64,000 nt of DNA from contig CAVYES010000005.1 of the NCBI GenBank assembly GCA_963767735.1, positions 1 to 64,000 on the forward strand. Reading direction: 5' to 3'. A program made the position numbers and the translations under genes. The notes beneath the pieces are model-generated. The model was given only the letters and a program-made list of their open reading frames with translations, did no database searches and was not told where the DNA came from. Shown here piece after piece: positions 1 to 64,000 of the stretch. The number at the start of each line of letters is the position of its first letter. Position 1 is the first letter of the stretch. Origin of the DNA: Candidatus Bathyarchaeota archaeon. GTDB taxonomy: Archaea > Thermoproteota > Bathyarchaeia > Bathyarchaeales > Bathycorpusculaceae.

Positions 1-51
1 TGTCTTTTAAATAGTAAAAAACATCATTGCGTTGGTCACACGTGAAAAAAT

Positions 52-1320
52 ATGACTGAACCTGAAATCGTAGAAGAAAAGGAGCCAGATCCAAAAGAAC
101 CTGCCGATGAAGCCGTTGAACAAGTCCAAGCAGTTGAAGCAGTCAAACAAGATGAACCAGAAAAACCAGAATTAATAGACGAATTAACAGAAGAAAAACA
201 TGAAGAAGAAACTGCACCAGACAAGAAAGAAAAGAAGTTAAAAGCAAAACCCGCCATAACCGAAGCAGCTGAACCCGAACCAGAAACAGCAGAACCAGAA
301 TTGATCGAAGAGGGACCTGAAGAAGAAACTGAGTCGCCCAAGACAAAATACCAGTTTATTGAAGACCTTCCGGGTGTTGGTCCAGCGACTGCGCAGAAAC
401 TCCAGGAACTCGGCTATCACACGGTTGAATCGTTAGCGATGGCCACTATACGAGAACTTGAGCCGGTCGGGGTAAGCGAGAAGAAGGCTTTTCAAATAAT
501 TAGTGCAGCTCGCTCCACGATGGGTCTTTCCTTTGTGAGGGCTGATGAACTTTTCAAGACAAGAGCGGCTGTTCAGCGTTTGACCAGCGGAATCCAAGCT
601 TTGGACAACCTTTTGGCAGGAGGATTAGAAACACAAACCATCACGGAGTTTTATGGCGAATGCGACAGCGGCAAAAGCCAGGTATGCCATCAACTATGTG
701 TAAACGTGCAGTTGCCTCCTGAACGCGGCGGCTTAGGCGGCGGTGCACTCTACTTGGATACTGAGACAACCTTCAGGCTCGAACGTATAGTGCAGATAGC
801 TCAGCACTTAGGCTTGGATCCTCAGGAAGTAGCCAAAAACATCATCTACGCTGAAGCTTACACCTCTGATCATCAAATGTTTCTCTTAGAAAACGCCGAT
901 GAAATAATCAAGAAAAACAACATAAAACTAATCATTGTGGACTCTTTGACCGCGCACTTTCGAAACGAGTACCTGGGCAGAGAAATGTTAGCCCCAAGAC
1001 AGCAGAAACTAAACAAGCACATGCACAAACTCATCTCTTTGGCAAGAGCGTTTAACTGCGTGGCAATAGTTACGAATCAGGTTATGGCTAAACCGGACCA
1101 GTTCTTCGGCGATGCTATACATCCGATTGGCGGAAACATTGTAGGTCACACAAGTCAAACGCGGATTTACCTTCGTAAACCAAAAAGTGGATCTACACGG
1201 ATCGCGAGACTTGTTTCAAGTCCCTATCTGCCGGAGGGTGAAGAAATCTACAAGATAACTGAGAACGGCATAGAGGAAGTAACTGAGGAAGAAAAAGCTG
1301 CGAAAAAAGGCAGCCGCTAA
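52..1320 (+). CDS. radA: DNA repair/recombination protein RadA with ~95-aa acidic N-terminal extension
   Basis: HhH domain (IEDLPGVGPATAQKL), Walker A GECDSGKS, Walker B LIIVDS, and RadA motifs TNQV..KPD.FFGD, IGGNIVGH and RIARLVSSPYLPEGE. Confidence 0.9.
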   Translation: MTEPEIVEEKEPDPKEPADEAVEQVQAVEAVKQDEPEKPELIDELTEEKHEEETAPDKKEKKLKAKPAITEAAEPEPETAEPELIEEGPEEETESPKTKYQFIEDLPGVGPATAQKLQELGYHTVESLAMATIRELEPVGVSEKKAFQIISAARSTMGLSFVRADELFKTRAAVQRLTSGIQALDNLLAGGLETQTITEFYGECDSGKSQVCHQLCVNVQLPPERGGLGGGALYLDTETTFRLERIVQIAQHLGLDPQEVAKNIIYAEAYTSDHQMFLLENADEIIKKNNIKLIIVDSLTAHFRNEYLGREMLAPRQQKLNKHMHKLISLARAFNCVAIVTNQVMAKPDQFFGDAIHPIGGNIVGHTSQTRIYLRKPKSGSTRIARLVSSPYLPEGEEIYKITENGIEEVTEEEKAAKKGSR

Positions 1321-1430
1321 ATCAAGCTGTTGGTTCATTTATGCGGGGTACGAGCGTAAAAAAGCTGGCTGCTTAAGAGACATCCTGACTTGTAACGCCT
1401 GCTCTTGAGATTTTTGGCTCAAAGTGGCTG

Positions 1431-1835
1431 TTAAACGTCGGGCAGTTTCCATCCTTCTTTTATTTTTTTCCTGATTATCTCTTGGATTGCTGGGACTGTT
1501 AGAGCAAAGTCGATGTGCTCGCAGTCATTGCTTTTGTCTAAGTCGCAGAATATCCCTTCTGGTTTGAAGTAGATGTCTGCTATCATGTGGAGTTTGCGAT
1601 CCGTTATTCTTGCGCCGTCTGCGTCGATGTTGTAGTGTTCGAAACGCGGCATTTCTGCCATTTTGTACTGACTTAAAAGTTCTCTTAGAGCGTCCTTTAT
1701 TATTTCGGATCGGCTCTTGAATCCGTGTTTGCCGATTAACTTGTCCATTTCAACAACTATATCGTTTGGCAGCTTGATTGTTGTGTAGTTTCCTTCTATG
1801 GGGTCTTTCTCTATTCTCTTTGGCAACTCAATCAC
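1431..1835 (-). CDS. Ribbon-helix-helix (CopG/NikR-like) regulator with C-terminal Cys/His domain
   Basis: YTTIKLPNDIVVEMDKLIGKHGFKSRSEIIKDALRELL has the RHH pattern; C-terminal C-x6-C-x-H. Confidence 0.7.
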   Translation of the reverse strand: MIELPKRIEKDPIEGNYTTIKLPNDIVVEMDKLIGKHGFKSRSEIIKDALRELLSQYKMAEMPRFEHYNIDADGARITDRKLHMIADIYFKPEGIFCDLDKSNDCEHIDFALTVPAIQEIIRKKIKEGWKLPDV

Positions 1836-1842
1836 GATTTGA

Positions 1843-1860
1843 TTAGTAATGCATTACTAA
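1843..1860. promoter_or_regulatory. Perfect 18-bp palindrome, candidate RHH operator
   Basis: TTAGTAATGCATTACTAA lies between two divergent RHH genes; an extra half-site ATTACTAA is at ~1912-1919. Confidence 0.6.
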
Positions 1861-1981
1861 GATTATTATTTAACAATTCCTGTTAATAAATCACTCGCCT
1901 GGTGGCAATATATTACTAATAGATTGCAATAAACGCTTAAGTGGAACCCCTTTTATTATGCTATTATTAATAGGTGATTAA

Positions 1982-2152
1982 ATGGGCAAGAAAGAAGTGT
2001 ATGTAACAGTAAAGCTGCCAAAAACCTTGGTCGATGAAATCTTAGATCCCTTAGTTGGGGCGCATGGCTACTCAAGCAGAACTGAAGCCATAAAAGATGG
2101 CTTAAGAAGACTATCCGAAAAATACCAAAAAACAATATGTCGCGAGGCGTAG
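1982..2152 (+). CDS. Small RHH regulator (56 aa, not in ORF track), paralog of 1431..1835
   Basis: Manual translation: MGKKEVYVTVKLPKTLVDEILDPLVGAHGYSSRTEAIKDGLRRLSEKYQKTICREA. Confidence 0.7.
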   Translation: MGKKEVYVTVKLPKTLVDEILDPLVGAHGYSSRTEAIKDGLRRLSEKYQKTICREA

Positions 2153-2376
2153 CGGCTTTGAAAAGCAAGAATTTTAGATGCACGCTTTGCTCAGGTAAAA
2201 CCGAAAAGGTCTACGAGACAGAGCGCAACATATTTTTGCAATGTCCTCGCGACCATAAGGTTCCTAAAACTGAAAGACGCCCAGGTGACCCGCACAAGTA
2301 TCATGCACCAGTGTTTATGCTTCGCAAGACGGAATTTGAAGACTTTAGCAAGGCGACGATTGGTGGCGTAAGCTAA
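2137..2376 (+). CDS. Small zinc-ribbon-like hypothetical protein
   Basis: CxxC...CxxxH pattern; coupled to neighbouring ORFs. Confidence 0.5.
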   Translation: MSRGVAALKSKNFRCTLCSGKTEKVYETERNIFLQCPRDHKVPKTERRPGDPHKYHAPVFMLRKTEFEDFSKATIGGVS

Positions 2377-2609
2377 TGGAACATGCTAAGGTTTGCCCTT
2401 TTGCCGCTGCCAATCCACAGCAGGAAAACAGCGATTGCCTAGGCGACGCATGCGCATGTTACGTAAAAATGCACAAATCCATTCCTTCAGAACACTGCGA
2501 GATTGAATTTTTCTACCGCTATAAGGGCTGCGGACTAGTCGCTCATGTTCCTTGGGAACTGGTCAAACGCGAAGATCTCAAAAAGGGCAAAACTAAACCA
2601 GTAAATTAA
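2376..2609 (+). CDS. Small Cys-rich hypothetical protein
   Basis: TAATG overlap with previous ORF; CP..C..CAC..C pattern. Confidence 0.5.
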   Translation: MEHAKVCPFAAANPQQENSDCLGDACACYVKMHKSIPSEHCEIEFFYRYKGCGLVAHVPWELVKREDLKKGKTKPVN

Positions 2610-2647
2610 CTTCGGGAAAAAGATGAGTTATTGAAAGGTGGGAGGGA

Positions 2648-3100
2648 ATGGCTGAGCTTACGGATAATGCATCTACCCCAGATTGCATATTTGGCACCAA
2701 AGCCGGTTCAAATAACGGTAAGTCGGATTCTACCATGTCCGACGGCGCCAGCTCCTTATGCCCACTCGTCTATGTTCGGTACAAAGATCATGTGTTTTTT
2801 AAAAATATGCAAAATCCCAAAGCTGAAGCAATAGAGCGGGAGGCTATTGGTTGGGTAAAAGAGCAAACCGATGAGTTGTTGCTTCTTGTGAATGACCGCG
2901 CTATTTCAAGCCAGGGCAAAAACGTAAATGGGCTTATTATTTTGAAAAATTGTATTCTGGAAGCATATCCTCTGCTATTACAAAATAATTTAAAATGGGT
3001 TTTAAATTCAGCAAAGCCTACAGTGAAGGATGAGTATGCGTTCCGACCATCGGAGCGAAAAACTCACTCCCAAAATTCTAAGGGAGAGAAGAAGCCATGA
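2648..3100 (+). CDS. Hypothetical protein coupled to the integrase
   Basis: GGAGG-like SD upstream; ATGA overlap with the integrase start. Confidence 0.55.
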   Translation: MAELTDNASTPDCIFGTKAGSNNGKSDSTMSDGASSLCPLVYVRYKDHVFFKNMQNPKAEAIEREAIGWVKEQTDELLLLVNDRAISSQGKNVNGLIILKNCILEAYPLLLQNNLKWVLNSAKPTVKDEYAFRPSERKTHSQNSKGEKKP

Positions 3101-4527
3101 TCGAAAGAACAACAACCTTAGCCCCCGCTATAACTCGAACACGCAAACTCTCCATCGAACAATTAAAGGACCTTAAACTTCCGCTGATATTCCAACAAGA
3201 CATAATTATTATCGAAAGAAGCCTAAACGGCTGGAAACTACGAACGCCAATCAGCATAAACTTGGAAAAAGTCCTCGAAGCACAAGAAATCGGCTTAGTC
3301 GAATACATCATAAAATCCTGCCTTAGTTATCAACCAAGCATAATCCCATACATCTTTGAAAACAAAAGCCTCGTAAAAGTAGCCCGCCATTTCTTTAGAC
3401 ACCGCTCGGGCTCCCATGCAAGCTGCCTAATGTATGCAGTAAAGCTCCGAAAATACGCCATCTGGCTAGGACACAGCCCTGACACCATAATTCAAGACAT
3501 AAAACCAATCGGTGCTATCCCCGATCCAATTAAGGTTCAAAACCACAGCGGCTTTCTTAACGATTACGTAGCTGAACTTCAAGACAACGGCTTAAAACCA
3601 AACTCAGTTAACAATTGCATTAAAGCAGTCAAAACTTTCTACCGCGTAAACGGCGCTGAAGTAAAACTCTCTGAGCCTCTAGTCCGCAAAGCAGTCTACA
3701 AGGACAGAGCACCTAAACCAGAAGAAATCACCCTGATGCTAGACAAATCAGCCGTTCGAGAAAGCTTCATCATTGCAGCCATATCAACAGGCGGATTCCG
3801 AGAAGGAACATTCGCCAAACTAAAATACAGACACGTACGCGAAGACATAGAAGCCAACAGAATACCCATCCATATCCACGTCGAAGCAGCAATCACCAAA
3901 GGCAAATACCACGACTACGACACCTTCATTAACGCAGAAGCAAGCCAACTCCTGAAACTGTACATAGAGGACAGAAAACGCGGCACCAGATTTATGCCGC
4001 CAGAAGAACTCACCGACGACTCACCGCTAATCAGAAACGGTCGTATCGCCGACAGAGTACTTGGCGTTAGCGAAAAAACCATAAGCAAAATCGTCCACGA
4101 AGTCGCCGTTAGTACAAAAATCGCCAAAAAACTACCTGATAGCTGGATGTACAGTGTAAGGACACATAGCCTAAGAAAATTCTTTAGAACACAGATGAGC
4201 GCAGTAAAGCTTGATTCCGAAATCATCAACTACATGATGGGACACACAGTAGACACCTATGAGGACGTCCAGAGCTTAGGCATAGAGACACTAAGAAACA
4301 TGTATTCATCAGCCGGATTAGCAATTAGACCAAAGACACAAGCAAACCGAATCGACCAACTCAAAGAGATCATCCGCGCTTGGGGAGAAAACCCCGAGGA
4401 ACTCCTAACCAGAGATGCATTATTGCGGGGGAACATAACTGAGACCTCAGAACAGACACACAATCACCAGCTATCGATCCTAGCCGAGCAACTAAAAGAG
4501 CTCATAAAGAAGGAGGTCTCAACATAA
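3097..4527 (+). CDS. Tyrosine recombinase/integrase
   Basis: GGFREGT (catalytic Arg), ITKGK (Lys), HSLRKFF (HxxR), MMGH and DTY (Tyr). Confidence 0.9.
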   Translation: MIERTTTLAPAITRTRKLSIEQLKDLKLPLIFQQDIIIIERSLNGWKLRTPISINLEKVLEAQEIGLVEYIIKSCLSYQPSIIPYIFENKSLVKVARHFFRHRSGSHASCLMYAVKLRKYAIWLGHSPDTIIQDIKPIGAIPDPIKVQNHSGFLNDYVAELQDNGLKPNSVNNCIKAVKTFYRVNGAEVKLSEPLVRKAVYKDRAPKPEEITLMLDKSAVRESFIIAAISTGGFREGTFAKLKYRHVREDIEANRIPIHIHVEAAITKGKYHDYDTFINAEASQLLKLYIEDRKRGTRFMPPEELTDDSPLIRNGRIADRVLGVSEKTISKIVHEVAVSTKIAKKLPDSWMYSVRTHSLRKFFRTQMSAVKLDSEIINYMMGHTVDTYEDVQSLGIETLRNMYSSAGLAIRPKTQANRIDQLKEIIRAWGENPEELLTRDALLRGNITETSEQTHNHQLSILAEQLKELIKKEVST

Positions 4528-4704
4528 AAACATCCAAAAGACGGTACTTTTTCGCGTTCGCACCAGAAGAAACCAGCGGCCTCACCACCTTTTCACCAAT
4601 TGTCATATTGTCGGCCCAAGAACTATCTCTGAAGTCTCAGCAACTTTAACAAAAGTCAAGCTTTTCACAGCTCTTCATTTTTTTCCTAACTCTTCCACCA
4701 AACG

Positions 4705-5355
4705 CTAATTGCTTATTGCGGGTGCTTGGCGCAGATACTCTTCATTGTCTATCTGCTTGAGCATGAAATCAGCGATGTCTGATCTGGAAATCCAAGTGCT
4801 TACGTTACCATCTCCAACGTAGCCAGCCTTGACCTTTCCAGATTTGGGATCGTTGTTTAGCATCGTCAGCCGCACTATCGTCCACTCAAGATTAGAGTTG
4901 CGTACCATTTCCGCAGCATCGACTATGTCTTCGTACGCTCCATGCATCGTGGTCTTGACAAGGTTTACCATGGCTTTGGTTCGAAGGTTTGGCTTGTCAT
5001 TTGCATCTTTAGCACTAAGGGTTGAGGTCATGATTAGTCTTCGAACGCTCTGTTTTTTCATTGCTGCAATTATGTTTTGCATTCCCTGCGTTATGGGTTT
5101 GTTTTTTGAGCCTCCACGTGGACCCAATGCGCTGAGCACTGCGTTGGCTCCTTTTATCGCGTTTTCAATCAACACTTGATCAAACAATTCACCCTGAACA
5201 ACCGTTAAACGCTCATGACTAAGATTGAGCTTAGATGGGTTTCGTGCATAGGCGACCACTTCGTACCCTGCCGCCAGAGCCTGCTCAACAATTTGCTTAC
5301 CCGTGCCGCCTGTAGCTCCAAAAACAATGATTTTCATTAAATAGTCCTCTTCCAA
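4705..5355 (-). CDS. NAD(P)H-binding oxidoreductase (flavin reductase/BVR-B-like atypical SDR)
   Basis: Rossmann motif IIVFGATGGTG, plus LEWTIVR and ISRSDIADF; probable start at MKII. Confidence 0.85.
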   Translation of the reverse strand: MEEDYLMKIIVFGATGGTGKQIVEQALAAGYEVVAYARNPSKLNLSHERLTVVQGELFDQVLIENAIKGANAVLSALGPRGGSKNKPITQGMQNIIAAMKKQSVRRLIMTSTLSAKDANDKPNLRTKAMVNLVKTTMHGAYEDIVDAAEMVRNSNLEWTIVRLTMLNNDPKSGKVKAGYVGDGNVSTWISRSDIADFMLKQIDNEEYLRQAPAISN

Positions 5356-5458
5356 ACTGCGCTAAATAGCTGGTTGCATAAATCTTTTGCTTAAATCAGT
5401 TAGTTACAAAAGTAAATTCCTACAACTTATATAACAAAAGCCTCAAACAGCTTTTCAG

Positions 5459-6673
5459 GTGATTATAATGGTTAATTGGGGATCTATGGAAGACGCTCCT
5501 AAATGGTTTAATACACCGTGGACGAAGCTTGACTTTCCCTTTTCAGAGGAAGAAGAGCTTGAGATAGAAAGATATTGTGAGAAAATTAAGAAAAATATCG
5601 AGAAGGACAAGATGACACCTTGGGAACGCTGGAACGCCATGGTAAAAGGCCAAGAGGTTGACACGATCCACGTGCAAATCCATCCTGAAACTACATATTC
5701 TATCAGAGCACTTGACGGCTATGCTGATGCGGTGAAGCCGATAGACTCGTTTAAACATCCTAAACTATTCTTAAAAGCCCACTTAGCAACCATGGCGAAG
5801 TTCGGTTCGTTCGTTCCCCAGATTTACACCTATAGTTATGGTGAATCTGAGTGGGGCGGCAAGGCAAAGTATCTAGAGCGTGCTCACCCTGTTATGTTCG
5901 AATCCGGTGTTAAAACACCTGAAGATGTAGATAGATTGGTTGTTCCAGACCCTAGAAAAGACGGGGCTTATCCTGGCATGTTGTGGATGATTCATAACAT
6001 GAAAGCAGCTTTCAAAAAATACGGTCTTGGCGACATAATGCCGGTCGGCGCCTCATGTTGTACTCCTCCAGAATGGTTAGTCGGGCAAGTTATGCGCGGA
6101 TTGAAAATAGGCTTCCTTGAACCGATGAAAAATCCTGACTTATGGCACAAGGAGATTAGAAAAACAACTGACTTCGCGATACAATATGCAAAAGCACTTA
6201 GAGAAGCAGGCGCGGACATTGTGTGGTGCTGCCAGCATCATTCCGCTTGGCCTCCGAAAGTATTCAAAGACCACATTGCCCCATACTGTGCTGAATTTGC
6301 CAAAAAAGGCCCATTAGACGGATGGGGTTATGCCGGAAATCAGGAAGCACACGTACAAATTGCGGCTGATGCGGGCGCATATGAACCTTGTCAATTTCTA
6401 CATTTCACTACTGAAACACCGGTTGAATTCGTAAGAAAATTTACGAAAGATATTGATAAGGCGTATATTTGCGGTGAGCCCGACAAAGCGATTCTAACAG
6501 ATTTTCCGGCTATAGAAGCAACAGTTAAGCAGCATGTTAAGATTGGCACTTCGACTCCAGGCGTCGGATTCGGAATGGCGGTCGGCGCGATAGACTATTG
6601 GACACCTCCTCAGAACGTTGAGGCCTTTGTGAATTACGTGAAGCAATATGGGAAATATCCCATAAACCTGTAG
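5459..6673 (+). CDS. Uroporphyrinogen decarboxylase-family (MtaA/CmuA/MtgB-like) corrinoid methyltransferase
   Basis: MTPWER, VPDPRKDG.YP and TPPQNVEAFVNYVKQYG are UroD-family hallmarks; directly precedes a corrinoid protein. Confidence 0.8.
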   Translation: MIIMVNWGSMEDAPKWFNTPWTKLDFPFSEEEELEIERYCEKIKKNIEKDKMTPWERWNAMVKGQEVDTIHVQIHPETTYSIRALDGYADAVKPIDSFKHPKLFLKAHLATMAKFGSFVPQIYTYSYGESEWGGKAKYLERAHPVMFESGVKTPEDVDRLVVPDPRKDGAYPGMLWMIHNMKAAFKKYGLGDIMPVGASCCTPPEWLVGQVMRGLKIGFLEPMKNPDLWHKEIRKTTDFAIQYAKALREAGADIVWCCQHHSAWPPKVFKDHIAPYCAEFAKKGPLDGWGYAGNQEAHVQIAADAGAYEPCQFLHFTTETPVEFVRKFTKDIDKAYICGEPDKAILTDFPAIEATVKQHVKIGTSTPGVGFGMAVGAIDYWTPPQNVEAFVNYVKQYGKYPINL

Positions 6674-6708
6674 GAAGTTACAATTGGAGACATGGAGGAA
6701 AATAAAAT

Positions 6709-7368
6709 TTGACTACCAAGGAAGAGATTTTTGAGCAACTCAAGCAGGCAGTGATCGATGAAAATGAAGCGTTGGCGTGTGAGTTAACGCATAAAGCGTT
6801 GGATATGAAGATCGCTCCATACGATATTCTTATGAAGGGTTTACATCCTGGGTTGACTGTGGCAGGCGACAAATTCGCAAAGAACGAATTCTTCTTAACG
6901 GATCTAATAATGGTAGGAGACGTAACCAAATCCGTAATGGACATAATCCAGCCGTTGTTAAAATCGGAAAAGGCTGCTGTTGCAGGTAAAGTTGTGATCG
7001 GCACTGTCGAGGGAGATCTTCATGACATCGGTAAAAACATTGTTATATCAATGCTATGCGGTGCAGGATTTGATGTGACTGACATCGGCATTGACCAACC
7101 CGCCAAAAACTTTGTTGATAAAGCAATAGAGTTGAAGGCTGACATCATTGGCGCCTCAGCTATTCTTGGAGCTACGAAATTTCGAGTGAAGGACATTGAT
7201 GAGGAGATGAAAAAAGCAGGCATTAGGAAGAAAACTGGGTTGATTTGTGGTGGCTGGGGATTCACAGAAGATGTGGCAAAGGGTTTTGGAGCGGACGCCT
7301 CTGGTGAGGATGCTATGGAAGGTCTGAAGAAAACAGAGGCTTTGATGAAGAAGCTGAAAGAAAAATAG
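6709..7368 (+). CDS. Methyltransferase corrinoid (B12-binding) protein
   Basis: GTVEGDLHDIGKNIV (DxHxxG), cap domain EFFLTDLI, and GGW/GADA. Confidence 0.92.
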   Translation: MTTKEEIFEQLKQAVIDENEALACELTHKALDMKIAPYDILMKGLHPGLTVAGDKFAKNEFFLTDLIMVGDVTKSVMDIIQPLLKSEKAAVAGKVVIGTVEGDLHDIGKNIVISMLCGAGFDVTDIGIDQPAKNFVDKAIELKADIIGASAILGATKFRVKDIDEEMKKAGIRKKTGLICGGWGFTEDVAKGFGADASGEDAMEGLKKTEALMKKLKEK

Positions 7369-7568
7369 GCTTTTGCAATGCCCACCTTTACTAATCACTA
7401 ACTATTCAGTTCAGTTCACGTGACTATAAAAAACCCTTTTTTTCTTTTCACTCAAAAGATTATCGGACATATGCTGTTTTAGGAAGGGGGGTAACTTTTT
7501 TTGCAGAAAAAGCTGAAAAGTAGTTAGTCATATATAGTTAGAGCGTCCAAAACATAAATACATTGTAG

Positions 7569-8480
7569 ATGTTGGTGAAGAAGATATCAGCCAAAAGGTC
7601 TTTTGTCCCATACGCAAGTGGGGCACCCATGGGGAAAAATTCGCAAGATAAGGATAAGGCATTGACTGAACTTCTCGAATGGGGCTTTACTGGGCAAGAG
7701 GCGAGAATATACCTTTTCTTGTTGAAGGCAGGTCCGCAGAAAGCAAAAGAAATATGTCAAGTGATGAACGCAAACAAGGTTCAAGTCTACCGACACCTGA
7801 GAAAACTGCAAAGCAGAGCTATTATCGAATCTTCGATTGAAACCCCTGCATATTTTTCGGCTAACTCGATTGAACGAGTCGCTGAGGCAATTGTTGAATC
7901 CAAAAGGGCCGACGTGCTGATGATGGAGAACAGTCGGCAAAACTTGTTGAATGCTTTGAAAGCGATCAGGTACCCAGAACTTCCACTTACAACGGAAAGG
8001 TTTGATGTTGTAGAAGATTTAAAAAACATTTATTCAAAAGCCAAGGAATGCATGAAAAATGCAAAAACGGAGCTCGCAATATTAACTGAAGATTGGACAA
8101 ACGCTCCCGACGTGAAAGAGAACATCCGGTTGACGAAGATCACCGTTAATCGTGGAGTCAAACACAGAATCCTTAGCAAAGTTTCCGAGGGAAATAGTCG
8201 GTATCTTCGCACCCTCGTCAGGGGAGTGGGCAATATGAAGAACGTGGAATTGAGGCTTGCAGATTTGGATTCAGACGTATTTCCAAGCTTCGTGCTGAGA
8301 GACAGAGAAGAACTTATCTTAATAATCTCGAAAGATCCGCGTGGACACAAGCGAAAAGCTTTGATAACCAACAACAAGGAACTGGTTAGCGCATTCGGTA
8401 TCCTCTTCGATTCAGTCTGGAAGGAATCAAGGAATCTGGATGCGATAGAAGGCATGGCCTTGACTAAATTTGGTCATTAA
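7569..8480 (+). CDS. TrmB-family transcriptional regulator
   Basis: N-terminal HTH GFTGQEARIYLFLL...QVYRHLRKLQSR; C-terminal effector domain FVLRDREEL...FDSVW. Confidence 0.85.
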   Translation: MLVKKISAKRSFVPYASGAPMGKNSQDKDKALTELLEWGFTGQEARIYLFLLKAGPQKAKEICQVMNANKVQVYRHLRKLQSRAIIESSIETPAYFSANSIERVAEAIVESKRADVLMMENSRQNLLNALKAIRYPELPLTTERFDVVEDLKNIYSKAKECMKNAKTELAILTEDWTNAPDVKENIRLTKITVNRGVKHRILSKVSEGNSRYLRTLVRGVGNMKNVELRLADLDSDVFPSFVLRDREELILIISKDPRGHKRKALITNNKELVSAFGILFDSVWKESRNLDAIEGMALTKFGH

Positions 8481-8600
8481 ATAATTTTGTCACAACAGTT
8501 TTTCTTGAGTCAGTTACAAATGTTCCAAACTAGGGCTTAATTACTTACAAAGCTAAACAAGGAATTACCTATTCGGAAGAGCAATTTAGGATGGAGATAA

Positions 8601-8957
8601 ATGACTCAAAACAAAGAACAGTTGGCTGATCAAGTTATGAAAACCATTGAGGACAGGCTTAATGAAAACAAAAATCTATCATCAGAATGGGGCAAAATGG
8701 TTCAACAAGTTTTCACAGATATAGGCGTCGGCTACCGCTTAAAATTTGCTATGGACGGAACCGTATCAATTGAAAAAGTTCCGGCGTCACAAATTAACTT
8801 GAAAGACGCCGCCGCTACGGTCACTTGCGACAACGTGGAAACCATGAAAGGTTTTATCGATGGAATAATCAACCCCATGGAAGCAATGGGAAACAACCTG
8901 CTTAAGGTTAACGGAGACATGCAGGCGTTGTTCAAGCTGTTGCCAGCAATTAGTTAG
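8601..8957 (+). CDS. SCP2 sterol/lipid-binding domain protein
   Basis: AATVTCD...GFIDGIINPMEAMGNNLLKVNGDMQAL matches the SCP2 C-terminal pattern. Confidence 0.75.
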   Translation: MTQNKEQLADQVMKTIEDRLNENKNLSSEWGKMVQQVFTDIGVGYRLKFAMDGTVSIEKVPASQINLKDAAATVTCDNVETMKGFIDGIINPMEAMGNNLLKVNGDMQALFKLLPAIS

Positions 8958-9018
8958 CGGTGCACAAACTGCACGCCTCTTTAACGATTTAAGGATTTAG
9001 CAGCAGATATGGAAGCGA

Positions 9019-9396
9019 GTGTTGAGAAAATTTGTCGTGCAACATGAGGGATTGATAGTCTTGGTAAAGAAAATAGAGAGCGCAAACACAGCCCAATCGT
9101 ATCAATGTGAAAAGTGTGGGAGCACATATGCAATTATGGAAAGTGCCGCTGTTTGTGAAAGCAACCCAATTTCTCGGTTCAAATATGGAATTGGCGACAC
9201 GGTCTATGTTGAATTCATATCTCACCTTACGCAGAAGCACTTAAAATTTAGTGGAATCGTTGAGGGCAGATGGATAAAGGGTTTACCGAAAAATAATGAT
9301 CTCCCACACGAGAACATGTACAAGATACGCAGTGCTGATACGGACAAAGGCCTGATTTTGGTTCGACCTGAAAACCAGATATTCGGAAAACTGTAA
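9019..9396 (+). CDS. Hypothetical protein (CxxC knuckle plus KOW/SH3-like segment)
   Basis: YQCEKCG...C and FKYGIGDTVYV. Confidence 0.45.
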   Translation: MLRKFVVQHEGLIVLVKKIESANTAQSYQCEKCGSTYAIMESAAVCESNPISRFKYGIGDTVYVEFISHLTQKHLKFSGIVEGRWIKGLPKNNDLPHENMYKIRSADTDKGLILVRPENQIFGKL

Positions 9397-9450
9397 TCAA
9401 CGATGACTGAAGCTCGAAAGTAAGCTTCTCATAGGTAAACACAGTCAGGT

Positions 9451-11340
9451 ATGATAATGGAAAAAAGAATTGAAATTTGTTTTCAGCCAGAAGGCAAGAG
9501 AATAACTGTCAAACCAAGTGTAACAGTGCTTGAAGCAGCCGAAGAGGCTGGAATAGGACTAAGATCTGATTGCGGAGGTCAAGGCTCCTGCAGTAAATGC
9601 CGCGTAATAATCAGGAATCCCGCTAAGGTCAACGGAGTTACCGCTGCTGAAAAGAAGGTCCTTTCATCCTCTGAATTGACTAATGGATTCAGACTTGCTT
9701 GTTGCGCACGCATTGAAGGCAATCTAATAGTTATGGTGCCTGCCGAAAGTAGGACAGGAAAAAGAAAAATCCAAGCGCATGGAATGGAGCGGGAAGTAAA
9801 ACTGAACCCTGTGATAAGAAAGCTCTACATAGAACTGTCAAAGCCCTCAATCTACGACTCACAACCCGATTTTGAGAGACTTCTAGAATCGTTACGGAGA
9901 CGAGGAATCGCTTATTTGGAGATTGACCATGAGTTGCTGCAAACATTGCCTAATATTTTGAGAGCGGCAGAATGGAAGGTCACCGTAACTATTTGGAATG
10001 ATAAGAAAATAGTTTCGGTGGAAGCAGGAAACACAGAGAAGAACAAGTACGGCTTCTCAGTGGATATTGGCACCTCAAAAATAGTTGGCTACCTTGTGGA
10101 CTTGACTTCAGGGAAGGTAATCGCTTTCAAATCTGCAGAAAACCCGCAGTTAATCCATGGTGAAGATATAATCACAAGAATAACTTATGCTCAAGCCAAC
10201 GACGAAAACTTGAAAGAACTCCAGCAAGAACTTATCGAAACAATCAACTTCACAATTGTTGAGGCGTGCCTGGAAAGCAACGTCAATAAACGGGATGTCT
10301 ATGAGGTCACGGTCGTTGGGAACACGGCGATGCACCACTTTTTCCTCGGAATTCAACCCAAAAGCCTTCTTTTTTCCCCTTATGTGCCAGCAATAAAAAG
10401 GGCAGTAAACGTAAAAGCTGCATCTTTGAAAATCGACACTAATCCATTAGGCAACGTTCACTTTTTGCCGAATATAGCTGGATTTGTCGGAGCAGATGCC
10501 GTCGCTGACGTCTTGGCAACAGGTATGCATGAAATGGATAAAGTGTGCCTTCTCATGGACGTTGGAACGAACGGCGAGGTTTTTTTGGGGAACAAACAGA
10601 GAATTGTTGCTTGCTCTTGTGCTGCTGGTCCAGCATTTGAGGGCATGCACATTGAGCACGGGATGAAAGCAGGAACCGGAGCTATTGAACGGGTAAAAAT
10701 TGATTCTGAAACACTGGATGTAGAATTCGTGACCATTGATGACGGGAAGCCCGTTGGTATATGCGGTTCAGGAGTCGTTGATGCCATTGCCGAGATGTTT
10801 AGATGTGGGGTAATTAACCAAAGCGGAGATTTCAACAAGAATCTTAAAACAAAACACTTTCGTATAGTCAACGATGAAACGAAATTCATCATTGCTTGGA
10901 AACACGATACTAGCTTGTGCAACGACATAACAATCAGCCGAAAGGACATTCAAGAAATACAGTTGGCAAAGGCTGCACTGCACACGGGCGCAACAGTTCT
11001 TATGAACGAAAGGCACGTTGAAGAGGCTGACATTGAACATGTGTATATCGCGGGAGCTTTTGGGAAATACCTGAATCCTGAAAGCGCCAAGCTTATCGGT
11101 TTAATTCCCGACGTGGCTACTGAGAAAATCGAGTTTGTAGGCAACACAGCTGTTTCAGGCGCGAAAATGGCTCTGGTTTCTAGGAAAGCAAGGAATGAAA
11201 CTCAGGAGATTTCAGCTAGCGTCAATTACGTGGAGCTTATGACTACCCCAGGCTTCCGCAAAGAATTCTTGGATTCCGTATTCCTCCCACATAGAAACGC
11301 AGAAAAGTATCCGAGTGTCCAAACCAGTTGCAGTGGTTGA
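9451..11340 (+). CDS. Reductive activator of corrinoid proteins (RACo, 2Fe-2S + ASKHA/DUF4445)
   Basis: CGGQGSCSKC...RLAC ferredoxin, VDIGTS, DVGTNGE, CAAGPAFEG, GICGSG and IAGAFG. Confidence 0.92.
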   Translation: MIMEKRIEICFQPEGKRITVKPSVTVLEAAEEAGIGLRSDCGGQGSCSKCRVIIRNPAKVNGVTAAEKKVLSSSELTNGFRLACCARIEGNLIVMVPAESRTGKRKIQAHGMEREVKLNPVIRKLYIELSKPSIYDSQPDFERLLESLRRRGIAYLEIDHELLQTLPNILRAAEWKVTVTIWNDKKIVSVEAGNTEKNKYGFSVDIGTSKIVGYLVDLTSGKVIAFKSAENPQLIHGEDIITRITYAQANDENLKELQQELIETINFTIVEACLESNVNKRDVYEVTVVGNTAMHHFFLGIQPKSLLFSPYVPAIKRAVNVKAASLKIDTNPLGNVHFLPNIAGFVGADAVADVLATGMHEMDKVCLLMDVGTNGEVFLGNKQRIVACSCAAGPAFEGMHIEHGMKAGTGAIERVKIDSETLDVEFVTIDDGKPVGICGSGVVDAIAEMFRCGVINQSGDFNKNLKTKHFRIVNDETKFIIAWKHDTSLCNDITISRKDIQEIQLAKAALHTGATVLMNERHVEEADIEHVYIAGAFGKYLNPESAKLIGLIPDVATEKIEFVGNTAVSGAKMALVSRKARNETQEISASVNYVELMTTPGFRKEFLDSVFLPHRNAEKYPSVQTSCSG

Positions 11341-11382
11341 AGATTTTGTAGGAGAGATTATTTGTGACAGAAAAAATAAATT

Positions 11383-11950
11383 ATGAACCAAAAATATCAT
11401 GTAGTCGGTGTCTACGAGGTATCGCGCATTGAGCAGCTAACTCCTTGCGTAAGACGAATTATTCTTCACGATGCAGCCTTGGAGGGCTTGAAGGCACAGA
11501 CTAACCTTGAAGGTTTCGCATCTGGAACAAAGGTGATTGCTTTCTTCGAGGTAGCTAATAAGCTTGAGAACAGCCCTCGACACTAAAGCTAATCTCACGG
11601 TGACATGGCTACATCGTGGTGACGCGGAACCGGGCACAAGCGGTCTCCTACTGAAATCGACTCGAGAGTTTCCATGGCCAGAGGGAAAGGTCCTCGTCTG
11701 GGCATGTGGCGAGATGAAGATAGTTACTGAAATACGTGAGTTCATCATAGAGGAGCATGGTCTCCAAAAGGGCGACTTCAAATGTCAAGCTTACTAGCGA
11801 CGCGGAAAAACAGAGGTAGAGCGAATGGCACGTATGACCAAGTTATCTTTGGCGGTTGCCGAGTCCAAGCCAGACGCCTTTAAGGAGTATGAAAATACCG
11901 GCATGGGCATCCTTGACCCGACACTGTTCGGAGAACCGGGGAAGAATTTG
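11383..11950 (+). pseudogene. Siderophore-interacting protein (ViuB/SIP-like) remnant
   Basis: RIEQLTPCVRRIIL N-terminus; VTWLHRG...VWACGE...AY*RRG C-terminal domain; internal deletion, frameshift near 11570, and TAG where Trp is expected. Confidence 0.6.
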
Positions 11951-12389
11951 CATTTTTCTTTTCTCCTGTCTCTATTGACGGTGACAAGCTTACTGGCAAA
12001 ATGGACAGTCGCGTAGGCCACAGCAACATTTCGGACGGAACAATTAACGGTGACGCTGGGCACCCAGAAGGCAACACTGCATGGGAAATTGCAATGAAGA
12101 CGACTTGAAATGGAAAATGAAACCCATCTCGGCGTTCCTGAAGAAAGCAAAGGCGGGTTGTTTCCGAGACATGCAAAGACTGAAACGGTTAAAAATGAAG
12201 CAAGATGATGTGGAAAGCATCGAAAGTTTCCGCGGCGCATAACACTTGAATTCACCGCAAAGCGCGCAACGGCAACTCAATGTCAGGCACAGTAAAACTG
12301 GACCTTTAGGTCAAGCAATCTTCATAGGCACAAAAAACTAGCTGCAAATCTTTTTCCGCCTCAAATAGGATTCCCACCAGCTCAGTAGC

Positions 12390-13313
12390 CTAAAAGATTT
12401 TGTAGAGTGGATGGTTGGGCATTTTGGTCGTGGTGCCCAATCTCTTTGCCGCGTAAGCTACAATCGCGTCGGTCATCGCGCACGCTGGAAAAGCAGCCTC
12501 AGCAAATTCAACTGGACCATGCAGAACAAAGTTTGCCCCCGACATTTGTGTAACAACAACCGAACCTCCCAAGCAAACGTTATAGGCTGCCGGTCCGAAT
12601 TCGCCTTTCTTAACCCTTTTCCAGCTAGTCACTGCGTTTGCAGGTGCACAACCTGTGGGCAGTCCGAACTCGTTTTTGACAAGCTGAACCGCTCTGGCAG
12701 CTATGCCTATGCTTGGGACATCAAGAACGCCAGTATCTACAAGGACGTTTTTTATGCCTGCCATTTCAGAAGCGTTCATGAGTCCTCTTTGTCCCGAATA
12801 ACCCTTGAGGATGCTTACTCTTCCCTCAGCCAAAGGCTTCTTCGGGTCAAAAACCATAACAATAGCGTTTTGCACGCCAAGGTCCCTTAGCGATGTCAGC
12901 TCTCGGTCTGTAGCATGGTAATCGATAGAATTGTAAACAGCCCTGCTCATAAGGCCCATTTCCTTTATCGCCTTCATTGCTGGTATTCTGACTTGCTCTG
13001 AAGGACCATCAACCAAAAAAGGTGACTGCGTCACATTGGAAACAAAATCGACATATCTGACCAATGCCTCGGAGGTGTTGCCTACGACATCGAGGAAAAA
13101 TGGATTTCCAGTTTTTTCTGACAACTCAATTAATTTGTTAACCAGGCTTTCTGCCTGTTGCCTATCGAATTCGCCCCTGGTTGGGTCTTTGACGATTTTG
13201 TGTCCGTCGTAGAATATGCTGGGAACAAGAACTGTTGGGTACTCGCCTGGTTGCCCACCAATTTTTACTCCCCCAATATCAATGACTTGCTGTTCTGTTT
13301 CGAACTTGAACAC
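12390..13313 (-). CDS. mtrH: MtrH-family pterin:corrinoid methyltransferase (stand-alone)
   Basis: MFKFETEQQVIDIGGVKIGGQPGEYPTVL, YNSI, GCAPAN and HPLYKIF. Confidence 0.9.
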   Translation of the reverse strand: MFKFETEQQVIDIGGVKIGGQPGEYPTVLVPSIFYDGHKIVKDPTRGEFDRQQAESLVNKLIELSEKTGNPFFLDVVGNTSEALVRYVDFVSNVTQSPFLVDGPSEQVRIPAMKAIKEMGLMSRAVYNSIDYHATDRELTSLRDLGVQNAIVMVFDPKKPLAEGRVSILKGYSGQRGLMNASEMAGIKNVLVDTGVLDVPSIGIAARAVQLVKNEFGLPTGCAPANAVTSWKRVKKGEFGPAAYNVCLGGSVVVTQMSGANFVLHGPVEFAEAAFPACAMTDAIVAYAAKRLGTTTKMPNHPLYKIF

Positions 13314-13556
13314 CTTACATCCGCCTCTGGATAACCCGATACCTTGTTTAATTTGTCACTAATAAGATGTAGTTAATTGCAAAAGCAACAAACCGCCAAC
13401 AGCCCAACAATACATACGAGCTATTAATTCTAACTCGAGGGGAGAGCCAAAATCCAAATAATCCATTTGTAGTGAGTAACAAATGTCCCAAACCAGATTT
13501 TAACTACTTCTTCGTGGCAGAGCAAGAACCACTTAAGGGAGTGTGACAAGGAAAAA

Positions 13557-13742
13557 ATGTTTCCTTTATTCGTAGTCATAATGTTGGCGGTCAGCGCAAT
13601 CATGATGTTCTCCGGCGTCGCTGCAATAAGATTCGGATCTAAAAGAATGCAGTTTTTCATGAAAATCATGAAAGCGGTCATGGGTTTGGAAATTGCAATC
13701 GGAATAGTTAGTATTGTTGCTTTAATTATCTATTTCATTTAG
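13557..13742 (+). CDS. Small two-helix membrane protein
   Basis: 61 aa with two hydrophobic segments. Confidence 0.45.
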   Translation: MFPLFVVIMLAVSAIMMFSGVAAIRFGSKRMQFFMKIMKAVMGLEIAIGIVSIVALIIYFI

Positions 13743-13789
13743 CGCACGTGCGAGTTTAACGGGATCCAATTGCTAGCGCGTGCTCTATT

Positions 13790-14159
13790 TGCAAAAGCTG
13801 CCTTTCTCAAACTTACAAAGATGCTTTAGACGGCTGAAAGGATGATGAACAAGCTCAATCGAAGAGTCTGAGCGAAAACGGAAACCTGTTTCTTAAACTT
13901 AGGCGAAACGTCGTAAACGTACCTTGACCTCCCAAGACCTTCAGAAGTTACTTTTTTCACGCACCAAAACACCCATACTTAACAACTTCTTAAGATGCAG
14001 TTTTAGAGTGTTGTGAGAAAATCCCACCGCTTCAAGGAGTTGAGTGAAGAGTCTTGGCTTCCCATTCTTCAAAAGAGTGGATTCGCATATCAAGGATATC
14101 CATGGAGTAATACATGTTGAATCGGACTTAAAACCATTTTTAGCCAATTTTAGGAACAA
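13790..14159 (-). pseudogene. Degenerate winged-HTH regulator
   Basis: FTQLLEAVGFSHNTLKLHLKKL...REK, continuing in another frame as GLGRSRYVY. Confidence 0.45.
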
Positions 14160-14317
14160 ACATGCGCGCTAGAACTATTGGAAAACAAACTGACAACTTA
14201 GTATTATCCCTTTATAGCTGAAAAATATTTTGGAACCCAAACGACGATTGCCCGAATTTTTGAAATAATAGAGGCGCAAACAGCTTTTATTTTTTAATTT
14301 AAGACTTTGCTGTGGTT

Positions 14318-14333
14318 ACTTACAGCTGTAAGT
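14318..14333. promoter_or_regulatory. 16-bp palindrome upstream of TATA-like box of 14389 gene
   Basis: ACTTACAGCTGTAAGT followed by TTATAAAT at ~14341. Confidence 0.5.
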
Positions 14334-14388
14334 TACCATATTATAAATATTTCTAAATGCCACAATTTTTTAGTGGGGATATTGAAAT

Positions 14389-15444
14389 ATGTCAAAAGAA
14401 AAGAAAGCAGAAGTAGATATTGGGCCAGAAGAAGAAATGAGTTGGGTTGATAGAGTTCCGAAAGGAGCGTCCTATTTTGAAGAAAGCGATTTCATGCTCT
14501 TAGCAGAAGCTGGAGATTATGATATCTTTTTCGTAACGTGTTTTTTCCGTTTCGGTGGGGGAAAAAAAGGCATTTATCAAGTTGATGACGTAGCAGCAAT
14601 TCAGACGGCGCTACTAGTAACTCCAAAAAATCAACGCGGAAAAATGAATGATAACCCATTTATCGGTAACCGAATCTATCCAACTGATTGGGAAAGCAAA
14701 GCAAAAATAACGCGCAATAAAGAAGAAGTTGTTTGGGAAATTGAAAAATGTAAATTCATCTGTAATCCATCACGCTGGGAACTCAAAGGAAGCCACATGG
14801 GCGTAGAATGGGATTTGAAAGCAAAAGGAGTGGGTCACCCCGCATTCTTTGCGGGTAGATATGAGGACTTACCAACTACAGGCTCAACGGGTTTTGGTCA
14901 ACCTTTCTTGGTTGAAGGCACAATCAAAGCGGACGGAAAGACACACCAAATTAAAGCAGCCGGAGCTCATGACCATGTTATCTTGACTGTCGACCTTGTC
15001 CAAATGTATGATAAAAACAGAATAAATTACTATTGGGTGTCGGCAGTGGATCAGGCTACATATTTACATATTTACGCTGTGCCAGGTATAACCACGTATA
15101 ACCATGTAAGATTAAACAACCAAGACATAGACATGGACAAAGCCGAAACGACGATTACGCCATTAGAGTATTGGATAGATCCTAGAACAGGGTTGCAACT
15201 TCCTGTCCGTTGGAATATACATTTACGTGCAGAAAATGGTGTTCTAGACGTCTCTGCAGTGGGTTATGCAAGAGCACTATATGGTTTCCTATCAAGATCG
15301 GGGACGACGATACATAACGGAATATATGCTCGATTTAACGGGAAATTCTATTCTAAAGACGGCAAAGTCATTGATATTAAGGATCTTCCCGCTTGGGTGG
15401 AATGGGGCAGAGCATTGTTCCCTCTGGAATCTGGGGCACCATAA
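14389..15444 (+). CDS. Hypothetical all-beta protein, possibly AttH/lipocalin-like (tocopherol cyclase/CrtC-like fold)
   Basis: VEGTIKADGK...GAHDH, YYW and W.DPRTGLQLPVRWNI resemble AttH-like proteins. Confidence 0.45.
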   Translation: MSKEKKAEVDIGPEEEMSWVDRVPKGASYFEESDFMLLAEAGDYDIFFVTCFFRFGGGKKGIYQVDDVAAIQTALLVTPKNQRGKMNDNPFIGNRIYPTDWESKAKITRNKEEVVWEIEKCKFICNPSRWELKGSHMGVEWDLKAKGVGHPAFFAGRYEDLPTTGSTGFGQPFLVEGTIKADGKTHQIKAAGAHDHVILTVDLVQMYDKNRINYYWVSAVDQATYLHIYAVPGITTYNHVRLNNQDIDMDKAETTITPLEYWIDPRTGLQLPVRWNIHLRAENGVLDVSAVGYARALYGFLSRSGTTIHNGIYARFNGKFYSKDGKVIDIKDLPAWVEWGRALFPLESGAP

Positions 15445-15923
15445 TCTTTTTTCCCCTTTTTTAAATTTTTTAGTTGCGACTTTTTGAGAGAAATATCAGC
15501 TCATAAGCTAAATTGTTGACTCAATACCGCTACATCGTTTAGCAAGTGCTATTACATCAGTTATAGGCTTCGCTTTAACTTTTTGGCTCTTTTGACTAAT
15601 TTATTATACGTATCAGGAGACTTAGCTTTTAATATCTGCTTATTTTTTGAATACAACTCTTTTCCCGCTTCAGAAAAAGAGTAGTCATAACGTCGAATAC
15701 CAGAAGAAAGAGTGTAATTGTTTGTTCTCCTGCATTTAAAAACCGCCACACACCATTTATTCGAAACTGCAATTAACCATCATTAAGCCCAAACATAGAT
15801 GACAAATATATTAAAGGAGTTTGTCGCAATCGCAACAAACTCCAATTTATTTTCTAGTACCTAAGAATAGTCGTTAGGAGTTGGCTGATCCGGGTCATCT
15901 CAATCAAAAGCTCACATCCCCCG

Positions 15924-17035
15924 GCGCGCTGCCTTGTCCCGATATTACGTGTTGAAGTATGTTGGTGAGACTGCTTTATCGTATCTTCCGAAGTTTTCTG
16001 CCGCCTCTCGGTTCAGAACTAAGCATAGAATGCTAAAGAGCGCATATGAAGCTACGTTGCCTAAGCCTCTTACTTTATTGACGGTTAGGCTGTACTGTGT
16101 CTTTAGGAAGCTGTAGACTGCCTCTACATGAGGTCTTTTGTGGTACTCCTTCTTCTGTTCTTCCGGTCCATAGGCTCGAAACTTCTTGTCCACTCTCAGC
16201 AAGCCCTTAACGTCCAGTTTCTGGTTTGAACGATACGGTATCACCGCAGCGTCGACAGCGTCTCTGAGTTTGCCGTCGCTGTACTGGCTGTCAGCTATCA
16301 CACTTCTCAATTTAGCCTCAGACTGCTTGAGAATCAGCTTGGTCTTCTCCAGCAGGTTCAATGAGTGTTTCTGCTCGTTCTGATTAGCCGAAGCAAAAAT
16401 GCAGGCTAAAGGAAGCATAGTCGCAGAATCGATAGCTAAGTGCAGCTTGTAGCCGAGTCCGAATGATCTGCCTGCGCGTCCGACTCTGGCTTCCTTGTCT
16501 GAATAGCCAGTCTGGTTGTCCAGTGGATCACGTGTACTCCACGCATCTATAAAGGAAGCATCAAAAATGGAATCAACGTCTCTTGCACTGCTGTGTTTCG
16601 AGAGCTTAACAACTTTCTCGTCTATTATGTTAATGAGGCGGATTTCTCCGACTTTGCGGATGAACCTGCTGAGAACGCTTCGTGGGTAACCTTTTTCGGC
16701 TGGTTTGATGAGGCACAATCGTCTAAGTCTTGGGTCTGCGTCGAGTAGTCTGGTCATTTCTCTTAGGCTGCGAACGCCCTTCATGCGCATAACGATGAAG
16801 GTTCTGAAAAGTCCCATTGGGTTTCTGGGGGGTCTTCCTGGACCATCGGAATGGAAGCAGTCGAGTAAGGCTGCTTTAGCAAAACTTAAGTCTACGTTTC
16901 TGAAGAGGGTTTCTAGGGTCTCGTGTTCATCTTGTCCCGCTTGGGGGCACCTCCTAAGCTTGGACGTAACTCATTTGAAACGAGGCCCCAACTCAAAAAT
17001 AAACGTTTACTTAATTAAGGGACAAGCCAGCGCGC
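15924..17035 (-). mobile_element. IS5/IS4-like insertion sequence
   Basis: 17-bp imperfect TIRs GCGCGCTGCCTTGTCCC (15924-15940) and GGGACAAGCCAGCGCGC (17019-17035) around a DDE transposase. Confidence 0.8.
15945..16950 (-). CDS. DDE transposase; probable GTG start at 16950 with a 1-nt indel in the homopolymer near 16945
   Basis: IFDASF, GYKLH, IADSQY and YHKRPHVEAVYSFLK (YREK); frame stays open ~43 codons upstream of the 16817 ATG (GPGRPPRNP). Confidence 0.85.
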
Positions 17036-17180
17036 TTCCGCGGGTACCGAAGTTAGCAAAAACAAACTCCACGGAACTGTTGAATCTGTTAAAACTGTCT
17101 CGGACTTGGTTGCAGCAATTAGCGGGACAATAGAAAAAGTAAACGAGGAGGCAAGTTCCAACCCTCTACTTCTAAACGCG
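17036..17180 (+). pseudogene. Internal fragment of a second gcvH copy
   Basis: GTEVSKNKLHGTVESVKTVSDLVAAISGTIEKVNEE aligns to gcvH at 17496..17912. Confidence 0.7.
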
Positions 17181-17189
17181 CGCTAGTTT

Positions 17190-17352
17190 AGCTTGGCTAA
17201 CAACAAAGTAAGGAGACTAGCGCAAGTGACATTCTATGCATTGTGCAGCATTCTTTGTCTTGTTCTAAACAGAGAGACAGTTGAAAGGATTGGCAGATAA
17301 AAAGGCAGTGTCAACGTACTTTAGTACATAATTTAGGGACAAAGCGGCGCGC
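17190..17352 (+). mobile_element. Degenerate 3' end of a related IS, inverted relative to the intact copy
   Basis: NKVRRLAQVTFYALCSILCLVLNRE...TYFST* followed by TIR-like GGGACAAAGCGGCGCGC (17336-17352). Confidence 0.7.
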
Positions 17353-17478
17353 GAATAACCCGCATTTTTTCTCTTGGGTAATCAAAGTGATTTCGGCTGT
17401 GCGGTCTCTTTTGCGTGCAGCAGAAGCTGCTTCAAGTCCTTCCGCGTTAGCCCCAATGATAATAATGTGCCTGACCAT
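17351..17478 (-). pseudogene. Truncated N-terminus of an FAD-dependent NADH oxidase/CoA-disulfide reductase
   Basis: MVRHIIIIGANAEGLEAASAARKRDRTAEITLITQEKNAGYSR ends at the IS remnant TIR. Confidence 0.65.
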
Positions 17479-17495
17479 TCAACTCTGCCTTCTTC

Positions 17496-17912
17496 CTACT
17501 TGGATAGGGCTTGAGCGTTATGCCACTCAACAGCTTTGTTGAAATCCATAATGTTAGCGAGCTCCGCCTCTAAGTCTGAAGCTTTAACAACGATTAACCA
17601 GCCTTTTGCGTACGGATCCTCATTTAATATTTCTGGTTTTGATTGAACTTCCTCGTTAACTTCCTCGATTGTCCCGCTTATGGCTGCTACAAGGTCAGAT
17701 ACAGCCTTAACAGACTCCAAGGTTCCATATGGTTCGCCTTGCTTCACTGCTGTTCCAACACTGGGCAATTCTGCGTAAACAATTTCTCTAAGTGACTTCT
17801 GCGCATAGTCGGTGATGCCCATGCGAACTTTTTCTCCTTCAATTTTTATCCATTCAAAATCTTTAGAATAATAGAGACCTTCAGGCACTTCATATGCTCC
17901 AACTTTAACCAT
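17496..17912 (-). CDS. gcvH: Glycine cleavage system H (lipoyl carrier) protein
   Basis: GITDYAQ, ESVKAVSD (lipoyl Lys) and NEDPYAKGW. Confidence 0.93.
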   Translation of the reverse strand: MVKVGAYEVPEGLYYSKDFEWIKIEGEKVRMGITDYAQKSLREIVYAELPSVGTAVKQGEPYGTLESVKAVSDLVAAISGTIEEVNEEVQSKPEILNEDPYAKGWLIVVKASDLEAELANIMDFNKAVEWHNAQALSK

Positions 17913-18582
17913 GCACTTGAACCTTCTTGAATGCAGTTATTTTAGCCATTTCTATTTCCTCAATTAGAATATACGCGAGTTGATTGGAAGGAATCGAAGA
18001 TTCCTATGACCTTAACGCCTTCTTTGATTGCAAAGACCATAGGCCAGCCGACTCTCATCAAATTGTTGTTCAAATTTGCTTTTAAGTTTTGGTTAGTTTC
18101 GATTGCAACAAACAGACTACAGCTTGATTGGACCCCATCATATTAATTCTCTCATCTGGCTGTAAATGAGCATTCAGGATAACCCGTCTAGCACGATAGT
18201 ATGGGAAGTACTAAACGCCGTGGGTGCTCATGCGATACTATGAGTGCGTGCGAGATGCGGAGCCATAGTGCCCCTTTGGTGGGCGAATAGGCGCGTGCCC
18301 TTACTTCAGCGAGGAAAGAAATAAAGAAAGAAACAGGAGAATAGTGAGAGAATGAAAGAAGGAAAGGTTAATTAGTAGACTTCACATAGGCGCGAAAGAA
18401 CGTTTGCTTGTTCACTCCTTTATGATAATGGCGGTTTGTTTGCCCAAAAAATAAGAGCGGGCGGGAATCCACTCAAACAACTGGTGCTTTGGGTTCACAA
18501 CGTTTGTATTGTCACTTGTTTGTAGTCACAATTCTTTAAGTATTTGGTGCGGCAAAATATTAGATGAATTGGGCTAATTTTT

Positions 18583-18819
18583 ATGGATTTTGCTGAAGGT
18601 GTAGAGTTTTCAAAGAAATTTCCCGCTTGTCGTCTAAAAGTTTTCAAGGGGTTTGTTGATTGGGGTATTTGTTATACTGAAACTGACGGTTATGTAGTTT
18701 TTGCTGATGCAGTTTTGGCTAAGGAATCTTGTTTTAATGAGTTGGAAGATTATGTTAAAAGCCATAATTTAAGAATAGATCATGGTCAGGATTACTTGAT
18801 GATTAGCACGTTTTGTTAA
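18583..18819 (+). CDS. Small hypothetical protein
   Basis: ATG start with TATA-like TTTAAG upstream. Confidence 0.5.
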   Translation: MDFAEGVEFSKKFPACRLKVFKGFVDWGICYTETDGYVVFADAVLAKESCFNELEDYVKSHNLRIDHGQDYLMISTFC

Positions 18820-19070
18820 GTTGTTTGGCGATAAATGGTTACCGAGTTGGCTATTTCTTTCATCGCCAATTTATGTTTCTCAAGAACAGCACCTATGCAC
18901 TTTCGTGAATATTCATCAAGCGAGCAGTTTATTTTCAATTCAAAAGAAGAACCCGCTGCCTTAGTTGGGTCTATGGGTGAAATGGAAACACTATATATTA
19001 AGAGTGACCCATCACATTCGCCTAAAATCTCACGTAGCACCTTAACCACTTCATGTCTCTCCATAGCCAT
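18816..19070 (-). CDS. Small hypothetical protein
   Basis: Plausible alpha/beta small protein, convergent with the previous ORF. Confidence 0.5.
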   Translation of the reverse strand: MAMERHEVVKVLREILGECDGSLLIYSVSISPIDPTKAAGSSFELKINCSLDEYSRKCIGAVLEKHKLAMKEIANSVTIYRQTT

Positions 19071-19706
19071 CGCTCACTTGATTTCTTGCTAGAAAGGCGA
19101 AGAGGCGAAACTAGCAATCCAGCAGATATTAGTCCCGGCAGAAAAATAATTAAAGAAATTGAATGGGTACGAATAGAAATGGGTTGGGACGGCATTGATT
19201 ACGTAAAACCAAGATTTCGAGTCAATAATTCAACAGCTCTGAATTACGGACCTAAGGTTAATTTACCTTCTCCGTATAGCAGAATTTGGGACGGCAATCT
19301 CACTCCTTCAAATCTACAACTATTTAACACCAAACCAAGAAGGAGGCCTTCCATACTTATGGTCAACTACTGGAACTACATGGACTATGTACGACGCTAA
19401 CACAGGTAACCAGATACTGAAAATTGCAAACGTGCCACCTGCAGCTCTTTCAGGTAACCCGTTTAGTGACCCAACAAATCCCTTTTTCCCTTTTTTTAGT
19501 CCTAAAAACCAACAAAGAAAAGTTGAAAGAGAGAAATGGCTGAGAAGGCTCTGGTTACATTCAAAATAGCTGCAAGTGAAGAGTTAGCATTTTTCTTTTT
19601 TCTCCTAAAAAGAAATTTCATCCTTAGTTTCCAGAGCCTCAGCAAACCCTAAGCATATAAAAACAAGTCAATCACTTGTGAACGTTTTTTTTGGTTGACA
19701 GTCGGA

Positions 19707-19725
19707 GAAGGGATTCGAACCCCTG
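19707..19725 (-). repeat. att-like copy of tRNA-Ser T-arm
   Basis: GAAGGGATTCGAACCCCTG is identical to 21612-21630. Confidence 0.75.
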
Positions 19726-19804
19726 AGAACAATGCTGGCATAATGCGTTGAAATGCGATAGAGTTAAAAGCAATTGTTAAGTAAACTGATTTAGGTGCGC
19801 GTAT

Positions 19805-20068
19805 ATGGTCAAAGCAAAAAAGCGACAAGTATGCTTTCGAATTGAAGAATCCATAGTTAATGAAATGGAGGACGTTCGAGACAAAACAGGCGTTCCGGTC
19901 AGCACCCAGATAGAGTTACGGTTAAAGGGCTTTACAATAATGAGTATTGCGGTGAAGGGTAAATGGGACAAAGTATGGCGTTGGTATACAAGCTTGGAAA
20001 CAGATGATGAGTTTGCGGATAACGTTGAGAGCGCGGTTGAAAGAATGCGGGAGCTGAGGCTTCATTAA
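19805..20068 (+). CDS. Antitoxin (RHH-like N-terminus, VapB-like)
   Basis: VCFRIEESIVNEMEDV; TAATG overlap with the PIN gene. Confidence 0.65.
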   Translation: MVKAKKRQVCFRIEESIVNEMEDVRDKTGVPVSTQIELRLKGFTIMSIAVKGKWDKVWRWYTSLETDDEFADNVESAVERMRELRLH

Positions 20069-20466
20069 TGGTCTGTTTAGATACAACTTTTTTGATTGAT
20101 CTGCTCCGGAAAAAACCTGAGGCTGAAAAGAAATTAAGCAGTCTCATGAAAAGAAGTGATGGTCCTTGTGTAACTGTCATCTCTGTTGGCGAGCTGTTTT
20201 ATGGAGCCTACAAATCAAAGAATGTTGAAAGGGAAAAAGAAAAAATAACTGATGTTTTAAGTGGCCTTTTGATTCTTGAAATGAATGAATATGGGGCCGA
20301 AAAATTTGGGCAAATTCTTAGCGCTCTGGATCAGACGGGTCAGAAAACTAATGATAGAGACATCTTGATAGCTGCAATCGCTATTTCAAAAGGTGAAAAT
20401 ATAATAGTGACTAGAAACGCCAAAGATTTCTCAAAAATACCAGAGATAGCCGTTGAATCGTACTAG
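20068..20466 (+). CDS. vapC: VapC-family PIN toxin
   Basis: LDTTFLID, VGEL, DILIAAIA and TRNAKDF. Confidence 0.9.
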   Translation: MVCLDTTFLIDLLRKKPEAEKKLSSLMKRSDGPCVTVISVGELFYGAYKSKNVEREKEKITDVLSGLLILEMNEYGAEKFGQILSALDQTGQKTNDRDILIAAIAISKGENIIVTRNAKDFSKIPEIAVESY

Positions 20467-20722
20467 CCCAAACTTCGAATATTTTTTGGGTGACTGCCGG
20501 GGAAAGTATTCGATTCTCGAGGAGAGGCGATGTCTCCAAATAGCTTGTTTCTTCACAAAAAAATCATCCTTTTTTTATCTGTTACGGCAGTTTTGGCAAA
20601 AAAATTTAGTAGGTAAACCAATTGCTCCAATTTTAATTCCATACGTTATGATAGGATGTAACATGTGTAATGCACGCTTAAGCAAAGGAAGTTGGTCTCA
20701 AACACTTTTCATATGCAGCTCG

Positions 20723-21169
20723 CTAGCCTAAATAATCCGAATCGATGCCTTCCTCTCGTGAAACATCTACAAGTCTTCGATCACCCGAAAGAAGCTGCTC
20801 AACGCCTACATTTTTCGCCGAAACTACTTGCAGTGCGTCTGCTTGGTAGATATGGTACTTCTCAACAAGTAACCAAGATTGGGTAAGCAGTTTTGACCTC
20901 ACAGGAGTAACCTTTGCGACTCCAAGTCTAATCAGCTTTGTAGTCTCAGCTATGAATGATTCCCGAGCAGCTGTATAATCTTCACTCTCTAGCCATTTTC
21001 TCCTGTAATAGGTATGAAGTACTGCAAGAACTTCGCCTATATTCCAGACTGAAAAATGTAAACTTGTGGTGCCGCTTAATGCTTCCAAATAAGTATCTTT
21101 GACTTTCTCAGTTCCTTCTTCGAGCACATATCTCTTAACAATTGCACTCGAGTCTAAGTAAAGTTTCAA
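20723..21169 (-). CDS. vapC: VapC-family PIN toxin (second subtype)
   Basis: YLDSSAIVKRY, IGEV, ADALQV and SGDRRL. Confidence 0.88.
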   Translation of the reverse strand: MKLYLDSSAIVKRYVLEEGTEKVKDTYLEALSGTTSLHFSVWNIGEVLAVLHTYYRRKWLESEDYTAARESFIAETTKLIRLGVAKVTPVRSKLLTQSWLLVEKYHIYQADALQVVSAKNVGVEQLLSGDRRLVDVSREEGIDSDYLG

Positions 21170-21435
21170 GTAGCTTCTGCTCTCATTTCGGCAATTGTTT
21201 TTCCAGCGGAAGTTGCGATTTTTGGCTTAACTGGCTTTACCTGCAGATCTCTGATTTTTTTGCCATCCATTTGCGCCAATGCTTCTGACACGGTTTTTTC
21301 GCTGAGTTCCTCTTCAAGGGCTTCTTCCACTGCTTCGCTGATTCCTTTTACCCCTCTCTTTGAGTAAGCAAGGATTTTGAATTCTTCCCAAACATCGGCA
21401 TCAATCATTATGCTTGTCTTTATTTTTCCCGTCAT
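21166..21435 (-). CDS. RHH antitoxin
   Basis: KTSIMIDADVWEEFK...ISEAVEEAL; overlaps the PIN start; probable start MTGK at 21435. Confidence 0.7.
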   Translation of the reverse strand: MTGKIKTSIMIDADVWEEFKILAYSKRGVKGISEAVEEALEEELSEKTVSEALAQMDGKKIRDLQVKPVKPKIATSAGKTIAEMRAEAT

Positions 21436-21602
21436 ACTGTTTACCCTAATTACTGAAAAGAGTAAATACTCCTTAATTAAGCAATATGCCATTTTTTTGT
21501 CAGAGTTGCGTTTTAATTTGGAAGGCGTTACCTAATATAAGAATAATTGAAGTAAAAGAAAGAAAAGTATAGATTAATTTTTGTAATTAAAGAGAATGTT
21601 GA

Positions 21603-21726
21603 TGGCGCCGGGGAAGGGATTCGAACCCCTGCGAGCACGAAGCCCACCAGCTGTCTTGCCTTTCGGTCTTAGCCCTCTTTTCTACAATTCTCGAGGCTGG
21701 CGCGTTAACCACTCCGCCACCCCGGC
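21603..21726 (-). tRNA. tRNA-Ser(CGA) with ~38-nt canonical intron (21652-21689), CCA encoded
   Basis: GCCGGGGTGGCGGAGTGGTTAACGCGCCAGCCT-CGA-G^...AGCTGG, long variable arm, GGTTCGAATCC...GCCA. Confidence 0.9.
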
Positions 21727-22106
21727 GCAGATATAGGATTTGTGTCTGGGTGTAAAAACGTTTTCCAACGGAAACTGCCCACCCCCAGAAAATGAGGGAC
21801 AATATCCTGTGAGGATAAACCAACGCAAAGCGCCCAAGCCAACAGCAATTTCTATCGAACCAACCTTAAGTGAAAGTCGCAATCGCCCAAACCAAAAGTC
21901 GCAACCCAAAATAAGATTCAAACCCTAAACCAAAAAAGCCAAAACTCAAAGAACCCCGTCTGAAAGTCGCAACTTAAAAATTTAAACCGCCACTTTTCAA
22001 AACTCCAATTTTGGAAAGATCCTTAAATCGGAGGTGGTTTCTTATTTTTAATGGTAACGTTTATAACGTCATTTTATATTTGCATAGGGCGCGAAGCTGA
22101 AGTAAA

Positions 22107-23120
22107 ATGGGACATCGTAAAACTCACGCTCCAAAACATGGTTCGCTGGCTTATTTACCTAGGAAACGCGCCAAGAAACCAGTTGCGCGAATCCGCTTTT
22201 GGCCAAAAATAGAATCTGATTCTCCAAGGCTTTTAGGTTTCTCAGCCTACAAAGCAGGCATGACCTACGTCTTCACCATAGAAGACCGTAAACGTTCACC
22301 CCACTTTGGAAAAGAAGTCATGAAAGCCGCAACCATACTGGAAACGCCGCCGATTCTTGTGTGCGGTATGAGAACTTACACCAAAACACCCTACGGGCTC
22401 CAAAACATCTCCGAAGCATGGATGAAAGAGCCGCCGGCAATCCTTGACCGAACTCTGGTTCTTCCAGAAACCTTTAACACAGAAGCAATGCTTGAGAAAA
22501 TCCAGCAAAACCTCGACGTAACATCCACAATCCGAGTTATCGCAGCAACACAGCCATCTCAAACCAGCCTCTCAAAGAAAAAGCCCGAAACATCCGAAAT
22601 CCAAATTGGAGGAGGCACAATTCAGCAGCAATTTGAATATGCCAAGCAGCTTATAGGCAAAACAGTGGCGCCTGAAGAAGTCTTCAAAGACGGACAATAC
22701 ATAGACATCGGAGGAGTCACAGTTGGAAAAGGCTTCCAAGGACCAGTCAAACGTTGGGGAGTAACATGCCTGCAGCATAAAGGAAGAAAAACAAAACGCG
22801 GCATCGCCACCTTAGGTCCATGGAACCCGCACCACTTAATGTATTCCATTCCAAGAGCAGGACAAATGGGTTATCACCAACGCATAGAATTCAACAAACG
22901 CATACTAAAAATCGGCAAGGACGGCAAAGAAGTAACCGTCAAAGGCGGATACATCCGCTATGGCGAAGTAAAAGGACCCTACATACTGATCGAAGGAAGC
23001 ATCCCCGGAACAGAAAAACGCCAAATCCGCTTACGTGTTCCCGCACGCCCGCCCAGAGAGATTCCTGAGGCAGCACCACAAATCACGTATATATCGTTGG
23101 AATCTCCACAAGGAAAATAG
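22107..23120 (+). CDS. rpl3: 50S ribosomal protein uL3
   Basis: PKHGSLAYLPRKRA, YKAGMT, GKGFQGPVKRWG and RAGQMGYHQR. Confidence 0.97.
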   Translation: MGHRKTHAPKHGSLAYLPRKRAKKPVARIRFWPKIESDSPRLLGFSAYKAGMTYVFTIEDRKRSPHFGKEVMKAATILETPPILVCGMRTYTKTPYGLQNISEAWMKEPPAILDRTLVLPETFNTEAMLEKIQQNLDVTSTIRVIAATQPSQTSLSKKKPETSEIQIGGGTIQQQFEYAKQLIGKTVAPEEVFKDGQYIDIGGVTVGKGFQGPVKRWGVTCLQHKGRKTKRGIATLGPWNPHHLMYSIPRAGQMGYHQRIEFNKRILKIGKDGKEVTVKGGYIRYGEVKGPYILIEGSIPGTEKRQIRLRVPARPPREIPEAAPQITYISLESPQGK

Positions 23121-23132
23121 GTTGAAAAGCTA

Positions 23133-23930
23133 ATGGCACCACAAAAAACAGCAGAGATTTTCGATTTAAAAGGCGAATCAACAGGAAAAATAAATCTTCC
23201 TAACATATTCTCAACGCCGCTAAGACCAGACGTGATAAAACGTGCAGTTTTAGCCATACAATCAAGCAGTATTCAACCGCAAGGCAGAGATCCCATGGCT
23301 GGAAAAAGAACCACCGCAGAATCGCGTGGAACAGGCAGCGCAATTGCCAGAGTTCCCCGAATCAAAGGCGGCAGTGGAAGAGCAGCTTTTGCTCCAAGTA
23401 CAGTTAAAGGAAGGCAACCTCACCCGCCAAGAGCGGAAAAGAAAATACTGAAAAGTATACCAAAGAAAGAGGCTAAACTAGCATTATTTTCAGCGATTGC
23501 AGCTACTTCACAAAAAGAAACAGTAGCTTCACGCGGTCACAAGATCGAAAAGGTTCCTCAGATACCCTTGATAGTTGATAACGCTATTGAAGGTTTAACG
23601 AAGGCTAAAGAAGTCGAGGAAACCCTCACAAGCTTAGGTATCCTGCAAGACATTACCCGAGTGCGGGACAGCCGAAAAATCCGTGCAGGCAAAGGCAAGC
23701 ATAGGGGAAGAAAAATGAAGCAAGCCGTTGGACCGCTTATCGTGGTAGTTGAGAATAAAGGCTTAGTGAACGCTGCAAGTAATGTTCCAGGTGTTGACGT
23801 TACCACGGTTGCTAATCTCAATACCGAAATGTTGGCGCCAGGAACTCATCCGGGAAGATTAACTCTATGGACAAATGGTGCCATTGAAAGATTAGATAAA
23901 CTATACGGCAAAGGAGAAAGTGTACAATGA
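23133..23930 (+). CDS. rpl4: 50S ribosomal protein uL4
   Basis: TTAESRGTG.A.ARVPR, RAGKGK.RGR and LAPG.HPGRL. Confidence 0.97.
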   Translation: MAPQKTAEIFDLKGESTGKINLPNIFSTPLRPDVIKRAVLAIQSSSIQPQGRDPMAGKRTTAESRGTGSAIARVPRIKGGSGRAAFAPSTVKGRQPHPPRAEKKILKSIPKKEAKLALFSAIAATSQKETVASRGHKIEKVPQIPLIVDNAIEGLTKAKEVEETLTSLGILQDITRVRDSRKIRAGKGKHRGRKMKQAVGPLIVVVENKGLVNAASNVPGVDVTTVANLNTEMLAPGTHPGRLTLWTNGAIERLDKLYGKGESVQ

Positions 23931-24187
23931 ACAGCAACGAAGTTATATCTTACCCGTTAATGACGGAATCCGCAAGCCTAATGGTTGAACGGGATAACAA
24001 ACTCATATTTGTAGTCAACTTAAAAGCAGGAAAAAGCGACGTGAAACACGCTGTTGAGGAACTTTATGAAGTTAAAGTACGCAAAATAAATCTGCTAATC
24101 ACTCCTCAAGGCGAGAAAAAAGCCTTTGTCAAGCTTACCTCCGAATTCAAGGCTTCAGACGTCGCCATTAAACTTGGAATATTGTAA
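23927..24187 (+). CDS. rpl23: 50S ribosomal protein uL23
   Basis: YPLMTE, NKLIFVV and GEKKAFVKL. Confidence 0.96.
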   Translation: MNSNEVISYPLMTESASLMVERDNKLIFVVNLKAGKSDVKHAVEELYEVKVRKINLLITPQGEKKAFVKLTSEFKASDVAIKLGIL

Positions 24188-24207
24188 ATTAACAGAAGGC
24201 ATGACTT

Positions 24208-24948
24208 ATGGGAAAACGAATTCGTGTTCAAAGACGCGGTCGAGGTGGGATAAACTGGCGGGCTTCAACCCACAAACGAGTTGCTCCTGCAAAGTACCCT
24301 ACAATAGCACCGAAAGAATCTTTCGACGCTTCATTAACTGGGAAAGTGGAGGCTCTTGTACACAATCCTGGCAGCGGCGCGCCCCTGTCACTGGTTAAAT
24401 TTGAAAACGGCTTATCATGTTACACAGTTGTCCCCGAAGGTCTTTTCATAGGACAACAAATTTGCTACGGCGGAAAAGCTCCGGCCGAAATAGGCAATAT
24501 TCTTCCTTTAGGAAAAGTACCTGAAGGAACCATAGTTTGCGATTTGGAGCTTCGTCCAGGCGACGGCGGCAAAATGGCAAAGTCTTCAGGCGCCTACGCT
24601 ACTGTTGTCGGTCACACTCCGCAAGGCACAATGATACGTTTGCCCTCTGGAAGAACAAGATACGTTAATGACTACTGCTTAACAACTGTAGGCGTAGTCT
24701 CCGCAGCTGGAAGAATCGAGAAGCCTTTCCTGAAAGCAGGATCGATGTTCCATTTAATGAAAGCCAAAGGTCACAAGTATCCGCGAGTAAGCGGACGCAA
24801 AATGGTTCCGGCATGCCATCCATACGGTAGCAGCAAACGAAGCTCTCGCAGATGCACAACGACCTCGCATGGTGCTCCTCCAGGACAAAAAGTCGGTTTG
24901 ATTGCTGCGCGTGGTCCCGGACAGAAAAAGAAACGCGCAATCCGCTAA
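24208..24948 (+). CDS. rpl2: 50S ribosomal protein uL2
   Basis: MGKRIRVQRRGRG, ELRPGDGGK and PPGQKVGLIAAR. Confidence 0.96.
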   Translation: MGKRIRVQRRGRGGINWRASTHKRVAPAKYPTIAPKESFDASLTGKVEALVHNPGSGAPLSLVKFENGLSCYTVVPEGLFIGQQICYGGKAPAEIGNILPLGKVPEGTIVCDLELRPGDGGKMAKSSGAYATVVGHTPQGTMIRLPSGRTRYVNDYCLTTVGVVSAAGRIEKPFLKAGSMFHLMKAKGHKYPRVSGRKMVPACHPYGSSKRSSRRCTTTSHGAPPGQKVGLIAARGPGQKKKRAIR

Positions 24949-25001
24949 GAATTGGCAGAAGGTTTATAGCGTTTAATATGAGTTTAAGGTGAAGATGAAA
25001 A

Positions 25002-25406
25002 ATGCCCAAAGAATTTAGTTACCGCGGACACAGCTTGAGCAGTTTGGTAGGCATGTCTATGGATGAATTCATTAATCTGCTTCCTTCACGGCAAAGACGA
25101 AGTTTACAGCGCGGTTTAACACCTGAACAACGCATACTGCTGGAGAAGCTTCGTGAAGCTAAAGAACCCCAAAAACAAGGCAAAGAAGTCAACCTTAAAA
25201 CTCACGTACGCGACCTCATTATTCTGCCAGAAATGGTTGGCATAAAAATCCAGATACACAACGGCAAAGAATTCGTTAACGTCGAGATTAAACCCGAAAT
25301 GATCGGGCATTACCTAGGCGAATTCGCAATAACTAACAAGCCCGTTAGGCATGGAACACCCGGTATCGGCGCATCACGTTCATCAATGTATGTGCCCCTA
25401 AAATAA
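25002..25406 (+). CDS. rps19: 30S ribosomal protein uS19
   Basis: [23 protein letters not shown] and [12 protein letters not shown]. Confidence 0.97.
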
Positions 25407-25649
25407 AGCATTTTTTTGCTTTTTTTATTTGTTCTAGTGATACTTTCATAACTTAGTTTTGCATCCTCCAAACATCGATCTTAGAATCAATCTTGGGGAT
25501 TTGACTTGTAACCTTTCGCTTTCATAGCTCGGATTCTTCTTGGTTGCAGTTTAGGGCGAGTTTTCGGAAAAAAATCAAAATCATATGAGGGCTCATTCTA
25601 GTAGTGTCGGAATGCAAATACTTCTAGAACATTGTTTTGAAGAATTGGT

Positions 25650-26132
25650 ATGCCAGAAACGTTTAAGGTAAGTTTATTATTCCTGGCAGGCAATACTTCT
25701 TTTTGGTCATTAATGAACTATCTTGTATTAATTGCAACGTTGAACCTCGTCTTACAAATAGCAACCCTGTCGATAGTTATTTCTGGATACATTTTGAAAA
25801 GAAGAATGCGGCTTATTAGACATGGGATTTTTATGCTGGTTGCGGTTGTATTGGAGCTCTTCTCATTCGCACTAGTTATGGGTCCTTCTTTTTTGAGTTT
25901 AGTTGGAAGTGGCTTTGTTCAAAGACCAATATTGCTTTCTACAGTTACAATAGTTCATGCTAGTCTTGGTGCCGTAACATTAGTAACTGGCATTTGGATT
26001 GCAGGTTCGTGGCATCTTCAGACTTCAATAGATAATTGTAAAAAGAGAAAAGGCGTAATGCGGTACTTATTTGTTATTTGGATTCTGACGTTAATTTTCG
26101 GAATCATTCTTTACACGTTGCTTCATTTCTGA
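25650..26132 (+). CDS. Four-helix membrane protein (DUF420-like)
   Basis: Four TM segments with His in RHG and VHAS. Confidence 0.5.
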   Translation: MPETFKVSLLFLAGNTSFWSLMNYLVLIATLNLVLQIATLSIVISGYILKRRMRLIRHGIFMLVAVVLELFSFALVMGPSFLSLVGSGFVQRPILLSTVTIVHASLGAVTLVTGIWIAGSWHLQTSIDNCKKRKGVMRYLFVIWILTLIFGIILYTLLHF

Positions 26133-26250
26133 ATGTTTTTCCACAAAAAGTTGCTGATCTTAAAAAAATCGTTAGTTGCAACAAAATGCATCCAGCGAAT
26201 TGCTTTTGATGCTACCAACCAGATCATTGGTATTTTAAAGTGCATTAAAC

Positions 26251-27162
26251 ATGATGACTACTGTAACTTTAAAAATATCCAGAGATAGTTTCCGTATGGC
26301 AAAAACCTCAGATAATGCTGCTGATGATCCTCATTTCTTTGCATCTAACGTGCATACATGCTCTATTTCTGATTCTGTGGCTCTCAGAATTCATTCGGAT
26401 ACAAAACCGCTAAACTTGAAAATAGCAAACTTGCAGAAAGGTATGATTTTTATGTTTAATGGGGCTGAGGTAGTTGGGGAAGGAACAGGATTTGGAGTAC
26501 CTATTGGAAAATACTCTAATGAAGTATTTTTTTCAGGCTCATCATTCCTCCAAGTTCAAAAGCAGGATAATTTTGTCATTATTCGCAAAGAGTTTTTAAT
26601 GGATCTGATAGAACGGAGCAAATTCCGAAATCTCAAACTTGAAAACGTGAAGTTGCGTGGGATAATGGACTCCTTTTCTTTGCTTTCCCAGAAACATAAG
26701 CGTCTTGCCCAATTCATTCTTCTAGCAAAAGGGTTACTTTTTAAGTTTGGAGTAAAATCGACTTTTGTTAGAACAATGCCAAAAGGTAAAGTTATTGTCA
26801 CTTATACCGTAGATCGAAACCGAATTTTAGTGAAATTGAGCTTTAATGAGTTGGACCGGACTAATCTTCAGAAGGTCTTTATGTTAAACGAGCAAGGAGC
26901 GCATTTCTTCAGGAAATACTCTGATTCAGAAGGGCTTAACTTGTTCGATGAGGAAATAGGCGTTTGGGATGATGTGATGGCCCAATCGGCAAAAATAGCG
27001 GATTCACAAGACAGAATTGGCTTCAGTCTAAAGAATGTTGAAGGAACTGTGTTGCGGCGAGGAAGGGAAGTGATCAAAGGTCATCTAGATTGGATTGGTC
27101 TAGATTATGAACTTAATCCCGAAGATGACCAGTTCGAGTATGAAATTGAAATTTTCGGGTGA
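26251..27162 (+). CDS. Hypothetical protein coupled to a radical SAM gene
   Basis: 303-aa ORF with GTGA overlap to the next gene. Confidence 0.6.
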   Translation: MMTTVTLKISRDSFRMAKTSDNAADDPHFFASNVHTCSISDSVALRIHSDTKPLNLKIANLQKGMIFMFNGAEVVGEGTGFGVPIGKYSNEVFFSGSSFLQVQKQDNFVIIRKEFLMDLIERSKFRNLKLENVKLRGIMDSFSLLSQKHKRLAQFILLAKGLLFKFGVKSTFVRTMPKGKVIVTYTVDRNRILVKLSFNELDRTNLQKVFMLNEQGAHFFRKYSDSEGLNLFDEEIGVWDDVMAQSAKIADSQDRIGFSLKNVEGTVLRRGREVIKGHLDWIGLDYELNPEDDQFEYEIEIFG

Positions 27163-28533
27163 CCTTGATGAAAACCGTGACTCTGGTCTATCCGTACTTC
27201 AAACCTCGTGTTGACACATCAATCTTCAGATTTCCGCCTTTAGGCTTGGGGTATATCGCAGCATATCTAAAACAACAGGGTATTTCTGTTGGAATTGTAG
27301 ATTGCACTTTTCTCGACCAGAAACAGGCTCTCAAAAAAATTGTCGACTCGAAACCACAGATAATTGGAATCCAGTCAATGTATTCGATGAGAAACAAATC
27401 TCTTGAACTAGCCCGCCTACTAAGAGACCATTGTGAATTACTTGTTGCGGGAGGCGCGCTTCCTACGACGCAACCTGAGATGTTTCTCGGGGACTTCGAT
27501 GTTGCTGTTGTTGGAGAAGGAGAACTAACGATGCTTGAGCTCGTCAATCAGTTCGTAAATGGTGGTGATTTGTCTCAAGTAAAAGGTATAGCGTATAAAG
27601 ATAAAGGCACTGGTCAAGTTAAGCGGACCTCTCCGCGGGGGTTGGTAGAGGACTTAGATAGGTTGCCTCCCCCTTCAAGAGATTTATTTGATAATTATTC
27701 TTACAAAAAGTATTACTTTAGAAGATTTGGCTACAAAACTTCAGCTATTATGACTTCCAGGGGTTGTCCCTTTGCATGTGATTTCTGTAGCAGACCGGTC
27801 TTTGGTGATGAATTTAGATCAAGATCAGCATCGAAGGTAGCTGATGAGATAGAAGAGGTAATTTCTTTGGGCTATAATAGAATATGGTTTGCTGATGATT
27901 GTTTTACCTTGAATCGCAAGCGGCTTATTGAAGTTTGTGATGAAATCATCAAACGCGGATTGAAAATTGACTGGGAATGCCTATCAAGGGTTGACACTTT
28001 GGATTCGGATATAGCTGACAAAATGAAACAAGCCGGATGCGTAAGGATGTTTTTTGGAATGGAATCCGGAAATGATTCAATCCTTAAAATCATGAATAAG
28101 CAGGTAACAACAAAGCAAGCATATATTGCCACCCAATTATGCAAGAAAAAAGGCATCAGAGCGGGGAGCATTCTTTATCCCGGGGTACCCTGGCGAAAAC
28201 GACAAAACCATCCTAGATACCGTAAAGTTCGCGTCTTCGCTTCCATTAGATTATCTTTCTTTTACGCTACCTTATCCTATTCCGGGAACACCCTTATTTG
28301 AAAGACTAAGTGGCGAACTGTTGTCCGAGGAATGGGAAGAACCCAAGAATATTCAGATGATAAAGCATAAGTTGCTTTTCGATTCACAGGTAAGTGAGTT
28401 CAAGTTGAAGTTTGCAGTTATTAAGGGTATGATCCAGTTTTACAGTCGAAAATATATGGGTGAAAAAGGCTACGCGCTTATCGGCGGACCAATTGAAGCG
28501 GTAACGGACGCAGTCTATGGACTAATAACATAA
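27159..28533 (+). pseudogene. B12-binding radical SAM protein, split by a +1 G in GGGG at 28163-28166 (possible sequencing error)
   Basis: PPLGLGYIAAYL, GEGE, SRGCPFACDFC and FGMESG; continues as GAFFI.GYPGE in 28126..28533. Confidence 0.8.
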
Positions 28534-28678
28534 TTAATTTCTTTCCTGCTTCAATTTGGAATCAAAAGAGTTACGTATTTCCCGATAAAAACGCAAACAA
28601 CCTGCTACAAAAATCTTATTTTTTAGCGTTCGCCCAGAAGGATTCAATCCCCCGAGACACGTGCGCTCTAACCTCTTA

Positions 28679-28821
28679 GAAGCAGTGCTTATCTCAAGAA
28701 TATTGAATATTCCGCCGCCGGTTCCGTTGCCGCAGATTCCTGAAGCTGGAAAACAGCCAAGCTCTAAGCCTGAAGGAAGAGACTACAGCGCGTAGCTTAA
28801 ACCGCATATAGGAAAAAAGCT
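28679..28821 (+). repeat. 143-bp inverted duplicate of 39091-39233 (3' end and downstream sequence of gene 39117..39545)
   Basis: Read base by base as an exact reverse complement. Confidence 0.9.
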
Positions 28822-29198
28822 GAAGTTTCATCTAACGATTCTTGTATTGTCACCTTTTGCTTGGCTTTGTCGAATGTGTGGTACCATTCTTATCAATTAT
28901 TGACAGACCAAAAACATTTGAAGTCATCGAGAAAAAGTAACATCTCAACAAAAGATAATTGTTGCCGCGATTCTGCAAGAAATTCTGTAATATGAGTGCG
29001 ATTACCCGTGGGGCGGCAAAATTTTCGTTTTATCGGTTCGCAACAAATCTCGTTTACTGTTCTTTCCTGCTTTCTTGAGAGAGATTATTTCGATGGCTTT
29101 TTGCGCTGGAAAAAAGAGGGAGCGCATCTTAGAAGTCCCTATTTTTCTCAGCATATCTTTCAGTTTTTTTAGCGCGCCGCCCACAAAAACAGTTTTTG

Positions 29199-30476
29199 CT
29201 AAGCTAATAATTTGTTGTTTGAACTTTTTTTTCGTTTGAATATTTCAATAGTTAATCTCCAAGCGAAAACTTGGAATACTACTGCGACTATGAACATAGC
29301 AATAAGTCTCCAACTTCGAATATACAGATCCGCATGTGCTAAAAGCGTTATTATTGATGGAGAAACAAGGAAAAAAAGCTGAAAAAAATTAGTTGAAAAA
29401 ACCATAAAAATAAGGGTAGTTATCCATAGAAAGTGAAAGTTGCGGAAATTCAATTTTATAAACGGCAACGCTAAAAGCGCTAATGCAATTATCACAATCA
29501 TGTATGGTTCAGACAACCAAGAAAAAGTAAGGAAAAAGATAAGCATCACACCAATTGCTTTCTGGGTTAAATCATTGAATGTTTGAGGCGGATCACGATA
29601 AACCAAGTAATAACCAAACAGCACCGCAGGTATCCAAATATAACCTAAAAAACCAAGACCTGATGGAAGCGTGACTTGATCTTTAAGGAGTTCAACTATG
29701 TTAAACGGCGTCATGCCACCAGCCCTCATGAAATAGATTGCCGCCTGATTACTTGAGAACGGCGCTGGCCCACCAAGCAGATAAAAGGGTAAAATCCACA
29801 AAAATACAATTATTACAACAGAAATTACAATGTACTGTAACATTTTAGGCCAATCTTTTTTTGGCAAAAAAAGAAGCGGCAAGCCAAGTAGTGGAAAGGA
29901 AATGGGTACTAAAACAGCGCTTAAAGAAAGCAGAACCGCGCTTTTTTTAACCATGTTTTTGCTTAAAAAGTAGAGTGATGCCACACATAAGAGTGCCGTA
30001 AGATTGTCGAATTGCCCCCAGGCAGCGGTTGTTAGCAGTATGAAAGGGTTGAACAGTAAGAAAAGCCATGCGAACTTAATTATTTTTTCTGATGCGCCTT
30101 GCTGCCGTAGTATGTTCTTAACGGTGTAGGCTAAGGCTATATTGGTGACGATAACTGGAATTTTTATTGCAAAGTTGTACAAAAAAATGTTATGTGTAAT
30201 GTTGTAAGATAGCTTGTAAATCGCGCCTAAAAGTAGAGGCCACAGCGGCGGATCACCTATGCTGGGAAATGTTCCGCTTAGGGATGGAACACTGAAAACA
30301 CCTGTGATCATATGAGGCAGATAAGGATTCAGCCCTGAACTGACCTCGTAGCCAGTGACCATAAACACTCTCTCATCCGTGTAATGCCCAAGAAAAATAG
30401 CTAAAGGCACCTGAAGACCAAGACTCAGCAATACAATAAGCTGTTCTCGGTGGAATCTCACTGAAGGTAAATGCAT
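29199..30476 (-). CDS. GT-C fold membrane glycosyltransferase (GT87/PIG-M-like)
   Basis: HYTDE, PPLW, IKIPVI and FNPFILLTTAAWGQFD; multiple TM helices. Confidence 0.7.
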   Translation of the reverse strand: MHLPSVRFHREQLIVLLSLGLQVPLAIFLGHYTDERVFMVTGYEVSSGLNPYLPHMITGVFSVPSLSGTFPSIGDPPLWPLLLGAIYKLSYNITHNIFLYNFAIKIPVIVTNIALAYTVKNILRQQGASEKIIKFAWLFLLFNPFILLTTAAWGQFDNLTALLCVASLYFLSKNMVKKSAVLLSLSAVLVPISFPLLGLPLLFLPKKDWPKMLQYIVISVVIIVFLWILPFYLLGGPAPFSSNQAAIYFMRAGGMTPFNIVELLKDQVTLPSGLGFLGYIWIPAVLFGYYLVYRDPPQTFNDLTQKAIGVMLIFFLTFSWLSEPYMIVIIALALLALPFIKLNFRNFHFLWITTLIFMVFSTNFFQLFFLVSPSIITLLAHADLYIRSWRLIAMFIVAVVFQVFAWRLTIEIFKRKKSSNNKLLA

Positions 30477-30551
30477 AATTTCAGCCTCTTAATAAAAAAC
30501 AGAAGTAAAATAACTTCGTCCTTTTGAATTATGCATTTCTTCAAATTCTTC

Positions 30552-32010
30552 CTATAGATATTCGCGTCTTTTTCTCAAGGCTGCCGTAGCCAATCTTAAC
30601 TCGACAGGGTAACGAAAATACCTGTGTCTCCACCTGTATTTGGCAATTTTGTTTAACAAGCCGTACCCTAGTCTGTAAGAAAGTCGGCGCTCACCAACTC
30701 GTGTGCGAGGATAAAACGCGTAAATCGAAACGGTTGAAACGTCCTGAAGCTTATCGACATATTGCTTAGAATGCCATGGCGGCCTGAAATGAAAAACCTC
30801 AGCTTTCCCCCACTCTTCAAAAGATTGAGGAAGTTTAAATTCTGGACCCAACGAATCCAAGATGGGGCTGGGAAAAGGCGTGAACAAAAAGATCCCGTAG
30901 TGTTGGGTCTTCGGGTTAACTTCACATCCTGTCCATTAAGTCACATGTCTTCATGAGATCATCTTCGGTTTCCGTGGGAAGCCCACTTAGCCAAGACACA
31001 AACGGTTCAATAGAAGGAGCCCACTTTCTCAGGTTTTCTACAGAACTAATCATTTGCTCCGTCGTGATATCCTTATTTATGAGTGAAAGCAACCGTTCAG
31101 ATCCAGTTTCTCCTCCAAAATCAATCTCGGTACAACCTGATTTCGCCAGCAGCTCAATGAAACCCTGGTGGTATTCTGACATATAATCAAATCTGCAGTT
31201 CGCTCGCCAACTTACTTTGATTTTTCGATTTAATATTTCCTGACAAATGTCCATTACTCTTCTTTGATCAACGAAGAAATTATCGTCAATTGGATCAATA
31301 ATTCTGATGTGCGGAAATTTTTCAAGAACATATTCTATTTCATCAACGACTCGACGGGCACTTTTTCCACGCCAAGTCTGCCTGTTATAAACGATATTAT
31401 AACAAAATCCACACTTATGAGGACAACCCCTGCTCGTCTGAATATGAAACCGGCCCGACTTTAACGTAGGATATTTGTCCAAAGACAGCAACTCAAAAGG
31501 AAGCTCAATAGGAATCTCGTCCAAGTCCATTAGTTCACGGTTAGGTGTACTTCTGATTGTTCCAGCCGACTTGAAAGTAATCCCTTTGATCCCATCAAGT
31601 GGCTCGCCTGCCGAAAATTTGTCAGCCAACTCCAAAAGTGTTCGTTCTCCTTCGCCCCTCACTACAATGTCAACAAACTCGCTTGCCACAGTCTGTTCCG
31701 GCAAAAGAGTAGGATGCACCCCGCCCCACACAAGAGGAATCGAAGAATCTAAAATCCTAACCCTCCGCGCAAACTCTAGTCCATATCGTATTTGAGACCC
31801 ATGAATCGTGCTTATGCCGACAAAAAGCGGCTTTCCAATTTCAAAATCGGTAAAACTTTCTAATCGCATGTCTAGAATTTTAACTGAATACCCGCCTTTA
31901 ATCAGAAAACTCGCCAGATGCAACAAAGAAAGTGGAACCTGCGGGTTAGGAGAATTGTGCTTTCCTGGAAAGACTAATAACACTTCCAGTGTCTTGTCTT
32001 TTCTTAACAA
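30552..32010 (-). pseudogene. B12-binding radical SAM protein, split near 30922 by an apparent 2-nt deletion
   Basis: WGGVHPT and SRGCPHKCGFC; the tail (FTPFPSP...RYPVEL, 30552..30887) aligns with paralog 37587.. Confidence 0.8.
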
Positions 32011-32262
32011 AAGTCTCTCTTCAGTTCAGGCTTTTCTAAATGCAAAATCCAGTTGTGACTTCTTAAGCTTATGTGACTGCCGCATGACAGCAACAAAAAC
32101 TGAAATACGTTAAGTTTCACTCGGATTAGAAAAGCACTTCAATATATTATATTTATTTTTTGAAAGATTACTTTTGGCCATATACGAACTCCAAACCAAA
32201 AAGCAACAAAACAATGATCTGAAAGGAACTTTTAGCCATTCGACACAGCAAAAAGTAGGAAA

Positions 32263-32277
32263 GGTTAAAATTTAATC
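32263..32277 (+). repeat. Left target-site duplication (15 bp)
   Basis: GGTTAAAATTTAATC, identical to 37558-37572. Confidence 0.85.
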
Positions 32278-32296
32278 CCCAAACCCAAACCCAAAC
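32278..32296 (+). repeat. Left terminal inverted repeat (CCCAAA)3C
   Basis: CCCAAACCCAAACCCAAAC is the reverse complement of 37539-37557. Confidence 0.85.
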
Positions 32297-32488
32297 GACG
32301 ACGGAAACGACGAAAAAACCTGAAAAAAACGGCTAAACGATGAAAAAACTACGAAACGACGGTTTATTTTTATAATTATTGTTGTTTACACTATAATTTT
32401 TAATATTATTTACAATTTTATCTTAAATGTTGTGTAAAGTTGAATGTTAAAGATTAATTAAATTCAGTATTAACATTTTATAATTTAA

Positions 32489-32731
32489 TTATTGTTTGAC
32501 CTTCACAGAAGATAAAGCACCATAAACACTACAAGTAACACCAATCAACGAAAAAACAAGTCCAATTATAGCAACAATAGAATATTCAACTATTGTATTA
32601 TAAATACCAATCCAATAAGCAGTTTTAGGATAAGGGTCACCAAGCAACTGTAAATCATGAAACCCAATCATCAACATAACCAAACCTAACACCGTAAGAA
32701 CAATGCCAATAATAATGATTCCAATTTTCAT
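32489..32731 (-). CDS. Small two-TM membrane protein (element cargo)
   Basis: 80 aa with two hydrophobic helices. Confidence 0.55.
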   Translation of the reverse strand: MKIGIIIIGIVLTVLGLVMLMIGFHDLQLLGDPYPKTAYWIGIYNTIVEYSIVAIIGLVFSLIGVTCSVYGALSSVKVKQ

Positions 32732-32870
32732 TTTTTTACCATCTTAGGACATTTTTTTCAGCACTACATTACAATTATTAATAACGATAAAATCCAAATT
32801 AATATTTTATGAATATGAAATTAATATTAACTTAGATTCACTAATGATTACATTAAAAATTGGGAAAAGA

Positions 32871-33905
32871 TTAAATTGTTGGAAGTCTCGGAATCCAACT
32901 TGGTTTTTCATGCCTAAGATACTTCGCTAAAAGTAACGCTTCTTCACTAATTAATGTCTCAAACTCTTGTCTTTTCCCGACTCTGATTCTTGGTATTTCC
33001 ACATAAGAATTAAACAAACTATCTAATTCAACCATGAAACTTTTAGTTTCATCATCGTTAAGATATTCTCTTTTCCCAATTTTTCCACGTGACATTAACT
33101 CACTTTTTGTTATGAAATCCTTTTTGCTCAATTCCTTACAGAATCCGATAATAAAATCATCAATGATGTATCTGTAAATCTCCATGAAATCACATATTAA
33201 ACTTGGCTTACCGAATTGTTCACTATGCAAAAAACCAAGATAAGGCTCTAATTTCGCATTAACAAGTGCTTTATGAACTTTCCAGTTAAGCATCTCATAA
33301 CCTAAATTGAAAAGATTATTTATTCCATCATAAGCCTTGAAAGTTCTTCTACATTCAGGTCTTATCCTTTCAGGTATTAAATCAAACACTTGTTTAAAAT
33401 AAAATTCTGCACAATGAGATTCATAAGTGGAAATAATAACTCTAACTTTAAGTAAATTGTCACTATCAATATTCTTAATCCTTGAAATCATGGCAATATC
33501 AAACGGTTTTAAACTGTATTTGCTCAATACCTTATTTTGACCTTCTATTTTACTTAAAACAATTATTTTTGCAATCTCTAAAGCTCTACCATCTTTTAAC
33601 GCTTCATACTGTTGTATCCTTGTATCTACATGGTCATCATTATCTAAACTTCTAAGCATCGCAACAGGTCTCCCTTTTTGCGTAATAATCAAAACATCAA
33701 TATCCCAAAAACCTAAAGATGCTAAAGCACCTGTAGAAACACAATTACCACTTTTTAGTACAACTTCACCAATTTCTTTTTCAAATAATGGATAACGTTT
33801 AACATTTCCAGTTCTATCTTTAACTATAAAACAGCCTTTTTCCATGCCTAAATAACTGCCTTGTTTATCAAGCGTTATTTTCAGAGTTTTAGAGCCTTTA
33901 ACCAT
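32871..33905 (-). CDS. cas1: Stand-alone Cas1 endonuclease/integrase (casposase-like, no C-terminal HTH)
   Basis: N-terminal beta domain (GSYLGMEKG, VSTGAL, GRP), R..QY, catalytic E162 (YES), NLGY, PYLGFLH227 and SL.CDFME242. Confidence 0.93.
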   Translation of the reverse strand: MVKGSKTLKITLDKQGSYLGMEKGCFIVKDRTGNVKRYPLFEKEIGEVVLKSGNCVSTGALASLGFWDIDVLIITQKGRPVAMLRSLDNDDHVDTRIQQYEALKDGRALEIAKIIVLSKIEGQNKVLSKYSLKPFDIAMISRIKNIDSDNLLKVRVIISTYESHCAEFYFKQVFDLIPERIRPECRRTFKAYDGINNLFNLGYEMLNWKVHKALVNAKLEPYLGFLHSEQFGKPSLICDFMEIYRYIIDDFIIGFCKELSKKDFITKSELMSRGKIGKREYLNDDETKSFMVELDSLFNSYVEIPRIRVGKRQEFETLISEEALLLAKYLRHEKPSWIPRLPTI

Positions 33906-34016
33906 TTTTAAACCTTCATTTCAAACTATTAATAATTATTAATAATAATTAATTAATGTTAAGGTAAAAAATATAAACATTTCACTCATTATTAATAAGT
34001 TTTAGTGACTGTTAAC

Positions 34017-34151
34017 ATGACAAAAAAACTTATTTTAGATATTGATAATGAAACTTGGAAAGAGGTTTTAAAGTACAAAATTGATAACGATTTAAAGAAC
34101 AATAATGAAACAGTAATTTTACTGATAAAAAAAGCATTATCTCTAAAATAA
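34017..34151 (+). CDS. Small RHH-like regulator divergent from cas1 (44 aa, not in ORF track)
   Basis: MTKKLILDIDNETWKEVLKYKIDNDLKNNNETVILLIKKALSLK. Confidence 0.6.
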   Translation: MTKKLILDIDNETWKEVLKYKIDNDLKNNNETVILLIKKALSLK

Positions 34152-34658
34152 ACTTGAATCTTCACAAAATAATTATTAGAAAAAAAGTGGAGGAAAGTAA
34201 TTTAGATTTTACTCTAAAACTACTTTTTACCTATGTATTTGACTTTGATTATTAGTGCTAATATTCCCATGCCTATGAAACATAAAGGCAATAATCCCCA
34301 AATAGTTATTACCGTTGCGTTCCAACCGCATATACAAACTCTTTATGTAAAAGTTTTTTGTATCGGTAGCATAGAAAATAGCGAACCCTATGATTCTGCA
34401 TAATTATCTAAAAATTTAGGTAACTATTCAGCAGCAAGCACTAATATGACAAAATCAACCAATCCCCTCACGGTCGATAAGACCATGATTTAGGTCGATG
34501 ATATCTGTCATGTTTTTTGTGTAACCCTCCCTAAGTCAACTTAGGGCTTGATTAGATATAAAAGATTTGCTATATTTTTGGTGTTTGATTCAAAATAAAC
34601 TTTTAAATTACTTTTTAGATAAATTTTTACTTGTTTTTTATCTTTAATATAATTATAT

Positions 34659-34820
34659 TTATTCTTTTATAGGCTCAAGAATTAACGTAAATTTTTGTTT
34701 TCCATCTAAAACAGCTTTCAATTCTTCCAAATTAGCAAGATAACGTTCATGCTTAACCATTACAGTTACTTTTTTACTATCTTTAGTTAAACTCAAATAT
34801 CCACAATCTTTCCAATTCAT
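34659..34820 (-). CDS. Small hypothetical protein (53 aa, not in ORF track)
   Basis: MNWKDCGYLSLTKDSKKVTVMVKHERYLANLEELKAVLDGKQKFTLILEPIKE; ATGA overlap with the upstream ORF and GAGGTGA SD. Confidence 0.55.
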   Translation of the reverse strand: MNWKDCGYLSLTKDSKKVTVMVKHERYLANLEELKAVLDGKQKFTLILEPIKE

Positions 34821-35503
34821 TGGCATTCAATCACCTCACTAACAGCTTTTACATTAGAATCAACAGATTTCTTAACAGAATCCTTAAGCGAATTCTTAAC
34901 AATATTCAAAATAATTCTTCTTGTTTCAAGTAATTCTTTTATTTGGTTGTTTTGACTACCATAACGAAAAACAATTTTGGGCGAAGGTTTATCAATTTTA
35001 GGGCTAAACCTTAATGTTGAGCTTTCCTTAATACACTGCATTAAAACCCATTTTTGTAAATCTATACTACTGCTTTCAAGTGCAATCCAATTTATTATAT
35101 GAACATTTTTAGTCCAGCTAACAGGTCTATCAAAAGCAACAAGATAATTCTTTTCAAAATATCTGTAACTAACTTTTCCTTTTTTCCCTTTTTCTTTAGC
35201 AATATGTTCTTTTCTACTTGATTCAAAAATAATAAATCCATTCAGATTAAACCAATTTAATGCTCGAAAAGCATAATATCTCACTTTATCAAGAGGCATC
35301 TTATCAAAATCAATTTGAACTATATTTTTACTCCAATTCCCAATAATTACAGATAAAATATCATCAGAAAAATCATTACCTAAAACACGTTTTGCAACTT
35401 GATATAATTCTTTTTCAGTGCCGAACGTTTGAATCCTTTTCTGTTTGCCATTAACAGAACCGTAAAAAGCAACTTGAACTTTTAGCTGTTTATTCTCGGT
35501 CGT
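34817..35503 (-). CDS. Putative AEP/primase-like protein; frame open 68 codons beyond the 35299 ATG
   Basis: The extension contains VQIDFD (hDxD); downstream motifs ESS...NYLVAFD and STLRFSPK; fold assignment is inference. Confidence 0.45.
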   Translation of the reverse strand, partial: TTENKQLKVQVAFYGSVNGKQKRIQTFGTEKELYQVAKRVLGNDFSDDILSVIIGNWSKNIVQIDFDKMPLDKVRYYAFRALNWFNLNGFIIFESSRKEHIAKEKGKKGKVSYRYFEKNYLVAFDRPVSWTKNVHIINWIALESSSIDLQKWVLMQCIKESSTLRFSPKIDKPSPKIVFRYGSQNNQIKELLETRRIILNIVKNSLKDSVKKSVDSNVKAVSEVIECQ

Positions 35504-35949
35504 TTATCCCACTCTTCTTTTGAAAGATATTTATCTGGATTAGAAAGTAACTTGCTTGCATCTATAGTTAAAAATTGAGATTTAGGTGAATAACCGCTTT
35601 TTGTTTTACCAAAATCAAATATTTTTTCTCTTATTACTTTATGTAAAGTTTTACCATCTATTGAAAATATATTAATTCTACTCGCATGACCGTTAACTAA
35701 TCCGCTAAATGAAACTACTTTTTCTCTCGGATGATAATATCTTCTATATTTTTTAGGTGTATATTTACTAACATTGGCTTGTGCAGGTCTATTTCTAAAT
35801 TCTCGTGTATAGTTAAGTATTATTTGTCTTCTTAATCCAATATGTTCGCTTCTAAGCTCTTTTTGAATCTGATTAGCACTATAACCTCTTGCATTAAGCT
35901 CTCTTATTCTATTAACTTGTTTAGATGAAACTCCAGATTTACGACTCAA
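35482..35949 (-). CDS. Basic HTH-like hypothetical protein
   Basis: IRELNARGYSANQIQKEL resembles an HTH; C-terminal domain is similar to the hidden N-terminus of the next ORF. Confidence 0.6.
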   Translation of the reverse strand: MSRKSGVSSKQVNRIRELNARGYSANQIQKELRSEHIGLRRQIILNYTREFRNRPAQANVSKYTPKKYRRYYHPREKVVSFSGLVNGHASRINIFSIDGKTLHKVIREKIFDFGKTKSGYSPKSQFLTIDASKLLSNPDKYLSKEEWDKRPRINS

Positions 35950-36374
35950 AAAGTTTCACCTTCTAAATTTAACCTTTTTTTCTCTTCTTCCGTTAATGGA
36001 GCTTTACGCTCAGATTCATCTAATCTTAACTGTAACTTTTTTTCTCTATCTATTTTATTCTCATAATTCTTAATGATTTTATGAAGTTGTGATAAATAAT
36101 AAGGAAAACTTTTAGATATTGTTATAATTTGAGTTTTATAATCAACAGTTATTAAACCTAAATTTTCAACATGACTTATTATTTCTGTTGTTTGGTTTTG
36201 GTGAGGAGCTTTAGGCATACCGCCCTCAGTGATAAACGCATTGTTAAAATCATTTATAGTTTTATTTTTACATGATTTAAGCATAAAATCCATAATTTTT
36301 AGGTTTTTAAGAAGTTTTTGTTTTGCCCAATATTCTTCTTGACTTTCAATCGGTTTTATACTTATATCTGTCAT
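35946..36374 (-). CDS. Hypothetical protein, possible winged helix
   Basis: ISHVENLGLITVD; overlapping start/stop with neighbours. Confidence 0.55.
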   Translation of the reverse strand: MTDISIKPIESQEEYWAKQKLLKNLKIMDFMLKSCKNKTINDFNNAFITEGGMPKAPHQNQTTEIISHVENLGLITVDYKTQIITISKSFPYYLSQLHKIIKNYENKIDREKKLQLRLDESERKAPLTEEEKKRLNLEGETF

Positions 36375-36526
36375 TTATACCGCTTAACCTTCTTTTTCCA
36401 GTTAAAATGAAATTCTCTTAAACTTGTTTTTTTATGTGAAGCTCTGGGTAAAAGTACACGTTCTTTCCAAAATTCTATTTTTACATCTAAAACGTTACCA
36501 TGACAGTCAACATGTAGTTTAGACAT
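36371..36526 (-). CDS. Small basic hypothetical protein (51 aa, not in ORF track)
   Basis: MSKLHVDCHGNVLDVKIEFWKERVLLPRASHKKTSLREFHFNWKKKVKRYK; TAATG and ATGA overlaps on either side. Confidence 0.55.
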   Translation of the reverse strand: MSKLHVDCHGNVLDVKIEFWKERVLLPRASHKKTSLREFHFNWKKKVKRYK

Positions 36527-36945
36527 TATTTTTCACCTTTAGAGCTTTCAGGGCTTTTTTTTATCTGATTAATCCAATTAGTTTTTAATTTTTCATTTTT
36601 CAACATACTTATTTTTTCAATTAATTCTGAATCTGATAATTTTTCATAATGATTTGACTTAATAAAATCAGTTAAATCTAAAGTAAAATCTTGCTCTTTT
36701 TCTATTTTCGGTTGTATTTGCGGTTTTTCTTCTTTAACTAAATTATCTGTAATTCCATTTTTTCTTTCGAATTTCAACATTTCTTTTGCAGTATTTAGAT
36801 AATCTACTCTTGTATCTTGGCAGAAACACATAGCAAGTTCAGTTAATACATCATTTTCAGATTCTCCATCTTTTAATTTTTTCATTACGGCTCTTATATT
36901 TACATCTCTTATTGTTGAGCCTGACCTTTTCTTAAATTCACTCAA
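36526..36945 (-). CDS. Hypothetical protein (element cargo)
   Basis: 139-aa ORF in the coupled operon. Confidence 0.55.
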   Translation of the reverse strand: MSEFKKRSGSTIRDVNIRAVMKKLKDGESENDVLTELAMCFCQDTRVDYLNTAKEMLKFERKNGITDNLVKEEKPQIQPKIEKEQDFTLDLTDFIKSNHYEKLSDSELIEKISMLKNEKLKTNWINQIKKSPESSKGEK

Positions 36946-36948
36946 AAT

Positions 36949-37131
36949 TTAAACCTCTTCTCTAATTTCTTTTTGACCTATATTTTGACTTGTATTTTTT
37001 TCTGTAATTGTAAAAGTATTTCCACAATTTCTACATCTAAAATTATTAAAATAAAATCTAAAATATGTTTGAGTTGAATTGAATTTTGGACATCTGTGAT
37101 TTTTTACTTTTGTTTTTTGCATAGACATCAA
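36949..37131 (-). CDS. Small zinc-ribbon-like protein
   Basis: CPKF...FRCRNCGNTF; the first CxxC is degenerate. Confidence 0.5.
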   Translation of the reverse strand: MMSMQKTKVKNHRCPKFNSTQTYFRFYFNNFRCRNCGNTFTITEKNTSQNIGQKEIREEV

Positions 37132-37320
37132 ACAAACAGTATGTTTGTATCAAATTTAAGTTCTTCGATTTAGTTTTTTATCAATTTTGAGTTAATAATC
37201 CAACCCATATAGCTTGAATGGATTAATAAATTTCTACCTCAAAAACGTTTCAAAATTTACAATATATTTAGGGCTAACTCAAACTTCAGAGCTAACTCCT
37301 AACTATTCTTTATTCAGCGA

Positions 37321-37460
37321 GCTAACTAACGAACGAGCGAGCTAACTAACGAACGAGCGAGCTAACTAACGAACGAGCGAGCTAACTAACGAACGAGCGA
37401 GCTAACTAACGAACGAGCGAGCTAACTAACGAACGAGCGAGCTAACTAACGAACGAGCGA
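37321..37460 (+). repeat. Seven perfect tandem copies of a 20-bp unit (no spacers)
   Basis: (GCTAACTAACGAACGAGCGA)7, with degenerate GCTAACT copies at ~37273 and ~37291. Confidence 0.95.
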
Positions 37461-37538
37461 GCGAGCGAATGCGTGGGAGAGAGGGATAAGGAGAGCTTGA
37501 GTTTGGGTTTGTGAGTAGGCGTAGGCGTGTGTGAGGAA

Positions 37539-37557
37539 GTTTGGGTTTGGGTTTGGG
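37539..37557 (+). repeat. Right terminal inverted repeat G(TTTGGG)3
   Basis: GTTTGGGTTTGGGTTTGGG. Confidence 0.85.
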
Positions 37558-37572
37558 GGTTAAAATTTAATC
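37558..37572 (+). repeat. Right target-site duplication (15 bp)
   Basis: GGTTAAAATTTAATC. Confidence 0.85.
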
Positions 37573-37586
37573 CTAATTAATTAGTA

Positions 37587-39218
37587 GTGAGGGTCTTTTT
37601 AGGAATGTTCAGTTCCCAGACAGGCATATCACATTTCTGCAACATATATTCAAGCAATAACAAGAAAGACGTTTTGCTTGTTTTCCCAGGAAAGTTCAAA
37701 GCGCCTGACCCGCTGTTTCCTCTTTCGCTTTTGTATTTAGCCGCTTCACTGCAGGAAGAAGGTTTTACGGTTCGCGTTCTTGATATGAGAATTGAAGATT
37801 ATCGCCACTTTGAAATTGGCAACCCCCTATTTGTGGGCATAAGCTGTATTACGGGTTTACAAATCAATTATGCCTTAGAATTTGCCCGTTATGTCAGAAT
37901 ACACGCTTCTTCGTCGCCCATTGTTTGGGGAGGAGTTCATCCGACATTGTTGCCTGAGCAAACAGCAAGCAATGACTATGTTGATATCGTTGTCCGAGGG
38001 GGAGGAGAATTGATAATCAAAGATATAGCAAACGCGCTTGCGTTAAATGAATCGTTAGATACTGTTGCTGGAATAACTTATAATTTAAACGGCTCAATCA
38101 AAAATAACCCAGATGGTAACATAAAAGATTTAGATGATCAACCAATAGCTTTGCCCTATGACCTGCTCCAAATGGATAAGTACCCATCGGTAAAATCAGG
38201 CCGGTTCCATATACAAACAAGCCGAGGATGCCCTCACAGATGTGGTTTCTGCTACAACATATATTTTAACAAGAACAAATGGAGAGCCAAAAGCTCCAAA
38301 CGCGTGGTCGACGAAATTGAGTACATATTGAAAAAATTTCCCCACGTTAAAATAATAGATCCAATGGATGATAACTTTTTTGTTGACAAAAAACGTGTTG
38401 AAGAAATATGCCGAGAAATTTTAGGTCGCAAACTTGTAATTCAATGGCGCGCTAATTGCCGATTCGATTACCTATCTACTTATGATAAAGATTTTCTAGA
38501 GCTTTTAGAGAAAGCTGGATGTGTTGAGTTGAATTTTGGGGGTGAGTCAGGTTCAGAGCGTTTGCAACAGCTTATATGCAAAGACGTTACAGCAAATCAA
38601 ATGTTGCAATCGGTTGCGAATCTCCGTCGCTGGGCACCTTCCATTGAGCCCTATGTCACATGGATGATTGGTCTCCCAGGCGAAACTGACGACGATTTGA
38701 ATCAAACTTTTGATTTAATGGACAAGATGTGTGAAGTAAATCCTAAGACGCAGCATTTAGAAATATTTGTTTACACTCCATTTCCAAGTCCATTTATGAA
38801 TTTTTTGCCAGCGAAGTATAAACCACCTCAATCGCTTGAAGAATGGGGCAGCATCAATGTCTTTCATTTCGATCCACCTTGGCATAGCAAAAAGCAAGTG
38901 GAAAAGTTGCATTCGATTTCAGCTGTTATACGTTATGGGTTTTACCCTCAATCAAGAATAAAAGAACGGGATGTCACTTACAAAATAGCTCATGACGTTA
39001 TGAATCGTATTGCGAAGTACAGATGGAAACGCAGGTACTTCGGCTTCCCAATTGAACTAAAAATCGCTGATTCCTTATCTATGAAATTCAAGCTTTTTTC
39101 CTATATGCGGTTTAAGCTACGCGCTGTAGTCTCTTCCTTCAGGCTTAGAGCTTGGCTGTTTTCCAGCTTCAGGAATCTGCGGCAACGGAACCGGCGGCGG
39201 AATATTCAATATTCTTGA
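37587..39218 (+). CDS. B12-binding radical SAM protein; C-terminal ~40 aa read antisense into the neighbouring gene
   Basis: PLSLLYLAA, WGGVHPT, SRGCPHRCGFC and GGESGS; close paralog of 30552..32010. Confidence 0.85.
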   Translation: MRVFLGMFSSQTGISHFCNIYSSNNKKDVLLVFPGKFKAPDPLFPLSLLYLAASLQEEGFTVRVLDMRIEDYRHFEIGNPLFVGISCITGLQINYALEFARYVRIHASSSPIVWGGVHPTLLPEQTASNDYVDIVVRGGGELIIKDIANALALNESLDTVAGITYNLNGSIKNNPDGNIKDLDDQPIALPYDLLQMDKYPSVKSGRFHIQTSRGCPHRCGFCYNIYFNKNKWRAKSSKRVVDEIEYILKKFPHVKIIDPMDDNFFVDKKRVEEICREILGRKLVIQWRANCRFDYLSTYDKDFLELLEKAGCVELNFGGESGSERLQQLICKDVTANQMLQSVANLRRWAPSIEPYVTWMIGLPGETDDDLNQTFDLMDKMCEVNPKTQHLEIFVYTPFPSPFMNFLPAKYKPPQSLEEWGSINVFHFDPPWHSKKQVEKLHSISAVIRYGFYPQSRIKERDVTYKIAHDVMNRIAKYRWKRRYFGFPIELKIADSLSMKFKLFSYMRFKLRAVVSSFRLRAWLFSSFRNLRQRNRRRNIQYS

Positions 39219-39545
39219 GATAAGCACTGCTTCAATGAATACGACGTTGGATACTGATTGAATAATTATTTGTGCCGGTGGCTTTTTTTGTTCATAGTCT
39301 TTGAGAGCTTTTTCAATTTCGTTTTTCTCGCCATTAACATAGGCGTTTCCTTTTATACTCATTTGAGCGATGGAAGGATTAAACGTGATTGACAGGACAA
39401 ATGGGACCTCCAAAGATTCATCCTGTTTCTTTTCCATACCAACAACGTTAATGTTAGTGTTTATTTGAATTGGGGGGATTGGCTTTCTTATATCCCAAAA
39501 GCGTTCAGCAGTAATGCTGGTAATTATGACGTTAACTCTGAGCAT
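39117..39545 (-). CDS. Conserved archaeal hypothetical protein
   Basis: Follows rps27ae; ends with a PPPVPLP motif. Confidence 0.65.
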   Translation of the reverse strand: MLRVNVIITSITAERFWDIRKPIPPIQINTNINVVGMEKKQDESLEVPFVLSITFNPSIAQMSIKGNAYVNGEKNEIEKALKDYEQKKPPAQIIIQSVSNVVFIEAVLISRILNIPPPVPLPQIPEAGKQPSSKPEGRDYSA

Positions 39546-39591
39546 TTCGGGTCATCAGAACTAAATCCGTGAAAGGGAGATTTAAAACTGT

Positions 39592-39894
39592 TTATTTCTG
39601 TTTGTAACGAGTAAAACCGCAGTGACCGCAAGTGAACCTGTCATGGTGGTCTGCCATGAAGTATCCTGCTCCACATCGCTCGCAGGTTGGACGTGCCCTA
39701 CTAACCTTGGTGTCTTCAACCTTATACATTGCGTGGACTCCTTTTTCCTCTCGATGTTTCTTTTCATGTTTTGCTTTCTCAGCCTTTTGCGGCTTTGCTG
39801 CTGCTTCCGCCGATGGGGCTGGTTTGGCCTCTTCCTTAGGCGCTACTGCTGGTTTATCTTCTTTCTTCGGTGGTGGTGCTGCTTTCTTGGACAT
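39592..39894 (-). CDS. rps27ae: 30S ribosomal protein eS31 (S27ae) with Ala/Pro/Lys N-terminal extension
   Basis: CERCGAGYFMADHHDRFTCGHCG. Confidence 0.93.
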   Translation of the reverse strand: MSKKAAPPPKKEDKPAVAPKEEAKPAPSAEAAAKPQKAEKAKHEKKHREEKGVHAMYKVEDTKVSRARPTCERCGAGYFMADHHDRFTCGHCGFTRYKQK

Positions 39895-40205
39895 TAAGCT
39901 GTCGCCTCTTCCTTTGGCTTTTCTGGCGGACTGTTACGTTTCCTGATATATTCAGGTTCCACCAGTTTCGCCTGCTCGAATGTTTGATAAACGTTAGCAT
40001 CTCCCTGAGTTATACTTGTTCCAGTTTTTGTATGCATTCTTTTAACAAAAACTACGTCGTCGCCAATTTTCATTTCAATAGCTATGGCTTTCTTCACTTC
40101 TAACCTCGGAGGGGTTTTTTCTTTTGGACCTTGAACAATAGTGAAAACTACTTCTTTCCGTTTCAGAAGCGGGTTATTCTTGGTTGATTCTATTTTGATT
40201 TGCAT
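39894..40205 (-). CDS. rps24e: 30S ribosomal protein eS24
   Basis: NPLLKRKEV, TPPRLEV and EPEYIRKRN. Confidence 0.93.
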   Translation of the reverse strand: MQIKIESTKNNPLLKRKEVVFTIVQGPKEKTPPRLEVKKAIAIEMKIGDDVVFVKRMHTKTGTSITQGDANVYQTFEQAKLVEPEYIRKRNSPPEKPKEEATA

Positions 40206-40228
40206 TAATATTCACTTAAGGCGTAAGT

Positions 40229-40798
40229 TCATACAGTTTTCTTCCTATTTAGCTTTTCGAAGGCTTTCATGGCTTTTAGGAACTCCTTGGCCTGAGCCTT
40301 TTTTTCCGGAGTCACTTTGACCACCACTAATCCCGAATATGGTTGCCCATAAACTACAAACGATTTTTCTGGAGCGTACAAAACAGCTATGAGTGTAAGT
40401 AAATCTTCCTCGCCGTTAACGACAATATGAGTGTGCTCGTTTTTTTCTATGGCTTCTTTGATTGCAGAAATTGCTTCTTTGGTGATTGTTCCCTGAGGGT
40501 TATTCACGTAAACTGTTTTTTCTGCTGAGATTTTTTCGGGCATATTTCGGTTTCTGAGAAATTTGGTATCGATAATTGTTAGTTGTGGGTGAATATTGTG
40601 TTCATGGAGGTTGCGAGAAACTACATCTCCGACAGAAATTGTTCTGGTCGGTTTTTCCCTGTTAACTAACTCTTTTATTTCACTCATTGTCTTATCAAAT
40701 GAGCCCTGAATTAGGATGCCGAATGGTTCTTTGAATTTTTCTCTTAGTTCCGGCGTTATTGTGTAGACTATCGTCATCTTTTTCGACCTTGTGAACAA
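40229..40798 (-). CDS. GTP-dependent dephospho-CoA kinase (DUF359)
   Basis: SVGDVV, VNNPQGTI, GEEDLL and YGQP; probable start at 40777. Confidence 0.88.
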   Translation of the reverse strand: MFTRSKKMTIVYTITPELREKFKEPFGILIQGSFDKTMSEIKELVNREKPTRTISVGDVVSRNLHEHNIHPQLTIIDTKFLRNRNMPEKISAEKTVYVNNPQGTITKEAISAIKEAIEKNEHTHIVVNGEEDLLTLIAVLYAPEKSFVVYGQPYSGLVVVKVTPEKKAQAKEFLKAMKAFEKLNRKKTV

Positions 40799-40842
40799 CC
40801 GGTTTTAGGAACAAGTTACCGTTATGTGCCTAAAAAAACCGC

Positions 40843-41028
40843 TTAGCGCACTTTTAACGCGTATCTGCCTTTTTCTTTTATATTCATGGCTTTTGCAATG
40901 ACTGAGTTCTCAGGGTCAAACATGACAACTAAGCCGCTGTAGTCTTCGCTAAAACTTGTGGATCTACATTTACCGCAAACGTTTTCTTTAGTTATAAAAT
41001 GACAGTTAACACATGCTTTTTCACTCAT
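40843..41028 (-). CDS. spt4: Transcription elongation factor Spt4 (RpoE'')
   Basis: ACVNC...CGKC and GRYALKVR. Confidence 0.93.
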   Translation of the reverse strand: MSEKACVNCHFITKENVCGKCRSTSFSEDYSGLVVMFDPENSVIAKAMNIKEKGRYALKVR

Positions 41029-41048
41029 TCTTGTTCACTCCCTTTTAC

Positions 41049-41630
41049 TCAGCTTTTTTCTTTGCTTTCTGCCTGTTTCTTTGCAGGTGCTTCAGCTGTT
41101 TCCTTTAACCATTCAAGTTTACCTAAGAACGGTTGCCTAGCTGTGACGCCGATTTTTCCTGAGCTTCCGGCTCTGCCAAGCGAAACCGCTGTTATTCTAA
41201 CACGTACTTGGTCGCCTGTTGTTAGTTTTCTTTTGGATTCTTTTCCCAGTAGTACTCCTTGTTTTTCGTCATAAGAGATGTAGTCGTCCATAAGTTGTGA
41301 GACATGAAGTAATGCGTCTACTGGTCCGATGCGTACGAAGGCGCCGAAATCTGCTATTTCAACGACGTCTCCTTCTACAACTTCTTGAATTATCGGGTAG
41401 AACGTTAACAGAGAAAATGATACCTTGTGATAGGTTGCTCCGTCGCCTGGAATTATCTTGCCTATGGGGCTTACTTCTATAGTTGTGACCGCGATGACGT
41501 ACCCTAATTCCTCATCCACAACTCCCTCATATTTCTGTTTGACTTGTTCACGACCCACTTTTTCTAAAGGGTTGCCGAAGGTTTCGGGTGGAATACGGAT
41601 AGTATCCTGTAGTGTTATGAGCTTAAACAT
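41049..41630 (-). CDS. rpoE: RNA polymerase subunit Rpo7 (E')
   Basis: IRIPP, GKIIPGDGA, FGAFVRIGP.DALLHVSQ and RQPFLGKLEW. Confidence 0.95.
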   Translation of the reverse strand: MFKLITLQDTIRIPPETFGNPLEKVGREQVKQKYEGVVDEELGYVIAVTTIEVSPIGKIIPGDGATYHKVSFSLLTFYPIIQEVVEGDVVEIADFGAFVRIGPVDALLHVSQLMDDYISYDEKQGVLLGKESKRKLTTGDQVRVRITAVSLGRAGSSGKIGVTARQPFLGKLEWLKETAEAPAKKQAESKEKS

Positions 41631-41632
41631 AG

Positions 41633-42097
41633 TTATATCAACCCGTCAATCTCTAGACGCGATTTTTGTCTCACATAAATCACTGGCACACTTATATCTC
41701 TTAGCTTCCTCCGTAGCTGCCTGTCATTGGTGAACACGGGCGAATTCCACGCTTTAGCAACCTTAACTATAACATCGTCAGTCGACAGCTTTTCATTTTC
41801 ATCAACTGGAACGTACTTGCATTTTTCAGCAAACTTCAATGCGTAAACAGCTTCCCTGCGAATTTTAGGCGAATTCTTAGTTGCCAACAGTTCAAGTTCA
41901 CCTTTAACTGGCGATAGCAAAACAAAATCAACATTCCGATTTAGCAGACGCTCAACTTCAACAAAAATATCGAGTTTAAACTCAAGCGGAACAAATAATG
42001 CGTTTGAATCTAAAATAACTTTTAACGCTCCATTTCTCTTCGGTGAAGCTGACACTTGGCATGGCTCCTGTTTCCCAAAAAAGTTAATTTTTTGCAT
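41633..42097 (-). CDS. PIN-domain protein (Fcf1/Utp24-like)
   Basis: VILDSNAL, TDD and FTNDRQLRRK. Confidence 0.85.
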   Translation of the reverse strand: MQKINFFGKQEPCQVSASPKRNGALKVILDSNALFVPLEFKLDIFVEVERLLNRNVDFVLLSPVKGELELLATKNSPKIRREAVYALKFAEKCKYVPVDENEKLSTDDVIVKVAKAWNSPVFTNDRQLRRKLRDISVPVIYVRQKSRLEIDGLI

Positions 42098-42211
42098 GCT
42101 TAAAACATTTCGTTCTTAAGTTTCGTTTGTGTTGCTATGCATTATTGTCTTAAAATTACTATCAGTTTAAATACCTTGAGCAAATGAATTGAGCAATAAT
42201 CAGGTGAATGT

Positions 42212-42649
42212 TTGCTCCGCGAGAAATCGTGTGGCGCTGTAATATTCATAAAAAAGAGTGATGCCACAAAATATCTTCTTCTGAACTATACAGCAGGGCA
42301 TTGGGATTTTGTCAAGGGCAATGTTGAACCTGATGAAAGCGAAAAAGAAACCGTTGTCCGTGAACTAAAAGAGGAAACTAGCATAACTGAGGCCCAATTC
42401 GTCGATGGTTTCAGAGAAGCAATCGCTTACTTTTACAGGCGGCAAGGTTTAACGGTCCATAAAGAAGTTGTATTCTTCTTAATGGAAGCATACAGTGATA
42501 AAGTGGTGTTGTCTTTCGAGCACGTAGGCTATGTTTGGTTGGATTACCAGCATACCATGGAAAAACTAACTTTTAAAAATGCTAAGGACGTTCTACAAAA
42601 ATCGCGCGATTTCCTTAAGAAAAACGGCATAATAAAATTGACTGAGTAA
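42212..42649 (+). CDS. Nudix hydrolase (Ap4A hydrolase-like)
   Basis: GHWDFVKG.VE..E...RELKEET Nudix box and LSFEH. Confidence 0.9.
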   Translation: MLREKSCGAVIFIKKSDATKYLLLNYTAGHWDFVKGNVEPDESEKETVVRELKEETSITEAQFVDGFREAIAYFYRRQGLTVHKEVVFFLMEAYSDKVVLSFEHVGYVWLDYQHTMEKLTFKNAKDVLQKSRDFLKKNGIIKLTE

Positions 42650-42658
42650 ACTTGGTTG

Positions 42659-43909
42659 TTACTTTTGGATAAGCCCGTATCCGATAAGTCTCCAGCGGGC
42701 AGTGATTTTTCTGCTGATAGCAACTCTGGAATCTGGCAATGCACAAATCGGCCTAGTCAACTTTACTTTAATCACGTTTTGTTTTATTGCAACTATTTTT
42801 CCAACGTTTACAGCAGCGCCTATATGAAGCAGCAGTGTTTCATCGGGGTTAAATTTTTCAACCTTCAAAAGTTCTTTTGTTCCCACTGCACGTTCCAAAA
42901 CGTGTGTTTCTAAAGTAAGCTCCGTCAATGTTGGCGGAAGCATTCCTGCTTTTCCAGCAATGCTGCCTGTTAAGCCGTCTGCCTTTGAATAGGATGGGTC
43001 AAGTAATGTTCCTACTCCAACAAGGCCCCCGCACGTGGCCTCTTTCACACTTTGCTCACCAGCGTTCAAACTAACTATTTCGCTGATTAATGGGTCGTAA
43101 AGGGTTTTGCCTTCTCTTTCAACACTGATGCCTGGGCGAATTTCTATTTCTTCTCCAACGGCAAATTTTCCTTGAGCTATTGTTCCGCCGACGATGCCGC
43201 CTTCTAGCTCTTCGATGGTGGTTCCTGGTTTGTTAACGTCAAAAGACCGAATAATGTACATGAGCGGCGGCTTAGTTTCATCCCGTTTGGGCGTAGGAAT
43301 AAATGTTTCAATAGCGTTAAGGAGCACATCAATGTTTATGCCCCGTTGGGCTGAGATTGGAATAATCGGCGCCTTTTCCGCTACTGTGCCTTTAATGAAG
43401 TTTTTGATTTCTTTGTAGCTTTCTAGCGCTCTTTTCTCATCTACGATGTCAATTTTGTTCTGTACAATAATTAGATTTTTTATGCCACTTACTTCAGCGG
43501 CTGCGAGGTGCTCTCGTGTCTGCGGTTGAGGACATGGCTCATCTGCTGCAATAACCAAAATCGCGCCATCCATTATGGCCGCGCCTGAAAGCATAGTGGC
43601 CATTAACGCTTCGTGCCCTGGTGCGTCAACAAAACTTATAGCTCGAACAAATTTTGCTTCAGAATTACAGCCTTCACAATAGGGCTTAATTGTGTAGTTT
43701 TTGGGCGGCTCACATTTCGGGCACTTGTAAATAGGCATATCCGCGTAGCCCAGTTTTATGGTGATGCCTCTTTTTAGTTCTTCACTGTGCCTTGACGCCC
43801 AAACGCCCGTTAACGCTTGTACCAACGTTGTTTTCCCATGGTCTACATGCCCTATGGTGCCGATGTTGACTTCTGGCTGCTTAGGCAAGGCTTTACTCGT
43901 GTCACTCAT
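42659..43909 (-). CDS. eif2g: Translation initiation factor aIF2 gamma
   Basis: GHVDHGKT, RGITIKLGY, DAPGH, NKID and RWRLIGYG. Confidence 0.97.
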   Translation of the reverse strand: MSDTSKALPKQPEVNIGTIGHVDHGKTTLVQALTGVWASRHSEELKRGITIKLGYADMPIYKCPKCEPPKNYTIKPYCEGCNSEAKFVRAISFVDAPGHEALMATMLSGAAIMDGAILVIAADEPCPQPQTREHLAAAEVSGIKNLIIVQNKIDIVDEKRALESYKEIKNFIKGTVAEKAPIIPISAQRGINIDVLLNAIETFIPTPKRDETKPPLMYIIRSFDVNKPGTTIEELEGGIVGGTIAQGKFAVGEEIEIRPGISVEREGKTLYDPLISEIVSLNAGEQSVKEATCGGLVGVGTLLDPSYSKADGLTGSIAGKAGMLPPTLTELTLETHVLERAVGTKELLKVEKFNPDETLLLHIGAAVNVGKIVAIKQNVIKVKLTRPICALPDSRVAISRKITARWRLIGYGLIQK

Positions 43910-43997
43910 CTGATTCTCTCTTTAAATAAATTTGATGAATTATGAAAGAACTAGGGAAGTTTATAAGGTTTAAGCATGAGCTCAGTCAAAGTTGTGC

Positions 43998-44390
43998 TCA
44001 CGTTGCAACTGGCTGCGCTTTAACTTCAGCGGCTTTTGCGGCTGGTTTTTCAACAATTTTCATGTTAATCTGAACAATTTCGTCTGTTATTGTGCTTCCG
44101 CGAACTGTTTTACGCCTTCTCTCTCCATGCTTCTTTGGGCTAAAACCTGCTCCACCGCTAAGCACCACAGCTCGGCGGACACCACCATGAACATTTCCCC
44201 TCATAGGAACGCCATCTTTGTCTGAACCGCCCCTTATTTGCACTTTATGCGCCGGCAAATCAACTACTGTTCCGTCCATTGTTTCTCCAATTCTTCTACC
44301 GATGAACGGTGCTGCACGTGCTTCTTCAAGCTCAACAACCTTTGAAGTTCCAGCTTCGGGATCAGATACTATTACCTTAAATTTCGCCAT
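43998..44390 (-). CDS. rps6e: 30S ribosomal protein eS6
   Basis: GGSDKDGVPM and GERRRKTVRG. Confidence 0.95.
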   Translation of the reverse strand: MAKFKVIVSDPEAGTSKVVELEEARAAPFIGRRIGETMDGTVVDLPAHKVQIRGGSDKDGVPMRGNVHGGVRRAVVLSGGAGFSPKKHGERRRKTVRGSTITDEIVQINMKIVEKPAAKAAEVKAQPVAT

Positions 44391-45049
44391 TTGGCTGATA
44401 TACTCTCCAGCGGAGTAAGAAGTTGGCTGCTCTCTCTATTAAGGATTTATGAAAAATTTTTGCCCTATGCCTGATTTTCAAAACAACTTAGTATTGTTCA
44501 GGGGCTCTGGCTCTAATTTTTGTTTGTAATCGTTGGGGCAGAACATCAATGGTTGTGTTGCCGTTTTATGGGGCTGTAATGGGTTGTTTTTTGATTTTAA
44601 GCTTGAATCGGTGGCAGGTTGTGTGCATATTTGTTCGGATTTGTGTGGATTTGTGTGGAATTGTATGGATTGTTGAAGAGCCGCTCTGAGTAGGTTGCGG
44701 CAAATTTTGAACAAGCCGTTCTAAGTTGCTTTTCTGGTTTAGGCTTTGAAACGTTTGCAGGTTGAGTGTTTTCGCGTTGTTCTGCGTTGTTTTGCGTGTT
44801 TCTGGGTGTTTCTGGGTGTTTTCTGCGTTTTATTGCGTTGGTTTGCGTTTCTTTAGGCTTAAGTTTAGGTTAGTTGATGGTTCTGAAGGTCAGCCTTTTA
44901 ACGGTTGCTTCAATTAGAAACCGGCGTTTACAAACTTTAAATGGCAAAAGTTCACGTCCAAGGCAGCTAGAACCTTAAGGTACCACCAAAATATTTAGAG
45001 ACAGCGCGTTGTTCAGGCAAAAGGTTTAAAGCATCTTTGAAGCCGTTCT

Positions 45050-46294
45050 TTGGCTATGTGGCGGTTAGGGTTTTTCTTCCATGATATGGCTTTCGGATTG
45101 CTAACGGTCTTCATACCGCTATACTTGGTATTGCATTTTAGCGCCAGTAGCCTAGCTATTTTGGGAGGTCCGCTTCTCGCCCTCGGAGTTATGACTTCTG
45201 TAGCGATCTTCTGTTCGATCCCCGCCTCTTTTCTGTGGGGGTACCTATGCGACGCTACCCGGCACTACAAAATCTTCATTCTCCTTGCTTTCGCATCAAT
45301 AGCTGCAATTCTTTTCCTCATGGCGCTTCCATTTGCCCAGAACCTACTTGTTTTTGTTGCTTTGTATATTGTCATGCAGGTGCTTCATGTAGCTCATGAA
45401 TCGCCGAAGAACGTGCTTGTCACCGAGCATTACAGCCGCAACGACTGGGAGAGAGCCTTCGGGTTCTACGAGGGGCTAACAGAAATCGGAACGATTATAG
45501 GTTTTGCTATAGGAATATTCATGTTTGCTTTTGTCTCAACAATCAGTTTCTCTATCTTGTCAACGTATACGTTTTACATTTGCAGCGGTATAAGCGTGGT
45601 TGCATTCGCGCTAGCTTTAGCGTTGATTGCTGACCCATTGTTGATTTTTGAGAGACGCTTGGTAAGCATCGAGAAAAAACTGGAGTATACACATCGTGGC
45701 GTCGAAGCCTCATCTAGGCTAATGGATGGTCTGCCGTGGAAAGGTCGTCTTAAGCAGGACAGCTTCGCAGGCTTCGCATTAGCCATCGTTCTGTTTGCTC
45801 TTGCAACAAGCCTCTTCTTTACTCCTTTACCCATCTTTCTAAACGAAGGTCTACATTTGCCTATGAGCATAGTTTACTTTGCATACATCTTAAACTCTGC
45901 AGGTGCAACAACGGGCTATTTCCTGATTCGTGGACGAGCACAATCGATGAATATAAGAAAGCAGATGCCTCGCTTTGTGCTCCTGCGTAGCTTACTAGTT
46001 TTTATGATTGTTGCGGTAATTTGGTTTGCTTTTTCACCCGCTATCTTAACCGGCATTTTGCTTATCTTTCTCGGATTTACCTACGCCATGTACTACATTA
46101 TGATGCTTTCTCTTTCAATGGAGGTTATACCCGCGGGAAAAGCCGGCTTCTTCGATGGGCTTGTCGGTTTAGGGGCAGCGATAGGCGCTTTTCTTGGTCC
46201 CTTCCTCGCTTTTCACTTGAATTACGTGCCGATGTTCGTTGTTACGGCAGTTATTTTCTTAGTCGCCTTCACAACTCTAAAACTGTTCCGCTAA
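45050..46294 (+). CDS. MFS transporter
   Basis: About 12 TM helices; WGYLCDATRHYK resembles motif A. Confidence 0.8.
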   Translation: MAMWRLGFFFHDMAFGLLTVFIPLYLVLHFSASSLAILGGPLLALGVMTSVAIFCSIPASFLWGYLCDATRHYKIFILLAFASIAAILFLMALPFAQNLLVFVALYIVMQVLHVAHESPKNVLVTEHYSRNDWERAFGFYEGLTEIGTIIGFAIGIFMFAFVSTISFSILSTYTFYICSGISVVAFALALALIADPLLIFERRLVSIEKKLEYTHRGVEASSRLMDGLPWKGRLKQDSFAGFALAIVLFALATSLFFTPLPIFLNEGLHLPMSIVYFAYILNSAGATTGYFLIRGRAQSMNIRKQMPRFVLLRSLLVFMIVAVIWFAFSPAILTGILLIFLGFTYAMYYIMMLSLSMEVIPAGKAGFFDGLVGLGAAIGAFLGPFLAFHLNYVPMFVVTAVIFLVAFTTLKLFR

Positions 46295-46540
46295 ACAACA
46301 AGTTACATACCATTTTTGTGGCTGGAATTTGGCACAAAAAGTAGGTAGGTCTATAGGTAGGGGGTGATGGTTGAGGGTTTGTTTTGGGTTGCTTTTTTGT
46401 TTTAGGGTTTGACAAGGTATTTGTTTAGATTTTAGTTTAAATTGTTTCAGAAATCCTTTGAAAAATCATCGCTTTTTAGAAACATAATAAGGATTGTTAA
46501 TTCAAAAAATCTTTAAGCTGAAATAACAACTGCTTGCGCT

Positions 46541-46678
46541 ATGAAATTTGTCGATGAAGATGACGGGGAGTTTTGCCTCAAATGCCAAAGTCGAAAAGAA
46601 CGTATCTTTGAAAACGGGCTGGTAGTTTGTCGAAACTGCAGGCATTTAAAAGCTGTTAAATTACCGATACCCCTTTAA
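46541..46678 (+). CDS. Zinc-finger microprotein (45 aa, not in ORF track)
   Basis: MKFVDEDDGEFCLKCQSRKERIFENGLVVCRNCRHLKAVKLPIPL, with CTTTAAG ~30 nt upstream. Confidence 0.45.
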   Translation: MKFVDEDDGEFCLKCQSRKERIFENGLVVCRNCRHLKAVKLPIPL

Positions 46679-47648
46679 CTTTAAAACAACGGAAACAATA
46701 AACCGTACATTTAATTTTACAGTGCAAACGATTAAACCTGTTAAAATTTTAGCTGGAACAGCTTTATCTGCTCTATTAACTTGTTACAAACCTCTAGTTT
46801 CCAGAGGCTAACTCGGAGTTTCCAGAAGAAAACGGGTTAAGAAGCCTAGAACCAAAAAAGAATCACCAAATCTTGTCACGACAAACATCTAACTAGTAAT
46901 CGTAAATCCAAACACGTAAACAGTAAAAGAAAATCCAAAATGGGTTAGGATAAAGGAGCTTGGTTAACTGCTCAACCTGTGAATCCGGCTTTAACTTCAT
47001 TTTGGGTAATGGACGGCTTCCTTAGAAAGAAAATAAGTTACAGTACAAGAAACGGTTTTGAATGAAGAAAGAAAAAATCTTAGAATCCTCTCAACATCTA
47101 CGCATGAATGGAAAAAGACTCTTGTCCACTCAAGATTGATTACAAAGGTGGGTTCTATTCGTGGAGCTGAAGGGTCGAAAGAATTCCCACCCTTTAGAGA
47201 AATTGAGGAGGCTGAGGAGGCAGAAGAAGTCAGATGCGTGAAATGTAAAAAAACTGGGAGACCCAAGTGTTATTAAGTTAAGTTCGCAATCTAAAATACT
47301 CACGCGTTTTCGAAAATAGGATTTTTGGGAAACAAGGTTACAAATTGTTTGATTTCAGAACACATGTACTGCAACCAATTTAAACCAAAATTTTAACGAA
47401 AAGCTTGTTAATTTAGGGTTTGAAGCGCAGTTATACTGTGTTTGCTTAAAGGGCGAAAATGAGGGTAAAACCATTGGATTCTCCTAATTGGCACATCTAT
47501 ATTAGCCAAATAGGCAAGCATACAAGCGTTAAGGCAACTGGCGTGTTTGGCTATTCCAAATACAGCAAAATCGCTTTTGCCAATGTCGGGTAGCAGAGAA
47601 AAATTAAAGAAGAAAAAAGAAAGAGTTGGTTGAGCTTTGTGATCGGGT

Positions 47649-49091
47649 TTATTCTGTGTGGACTCTGTAGAGGTCGATGTCTTCGCGCATGGCTGGAGTC
47701 AGTTCAAGGAAGTCTCTGACTGAGCGTACAATGTCTTTGCTCTGTGTGACGTATCTGCCGACTATGAGGATGTCTGCGCCCTGCTCAAGTGCTTCTTTGG
47801 CTGTTTCTGGAACAATGCCGCCTGCAACTGCAATGAGGAGTTTCTTGTTGGGGAAAGCTTGGCGTAGCATCTTTATGCGTTCAAGTCCGCAGGTTCTGCC
47901 GCTTTCCTGATCAATACCTCTGTGTAGAATGACGATGTCTGGCAGGACTTTAAGTGATTTTAGCTTTGCGAGGACGTCTTCTACATTTAGCATGTCGATG
48001 ACCGAGTAGATTCCCATACGCCTGGATTCAGAAACAGTTGCATCAAGAGTTTCTGCGGGTCCTAAGCCTGCTGCGACAACTGCGTCTGCTGTGTCTTCGT
48101 ATGCAATGTCTACTTCAACTTTGCCTACATCAAGCGTTTTTAGGTCAGCTATTATAAACTTGTCTTTGGCTGTTTGTCTTAGATCGCCGATTACGCGTGT
48201 TCCGTAGCGTTTAATGAGGGGTGTGCCAGCTTCGATGATGATTCTGTCGCTTCCAGGCAGTTGTTCAAGAACTTTTTTTGCCGCTTCAAGTGAGGGTGCG
48301 TCAAGCGCAATTTGCAGGTATGGTGGTCTCCATAGGCGTGGCACTTTGAATCCCATGATTGGATGCTTTGATCGGTCTTTCTCGTAGATCATCTTTTCCA
48401 ACGTTGGATAGCTCTTTAATGCTCGCTGCAACGCCATTTTGGTTGCGCCGTAGTTGTACTGGTATATTTTGCGGAAATCGGTTGCTTGTGGGTGGATGAA
48501 GACACTGCATATGATGACCCAGTCGTCGAGTTTGTCTGCGGGTATGATTCCTTCTTCTGTGGAGTCCGCGATGGCTTTGGCAACCGCGGCTTGTGCAGGA
48601 CCAAAAATTTTCCCTGTATCCTCCATGTTCTTAACAGTTACTTTAGGAACTATCAGCGTGTGGGGTTTCGGCGGTAAGTTCGGTCTTATGACTGCCAGTA
48701 GCGGCGTGTGACCGGCTGATAAACTTGTCATGCCATTAGCGAAGGCTTGGCCAACAGGTCCATCCTTGTCGCCTATCATCAGGTCGATGTGTGCGACTTC
48801 GTTTCCTTCTCCTACTAGAGATTCGCCGATTAGATAGGTGCTTCCTGATTTTTCAGCTGGAGCGTCTACAGTGGTTGTCGGCGTACGGTCAACGATTTCT
48901 TTAAAATCGACATTAAACTCCTTTAACCACGAATATAATGTATCCCTATGGATCTCTAATTCTTTTGCCGTTCCGACGATTGTCGGTTTTGTCGGCTTAC
49001 CTTTTGTGCCAACTTCTTTTTTTGCTGCTTCGGTTAATGTTTTTATGAATTCTTCTCGAGTTTCTGGCTTTTTAACATCTGCTCCCGACAT
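47649..49091 (-). CDS. fae-hps: Bifunctional formaldehyde-activating enzyme / 3-hexulose-6-phosphate synthase with extra N-terminal HTH
   Basis: GESLVGEGNEVAHIDL and GHTPLLAVIRPN (Fae); LQIALD, EAGTPL and DLKTLDVG (Hps). Confidence 0.92.
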   Translation of the reverse strand: MSGADVKKPETREEFIKTLTEAAKKEVGTKGKPTKPTIVGTAKELEIHRDTLYSWLKEFNVDFKEIVDRTPTTTVDAPAEKSGSTYLIGESLVGEGNEVAHIDLMIGDKDGPVGQAFANGMTSLSAGHTPLLAVIRPNLPPKPHTLIVPKVTVKNMEDTGKIFGPAQAAVAKAIADSTEEGIIPADKLDDWVIICSVFIHPQATDFRKIYQYNYGATKMALQRALKSYPTLEKMIYEKDRSKHPIMGFKVPRLWRPPYLQIALDAPSLEAAKKVLEQLPGSDRIIIEAGTPLIKRYGTRVIGDLRQTAKDKFIIADLKTLDVGKVEVDIAYEDTADAVVAAGLGPAETLDATVSESRRMGIYSVIDMLNVEDVLAKLKSLKVLPDIVILHRGIDQESGRTCGLERIKMLRQAFPNKKLLIAVAGGIVPETAKEALEQGADILIVGRYVTQSKDIVRSVRDFLELTPAMREDIDLYRVHTE

Positions 49092-49305
49092 TTTTTAGCC
49101 TCAGCGCTTTCTGTAGATTTATCTTGTATATAAGAATGTCGGAAGTTTAGAAAAAATGTTGGTGAGTGTTCGTCTGCTTTTAGCGGTTGGTTGCCGCTTA
49201 ATGTTTTTTCTTTGGGGAGCAGCAAGAACTTGCTTGGGGAAAAAAATCCAGCGGTAAATCTATATACCTTGAAGTTTTATTCAATGCAACCTATGAGGCA
49301 ACTCG

Positions 49306-49488
49306 ATGTCTTGGACTGACTGGGCATGCTTAGGAATATTCATACTTGGATTTTTGCTGTTCCTCGTCGGCGCCAACATTTATAACGCAATTATCGGTTA
49401 CACTGGCGTCTACCTTTTCATCGGGGCAATCGTAGCCTACATTATCATTTACATATACAAGGAATTGAGTAAGAAGCCATCCGCTTAA
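49306..49488 (+). CDS. Small two-TM membrane protein
   Basis: 60 aa, hydrophobic. Confidence 0.55.
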   Translation: MSWTDWACLGIFILGFLLFLVGANIYNAIIGYTGVYLFIGAIVAYIIIYIYKELSKKPSA

Positions 49489-51071
49489 AATTCGTAGATG
49501 TTACTGTATTTTTCATTCAAGTATTGCAGGTACAACTCAGAATTCAGGGTTCCTCCAGTCGCTTTCTTAATCAGTTCTTCTGGGTCGTTGAGGTCTCCTT
49601 GGCTGTGAATGTTTCTCTTTAGCCAACCGTTAATGTGTTTTAATTTTCCCAATGCAAGTTGATTGCGCCAATCCGGCAGGTCTTTGGCGATGGCTGCGGT
49701 TATTTGTCCACTGTAAATGTTGCCAAGCGCGTAGCTTGGGAAATAACCGTATAAACCACTTGCCCAATGCGTATCCTGCATTACTCCTTCAGAGTCATCT
49801 TCAACTTTTACACCCAAATAATCAGCATACTTCTGGTTCCACGCCTCGGGAAGCTCGTTGACCGCAATTTTATCGGCAAACAGGTCTCTTTCAATTTCAA
49901 AACGAATAATCACATGCAAGTTGTATGTTACCTCGTCGGCTTCAATGCGAATTTTTGAAAGCGCGACTCTGTTGATTGCTCTGATAAACTTGTCTAATTC
50001 AACGTTTGCGAGGCTGGGCGCTGCTTTTTTAAGTTTAGGCATAAAGCTTGTCCAGAACTCTTTCGAGCGGCCAATTACGTTTTCATAAAAGCGTGATTGC
50101 GATTCATGGATTCCATATGAGCATGTGGAGCCTATTGGTTGATATTTCCATTTTGGGTTGAGGTTCTGCTCGTAGAGTGCATGTCCACTCTCATGTAATA
50201 CGGAGAAGATTGAGCTGGCGTAATTGTTTGGGTAATAATGGGTGGTTATGCGTACATCATCGTAGTAGCCTGTGGTAAATGGGTGTTCTGTCTCATCAAT
50301 TCTCCCATGTGCCGCAGGAGAGGCAGTGTCGTAACCTAATGTTTTTGTTAAGAGTTGTGCAATTTGGCGTTGGTTCTCTGCTGGAACTGGGTGATAAAGT
50401 GTTGCTGTATCTGGCTTGTTTGAGCTGGCTTGGATCCTGCTTATTAGCTGTTTTAAGCCCTGCTGAAACTGATTAAATGTTGCTGTAATCTTTTCCGTAG
50501 TCATTTTAGGCTCAAAATTATCAATCAACGCTTCATATGGCGTTTTTGTTTCCTTAACATCCATGAGGATTTCTGCCGCTTGCTTGCTTAAATCTAAAAG
50601 TTTTTGTAGGTCCGCTTTGAAGAGGCTGAAGTTTTTTTGGGCTTTAGCTTTTTTCCAAACGTTTACTGTTATTGCTTCTTGCTTGGCAAGCTCAGCCACG
50701 AGTTCTTCTGGCAAAGCAGTTTGTTCTCGGTAGCTTTTGTTGATTAAGTAAATATTTCGTTTTTCAGCTTGGCTAAGAGCCTCGTACTTGGAGCTTGTTT
50801 GTATGTTGTTGATTAGTTTTCCTATTTGCGGGTCTGTGCTCAGTTTGTGATGAATACGACTAAGCAATGATAGCTGCAGGCTTCGCTGCTCCACCGCGTT
50901 TGGAGGCATGTACGTTTCCATGTCCCAGTGAATTAAACCTTCAGCAGTTACTAGGACGGTTGCGTCTTTAGTTTTCGACAACAATTCCTTGTAGGCTAAC
51001 ATGATATTAGTTGTCAAATAAGGTCTCCTCAATATCTGATAACGAATGCTTTTATTTACTGTTGCTTTCAA
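49485..51071 (-). CDS. M32 carboxypeptidase (Taq-like)
   Basis: HPF, DVRITT, HESGHALYEQ, HESQSRF, IRIEADE and QDTHW; start probably ~51002. Confidence 0.95.
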   Translation of the reverse strand: MKATVNKSIRYQILRRPYLTTNIMLAYKELLSKTKDATVLVTAEGLIHWDMETYMPPNAVEQRSLQLSLLSRIHHKLSTDPQIGKLINNIQTSSKYEALSQAEKRNIYLINKSYREQTALPEELVAELAKQEAITVNVWKKAKAQKNFSLFKADLQKLLDLSKQAAEILMDVKETKTPYEALIDNFEPKMTTEKITATFNQFQQGLKQLISRIQASSNKPDTATLYHPVPAENQRQIAQLLTKTLGYDTASPAAHGRIDETEHPFTTGYYDDVRITTHYYPNNYASSIFSVLHESGHALYEQNLNPKWKYQPIGSTCSYGIHESQSRFYENVIGRSKEFWTSFMPKLKKAAPSLANVELDKFIRAINRVALSKIRIEADEVTYNLHVIIRFEIERDLFADKIAVNELPEAWNQKYADYLGVKVEDDSEGVMQDTHWASGLYGYFPSYALGNIYSGQITAAIAKDLPDWRNQLALGKLKHINGWLKRNIHSQGDLNDPEELIKKATGGTLNSELYLQYLNEKYSNIYEF

Positions 51072-51145
51072 GAATAAAGATTGCTGCTTCTTGATTGTGG
51101 GTCTTTTTTGAGGTTTTGTTTTTGAGTTTCTAAGCGATAGCTTGA

Positions 51146-51868
51146 TTGAAAAAGCTTTTATCTATCTACATTGTGCCATCTAGTGAGGTTACTCTAATGA
51201 GTAGTAGTAGCTTGGAATCTAGTAAGACTATGTCTGGAATTGGTTCAATACTGCTTATTTTTCCAATAATAAGCATCGTCGGCATCATTCTTATTTTGTT
51301 TGGCATGAAGGGGCTGTCAGATTACTACAAAGAGCCAAGTATTTACCAAAATGCCTTGTGGGGTGTAATTTTTGGCATCATCGCTTTAATTGCAATTGCC
51401 GTTGCGGTACCCTTATTCTTCGTATTTGGAGCATTTAGCGTCTTCACCTTGGGATTAAGTTTGCTAGGGTTGTTTGGGCTAGCCGTGGTTGTTTTCGTGT
51501 TTTACTTGATAGCAGCAATGTACTTCAGACGGGCATTTAACGCGCTTGCGCAGAAATCCGGCGAGCACATGTTTGAAACCGCAGGTTTGCTATTATTTAT
51601 CGGAGCGATTCTGACAATCGTTTTCTTCATAGGTCTGCTTCTGATTTTGGTAGCTTGGATACTTGCGACAATTGCATTCTTCTCAATAAAAGTACCTGCA
51701 CAACCATATGCCGCCCCACCTTCTCCAATGACCCCCGTTTCATCTGCAGCACCGCAAACCGCAACTCCAATGACAACACAAGCAACAAGATACTGCCCCA
51801 ACTGCGGCGCCCCCGTAGCGCCAAACACGGCTTTTTGTCCACACTGCGGAAAACAATTGCCACAATAA
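51146..51868 (+). CDS. DUF996-like membrane protein with C-terminal double zinc ribbon
   Basis: GLSDYYKEPSIY, FETAGLLLFIGA and CPNCG...FCPHCG. Confidence 0.75.
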   Translation: MKKLLSIYIVPSSEVTLMSSSSLESSKTMSGIGSILLIFPIISIVGIILILFGMKGLSDYYKEPSIYQNALWGVIFGIIALIAIAVAVPLFFVFGAFSVFTLGLSLLGLFGLAVVVFVFYLIAAMYFRRAFNALAQKSGEHMFETAGLLLFIGAILTIVFFIGLLLILVAWILATIAFFSIKVPAQPYAAPPSPMTPVSSAAPQTATPMTTQATRYCPNCGAPVAPNTAFCPHCGKQLPQ

Positions 51869-52103
51869 AATCCTGTCTTCTTTTTTTATTTTTGCTTCTT
51901 CACTTTTCAGGCAAAAACCAAAGCCAACTATACAGGCACCTTCTTTATGAACATGAATCGCGGGAAGGAAAAGACTAGACCCTATGAAAAGCGCATGGGA
52001 AACAGAATAGACTCTTCATGGTACATTTGAATCGATTGCGTGCAAATTGTTGTGTTATACCATCAAAAAATCGTTTGATCAAATTTCTTTGCAGAAGAAT
52101 ATT

Positions 52104-52181
52104 TGGTGCTCCGGCCGGGATTTGGACCCGGGTCGCCGACTCGAAAGGCCAGTATACTTGACCGGACTATACTACCGGAGC
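52104..52181 (-). tRNA. tRNA-Glu(TTC), CCA encoded; T-loop reads GTCCAAAT
   Basis: GCTCCGGTAGTATAGTCCGGTCAAGTATACTGGCCT-TTC-GAGTCGGCGACCCGGGTCCAAATCCCGGCCGGAGCACCA. Confidence 0.9.
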
Positions 52182-52512
52182 AGTGACTATACGAGTTTCA
52201 AGAAGAACCTCAACCGCATAAAAAAACCTTGCTCCAACAGTGCCAGCAAGAAGCGTACATAATACGCAAAAAACAAATTCCAAAATCTAAGGATTCCGCC
52301 AACATTGCAAACACCCTAATCTCAATGCAAAGCAGACACCTTGACGAACACACAATAAAACTAATAGACTACCGAATATGCGAACTTGGCGCAAATGCAA
52401 TCTTTCTGAACCAAAAACAATAGAAAACTACATAGATACAAAAAATTATTAGAGATGATACAAGCCAACATGTTTCCTATTTAATCGATGTTAAGAAAAA
52501 AGTGAGGAAGGT

Positions 52513-53382
52513 TTACTTTCTTTTTCTGTACGCGTATGCTCCGGCTGCTGCCAAAACTGCTATTAAAGCCGCGACCACGGCGACTGCGCTTGCAGATGAA
52601 TACTCATTTATTTTTGTTGGTGTTGGTGCTGGTGAAGTCGTAGTGCTGATTGGAGTGAACACTGCCTCATAACTGTACGTGTTTCCGTAACCGTGATTCA
52701 CGTTATACGGGTTATTTGTTGGAGTATCTGTGAAAGCGTATGCGCCGTGAGTTAGTGGGCTGCCAGCGATAATCCAGTTTGAAAATGTCCATCCGGTGTC
52801 TGCAATTGCCGTTATGTCAAAGTTGGAGGCATCAGCCAATAAATATGTTCCTGGTGCAGGGCTCGTGGTTCCTCCGTTGTCAGCATAGATTACGACGACG
52901 GCGTTAGTTGAAGCTGTACTTGGAGTGGCCGGATATAAATAATACGGTGTGCCCGCGGGTGTTACAGATGCTGCAAATTCGGCCTGAACAGTGTAGTTGA
53001 CACCTTCGGCAACAGTGATTATAAGTGGATTATCAGTATAAAAGTTGGTTGCATTAGTAGTGTCGACAACAACCCACTGCACTAAACTTCCCGTTGCTGT
53101 AAAGTTAACATCTGTGCCAGCAGCATAACTGTATGTTCCTGCGGCAGGAACTGTTGATCCAGCTCCTGCTGATGGTAAGACTACGACAGTGGATGTTCCT
53201 TGTGCTTTCACGACGGTTGTAATAACTGGACTTATGGCTACAACTAGAAGCGCTGATGTTAGCAGAATAAAAGCAAAAACTTTCAGATTCTTAGTTAACT
53301 CTCTATTCATAAAATCACCAAAATTTTCTCTATATGCATTATTTATATAACAAAATATAAACTTTGCTAAGCCGTCAAGCAA
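52513..53382 (-). CDS. Secreted/surface protein with two beta-rich repeats and a C-terminal TM anchor
   Basis: Signal peptide, two P..GTY repeats, Thr/Pro linker, INEY + TM + RKRK tail; probable start at 53310. Confidence 0.7.
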   Translation of the reverse strand: MLDGLAKFIFCYINNAYRENFGDFMNRELTKNLKVFAFILLTSALLVVAISPVITTVVKAQGTSTVVVLPSAGAGSTVPAAGTYSYAAGTDVNFTATGSLVQWVVVDTTNATNFYTDNPLIITVAEGVNYTVQAEFAASVTPAGTPYYLYPATPSTASTNAVVVIYADNGGTTSPAPGTYLLADASNFDITAIADTGWTFSNWIIAGSPLTHGAYAFTDTPTNNPYNVNHGYGNTYSYEAVFTPISTTTSPAPTPTKINEYSSASAVAVVAALIAVLAAAGAYAYRKRK

Positions 53383-53399
53383 GCCATGTTAACTACTGA

Positions 53400-53427
53400 A
53401 TACTTGACCGGACTATACTACCGGAGC
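53400..53427 (-). repeat. 28-bp duplicate of the tRNA-Glu 5' end
   Basis: ATACTTGACCGGACTATACTACCGGAGC is identical to 52154-52181. Confidence 0.85.
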
Positions 53428-53494
53428 TTTGCTTAAAAGCATCAAGCAGAATGCGATTTCACTAGAATAAACCTTACCCTTCAGGAATCGGGCT

Positions 53495-54058
53495 TTAGGT
53501 AGCTTGCGCTTTATTGTTTTGGTTTCTCGGCTTAAACAAAAATCCAGTTATTTGCTCAACAAGCTTGCCCTGGTTCTTAGCTGTTTTCTCGAGTTCTTCT
53601 ATTCTTTTTTCTAGGTCGTTTGAGATGATTTTGCCTTCAATTCTGTTTGCTGAACGGAACATCAGCAGCATTCTGAAAACGTCTGCAATCGCTTTTTCCT
53701 GCTCTTCAACGGATGCAGGTTTTATTCCGGCAATGATGGATAGCTGGTCCACGTAGTGCTCTTTGATTTTTAATTCCGCGTTAACGGAGGGATCAGTTGG
53801 AAACGCGATGCTCAACGGCGTCTTCTTCGCTAATTCTGCTGCGGTTGGAAAGCGGATTATGATGTCGCCTCTAATCCATGAAGAAACGAATTCGACAACG
53901 AATTTTCGAATCTCTTTTTGACTAAAAAGTAGGGGCGGCTCTGTTTTTGGTTCAGGTTTCTTTTTAATTCTCACGCTTATAACTTTCTTGTCCTCAGAAT
54001 TGTTCTCCATTTCAGTTCCCTTCCCAGCCTTCGAGTTCTCACTTTTCTTCTTAAGCAC
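53495..54058 (-). CDS. Hypothetical protein with C-terminal coiled coil
   Basis: LEKRIEELEK; ORF length. Confidence 0.55.
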   Translation of the reverse strand: MLKKKSENSKAGKGTEMENNSEDKKVISVRIKKKPEPKTEPPLLFSQKEIRKFVVEFVSSWIRGDIIIRFPTAAELAKKTPLSIAFPTDPSVNAELKIKEHYVDQLSIIAGIKPASVEEQEKAIADVFRMLLMFRSANRIEGKIISNDLEKRIEELEKTAKNQGKLVEQITGFLFKPRNQNNKAQAT

Positions 54059-54363
54059 GGACTAGTATTTAAGAAAAATTGTTCAAGGGATTTCGCGCTT
54101 TGTTTTTGCAACGTTTTTTGTGGCTGGATTTTGGTACAAATGGTAGGGTCGCCTGCAGGTCGGTAGATAAATGCGTGTGCACAAGACTACCCCCATAGTC
54201 TACTAGATGATCCTATTAGACGCCGAACATGATTCAACATACTTCAACGTAGACGAAACGTCCCGCACTTTCAACATGAAACTGGCTTTTTGCATGTAGA
54301 ATTCGTTGCTTTTGCTTGATTTAACTTTGAAAAAACTATAAGTAATTATTATGCGGGCATGTT

Positions 54364-55650
54364 TTAAAATGAGATTTTTGCTGCAGATGGGATTTTTCCC
54401 AAGATTTTCGCCGTGGCTTTTTCTACCTTCTCACGTTCTGCTGCGTCGGTGTATACTCGCAGTATGTTCATGAAGCCTTTGAGCGTTTCGAAAATCTTTG
54501 AAATATCGCTTAGCCGCTGCGGCGTTTTGTCACCCGCTTGGCCTCTTGTGAAAACCGGAATTTCCATAGATTCCATAAGTACCGCGTGATGGTAAGGTAC
54601 GGAAGGCACCGTAGGCACGTCAATTATCACTGATTCAATGCCGACGCCTGCTTCTTTGGCGATTTCACTTTGCATTTGGCGCCTGTATGATTCGCGCCCG
54701 AAAATGTTGGAAATCATCGTGTCCTTCTCGTAGAAGGTCCGTTCATAAGCGCATTTTAGCATTCTTCGCCTCTCAAGATCTCCGATTATCCCTTTGGAAG
54801 CCTCACATTTTTTCAATGCAGCCCAAACCGTATAGTCATCAAGCGCCAAATATTCTTCAGGTGTCTTAAACGCTGTCAACCCCAACTCATCGTTTGCTTT
54901 TTCCATTGCGGTCGCCAGCATAATCTGCGCTGCTCTGCCCACGCGGTGAAAATAAATGCTCTTAAACGATTCAATCCTGGCAATCATGAACACTTCCAAA
55001 GCTGATAAGGCTCCCAATTCCACGGCTAGATTTTCGCCTAAAACATCAAGCGCGTGTATGATACGGAAAACGTCGATGAAACCATACTCGGCGCCCGTAT
55101 GATAGGTGTCTCTGACGATGAAGTCCTGTTTGTCAACGTCCACGGCGCTGCTTATTATCTGGTCAAGAAACGCTTTGCCAGGCTTATGCAGTTTCCCAAC
55201 GGCAAGTCCAGCTACCTCTTTAGGTTTGAACCCCATCTTTGATAGTTTATCGCCAACTTCACTCTTCTCAATAATCCAAGAAGTGATGTCTTCATGCGTT
55301 TTCTCCAATTCCTTAATCAGTAACTGCTCAAAAACATGCGAGAAAGGGCCATGCCCGCAGTCATGAAGCAACGCTGAAATCCTGCAAACATCAACTTCTT
55401 CACTGCTTACGACGCCTGAAATGTACGGGTTTTCCAAAACTGCACCCGCCAAATACATGACGCCAACACAGTGTTCAAAACGTGTATGGTTGGCTCCCGG
55501 ATAAACGTACTCTGATCCCGCCAGCTGCCGTAGCCGCCTGAGCCGCTGCATCGGATACGAATCAACCATGTTTTTTTCTGCTTCAGTAATGTACACGTAG
55601 CCATGCACAGGATCCTTTATTTCTCCCCAGTAAGCCTTAGGCACAAGCAA
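54364..55650 (-). CDS. HD-domain phosphohydrolase (dGTPase/SAMHD1-like)
   Basis: IKDPVHG, QRLRRLRQL, HTRFEH, LLHDCGHGPFSH and DVDKQD. Confidence 0.92.
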   Translation of the reverse strand: MLVPKAYWGEIKDPVHGYVYITEAEKNMVDSYPMQRLRRLRQLAGSEYVYPGANHTRFEHCVGVMYLAGAVLENPYISGVVSSEEVDVCRISALLHDCGHGPFSHVFEQLLIKELEKTHEDITSWIIEKSEVGDKLSKMGFKPKEVAGLAVGKLHKPGKAFLDQIISSAVDVDKQDFIVRDTYHTGAEYGFIDVFRIIHALDVLGENLAVELGALSALEVFMIARIESFKSIYFHRVGRAAQIMLATAMEKANDELGLTAFKTPEEYLALDDYTVWAALKKCEASKGIIGDLERRRMLKCAYERTFYEKDTMISNIFGRESYRRQMQSEIAKEAGVGIESVIIDVPTVPSVPYHHAVLMESMEIPVFTRGQAGDKTPQRLSDISKIFETLKGFMNILRVYTDAAEREKVEKATAKILGKIPSAAKISF

Positions 55651-56226
55651 GCCTCACAGTTTGTAAGTTATATTTATGTATCTCCCTATAATGTCTAACG
55701 CTAACCAGCCTATAGGGCATCTTCCTTTTCTTACTTTGCTCCTGTTTAAATGGGGTATTACTGTTTTTGATATATCGCTGGTCATTTTTGGAGTTCTTCT
55801 AAAAGATTTTTTATTAGGTCATTTTGGTATGCTTGCATTTTTAATTTTGGGTTTTTTGTTATGAATTGTTTTAGCCATTGTTCAGTTATTAATATCATGG
55901 CACTTGAGATTTTGTTATAGTCTGGTTGGTTGTTATCCCAACCTTTTTCAATTATCATTTCTTTAAGTGTTGTCGTGTTAATCTTCTCCTGTTCTTAGAG
56001 GTTCGTTGTTGTTTATTGGTTCGATTTTTTTAAAAATTAGTATGTCTATGTTTTTGATGTGCCAATTATCAGGGTTTATTAGGGCGGTTTTGAAGCATGG
56101 GTTAAGTTATTTTGTTGTTCTACGACTCGCTGGTTTCATGAGGATAGTTGGTTGATTCTTGAAGCATTTTGATTGGATTACAGAAAATTTTAAAAAACAA
56201 TCTAATGAACATTAATTTGATGTATA

Positions 56227-56799
56227 TTGAGCGCTGCAAATATAACAGCCAGCGATTTTGAAAATCTTCGCATAGCTTTAATGAATTCTTATAATTCTCA
56301 AGCTTTAACTCACGCTGGTTTTATTTTAGCTTTGATAATTGGTCTTTTTACTTTGGTTTCTAGTCAGACGATTTGGGACTTTTATAGGTCAGGGCAGTTT
56401 GGAAAATTCGTTACCTTTTCAATTATCGGTTCTGATTTAGGTTTGTGTGTTTACTTCTTTTTTAAGATACTATATTGGTATTTTTTGAGTAATGCTGTCT
56501 TATCTGTCACAATGGCGAATGCTACATCTACAAATAGTACAACTCTAATTTATGGCATGCAAATATACGCCACGCAAGGATTTAGATTGTCTAAAACTCT
56601 ATTTGTGGGTTTTACGTATACTGGAATTGGATTCAATTGGTGGGTGAGCATTCTCTTTTATTTTATACTGCCGACCATAGTTTTTGTAATACTCCTTTAC
56701 GTTTTTGGCGCGCTTTTTGACGCGCGTATGCGTTTAAAAACTTGGATAGATATTCACATTCGTAAAAAGGAAGTAAGGAAGTTCTGGTTTGATAAGTAG
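56227..56799 (+). CDS. Membrane hypothetical protein (island cargo)
   Basis: About three TM segments. Confidence 0.55.
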   Translation: MSAANITASDFENLRIALMNSYNSQALTHAGFILALIIGLFTLVSSQTIWDFYRSGQFGKFVTFSIIGSDLGLCVYFFFKILYWYFLSNAVLSVTMANATSTNSTTLIYGMQIYATQGFRLSKTLFVGFTYTGIGFNWWVSILFYFILPTIVFVILLYVFGALFDARMRLKTWIDIHIRKKEVRKFWFDK

Positions 56800-57401
56800 T
56801 GGTCTTGCGTCATCTGCTTGACAAATTCAATTTAATATCTGTTTGGTCTAAGACTTTGGGTGTAGACTGTTAAGTTTAAATTTCCTATTTTTTGGTTGTT
56901 ATGTTGTTCTTTGATTTAACTTTCTTGTATTAAGAAAGTTCCGTTGTTTATAATAGATTGGCTGGCGTTTTTAACGGGAATGGTAGTTTGCGGTTAATGG
57001 GAGTGATTTAAGCCTGCTTTTCTATTTTTTACTACAACTATGTCCTTACTGTGTTGGCTGTGGGGGTATGGTAGGGGGTCTCCCCTGTTTATGCAGAAAA
57101 AGGTTTAAGGAAAAAACTGTCTACGGTTTTGTCCTTGCGATTTTCTTGCTTACTTCTTACTAAGAAGTATGTGTTGGTTCTAATTTATTTCTTGCAAGAA
57201 ATAATTTTACTCAATTTTTTTTAAAAAATTGTCGCTGGGGTGCGGGTGAAGCGAAATGTCGGTAAGGGTTTCTAAAGACCTTCTGGGTGAAATGGTCTTT
57301 TGTGTTTCTTTGCGTTAGCGAAGAATGTTTTTGTTGGTCATTTTGACGGAACGAATACTGTGAGGTTTCGGAGTTTCTCGGAGCGTCTGATTGAATTGAG
57401 C

Positions 57402-58046
57402 TTATGGCATTGGAACGCTTGCCATAAAATTATCTGAAATAGCATCTTCATTGAAAAAATTGTTATCCCGAAGGAAAGCTTCTTTCAATGCAGTAGGAAC
57501 ATAAAGAAGACACTTTTGCTTTTCATAAGACTGGGTTGTAACTCCATCTTTTTGGACTGCTCTAACCCTCTGGACTATGTGCGGCTGTGCTGCTGTTTGA
57601 TATAACCTATCAAGACTATATGCAACCTCATCGAGAGCGAAACAGAGTTCTTTCGTATTTATGTCAAAGCCTGCTTCGCCAAAACGCATTTTACCATACG
57701 CAAGACTAAGGCTTTCAATGAAAACCTTCAATCTCTCATCAGTCAACAATAGGTCAAAATAACCAATTTTTGCTTTTCCACGTTTTAGTAAATCAGGCAA
57801 ATAATGAATACCTTTGCTTTTATTATCTAAATGTAGGATAGCTTTGATAAACAATTCAACAGATTGTTCAGCAAGCAAACAACCAGGATAAACCATTCCT
57901 TGCATGAAGGAAACTCGTGCCATAACATAGTGTTCACGAGCGATATGCCATGCAAACAAGAACGAAATAGGCTGTTTGACTTCTCGAATAGTAAGAAAAG
58001 TATTCTTAGACATAATAAGACCACCTTTCGTTTTTTGTTCTCGCAC
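57402..58046 (-). CDS. HEPN-like domain protein
   Basis: GCLLAEQSVELFIKAIL...GIHYLPDL...MRF resembles the HEPN scaffold. Confidence 0.6.
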   Translation of the reverse strand: MREQKTKGGLIMSKNTFLTIREVKQPISFLFAWHIAREHYVMARVSFMQGMVYPGCLLAEQSVELFIKAILHLDNKSKGIHYLPDLLKRGKAKIGYFDLLLTDERLKVFIESLSLAYGKMRFGEAGFDINTKELCFALDEVAYSLDRLYQTAAQPHIVQRVRAVQKDGVTTQSYEKQKCLLYVPTALKEAFLRDNNFFNEDAISDNFMASVPMP

Positions 58047-58258
58047 TTCACCCTTTTGCGGTTTAACTATTATAATTAGTTCACTGCCTTCTGCCTTAAG
58101 AAGCCATTCTAACTTATCGTATTCGGTTAATCCAAATTGATTTTTGATGCTTTCTGGAACGGTTGTTCTTAAGGACTCTGTTTTTGGGGGTTCTGTGAAG
58201 TCTTCGTCTGTTGATTTTCTCTGTGAAAATTCGTCTGTTAAATAAAACTCCTGTCTGC

Positions 58259-58501
58259 TTAAGGATGGTAATTATATTTGACCATTAGACCTCTCCATTT
58301 CTCAAGAAAAGGGCAAACATCAGCTATTTGGTAGATGCAATAACATGGTTCACAGATTTCTTTTCCTTTTGGGCATAAGAGTTTCGTATACTCTTGCTCG
58401 ATTATCTCAATATCTTTGTTGGAAACGGTTTTTTTGTTCAGAATTTTGGCTAGACGTTTTTCTAACGGTGCTTCGCCCACTTTAGGACTCCTCAGCATCA
58501 C
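58259..58501 (-). CDS. Small Cys-rich protein overlapping the island tmk
   Basis: CP...CEPCYC...CP. Confidence 0.5.
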   Translation of the reverse strand: MMLRSPKVGEAPLEKRLAKILNKKTVSNKDIEIIEQEYTKLLCPKGKEICEPCYCIYQIADVCPFLEKWRGLMVKYNYHP

Positions 58502-59138
58502 GAATAATAGGTTTAACTATGTCCCATATTCGTTTTGAAATTTCTTCTGCTGAATGGTTTCCGTTTCCGTCAATTATTTTTGCGTAATTTCTTTTGGCGA
58601 ATTGACTGTTAAATAACTCTCTCACTGTTTCTAAACATTTACTTTGTTCAAAATGGTTAGGTCCATCCTTTCGCGTAGCGATGATTCTTTTTACGGTGAT
58701 TTGAGGAGTTATATCAAGAATTATTAGAACATCAGGCAGAGGGGCAATTTCTTCATTTTTCTTTTCAACATAATCTGGATTTAAGCCTCTTGCTCCCTGA
58801 TATGCGACGCTTGAAAAATAATACCTATCCATTATCACGATGCTTTTGTTCTTTAAATTGGGTTTTATGTTAATTTCTACATCTTCTTTACGGTCTTCAA
58901 AAAACAGGTTCATTTCTTCTTCTGGAGTCGTTTTGTTTCTGCCATTTTTAGCTAAGTCTCTTATTTTTTCTCCATACTTTCCGTTTGTTGGCTCGTGTAA
59001 TAACACAACTGAATAATCTGCTTTTTTTAATCTCTCACAAAGTATTTTTGATTGTGTTGTTTTTCCTGCTCCATCAATACCTTCGATTGCTACAAGTATG
59101 CCCTTCCTAAGAGTTTTCTTTTGAACTGCCTCTTGCAA
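58482..59138 (-). CDS. tmk: Thymidylate kinase family protein (island-borne second copy)
   Basis: IEGIDGAGKTT, HEP, DR, DRYYFSSVAYQG and PD. Confidence 0.85.
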   Translation of the reverse strand: MQEAVQKKTLRKGILVAIEGIDGAGKTTQSKILCERLKKADYSVVLLHEPTNGKYGEKIRDLAKNGRNKTTPEEEMNLFFEDRKEDVEINIKPNLKNKSIVIMDRYYFSSVAYQGARGLNPDYVEKKNEEIAPLPDVLIILDITPQITVKRIIATRKDGPNHFEQSKCLETVRELFNSQFAKRNYAKIIDGNGNHSAEEISKRIWDIVKPIIRDAEES

Positions 59139-59557
59139 AACGTGTTCAACCTTTCATACTTGTTTGATTATGTTCTTATACGGTGCATTAGGTTAAAAAT
59201 TTAGTGGTTGTTACTTTCTTAAAGCACTACTGTAAAAATTAGTTGTTTGATGAATAAAATAGTTATTTCTGCCTACATTTCCTTTGGAGAATGTATAAGA
59301 TGAGTGATAAGCGCAAAATGAAAAATATTTTTAGTTTGCTTTTATCATTAATATGTCAATTTTGTCTATTTCTGCTTGCATTTTGTATTAGTGTTTTCCA
59401 TTTGTTTTCGCCTTCTATGGTTATTTCACATGCTTCGCTTGGGGTTTTGCATGGGGCGGAATTTATGTATTGGATAAAATTCTATGTTGGGAATTTGAAA
59501 TTTCGGAAAATAAACTTTGGTGTATTTGCGGAGCGAACGGAGCAATTCTCCGTTTCT

Positions 59558-60543
59558 TTAATACTTCATTTTTGTAAATATGTGTTTATCTCCGAAAATG
59601 CTTTCCTCTTTAAAGCCCTGATTTAACAGTTCAATAGCTTCTTCTGCTGTTGTGGCTATTTTGCTTACGCGTGTTGTGTTTGCGCTGAACTCTGTTAAGC
59701 CTCTGAGATAATCCATTGTTGTATTGATTTCTTTATGTCTCATAAAATGCATTGTGGCGATTGGGTCTTTTCCCATTGTTAAGTAAAATATTGCGCCAGC
59801 ATAGTTTCTAAGGTCCTTCATTTGGATATTTAGGATTTCTTTGTTGCATAGTTTTTTAGCGGTTGTGCGTCTTGCACATCTCCATGATTCTCTTATGGAT
59901 TCCACTTTTGGAAATGGATATTCACGTTGGTGTGTGGCTAAATATTGTCGTAGCATTTCTGCGGTTTGGTCTTGGAGTTTATAGGTTCCGTTGTCGTGTC
60001 TTTTAACGCCGATAACGCTAATGGTTCCCTGTTCGGGGTTTATCTGGTTAAGTGGAACCATGCTTAACTCGTAACCTTCGATAGCTGTCTCTGATAGAAT
60101 TTTAAATATAACGCCTATGCGTTTTGGCGCATTTGCGATTATTGCGTTTATATAGTCTGTCTTTGGAATTAACGGAATTGCTGATTTATAGCAGAATGAG
60201 GGTTTATGATATTCTATGTTGTTTACACCACAGAATATTTCATAGCTGTTCGCTATTTTTTTTTATATCCGTCTTTCCAAAATTCCTCTGTGGGTAACAT
60301 TGTTTGAGGGTCTGTTTTCTTGGCAGTTGCAATATAATTATTAACTGTTTCGGGGCTAAAAATGTCAACGTGTTTGTTTAGCCTATATAGGTTTTTTTCT
60401 ATGTCCTTAACAGTTTTGGGTTTGCATCCTCTGTTTTGGATGCAGTAAACTGTTTTTGCTATTGCTGTTGACACTTCCGTTTTTTCTACGGGTTGAACTT
60501 GTTTTCTAAATGTTTGAGGTAACGGTTTAAATTCTTGGGTCAT
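59558..60543 (-). pseudogene. Tyrosine recombinase-like integrase split in an A-run near 60255-60264
   Basis: VIGVK, KDLR, FMRH and TTMDY; the first catalytic Arg position reads ETAIEGYE. Confidence 0.7.
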
Positions 60544-60617
60544 GTTTTTATGCTCCTTTTATTTTTTACTCGACAGGTTACGCTTTGACTTGGCACGTCT
60601 AACGCTAACCAGCCGAG

Positions 60618-61229
60618 TTGAAAAACATGAGCCAAAGAGGCATTTTCATCTGCATAGAAGGCTTAGACGGAAGCGGAAAAACTACGCAGGCAAAAATTTT
60701 AGCTGAAAGGCTCTACAAAAGCCACCGTGCGGTTTACACTGCAGAACCTAGCCGAGGCAAAATAGGCACTTTCATTCGAGATTGCTGTCTCTATGACGGG
60801 AAACGTCTTCCAACGGAAGCTGAAGCGCTGCTGTTCGCGACGGATCGTATTGAGCATGTGCAAAATGAGATAGCTCCCTTTTTAGCCGAAGGAAAGATAG
60901 TGATTTGCGACCGCTATGTTTATTCGTCTTTAGCCTACCAAGGCAGCGCTGGCCTCAGCTTGGCTTGGATTAAAACTATTAATGCCCGTGCACTGCAACC
61001 TGACTTCACCATTTTCATCGATGTGCCTCCAGAACGGGTGCTGGAACGTTTGAAGAGAAAGAGGTCTGTGATGGAAACGTTGGAAATACAGCGAAAAGTT
61101 CGAGAAGTCTACCTAAAGTTTGTAGATGAGGGCGAGCTTATCAAGATAGATGGCGACAAACCAAAAAACACCGTGGCAGATGAGCTGTACTTGAAAATTT
61201 TGAGTTTACTTAAAGTAAATAGCACCTGA
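60618..61229 (+). CDS. tmk: Thymidylate kinase (host copy)
   Basis: IEGLDGSGKTT, AEP, LLFATDR and DRYVYSSLAYQG. Confidence 0.93.
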   Translation: MKNMSQRGIFICIEGLDGSGKTTQAKILAERLYKSHRAVYTAEPSRGKIGTFIRDCCLYDGKRLPTEAEALLFATDRIEHVQNEIAPFLAEGKIVICDRYVYSSLAYQGSAGLSLAWIKTINARALQPDFTIFIDVPPERVLERLKRKRSVMETLEIQRKVREVYLKFVDEGELIKIDGDKPKNTVADELYLKILSLLKVNST

Positions 61230-61248
61230 AAAAGAGAAAGTTTGTGGT

Positions 61249-62373
61249 TTAGTCTTCTCTCCACTTGAATAGTTTAACGGCTAAAACGAAGAATACGACC
61301 GTTATCACAGCAGTTACTGCAAGGTCAATGATTGCTCCACTGTAGTTTGCGTAGACCATGACGTTGTTTAAGCCTTGAATTATGTAGAATAGGGGTAGCA
61401 CGTGGGCGATGCTCTGTAGGTATTGCGGCATGATGGCGATTGGGAAGAATGTGCCGGAGAGGAACATCATTGGGAACGTCACTACGTTTCCTATTACGCC
61501 TGCAGTCTCAGGGTTCTTTGTTATGGTTCCAACTAACATGCCTAACGCAGCGAACAGCATTGGACCCAGAATTAGGAAGGGGATAAGCCAGATGGTTAAC
61601 GTTATGTTCGCGCCATAGAGGAGGATTCCTACGGCAACCATAAGTACGAAGCTGAAAGCCCCCAAGGCAATATACCACATCATTTTAGAGGTTAGCCACT
61701 CTATTTTTGTGAGCGGCGTAAGAGACAATTGCTTGAAGATTTTTGTTTTCTTGTACTCTGAGGATATGTTAACAAGCGAGAACATTGGGCTTACAAGTAT
61801 GGCAAAACCAATCAAGCCTGGAACAAGAAAGTCAATGTATTTGGTTTGATGGGTGATTCACTGTAGTCTGGGTTACGCTGATTATGGGTGTGGCGTTTTG
61901 TTTGTAATAGTTCAGATTGAAATAGCTTATAACTCCACTAACTAATTCGACTTACTGCACTGCTAGTGCTCGAAGTTGGATTACCGTAGACTATCACGTT
62001 TACAGGAATACCCGCTAAATAGTTAGCTGAGAAGTTTTCAGGAATAATGATGCCGTCAGATGCTGATTGGGCAGCTAGGTACTTTGTAAAGTTATCCGAA
62101 TTAGGTACCAATGTTATTTGGATTACGCCCGAACTGTTAAGCGTGGTTTAAAAACTGTTGGGCTATATTCATTTGTGGCGACGCAAACGGGCCAGTGTCC
62201 TGGTTCTGAACATAAACATTGACAGCTGGTACTGCTGCTCGAGAAAATTGCGCCGAAAATCAAGATTAGAATTACTGGGAATATTAAGTCCGAAGAATAA
62301 TCCAAACTTGTTTCTTAGATACCCACGGCTAAATACTTTGAAATCTGACAGGATTCTTTTTCCAGCTGCCCAT
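61249..62373 (-). pseudogene. ABC-2 type permease broken by several frameshifts (possible sequencing errors)
   Basis: LFFGL/IFPVILILIFG, YIDFLVPG and PMMFLSGTFFP pieces lie in different frames. Confidence 0.75.
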
Positions 62374-62376
62374 TTT

Positions 62377-63348
62377 TTAGCGCCCCTGTTGATTGTCAGG
62401 TTTGTTTTTGTTTTCATCAGCATCAATGATTTCGCCATGCTCATCCACTCTTCCGCTTACAAGCTTGACGAACACGTCGTCTAAGCTGTCGCGGCGTGTC
62501 TGAATGTCTCCATAGTCCATTTTTGATTGATCAGCAGCGGCTAAAGCTGCCAGTGCATCGATTTTCTGTTTGAGCGGTATACTAATTACGCTTCTATGCC
62601 TATCGTAGTCAACTTGCAGTTCAGTGTTTGCTTTGATATAATGAGCTAATTCTTCGGTTCCGTGAATTTCAAGTCTTTCTCCTGAACCATGCTGCGCAAT
62701 GATTTCATCTGAGGTTCCCATAGCAACAATGTGCCCGTGGTCCATGATGGCTACTCTGTCCGCTAATTGCTGGGCTTCATCTAAGTAATGAGTCGTTAAA
62801 ATGATTGTTTTACCTTTAGCTTTCAATCCACGTATGACATCCCAGATTGCTCTTCGAGCGTTCGGATCCAATCCAGTGGTGGGCTCATCAAGAAAGAGCA
62901 TTTCAGGAGTGCCCACAAGTGAAAGAGCAAGCCCTGTTTTCTGTTTCTGCCCGCCAGAAAGACTGTCAAAATTGGTTTTAGCGGATTCCTCAAGCAAAAC
63001 CTCTTTTAAAATTTCATCAGGATTAACTTTAATGTCGAAGAGGTCGGCATAGTATATTATGGCTTCTCTTGGGGTTATTTTTTCCAAAAAAGTGAACTCT
63101 TGAGGTATGACGCCGATTTTCTTGTGAAGTTCATAACCGTTTTTCCATGGGTCAAGACCAAGAACTTTCACGTCTCCGCCGTCTTTTGCTCTTAAGCCTT
63201 CCAAAATTTCTATGGTGGTGGTTTTGCCTGCGCCGTTTGGACCTAAAAGACCGAAAACTTCACCTTTGCTAACTGTGAATGAGATGTCATCTACGGCTTT
63301 CAAATCTCCATAGCATTTCTTGAGAGCAGAAACTTCAATCGGAATCAA
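62377..63348 (-). CDS. ABC exporter ATP-binding subunit
   Basis: GPNGAGKTT, LSGGQKQ, LDEPT and TTH. Confidence 0.95.
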   Translation of the reverse strand: MIPIEVSALKKCYGDLKAVDDISFTVSKGEVFGLLGPNGAGKTTTIEILEGLRAKDGGDVKVLGLDPWKNGYELHKKIGVIPQEFTFLEKITPREAIIYYADLFDIKVNPDEILKEVLLEESAKTNFDSLSGGQKQKTGLALSLVGTPEMLFLDEPTTGLDPNARRAIWDVIRGLKAKGKTIILTTHYLDEAQQLADRVAIMDHGHIVAMGTSDEIIAQHGSGERLEIHGTEELAHYIKANTELQVDYDRHRSVISIPLKQKIDALAALAAADQSKMDYGDIQTRRDSLDDVFVKLVSGRVDEHGEIIDADENKNKPDNQQGR

Positions 63349-63391
63349 CTAAGTTTTCCTCCAGTTTCCTTGGTTATTTTGTAAGTCTGCC

Positions 63392-64000
63392 TTATTTCTG
63401 GGTTTCGCTTTTACCTCGTAGCGCGCTCTCCGTGCCCGTTTCTTGTCGATTGAGCTCGTATGGTCGATCATACATTTTCGCTTTGGCATTGTTTTCTTTT
63501 GCCAGTTTGTTCCAGCCTCTTTTGCCGAACAGACGTGTCATAGTCTTTGCCAGAAAAAGCGGGACGAAAAGGGTGGAGGCTAAATCTTCAGCTTCTTCTG
63601 ATATGGGTTGACCCGTTGAAAGGTTGATGGACGCTAACGAAAGACCTCTCGTAAGTTTTCGGGTCATGCCTTTCTTTTCGTTCAGTGGTTCACTGTTGAG
63701 AGCCATACCCCAACCAACTCGAATTCCTCCTCCCCACGTGAAATTTGACGCTTGAGCGAAGTTTCGAATGATTTTGACGGCGATATCCATGTGCTCCTTT
63801 TCTGGGAAGCCGCTGTTTATAATTGTAACAAAGAGCTGCGATTTTGTTGGCAATACAGCTTTTCGATGTTCATGAATTAGTTCCATGGCTTTGATGGTTG
63901 GCGAGGGGAAACTGTCAACGTATAATGGAGTGGCAAGGACTATTATGTCAGCGTTGTCAACGGACTTCAATAATTTCTCTGTGCCTTCGCGCGTGTTAAC
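63392..64000 (-). CDS. Flavodoxin-like/NADPH-dependent FMN reductase family protein (5' end beyond window)
   Basis: ADIIVLATPLYVD and NSGFPE. Confidence 0.7.
   Translation of the reverse strand, partial: VNTREGTEKLLKSVDNADIIVLATPLYVDSFPSPTIKAMELIHEHRKAVLPTKSQLFVTIINSGFPEKEHMDIAVKIIRNFAQASNFTWGGGIRVGWGMALNSEPLNEKKGMTRKLTRGLSLASINLSTGQPISEEAEDLASTLFVPLFLAKTMTRLFGKRGWNKLAKENNAKAKMYDRPYELNRQETGTESALRGKSETQK

Follow-up and report, generated by a model that had tools for sequence, protein, structure and literature searches.

The question raised by this locus is what the ends of a mobile element are for when they are built from short, telomere-like repeats. The stretch of DNA that was analysed, referred to below as the window, comprises 64,000 nucleotides (64 kb) of a Bathyarchaeia genome. 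Between two host radical-SAM genes it contains a 5,280-bp AT-rich element, at 32278-37557, whose arms are the perfect inverted sequences (CCCAAA)3C and G(TTTGGG)3. A sequence-only reading of the window had assigned these ends to an element carrying cas1 and had proposed that the repeats are multimeric Cas1-binding sites, or ends that are synthesised or protected in a linear intermediate, with G-tracts that might fold into a quadruplex. The answer bears on how the ancestors of CRISPR moved, since the machinery of CRISPR adaptation is proposed to descend from casposons. To our knowledge only four casposon families have been characterised, all of them bearing PolB and all with ends described as ordinary, unique terminal inverted repeats (TIRs). 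The features of the element and its borders are listed here by position; names such as L050 denote related loci, which are described below.

32263..32277, no strand: left copy of the 15-bp target-site duplication, GGTTAAAATTTAATC, a direct and not an inverted copy of 37558-37572
32278..32296, + strand: left TIR, (CCCAAA)3C, called by TRF and by an inverted-repeat finder
32293..32361, + strand: left subterminal cluster of four AAACGAYG motifs, T-poor and rich in A, C and G
32489..32731, - strand: 80-aa hydrophobic small ORF, with weak DUF matches only, below the Pfam cut-offs
32871..33905, - strand: cas1, 344 aa, predicted integrase without a C-terminal HTH extension (PF01867, E 1.9e-45)
33906..34658, no strand: ORF-poor, AT-rich internal stretch, no ORF longer than 57 aa
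34659..34826, - strand: 55-aa ORF, conserved at the DNA level in L050 (72% identity over 156 nt)
34817..35512, - strand: AEP (archaeo-eukaryotic primase)-like gene, a 228-codon open frame with a GTG start at 35512-35510
35482..35949, - strand: 155-aa protein, HTH-like at its N terminus (HTH_7, E 0.05 only) and conserved beside the AEP-like gene
35946..36374, - strand: 142-aa ORF, for which the loci yielded no relatives
36526..36945, - strand: 139-aa ORF, relatives in the C/T-type elements L046, L045, L044 and L066
36949..37131, - strand: 60-aa zinc-ribbon-like ORF (weak Zn_ribbon_8)
37316..37462, + strand: perfect tandem array of a 20-bp unit, AGCGAGCTAACTAACGAACG x 7.3, some 95 bp inward of the right end
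37469..37538, + strand: right subterminal stretch, G-rich and C-poor, with a degenerate 6-nt period by autocorrelation and, at 37494-37516, a degenerate version of the terminal repeat
37539..37557, + strand: right TIR, G(TTTGGG)3, called by TRF and by the inverted-repeat finder
37558..37572, no strand: right copy of the target-site duplication, GGTTAAAATTTAATC, ending 14 nt before the radical-SAM GTG at 37587

Both arms were called by TRF with a period of 6, 3.2 copies and 100% matches, and the 19-bp inverted arms are perfect. The inverted-repeat finder paired 32265-32296 with 37539-37570, a pair that also covers the near-palindromic flank. The exact direct repeat around the element, on which the earlier reading was silent, is the 16-bp GGTTAAAATTTAATCC, at 32263-32278 and 37558-37573, and the target-site duplication is therefore 15 bp if the arms are taken to be symmetric and 16 bp if C32278 is counted. 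The GC content is 0.23-0.30 within the element and 0.38-0.45 outside it, which points to a foreign base composition. The element stands alone in unique host DNA, with both of its ends integrated. When the window was compared by blastn with 79 related loci, the host flanks were unmatched and no empty site was found; the matches lay only in the element, mainly in cas1, and in one unrelated stretch of 188 nt. The perfect inverted arms, the flanking 15-bp direct repeat and the intact cas1 together bear out the assignment of these ends to a cas1 element.

The Cas1 domain occupies residues 12-281 of the predicted integrase, and the match to TIGR00287 (E 9.7e-47) extends over residues 10-335; no subtype model reached its cut-off. 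The catalytic tetrad E162, H227, D239 and E242 is invariant among 38 relatives and its spacing is similar to that of E141, H208, D218 and D221 in the E. coli protein (PMC4046053). Profile matches to PDB entries gave 7.9e-27 for 4n06, a CRISPR Cas1, and 1e-19 for 6opm, the M. mazei casposase, so that by profile score this Cas1 is nearer to CRISPR Cas1 than to that casposase. The earlier reading had invoked an intermediate that needs no protein-primed PolB, and PolB is indeed absent from the ORFs of the window and from 47 cargo ORFs of 11 elements. It was found in one of 92 further cas1 neighbours, that of L029, and no convincing TIR was detected within 21 kb in this PolB-bearing relative. Neither Cas2 nor Cas4 was detected among 139 scanned ORFs, no RT domain was present in the ORFs of the element, and no Rfam family was found in 32000-37800. 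With a crude array finder applied to the 79 loci and the window, each of the 80 cas1 genes was found to be free of CRISPR arrays within 10 kb, the only exception being a 3-copy repeat of 66 nt in L015. An RNA gene in the ORF-poor stretch was considered and rejected, as no Rfam match was obtained there at E <= 1. Small zinc-ribbon ORFs resembling the 60-aa ORF of the window are also present in L018 and L062.

The 228-codon ORF deserves closer inspection. Its assignment to the AEP superfamily, which draws on sequence motifs and on a predicted structure, is a weak one. AEP proteins are characterised by motif I, DxD or DxE, and motif II, sxH. Motif I appears as D65 and D67, which are invariant in 46 sequences and lie on strand E61-66 of the AF2 model (pLDDT 92.3); the homologues from C/T-type elements have D-x-E. 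Motif II reads YH in most of the relatives and YL in the window and its closest relatives, so that sxH is missing from the latter. PF24387 matched nine of 17 relatives, with a best E of 2.6e-4 and no score at the curated cut-off, and eight of 30 Atlas matches fell in PF24387 clusters. In a Foldseek search of the PDB the model gave a best E of 5e-3 and TM-scores of 0.35-0.46; the top matches were mostly primases and included the HSV primase, AsfvPrimPol, human PrimPol and RepB'. The equivalent search of BFVD gave six matches at E <= 1e-3, mostly viral primases, with TM-scores of 0.23-0.41. Of the 32 elements, 26 have the gene and six lack it, and the copy in the window has a TAA at codon 3 (35506-35504).

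The degenerate 6-nt period described for the right subterminal stretch was recovered by autocorrelation, with a lag-6 self-match of 0.56 over 37469-37538 (z = 4.2, 1000 shuffles); TRF called no repeat in this stretch. On the left, a period of about 10 nt had been claimed. It was recovered only in part: autocorrelation has peaks at lags 8-11 (z ~2.5) and at lag 19 (z 3.6), and the spacings of the AAACGAYG motifs are 12, 30 and 19 nt. Four copies of this motif lie in 32293-32361, of eight in the whole window, where 4.84 are expected. Subterminal tandem repeats with a period of 7-20, within 150 bp of the ends, are present in 14 of the 32 elements, and a repeat related to the 20-bp one of the window, CGAACGAGCTAA, is subterminal in L046.

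The 32 elements just mentioned are the delimited members of the family, that is, the one in the window and 31 more, which likewise have inverted ends. Of the 79 related loci, 77 carry Bathyarchaeota or Bathyarchaeia in their titles, and single genomes contribute several of the loci. No element was delimited in 47 of the 79 loci, many of which are short or truncated contigs, and any family-wide statement on the ends therefore rests on the 32. Spurious or doubtful pairs returned by the finder of duplications and TIRs were dropped; these were the second pairs of L004, L007, L008, L035, L049 and L062 and the pairs of L055 and L073. In L014 a 12.5-kb pair was dropped and another used instead, and L015, with a doubtful 13.5-kb CCTT pair, was kept in the tree only. 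The inserts range from 2.8 to 12.6 kb.

All 32 elements terminate in a short two-letter tandem repeat, the 5' strand of which is C-rich and nearly free of G. The types are CCCAAA (12 elements), CCCAA (2), CCAA (2), CAA (1), CA (2), CT (9), CTT (3) and one other. The 64 ends contain 44% C and 3% G in the opening 20 nt of their 5' strand, where the interior has 18% and 20%, respectively, and 37 of the 64 have no G at all in this interval; each 3' end is consequently G-rich and C-poor. The unit varies from 2 to 6 nt and the copy number from 2 to about 7, so that the ends of homologous elements are repetitive and variable in both respects; this favours the earlier reading, which non-repetitive ends would have refuted. 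Tracts of at least two CCCAAA units occur in 32 of the 79 loci, and 48 of 54 such tracts, in 1.28 Mb, adjoin an AT-rich palindrome. In the window, (CCCAAA)2 with at most one mismatch occurs six times (four matches within the two arms, one subterminal at 37502-37513 and one elsewhere, at 21886), against 0.57 expected and with six or more in none of 100 shuffles. These counts show that the hexamer tracts are not background, which was the other condition that would have refuted the earlier reading. Among the 48 tracts that abut the palindrome, the copy number is 2 in 32, 3 in 11, 4 in two, 5 in two and 6 in one.

Unit length and number change fast, even between the arms of a single element. The arms are identical just past the tract (at least 12 of 15 nt) in 17 of the 32 elements, and in seven of these 17 the tract lengths differ between arms; the difference amounts to whole units in five identical-arm elements (L003, L063, L074, L077 and L052). 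The phase of the junction is constant, always falling at the start of the C-run. The composition of the repeat follows the Cas1 clade. In the Cas1 tree the C/T-type termini (12 rows, support 95/80) are split from the C/A-type (20 rows, 100/99), and the terminus labels require 13 changes against a mean of 18.9 when shuffled, a number as low as 13 being reached in none of 200 shuffles. Shared ancestry rather than recognition could account for part of this association. Moreover, close relatives may carry different units (CCCAAA in L008 and CCCAA in L017; L016 pairs with L015, whose CCTT ends are a doubtful call), which makes a strict reading of the unit by Cas1 unlikely.

The direct repeats that flank the 32 elements have a modal length of 15 bp, and in 28 of the elements the flanks hold the same AT-rich near-palindrome with an A-run/T-run core. 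In the window the exact motif is present only at the two flanks of the element. A tRNA target was rejected, as the sole tRNA in the window is 14.5 kb away.

On balance we consider it somewhat probable that the hexamer repeats are the complete, integrase-recognised TIRs of a 5.28-kb casposon-like Cas1 transposon without PolB, and that their copy number drifts by slippage. In this view the Cas1 integrase would act like the casposases that have been solved and assayed, joining both G-rich 3'-OH ends to the palindromic target at staggered positions separated by about 15 bp. It would read the terminal few nucleotides and the composition of the strand. Repetition would present the same terminal sequence in several registers and would also leave the 3' strand without self-pairing, and copy number would drift through slippage while the element is replicated, gaps are repaired or ends are filled in. 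The probable tasks of the AEP-like and HTH-like proteins are to replicate or fill in the element when it is excised or integrating and to bind the subterminal repeats. Slippage in only two or three hexamer copies is usually slow, and this leaves room for an active process. Assayed casposases are described as site-specific, as producing 13-15-bp duplications, as needing few terminal TIR nucleotides and as preferring short 3' overhangs (PMC8464041, PMC6977970).

Telomere-like end maintenance is an alternative, in which a free linear duplex would replicate or transpose and the AEP-like primase-polymerase would prime within its G-rich 3' repeat, realign and regenerate the 5' end. Prime-and-realign, or sliding or jumping back, would make the repeats synthesised, buffered ends of fluctuating number. 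This is consistent with the retention of a reiterated terminus in every subfamily despite the different units, with irregular tracts such as CCAAACCAACCAAACCAAAA and CCCCAAACCCCAAACCCAA, and with the whole-unit differences between otherwise identical arms; the constant phase at the start of the C-run, however, fits precise cutting better than ragged synthesis. Short terminal reiterations let the nascent strand of phi29, PRD1, adenovirus and Bam35 slide or jump back so that the end is recovered, and such mechanisms are described as requiring the reiteration (PMC5175343). The lack of PolB, the AEP-like gene in most of the elements and the predominance of primases among its structural matches also favour maintenance of this type. 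Against it, no curated Pfam cut-off was reached and no PDB match at E <= 1e-3, the motif-II His is replaced in the subclade of the window, and the repeats are kept in the six elements that lack the gene and in the window, where the copy has a stop at codon 3. One contig, the 17.5-kb L067, carries inverted AACCAACC... at both of its ends, as a free element would, but a contig ending in a repeat is equally expected from an assembly break and the case is ambiguous; it is the only one among 21 short contigs, none of which, taken whole, shows a terminal direct overlap. Taking these points together, we regard telomere-like maintenance as rather doubtful. We rate as possible, though still unlikely, a main role of the ends in homing, in which an integrated end beside the duplicated palindrome recruits the next insertion, much as a CRISPR leader does, and so builds arrays with a 15-bp repeat between elements. 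Forty-five of the 64 outer flanks resemble another element's end, as do both flanks in 16 elements, although the test of resemblance is loose and 18% of random positions pass it. Junctions of the form end-core-end occur in eight loci (L025, L016, L050, L019, L021, L022, L008 and L065), and terminus types are mixed within one array in L038, L047, L063 and L079. Known casposases are reported to need a leader adjoining the duplicated segment and to insert in tandem (PMC8464041, PMC9939771). But a rare target that is regenerated at each insertion would by itself also yield arrays, and the exact motif is indeed confined to two positions in 64 kb; the window element is solitary; and flanking CA and CT ends serve equally well, which argues against the reading of a specific leader.

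The proposal that the repeats form a phased array of sites for several Cas1 protomers, or for the HTH protein, draws on the three equal units at both ends of the window element, on the agreement of terminus composition with Cas1 clade and on the subterminal repeats, which could bind accessory proteins. A fixed protein lattice would not tolerate the variation in unit length, copy number and arm counts that is seen within one Cas1 family, where the commonest CCCAAA tract has only two units and arm numbers are often unequal. Multimeric Cas1 binding, as first put forward, is thus a poor fit, and we hold the array to be quite improbable. Folding of the G-tracts into a quadruplex fares worse and may be considered most improbable as the working principle. 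The 3' strands do carry GGG tracts, and when the terminal 60 nt of every 3' strand were searched by regular expression for four G3 tracts, the canonical motif was found in three ends with 5-6 units. These are only three of 24 CCCAAA-type ends; among all 64 ends six have the motif, and both ends of the window element lack it. The CT, CTT and CA subfamilies have no G runs and are incapable of such folding; a general role was accordingly rejected. It is improbable that the family is a living intermediate between casposons and CRISPR, in which PolB was swapped for a mini primase-polymerase, telomere-like ends, G-rich and C-free, are kept by prime-and-realign on a terminal short tandem repeat, and arrays are built by re-insertion into a 15-bp palindrome duplicated beside the element's own ends. 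If so, the unit of the array, a G-rich end, an AT-palindrome and a C-rich end, would have the size and symmetry of a CRISPR repeat.

The preferred reading, that of a casposon-like transposon with slipping TIRs, may be set beside the systems already described. As in casposon families 1-4 (Krupovic et al. 2014, PMC4046053; assayed casposases of A. boonei, M. mazei and Ca. N. koreensis), the sole candidate for the integrase is a Cas1 homologue, the elements have TIRs, duplicate 13-15 bp of the target, strongly prefer one target site and insert in tandem, and both a CRISPR array and cas2 are lacking. PolB, which defines the casposon superfamily in the 2014 paper (PMC4046053), is absent here and an AEP-like gene is found instead. 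The casposon TIRs given in that paper are unique sequences of 25-602 nt, whereas the present ones are two-letter tandem repeats of variable number, and the casposon target is the 3' end of a tRNA or protein gene, whereas here it is an AT-rich near-palindrome that recurs in arrays. Judging from sequence likeness, the lineage is probably the published 'family 5' of casposases from hot-spring metagenomes (PMC9755687). By eye, Cas1_938, 1200, 1219 and 1269 in Table_3 of that paper share YLGMEKGCF, LEPYLGF, GKPSLVCDFMELYRYLIDD and EEA.LLAKYLR with the consensus of our family. As described there, 'family 5' likewise mostly lacks PolB, has no C-terminal HTH and lies near subtype I-A Cas1; one member is in Levybacterales, as is our locus L036, and one has PolB, as does L029. 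The passages and readable supplements of PMC9755687 give no TIR sequence, target-site duplication, target motif, tandem-repeat ends or AEP-like gene for 'family 5'.

Telomere-type termini on a transposon have a precedent in the TBE (telomere-bearing elements) of Oxytricha, Tc1/mariner transposons whose TIRs are described as carrying the C/A repeat CA4C4A4C4 (PMC4724952). TBE are eukaryotic, use a DDE transposase and duplicate 3 bp (ANT). The TBE repeat is moreover the host's own telomere sequence, for which an archaeon with a circular chromosome offers no counterpart. Protein-primed replicons have reiterations with a total span of 2-6 nt, together with a terminal protein and a protein-primed PolB, and no PolB was found here; telomerase depends on an RT with a template RNA and on free ends, but the window element has no RT domain and both of its ends are integrated. 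CRISPR adaptation resembles the scheme proposed here in that the target of Cas1 contains a palindrome, every insertion duplicates this target, and the duplicated unit is used again as the array lengthens. The inserts in the present family differ in being gene-carrying elements of several kilobases with their own ends, and no Cas2 or Cas4 was detected among the 139 scanned ORFs.

The lineage is common in Bathyarchaeia, where a genome holds several copies, and its short, variable, G-rich repeat ends are an unusual design. It combines clade-linked, unstable repeat termini with a palindromic target re-used in arrays and an AEP-like gene in the place of PolB. It offers a tractable system for the reading of DNA ends by Cas1, for the copying of a Cas1 element without PolB and for repeat-separated arrays before CRISPR immunity. 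The small size of some members (2.8-5.3 kb) and their simple ends also make the elements a candidate programmable insertion tool. A last observation concerns the target. TATA-like words upstream of 43 ORFs in the window are scattered between -17 and -59, and the right copy of the target lies at -27 of the radical-SAM GTG, a position that is suggestive, but only suggestive, of a target that is an archaeal TATA box.

The transposon of the window represents a casposon lineage that lacks PolB, encodes an AEP-like (archaeo-eukaryotic primase-like) protein, ends in short tandem repeats and uses a palindromic target that forms arrays. The features of this element on which the argument depends are the following.

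32278-32296: left arm, (CCCAAA)3C; period 6, 3.2 copies, 100% matches (Tandem Repeats Finder)
37539-37557: right arm, G(TTTGGG)3, exact reverse complement of the left arm; period 6, 3.2 copies, 100% matches (Tandem Repeats Finder)
37316-37462: perfect 20-bp tandem repeat, 7.3 copies, 100% identity, about 95 bp inward of the right end
32871-33905, minus strand: cas1 (PF01867, E 1.9e-45; TIGR00287, E 9.7e-47)
34820-35503, minus strand: AEP-like gene, 228-codon frame
35482-35949, minus strand: second conserved gene, HTH-like N terminus, family matches weak

Both arms are thus present exactly as the sequence-only reading had written them. They are flanked by a direct repeat absent from that reading, GGTTAAAATTTAATCC (32263-32278 and 37558-37573), which measures 15 bp when the arms are counted as symmetric. 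An inverted-repeat finder stretches the arm pair to 32 nt because the flank is itself near-palindromic; the AAAATTT asymmetry in the flank establishes that its two copies are direct and not inverted. Past the hexamers the arms agree at 7 of 15 nt, i.e. they have nothing in common, and the hexamer repeats are therefore the whole terminal inverted repeat (TIR) of this element. Allowing one mismatch, (CCCAAA)2 occurs at six sites in the 64 kb (0.57 expected; none of 100 shuffles reached six), four of them inside the arms and one subterminal. A 6-nt period in the right subterminal 70 nt, also noted from the sequence alone, is real though degenerate (lag-6 match 0.56, z 4.2). For the left side a period of about 10 nt had been proposed. 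Four AAACGAYG motifs are found there with spacings of 12, 30 and 19 nt, but the autocorrelation is modest, near 8-11 and 19 nt, and this period is the weakest part of an observation that otherwise stands.

Between the arms, over 5,280 bp, the G+C content is 23-30%, compared with 38-45% outside, and every sizeable ORF lies on the minus strand. The element is placed between two divergent B12-binding radical-SAM genes. No Cas1 subtype model attains its cut-off on the cas1 ORF. A profile search of the element's ORFs yielded no PolB, in agreement with the sequence-only reading, and no Cas2, Cas4, reverse transcriptase or other recombinase. Its ends are inverted, a 15-bp duplication borders it, its composition is foreign, and no integrase candidate other than Cas1 is present: this is a casposon minus the polymerase. 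The approximately 750 bp from cas1 to the next gene (33906-34658) contain no ORF longer than 57 aa and no Rfam match.

At E <= 1e-3 a database search gave 1,887 relatives of the window Cas1. The top 120 are proteins of 332-368 aa with 62-99% identity, and those that are named come from Bathyarchaeota. E162, H227, D239 and E242 are invariant in an alignment of 38 Cas1 relatives, with the same spacing as the catalytic residues quoted in PMC4046053. In a single scan of species-representative genomes, 79 loci carrying cas1 relatives were obtained (L001-L079), up to four in some genomes; the titles name Bathyarchaeota or Bathyarchaeia for 77, Levybacteria for one and Methanophagales for one. To delimit elements, direct repeats were sought that have inverted sequence on their inner side; a motif-based search supplemented this, and spurious or doubtful pairs were discarded. 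This gave 31 elements in the loci, 32 with that of the window, ranging from 2.8 to 12.6 kb; 47 loci are without a delimited element, many of them short or truncated contigs. The closest genomic relative, at L002:10362-11873 (84% protein identity over Cas1 residues 1-279, 80% DNA identity), stops matching at residue 279, just upstream of a tyrosine-recombinase gene (PF00589), and may be a disrupted copy.

All 32 elements carry a short two-letter tandem repeat at their ends, so that the refuting case of homologues with non-repetitive TIRs does not arise among them. The unit is CCCAAA in 12, CCCAA in 2, CCAA in 2, CAA in 1, CA in 2, CT in 9 (as CTTTCTCTCTC...), CTT in 3 and CTTTTTCCCC in 1. Tracts of (CCCAAA)n or (TTTGGG)n with n >= 2 are present in 32 of the 79 loci. 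There are 54 of them in 1.28 Mb (loci plus window), and 48 directly adjoin an AT-rich near-palindrome like that which flanks the window element, so that such tracts are excluded as genomic background. Perfect units number two in 32 tracts, three in 11, four in 2, five in 2 and six in 1. Over the first 20 nt of the 5′ strand the 64 ends average 44% C and 3% G, whereas the interiors have 18% C and 20% G; G is absent from 37 ends and occurs at most once in 53. The skew is weaker yet present to 100 nt (C 30%, G 12%). Every 3′ end is therefore G-rich and C-poor, and the telomere-like strand asymmetry belongs to the whole family, not to the window element alone. Fourteen of the 32 elements have subterminal tandem repeats of period 7-20, no more than 150 bp from an end, and the 20-bp array of the window is one of these. 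This array has an iteron-like look, and a related repeat, CGAACGAGCTAA, is subterminal in L046.

Both repeat unit and copy number vary among the homologues. In 17 of the 32 elements the arms are alike right after the tract (at least 12 of 15 nt), and in seven of these the tract lengths are unequal. Whole-unit differences occur in five of the seven (one CCCAAA in L003, one CTT in L063, two CT in L074, two CTT in L077, one CT in L052); other unequal arms are those of L007 (3 versus 5 units) and L062 (5 versus 6). Overall, tract lengths differ in 21 of the 32, and irregular tracts such as CCAAACCAACCAAACCAAAA exist, while the junction with the flanking repeat always falls where the C-run begins. 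A maximum-likelihood tree of 33 Cas1 sequences contains two clades, one with C/T-type termini (12 rows, support 95/80) and one with C/A-type termini (20 rows, 100/99), the sole exception being the doubtful L015. Terminus labels require 13 changes on this tree versus a shuffled mean of 18.9, and none of 200 shuffles gave so low a value. Inside the C/A clade the unit shifts between near kin: L008 (CCCAAA) is sister to L017 (CCCAA), and L001 (CCCAA) is nested in a CCCAAA group. A single genome, CAVQNT, carries CCCAAA, CT and CTT subfamilies side by side (L007, L038 and L063), with one target for all. This pattern fits an integrase, or a partner, that tells the composition of the end and not a fixed unit lattice.

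Besides cas1, two adjacent genes are common to 10 of the 12 CCCAAA-type elements, and an AEP-like gene is present in 26 of the 32 elements. Full-length AEP-like relatives are 81-86% identical and begin MG(Q/H/Y)TTENK. The window gene opens GTG-GGA-TAA (35504-35512, minus strand): its third codon is a stop, the frame being otherwise intact, and no further canonical start comes until the DxD motif is passed. In this copy, then, the gene is probably non-functional while cas1 is intact. In the family DxD is invariant; YH is usual, with YL in the window's subclade. PF24387 ("AEP-like") matches 9 of 17 members (best E 2.6e-4), with no score at the curated cut-off. An AlphaFold model (pLDDT 92.3) retrieved primases first, weakly, from the PDB (HSV primase, AsfvPrimPol, human PrimPol and RepB′; best E 5e-3, TM 0.35-0.38). 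A search of viral models was clearer, with six matches at E <= 1e-3 that include Pithovirus DNA primases and a D5-like primase-helicase, and in a protein atlas PF24387 falls on 8 of the 30 nearest clusters. In the homologue of C/T-type elements, which is divergent, D-x-E is present and the motif [AS]TLR.S.K..RP is shared (profile-profile probability 73%, E 3.1e-5). The protein is a probable, much reduced member of the AEP superfamily. AEP primases frequently depend on a partner that binds zinc, and small ORFs of the zinc-ribbon type, found repeatedly near one element end (window 36949-37131, L018:7432-7746, L062:4998-5327), may be part of a replication module.

The flanking direct repeats are 12-19 nt long with a mode of 15 nt (10 of 32 elements), these lengths being upper bounds because a G or C can fall to either repeat. 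An A-run/T-run core, e.g. GATTAAATTTTAATC or GGGTAAAGTTTTATCC, is found in 28 of the 32. Outer flanks resemble the end of another element in 45 of 64 cases, compared with 18% of random positions, and in 16 elements both do; end-core-end junctions are numerous, and arrays mix terminus types. In L079 (5.8-13.4 kb), L038, L047, L063 and L042 a 12-15-bp AT palindrome recurs every 0.3-5 kb, its copies bordered by unlike termini (CCCAAA, CT, CA, CCTT); in such dense loci, Cas1 elements and pieces of them stand together as mixed "graveyards" or arrays. The insertion in the window stands alone, and within the 64 kb its exact 16-mer is confined to the two flanks. The right copy of its target (37558-37572) ends 14 nt short of the radical-SAM GTG, and the insertion would have cut this gene off from sequence further upstream. 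A TTAAAATTTAA box lies about 27 nt upstream of that GTG (window 37558-37586), at a distance like that of an archaeal TATA box; we could not substantiate such a role for the right copy. The whole 17,506-nt contig of L067 starts with AACCAACC... and ends in its reverse complement over at least 70 nt, so that one contig is one element; either a free linear molecule or a break of the assembly in repeats could account for this.

It is firm how the element is built, what its family has in common, that the number of units is unstable, that end composition goes with the Cas1 clade and that a palindromic target is re-used. As to mechanism, we lean somewhat toward a reading in which, by analogy with assayed casposases, Cas1 would attach both G-rich 3′-OH ends at staggered positions of the palindrome, some 15 bp from each other. 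The repeat would offer identical terminal sequence in several registers and leave the 3′ strand without self-pairing, and slippage would make the unit number drift. Casposases that have been assayed are site-specific and generate 13-15-bp duplications; only a few nucleotides at the TIR end are needed, and short 3′ overhangs are preferred (PMC8464041). The enzyme of M. mazei binds ends that are single-stranded, much as spacer overhangs are bound (PMC6977970). The main rival is an active telomere-like process: on a linear intermediate, the AEP-like enzyme would start synthesis inside the terminal repeat and then realign. Such a process would explain why reiteration is conserved while the unit changes, and it has an analogue in protein-primed genomes, whose sliding-back and jumping-back require reiterated termini (PMC5175343). 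However, repeats are kept in elements without an intact AEP-like gene, and we regard this process as rather unlikely.

That the ends serve leader-like homing is a tentative idea, compatible with either slippage or the telomere-like process. Phased multimeric binding of Cas1, one of the options in the sequence-only reading, accords poorly with unit lengths and numbers that vary within the family and is improbable. Least probable by far is its suggestion of a G-quadruplex, the motif for which is found in just 3 of 24 CCCAAA-type ends and at neither end of the window element. The earlier observation is in sum confirmed and strikingly general across the family, its interpretation right in part.

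We found no description of such elements in the literature on casposons with Bathyarchaea, with missing PolB or non-autonomy, or with PrimPol/AEP. A 2022 hot-spring Cas1 survey proposed family 5 casposases, which are archaeal, adjoin subtype I-A Cas1, are without a C-terminal HTH and mostly without PolB, and have TIRs in some contigs (PMC9755687); its readable text and supplements yielded no TIR sequence, target-site duplication, target motif, tandem-repeat ends or AEP-like gene. Cas1 sequences in its Table_3 have long motif strings in common with those studied here, and from this likeness, which is one of motif strings and not of alignment, we think that both are probably one Cas1 clade. Telomere-type repeats also occur in the TIRs of the ciliate TBE elements of Oxytricha, but there they copy the host telomere and the transposase is DDE (PMC4724952).

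Among 139 ORFs scanned, PolB occurs once: a family B DNA polymerase (PF00136, E 2.5e-30) directly follows cas1 at L029:11064-12965, the sole such locus. No TIR was found within 21 kb, and L029 is a possible link to classical PolB casposons. In the same scan cargo genes are diverse and include defence-type domains (Schlafen/AlbA_2, Shedu SduA_C, CAP12/Pycsar TIR, GmrSD, Fic), within elements or next to cas1. The defence-type genes, four of them in loci without a delimited element, are:

L003:6734-7894, defence-type gene
L053:8230-9141, defence-type gene
L036:4076-5176, defence-type gene
L021:4218-5042, defence-type gene
L029:6813-9827, defence-type gene
L039:11052-11456, defence-type gene

Defence genes may be ferried by these elements.
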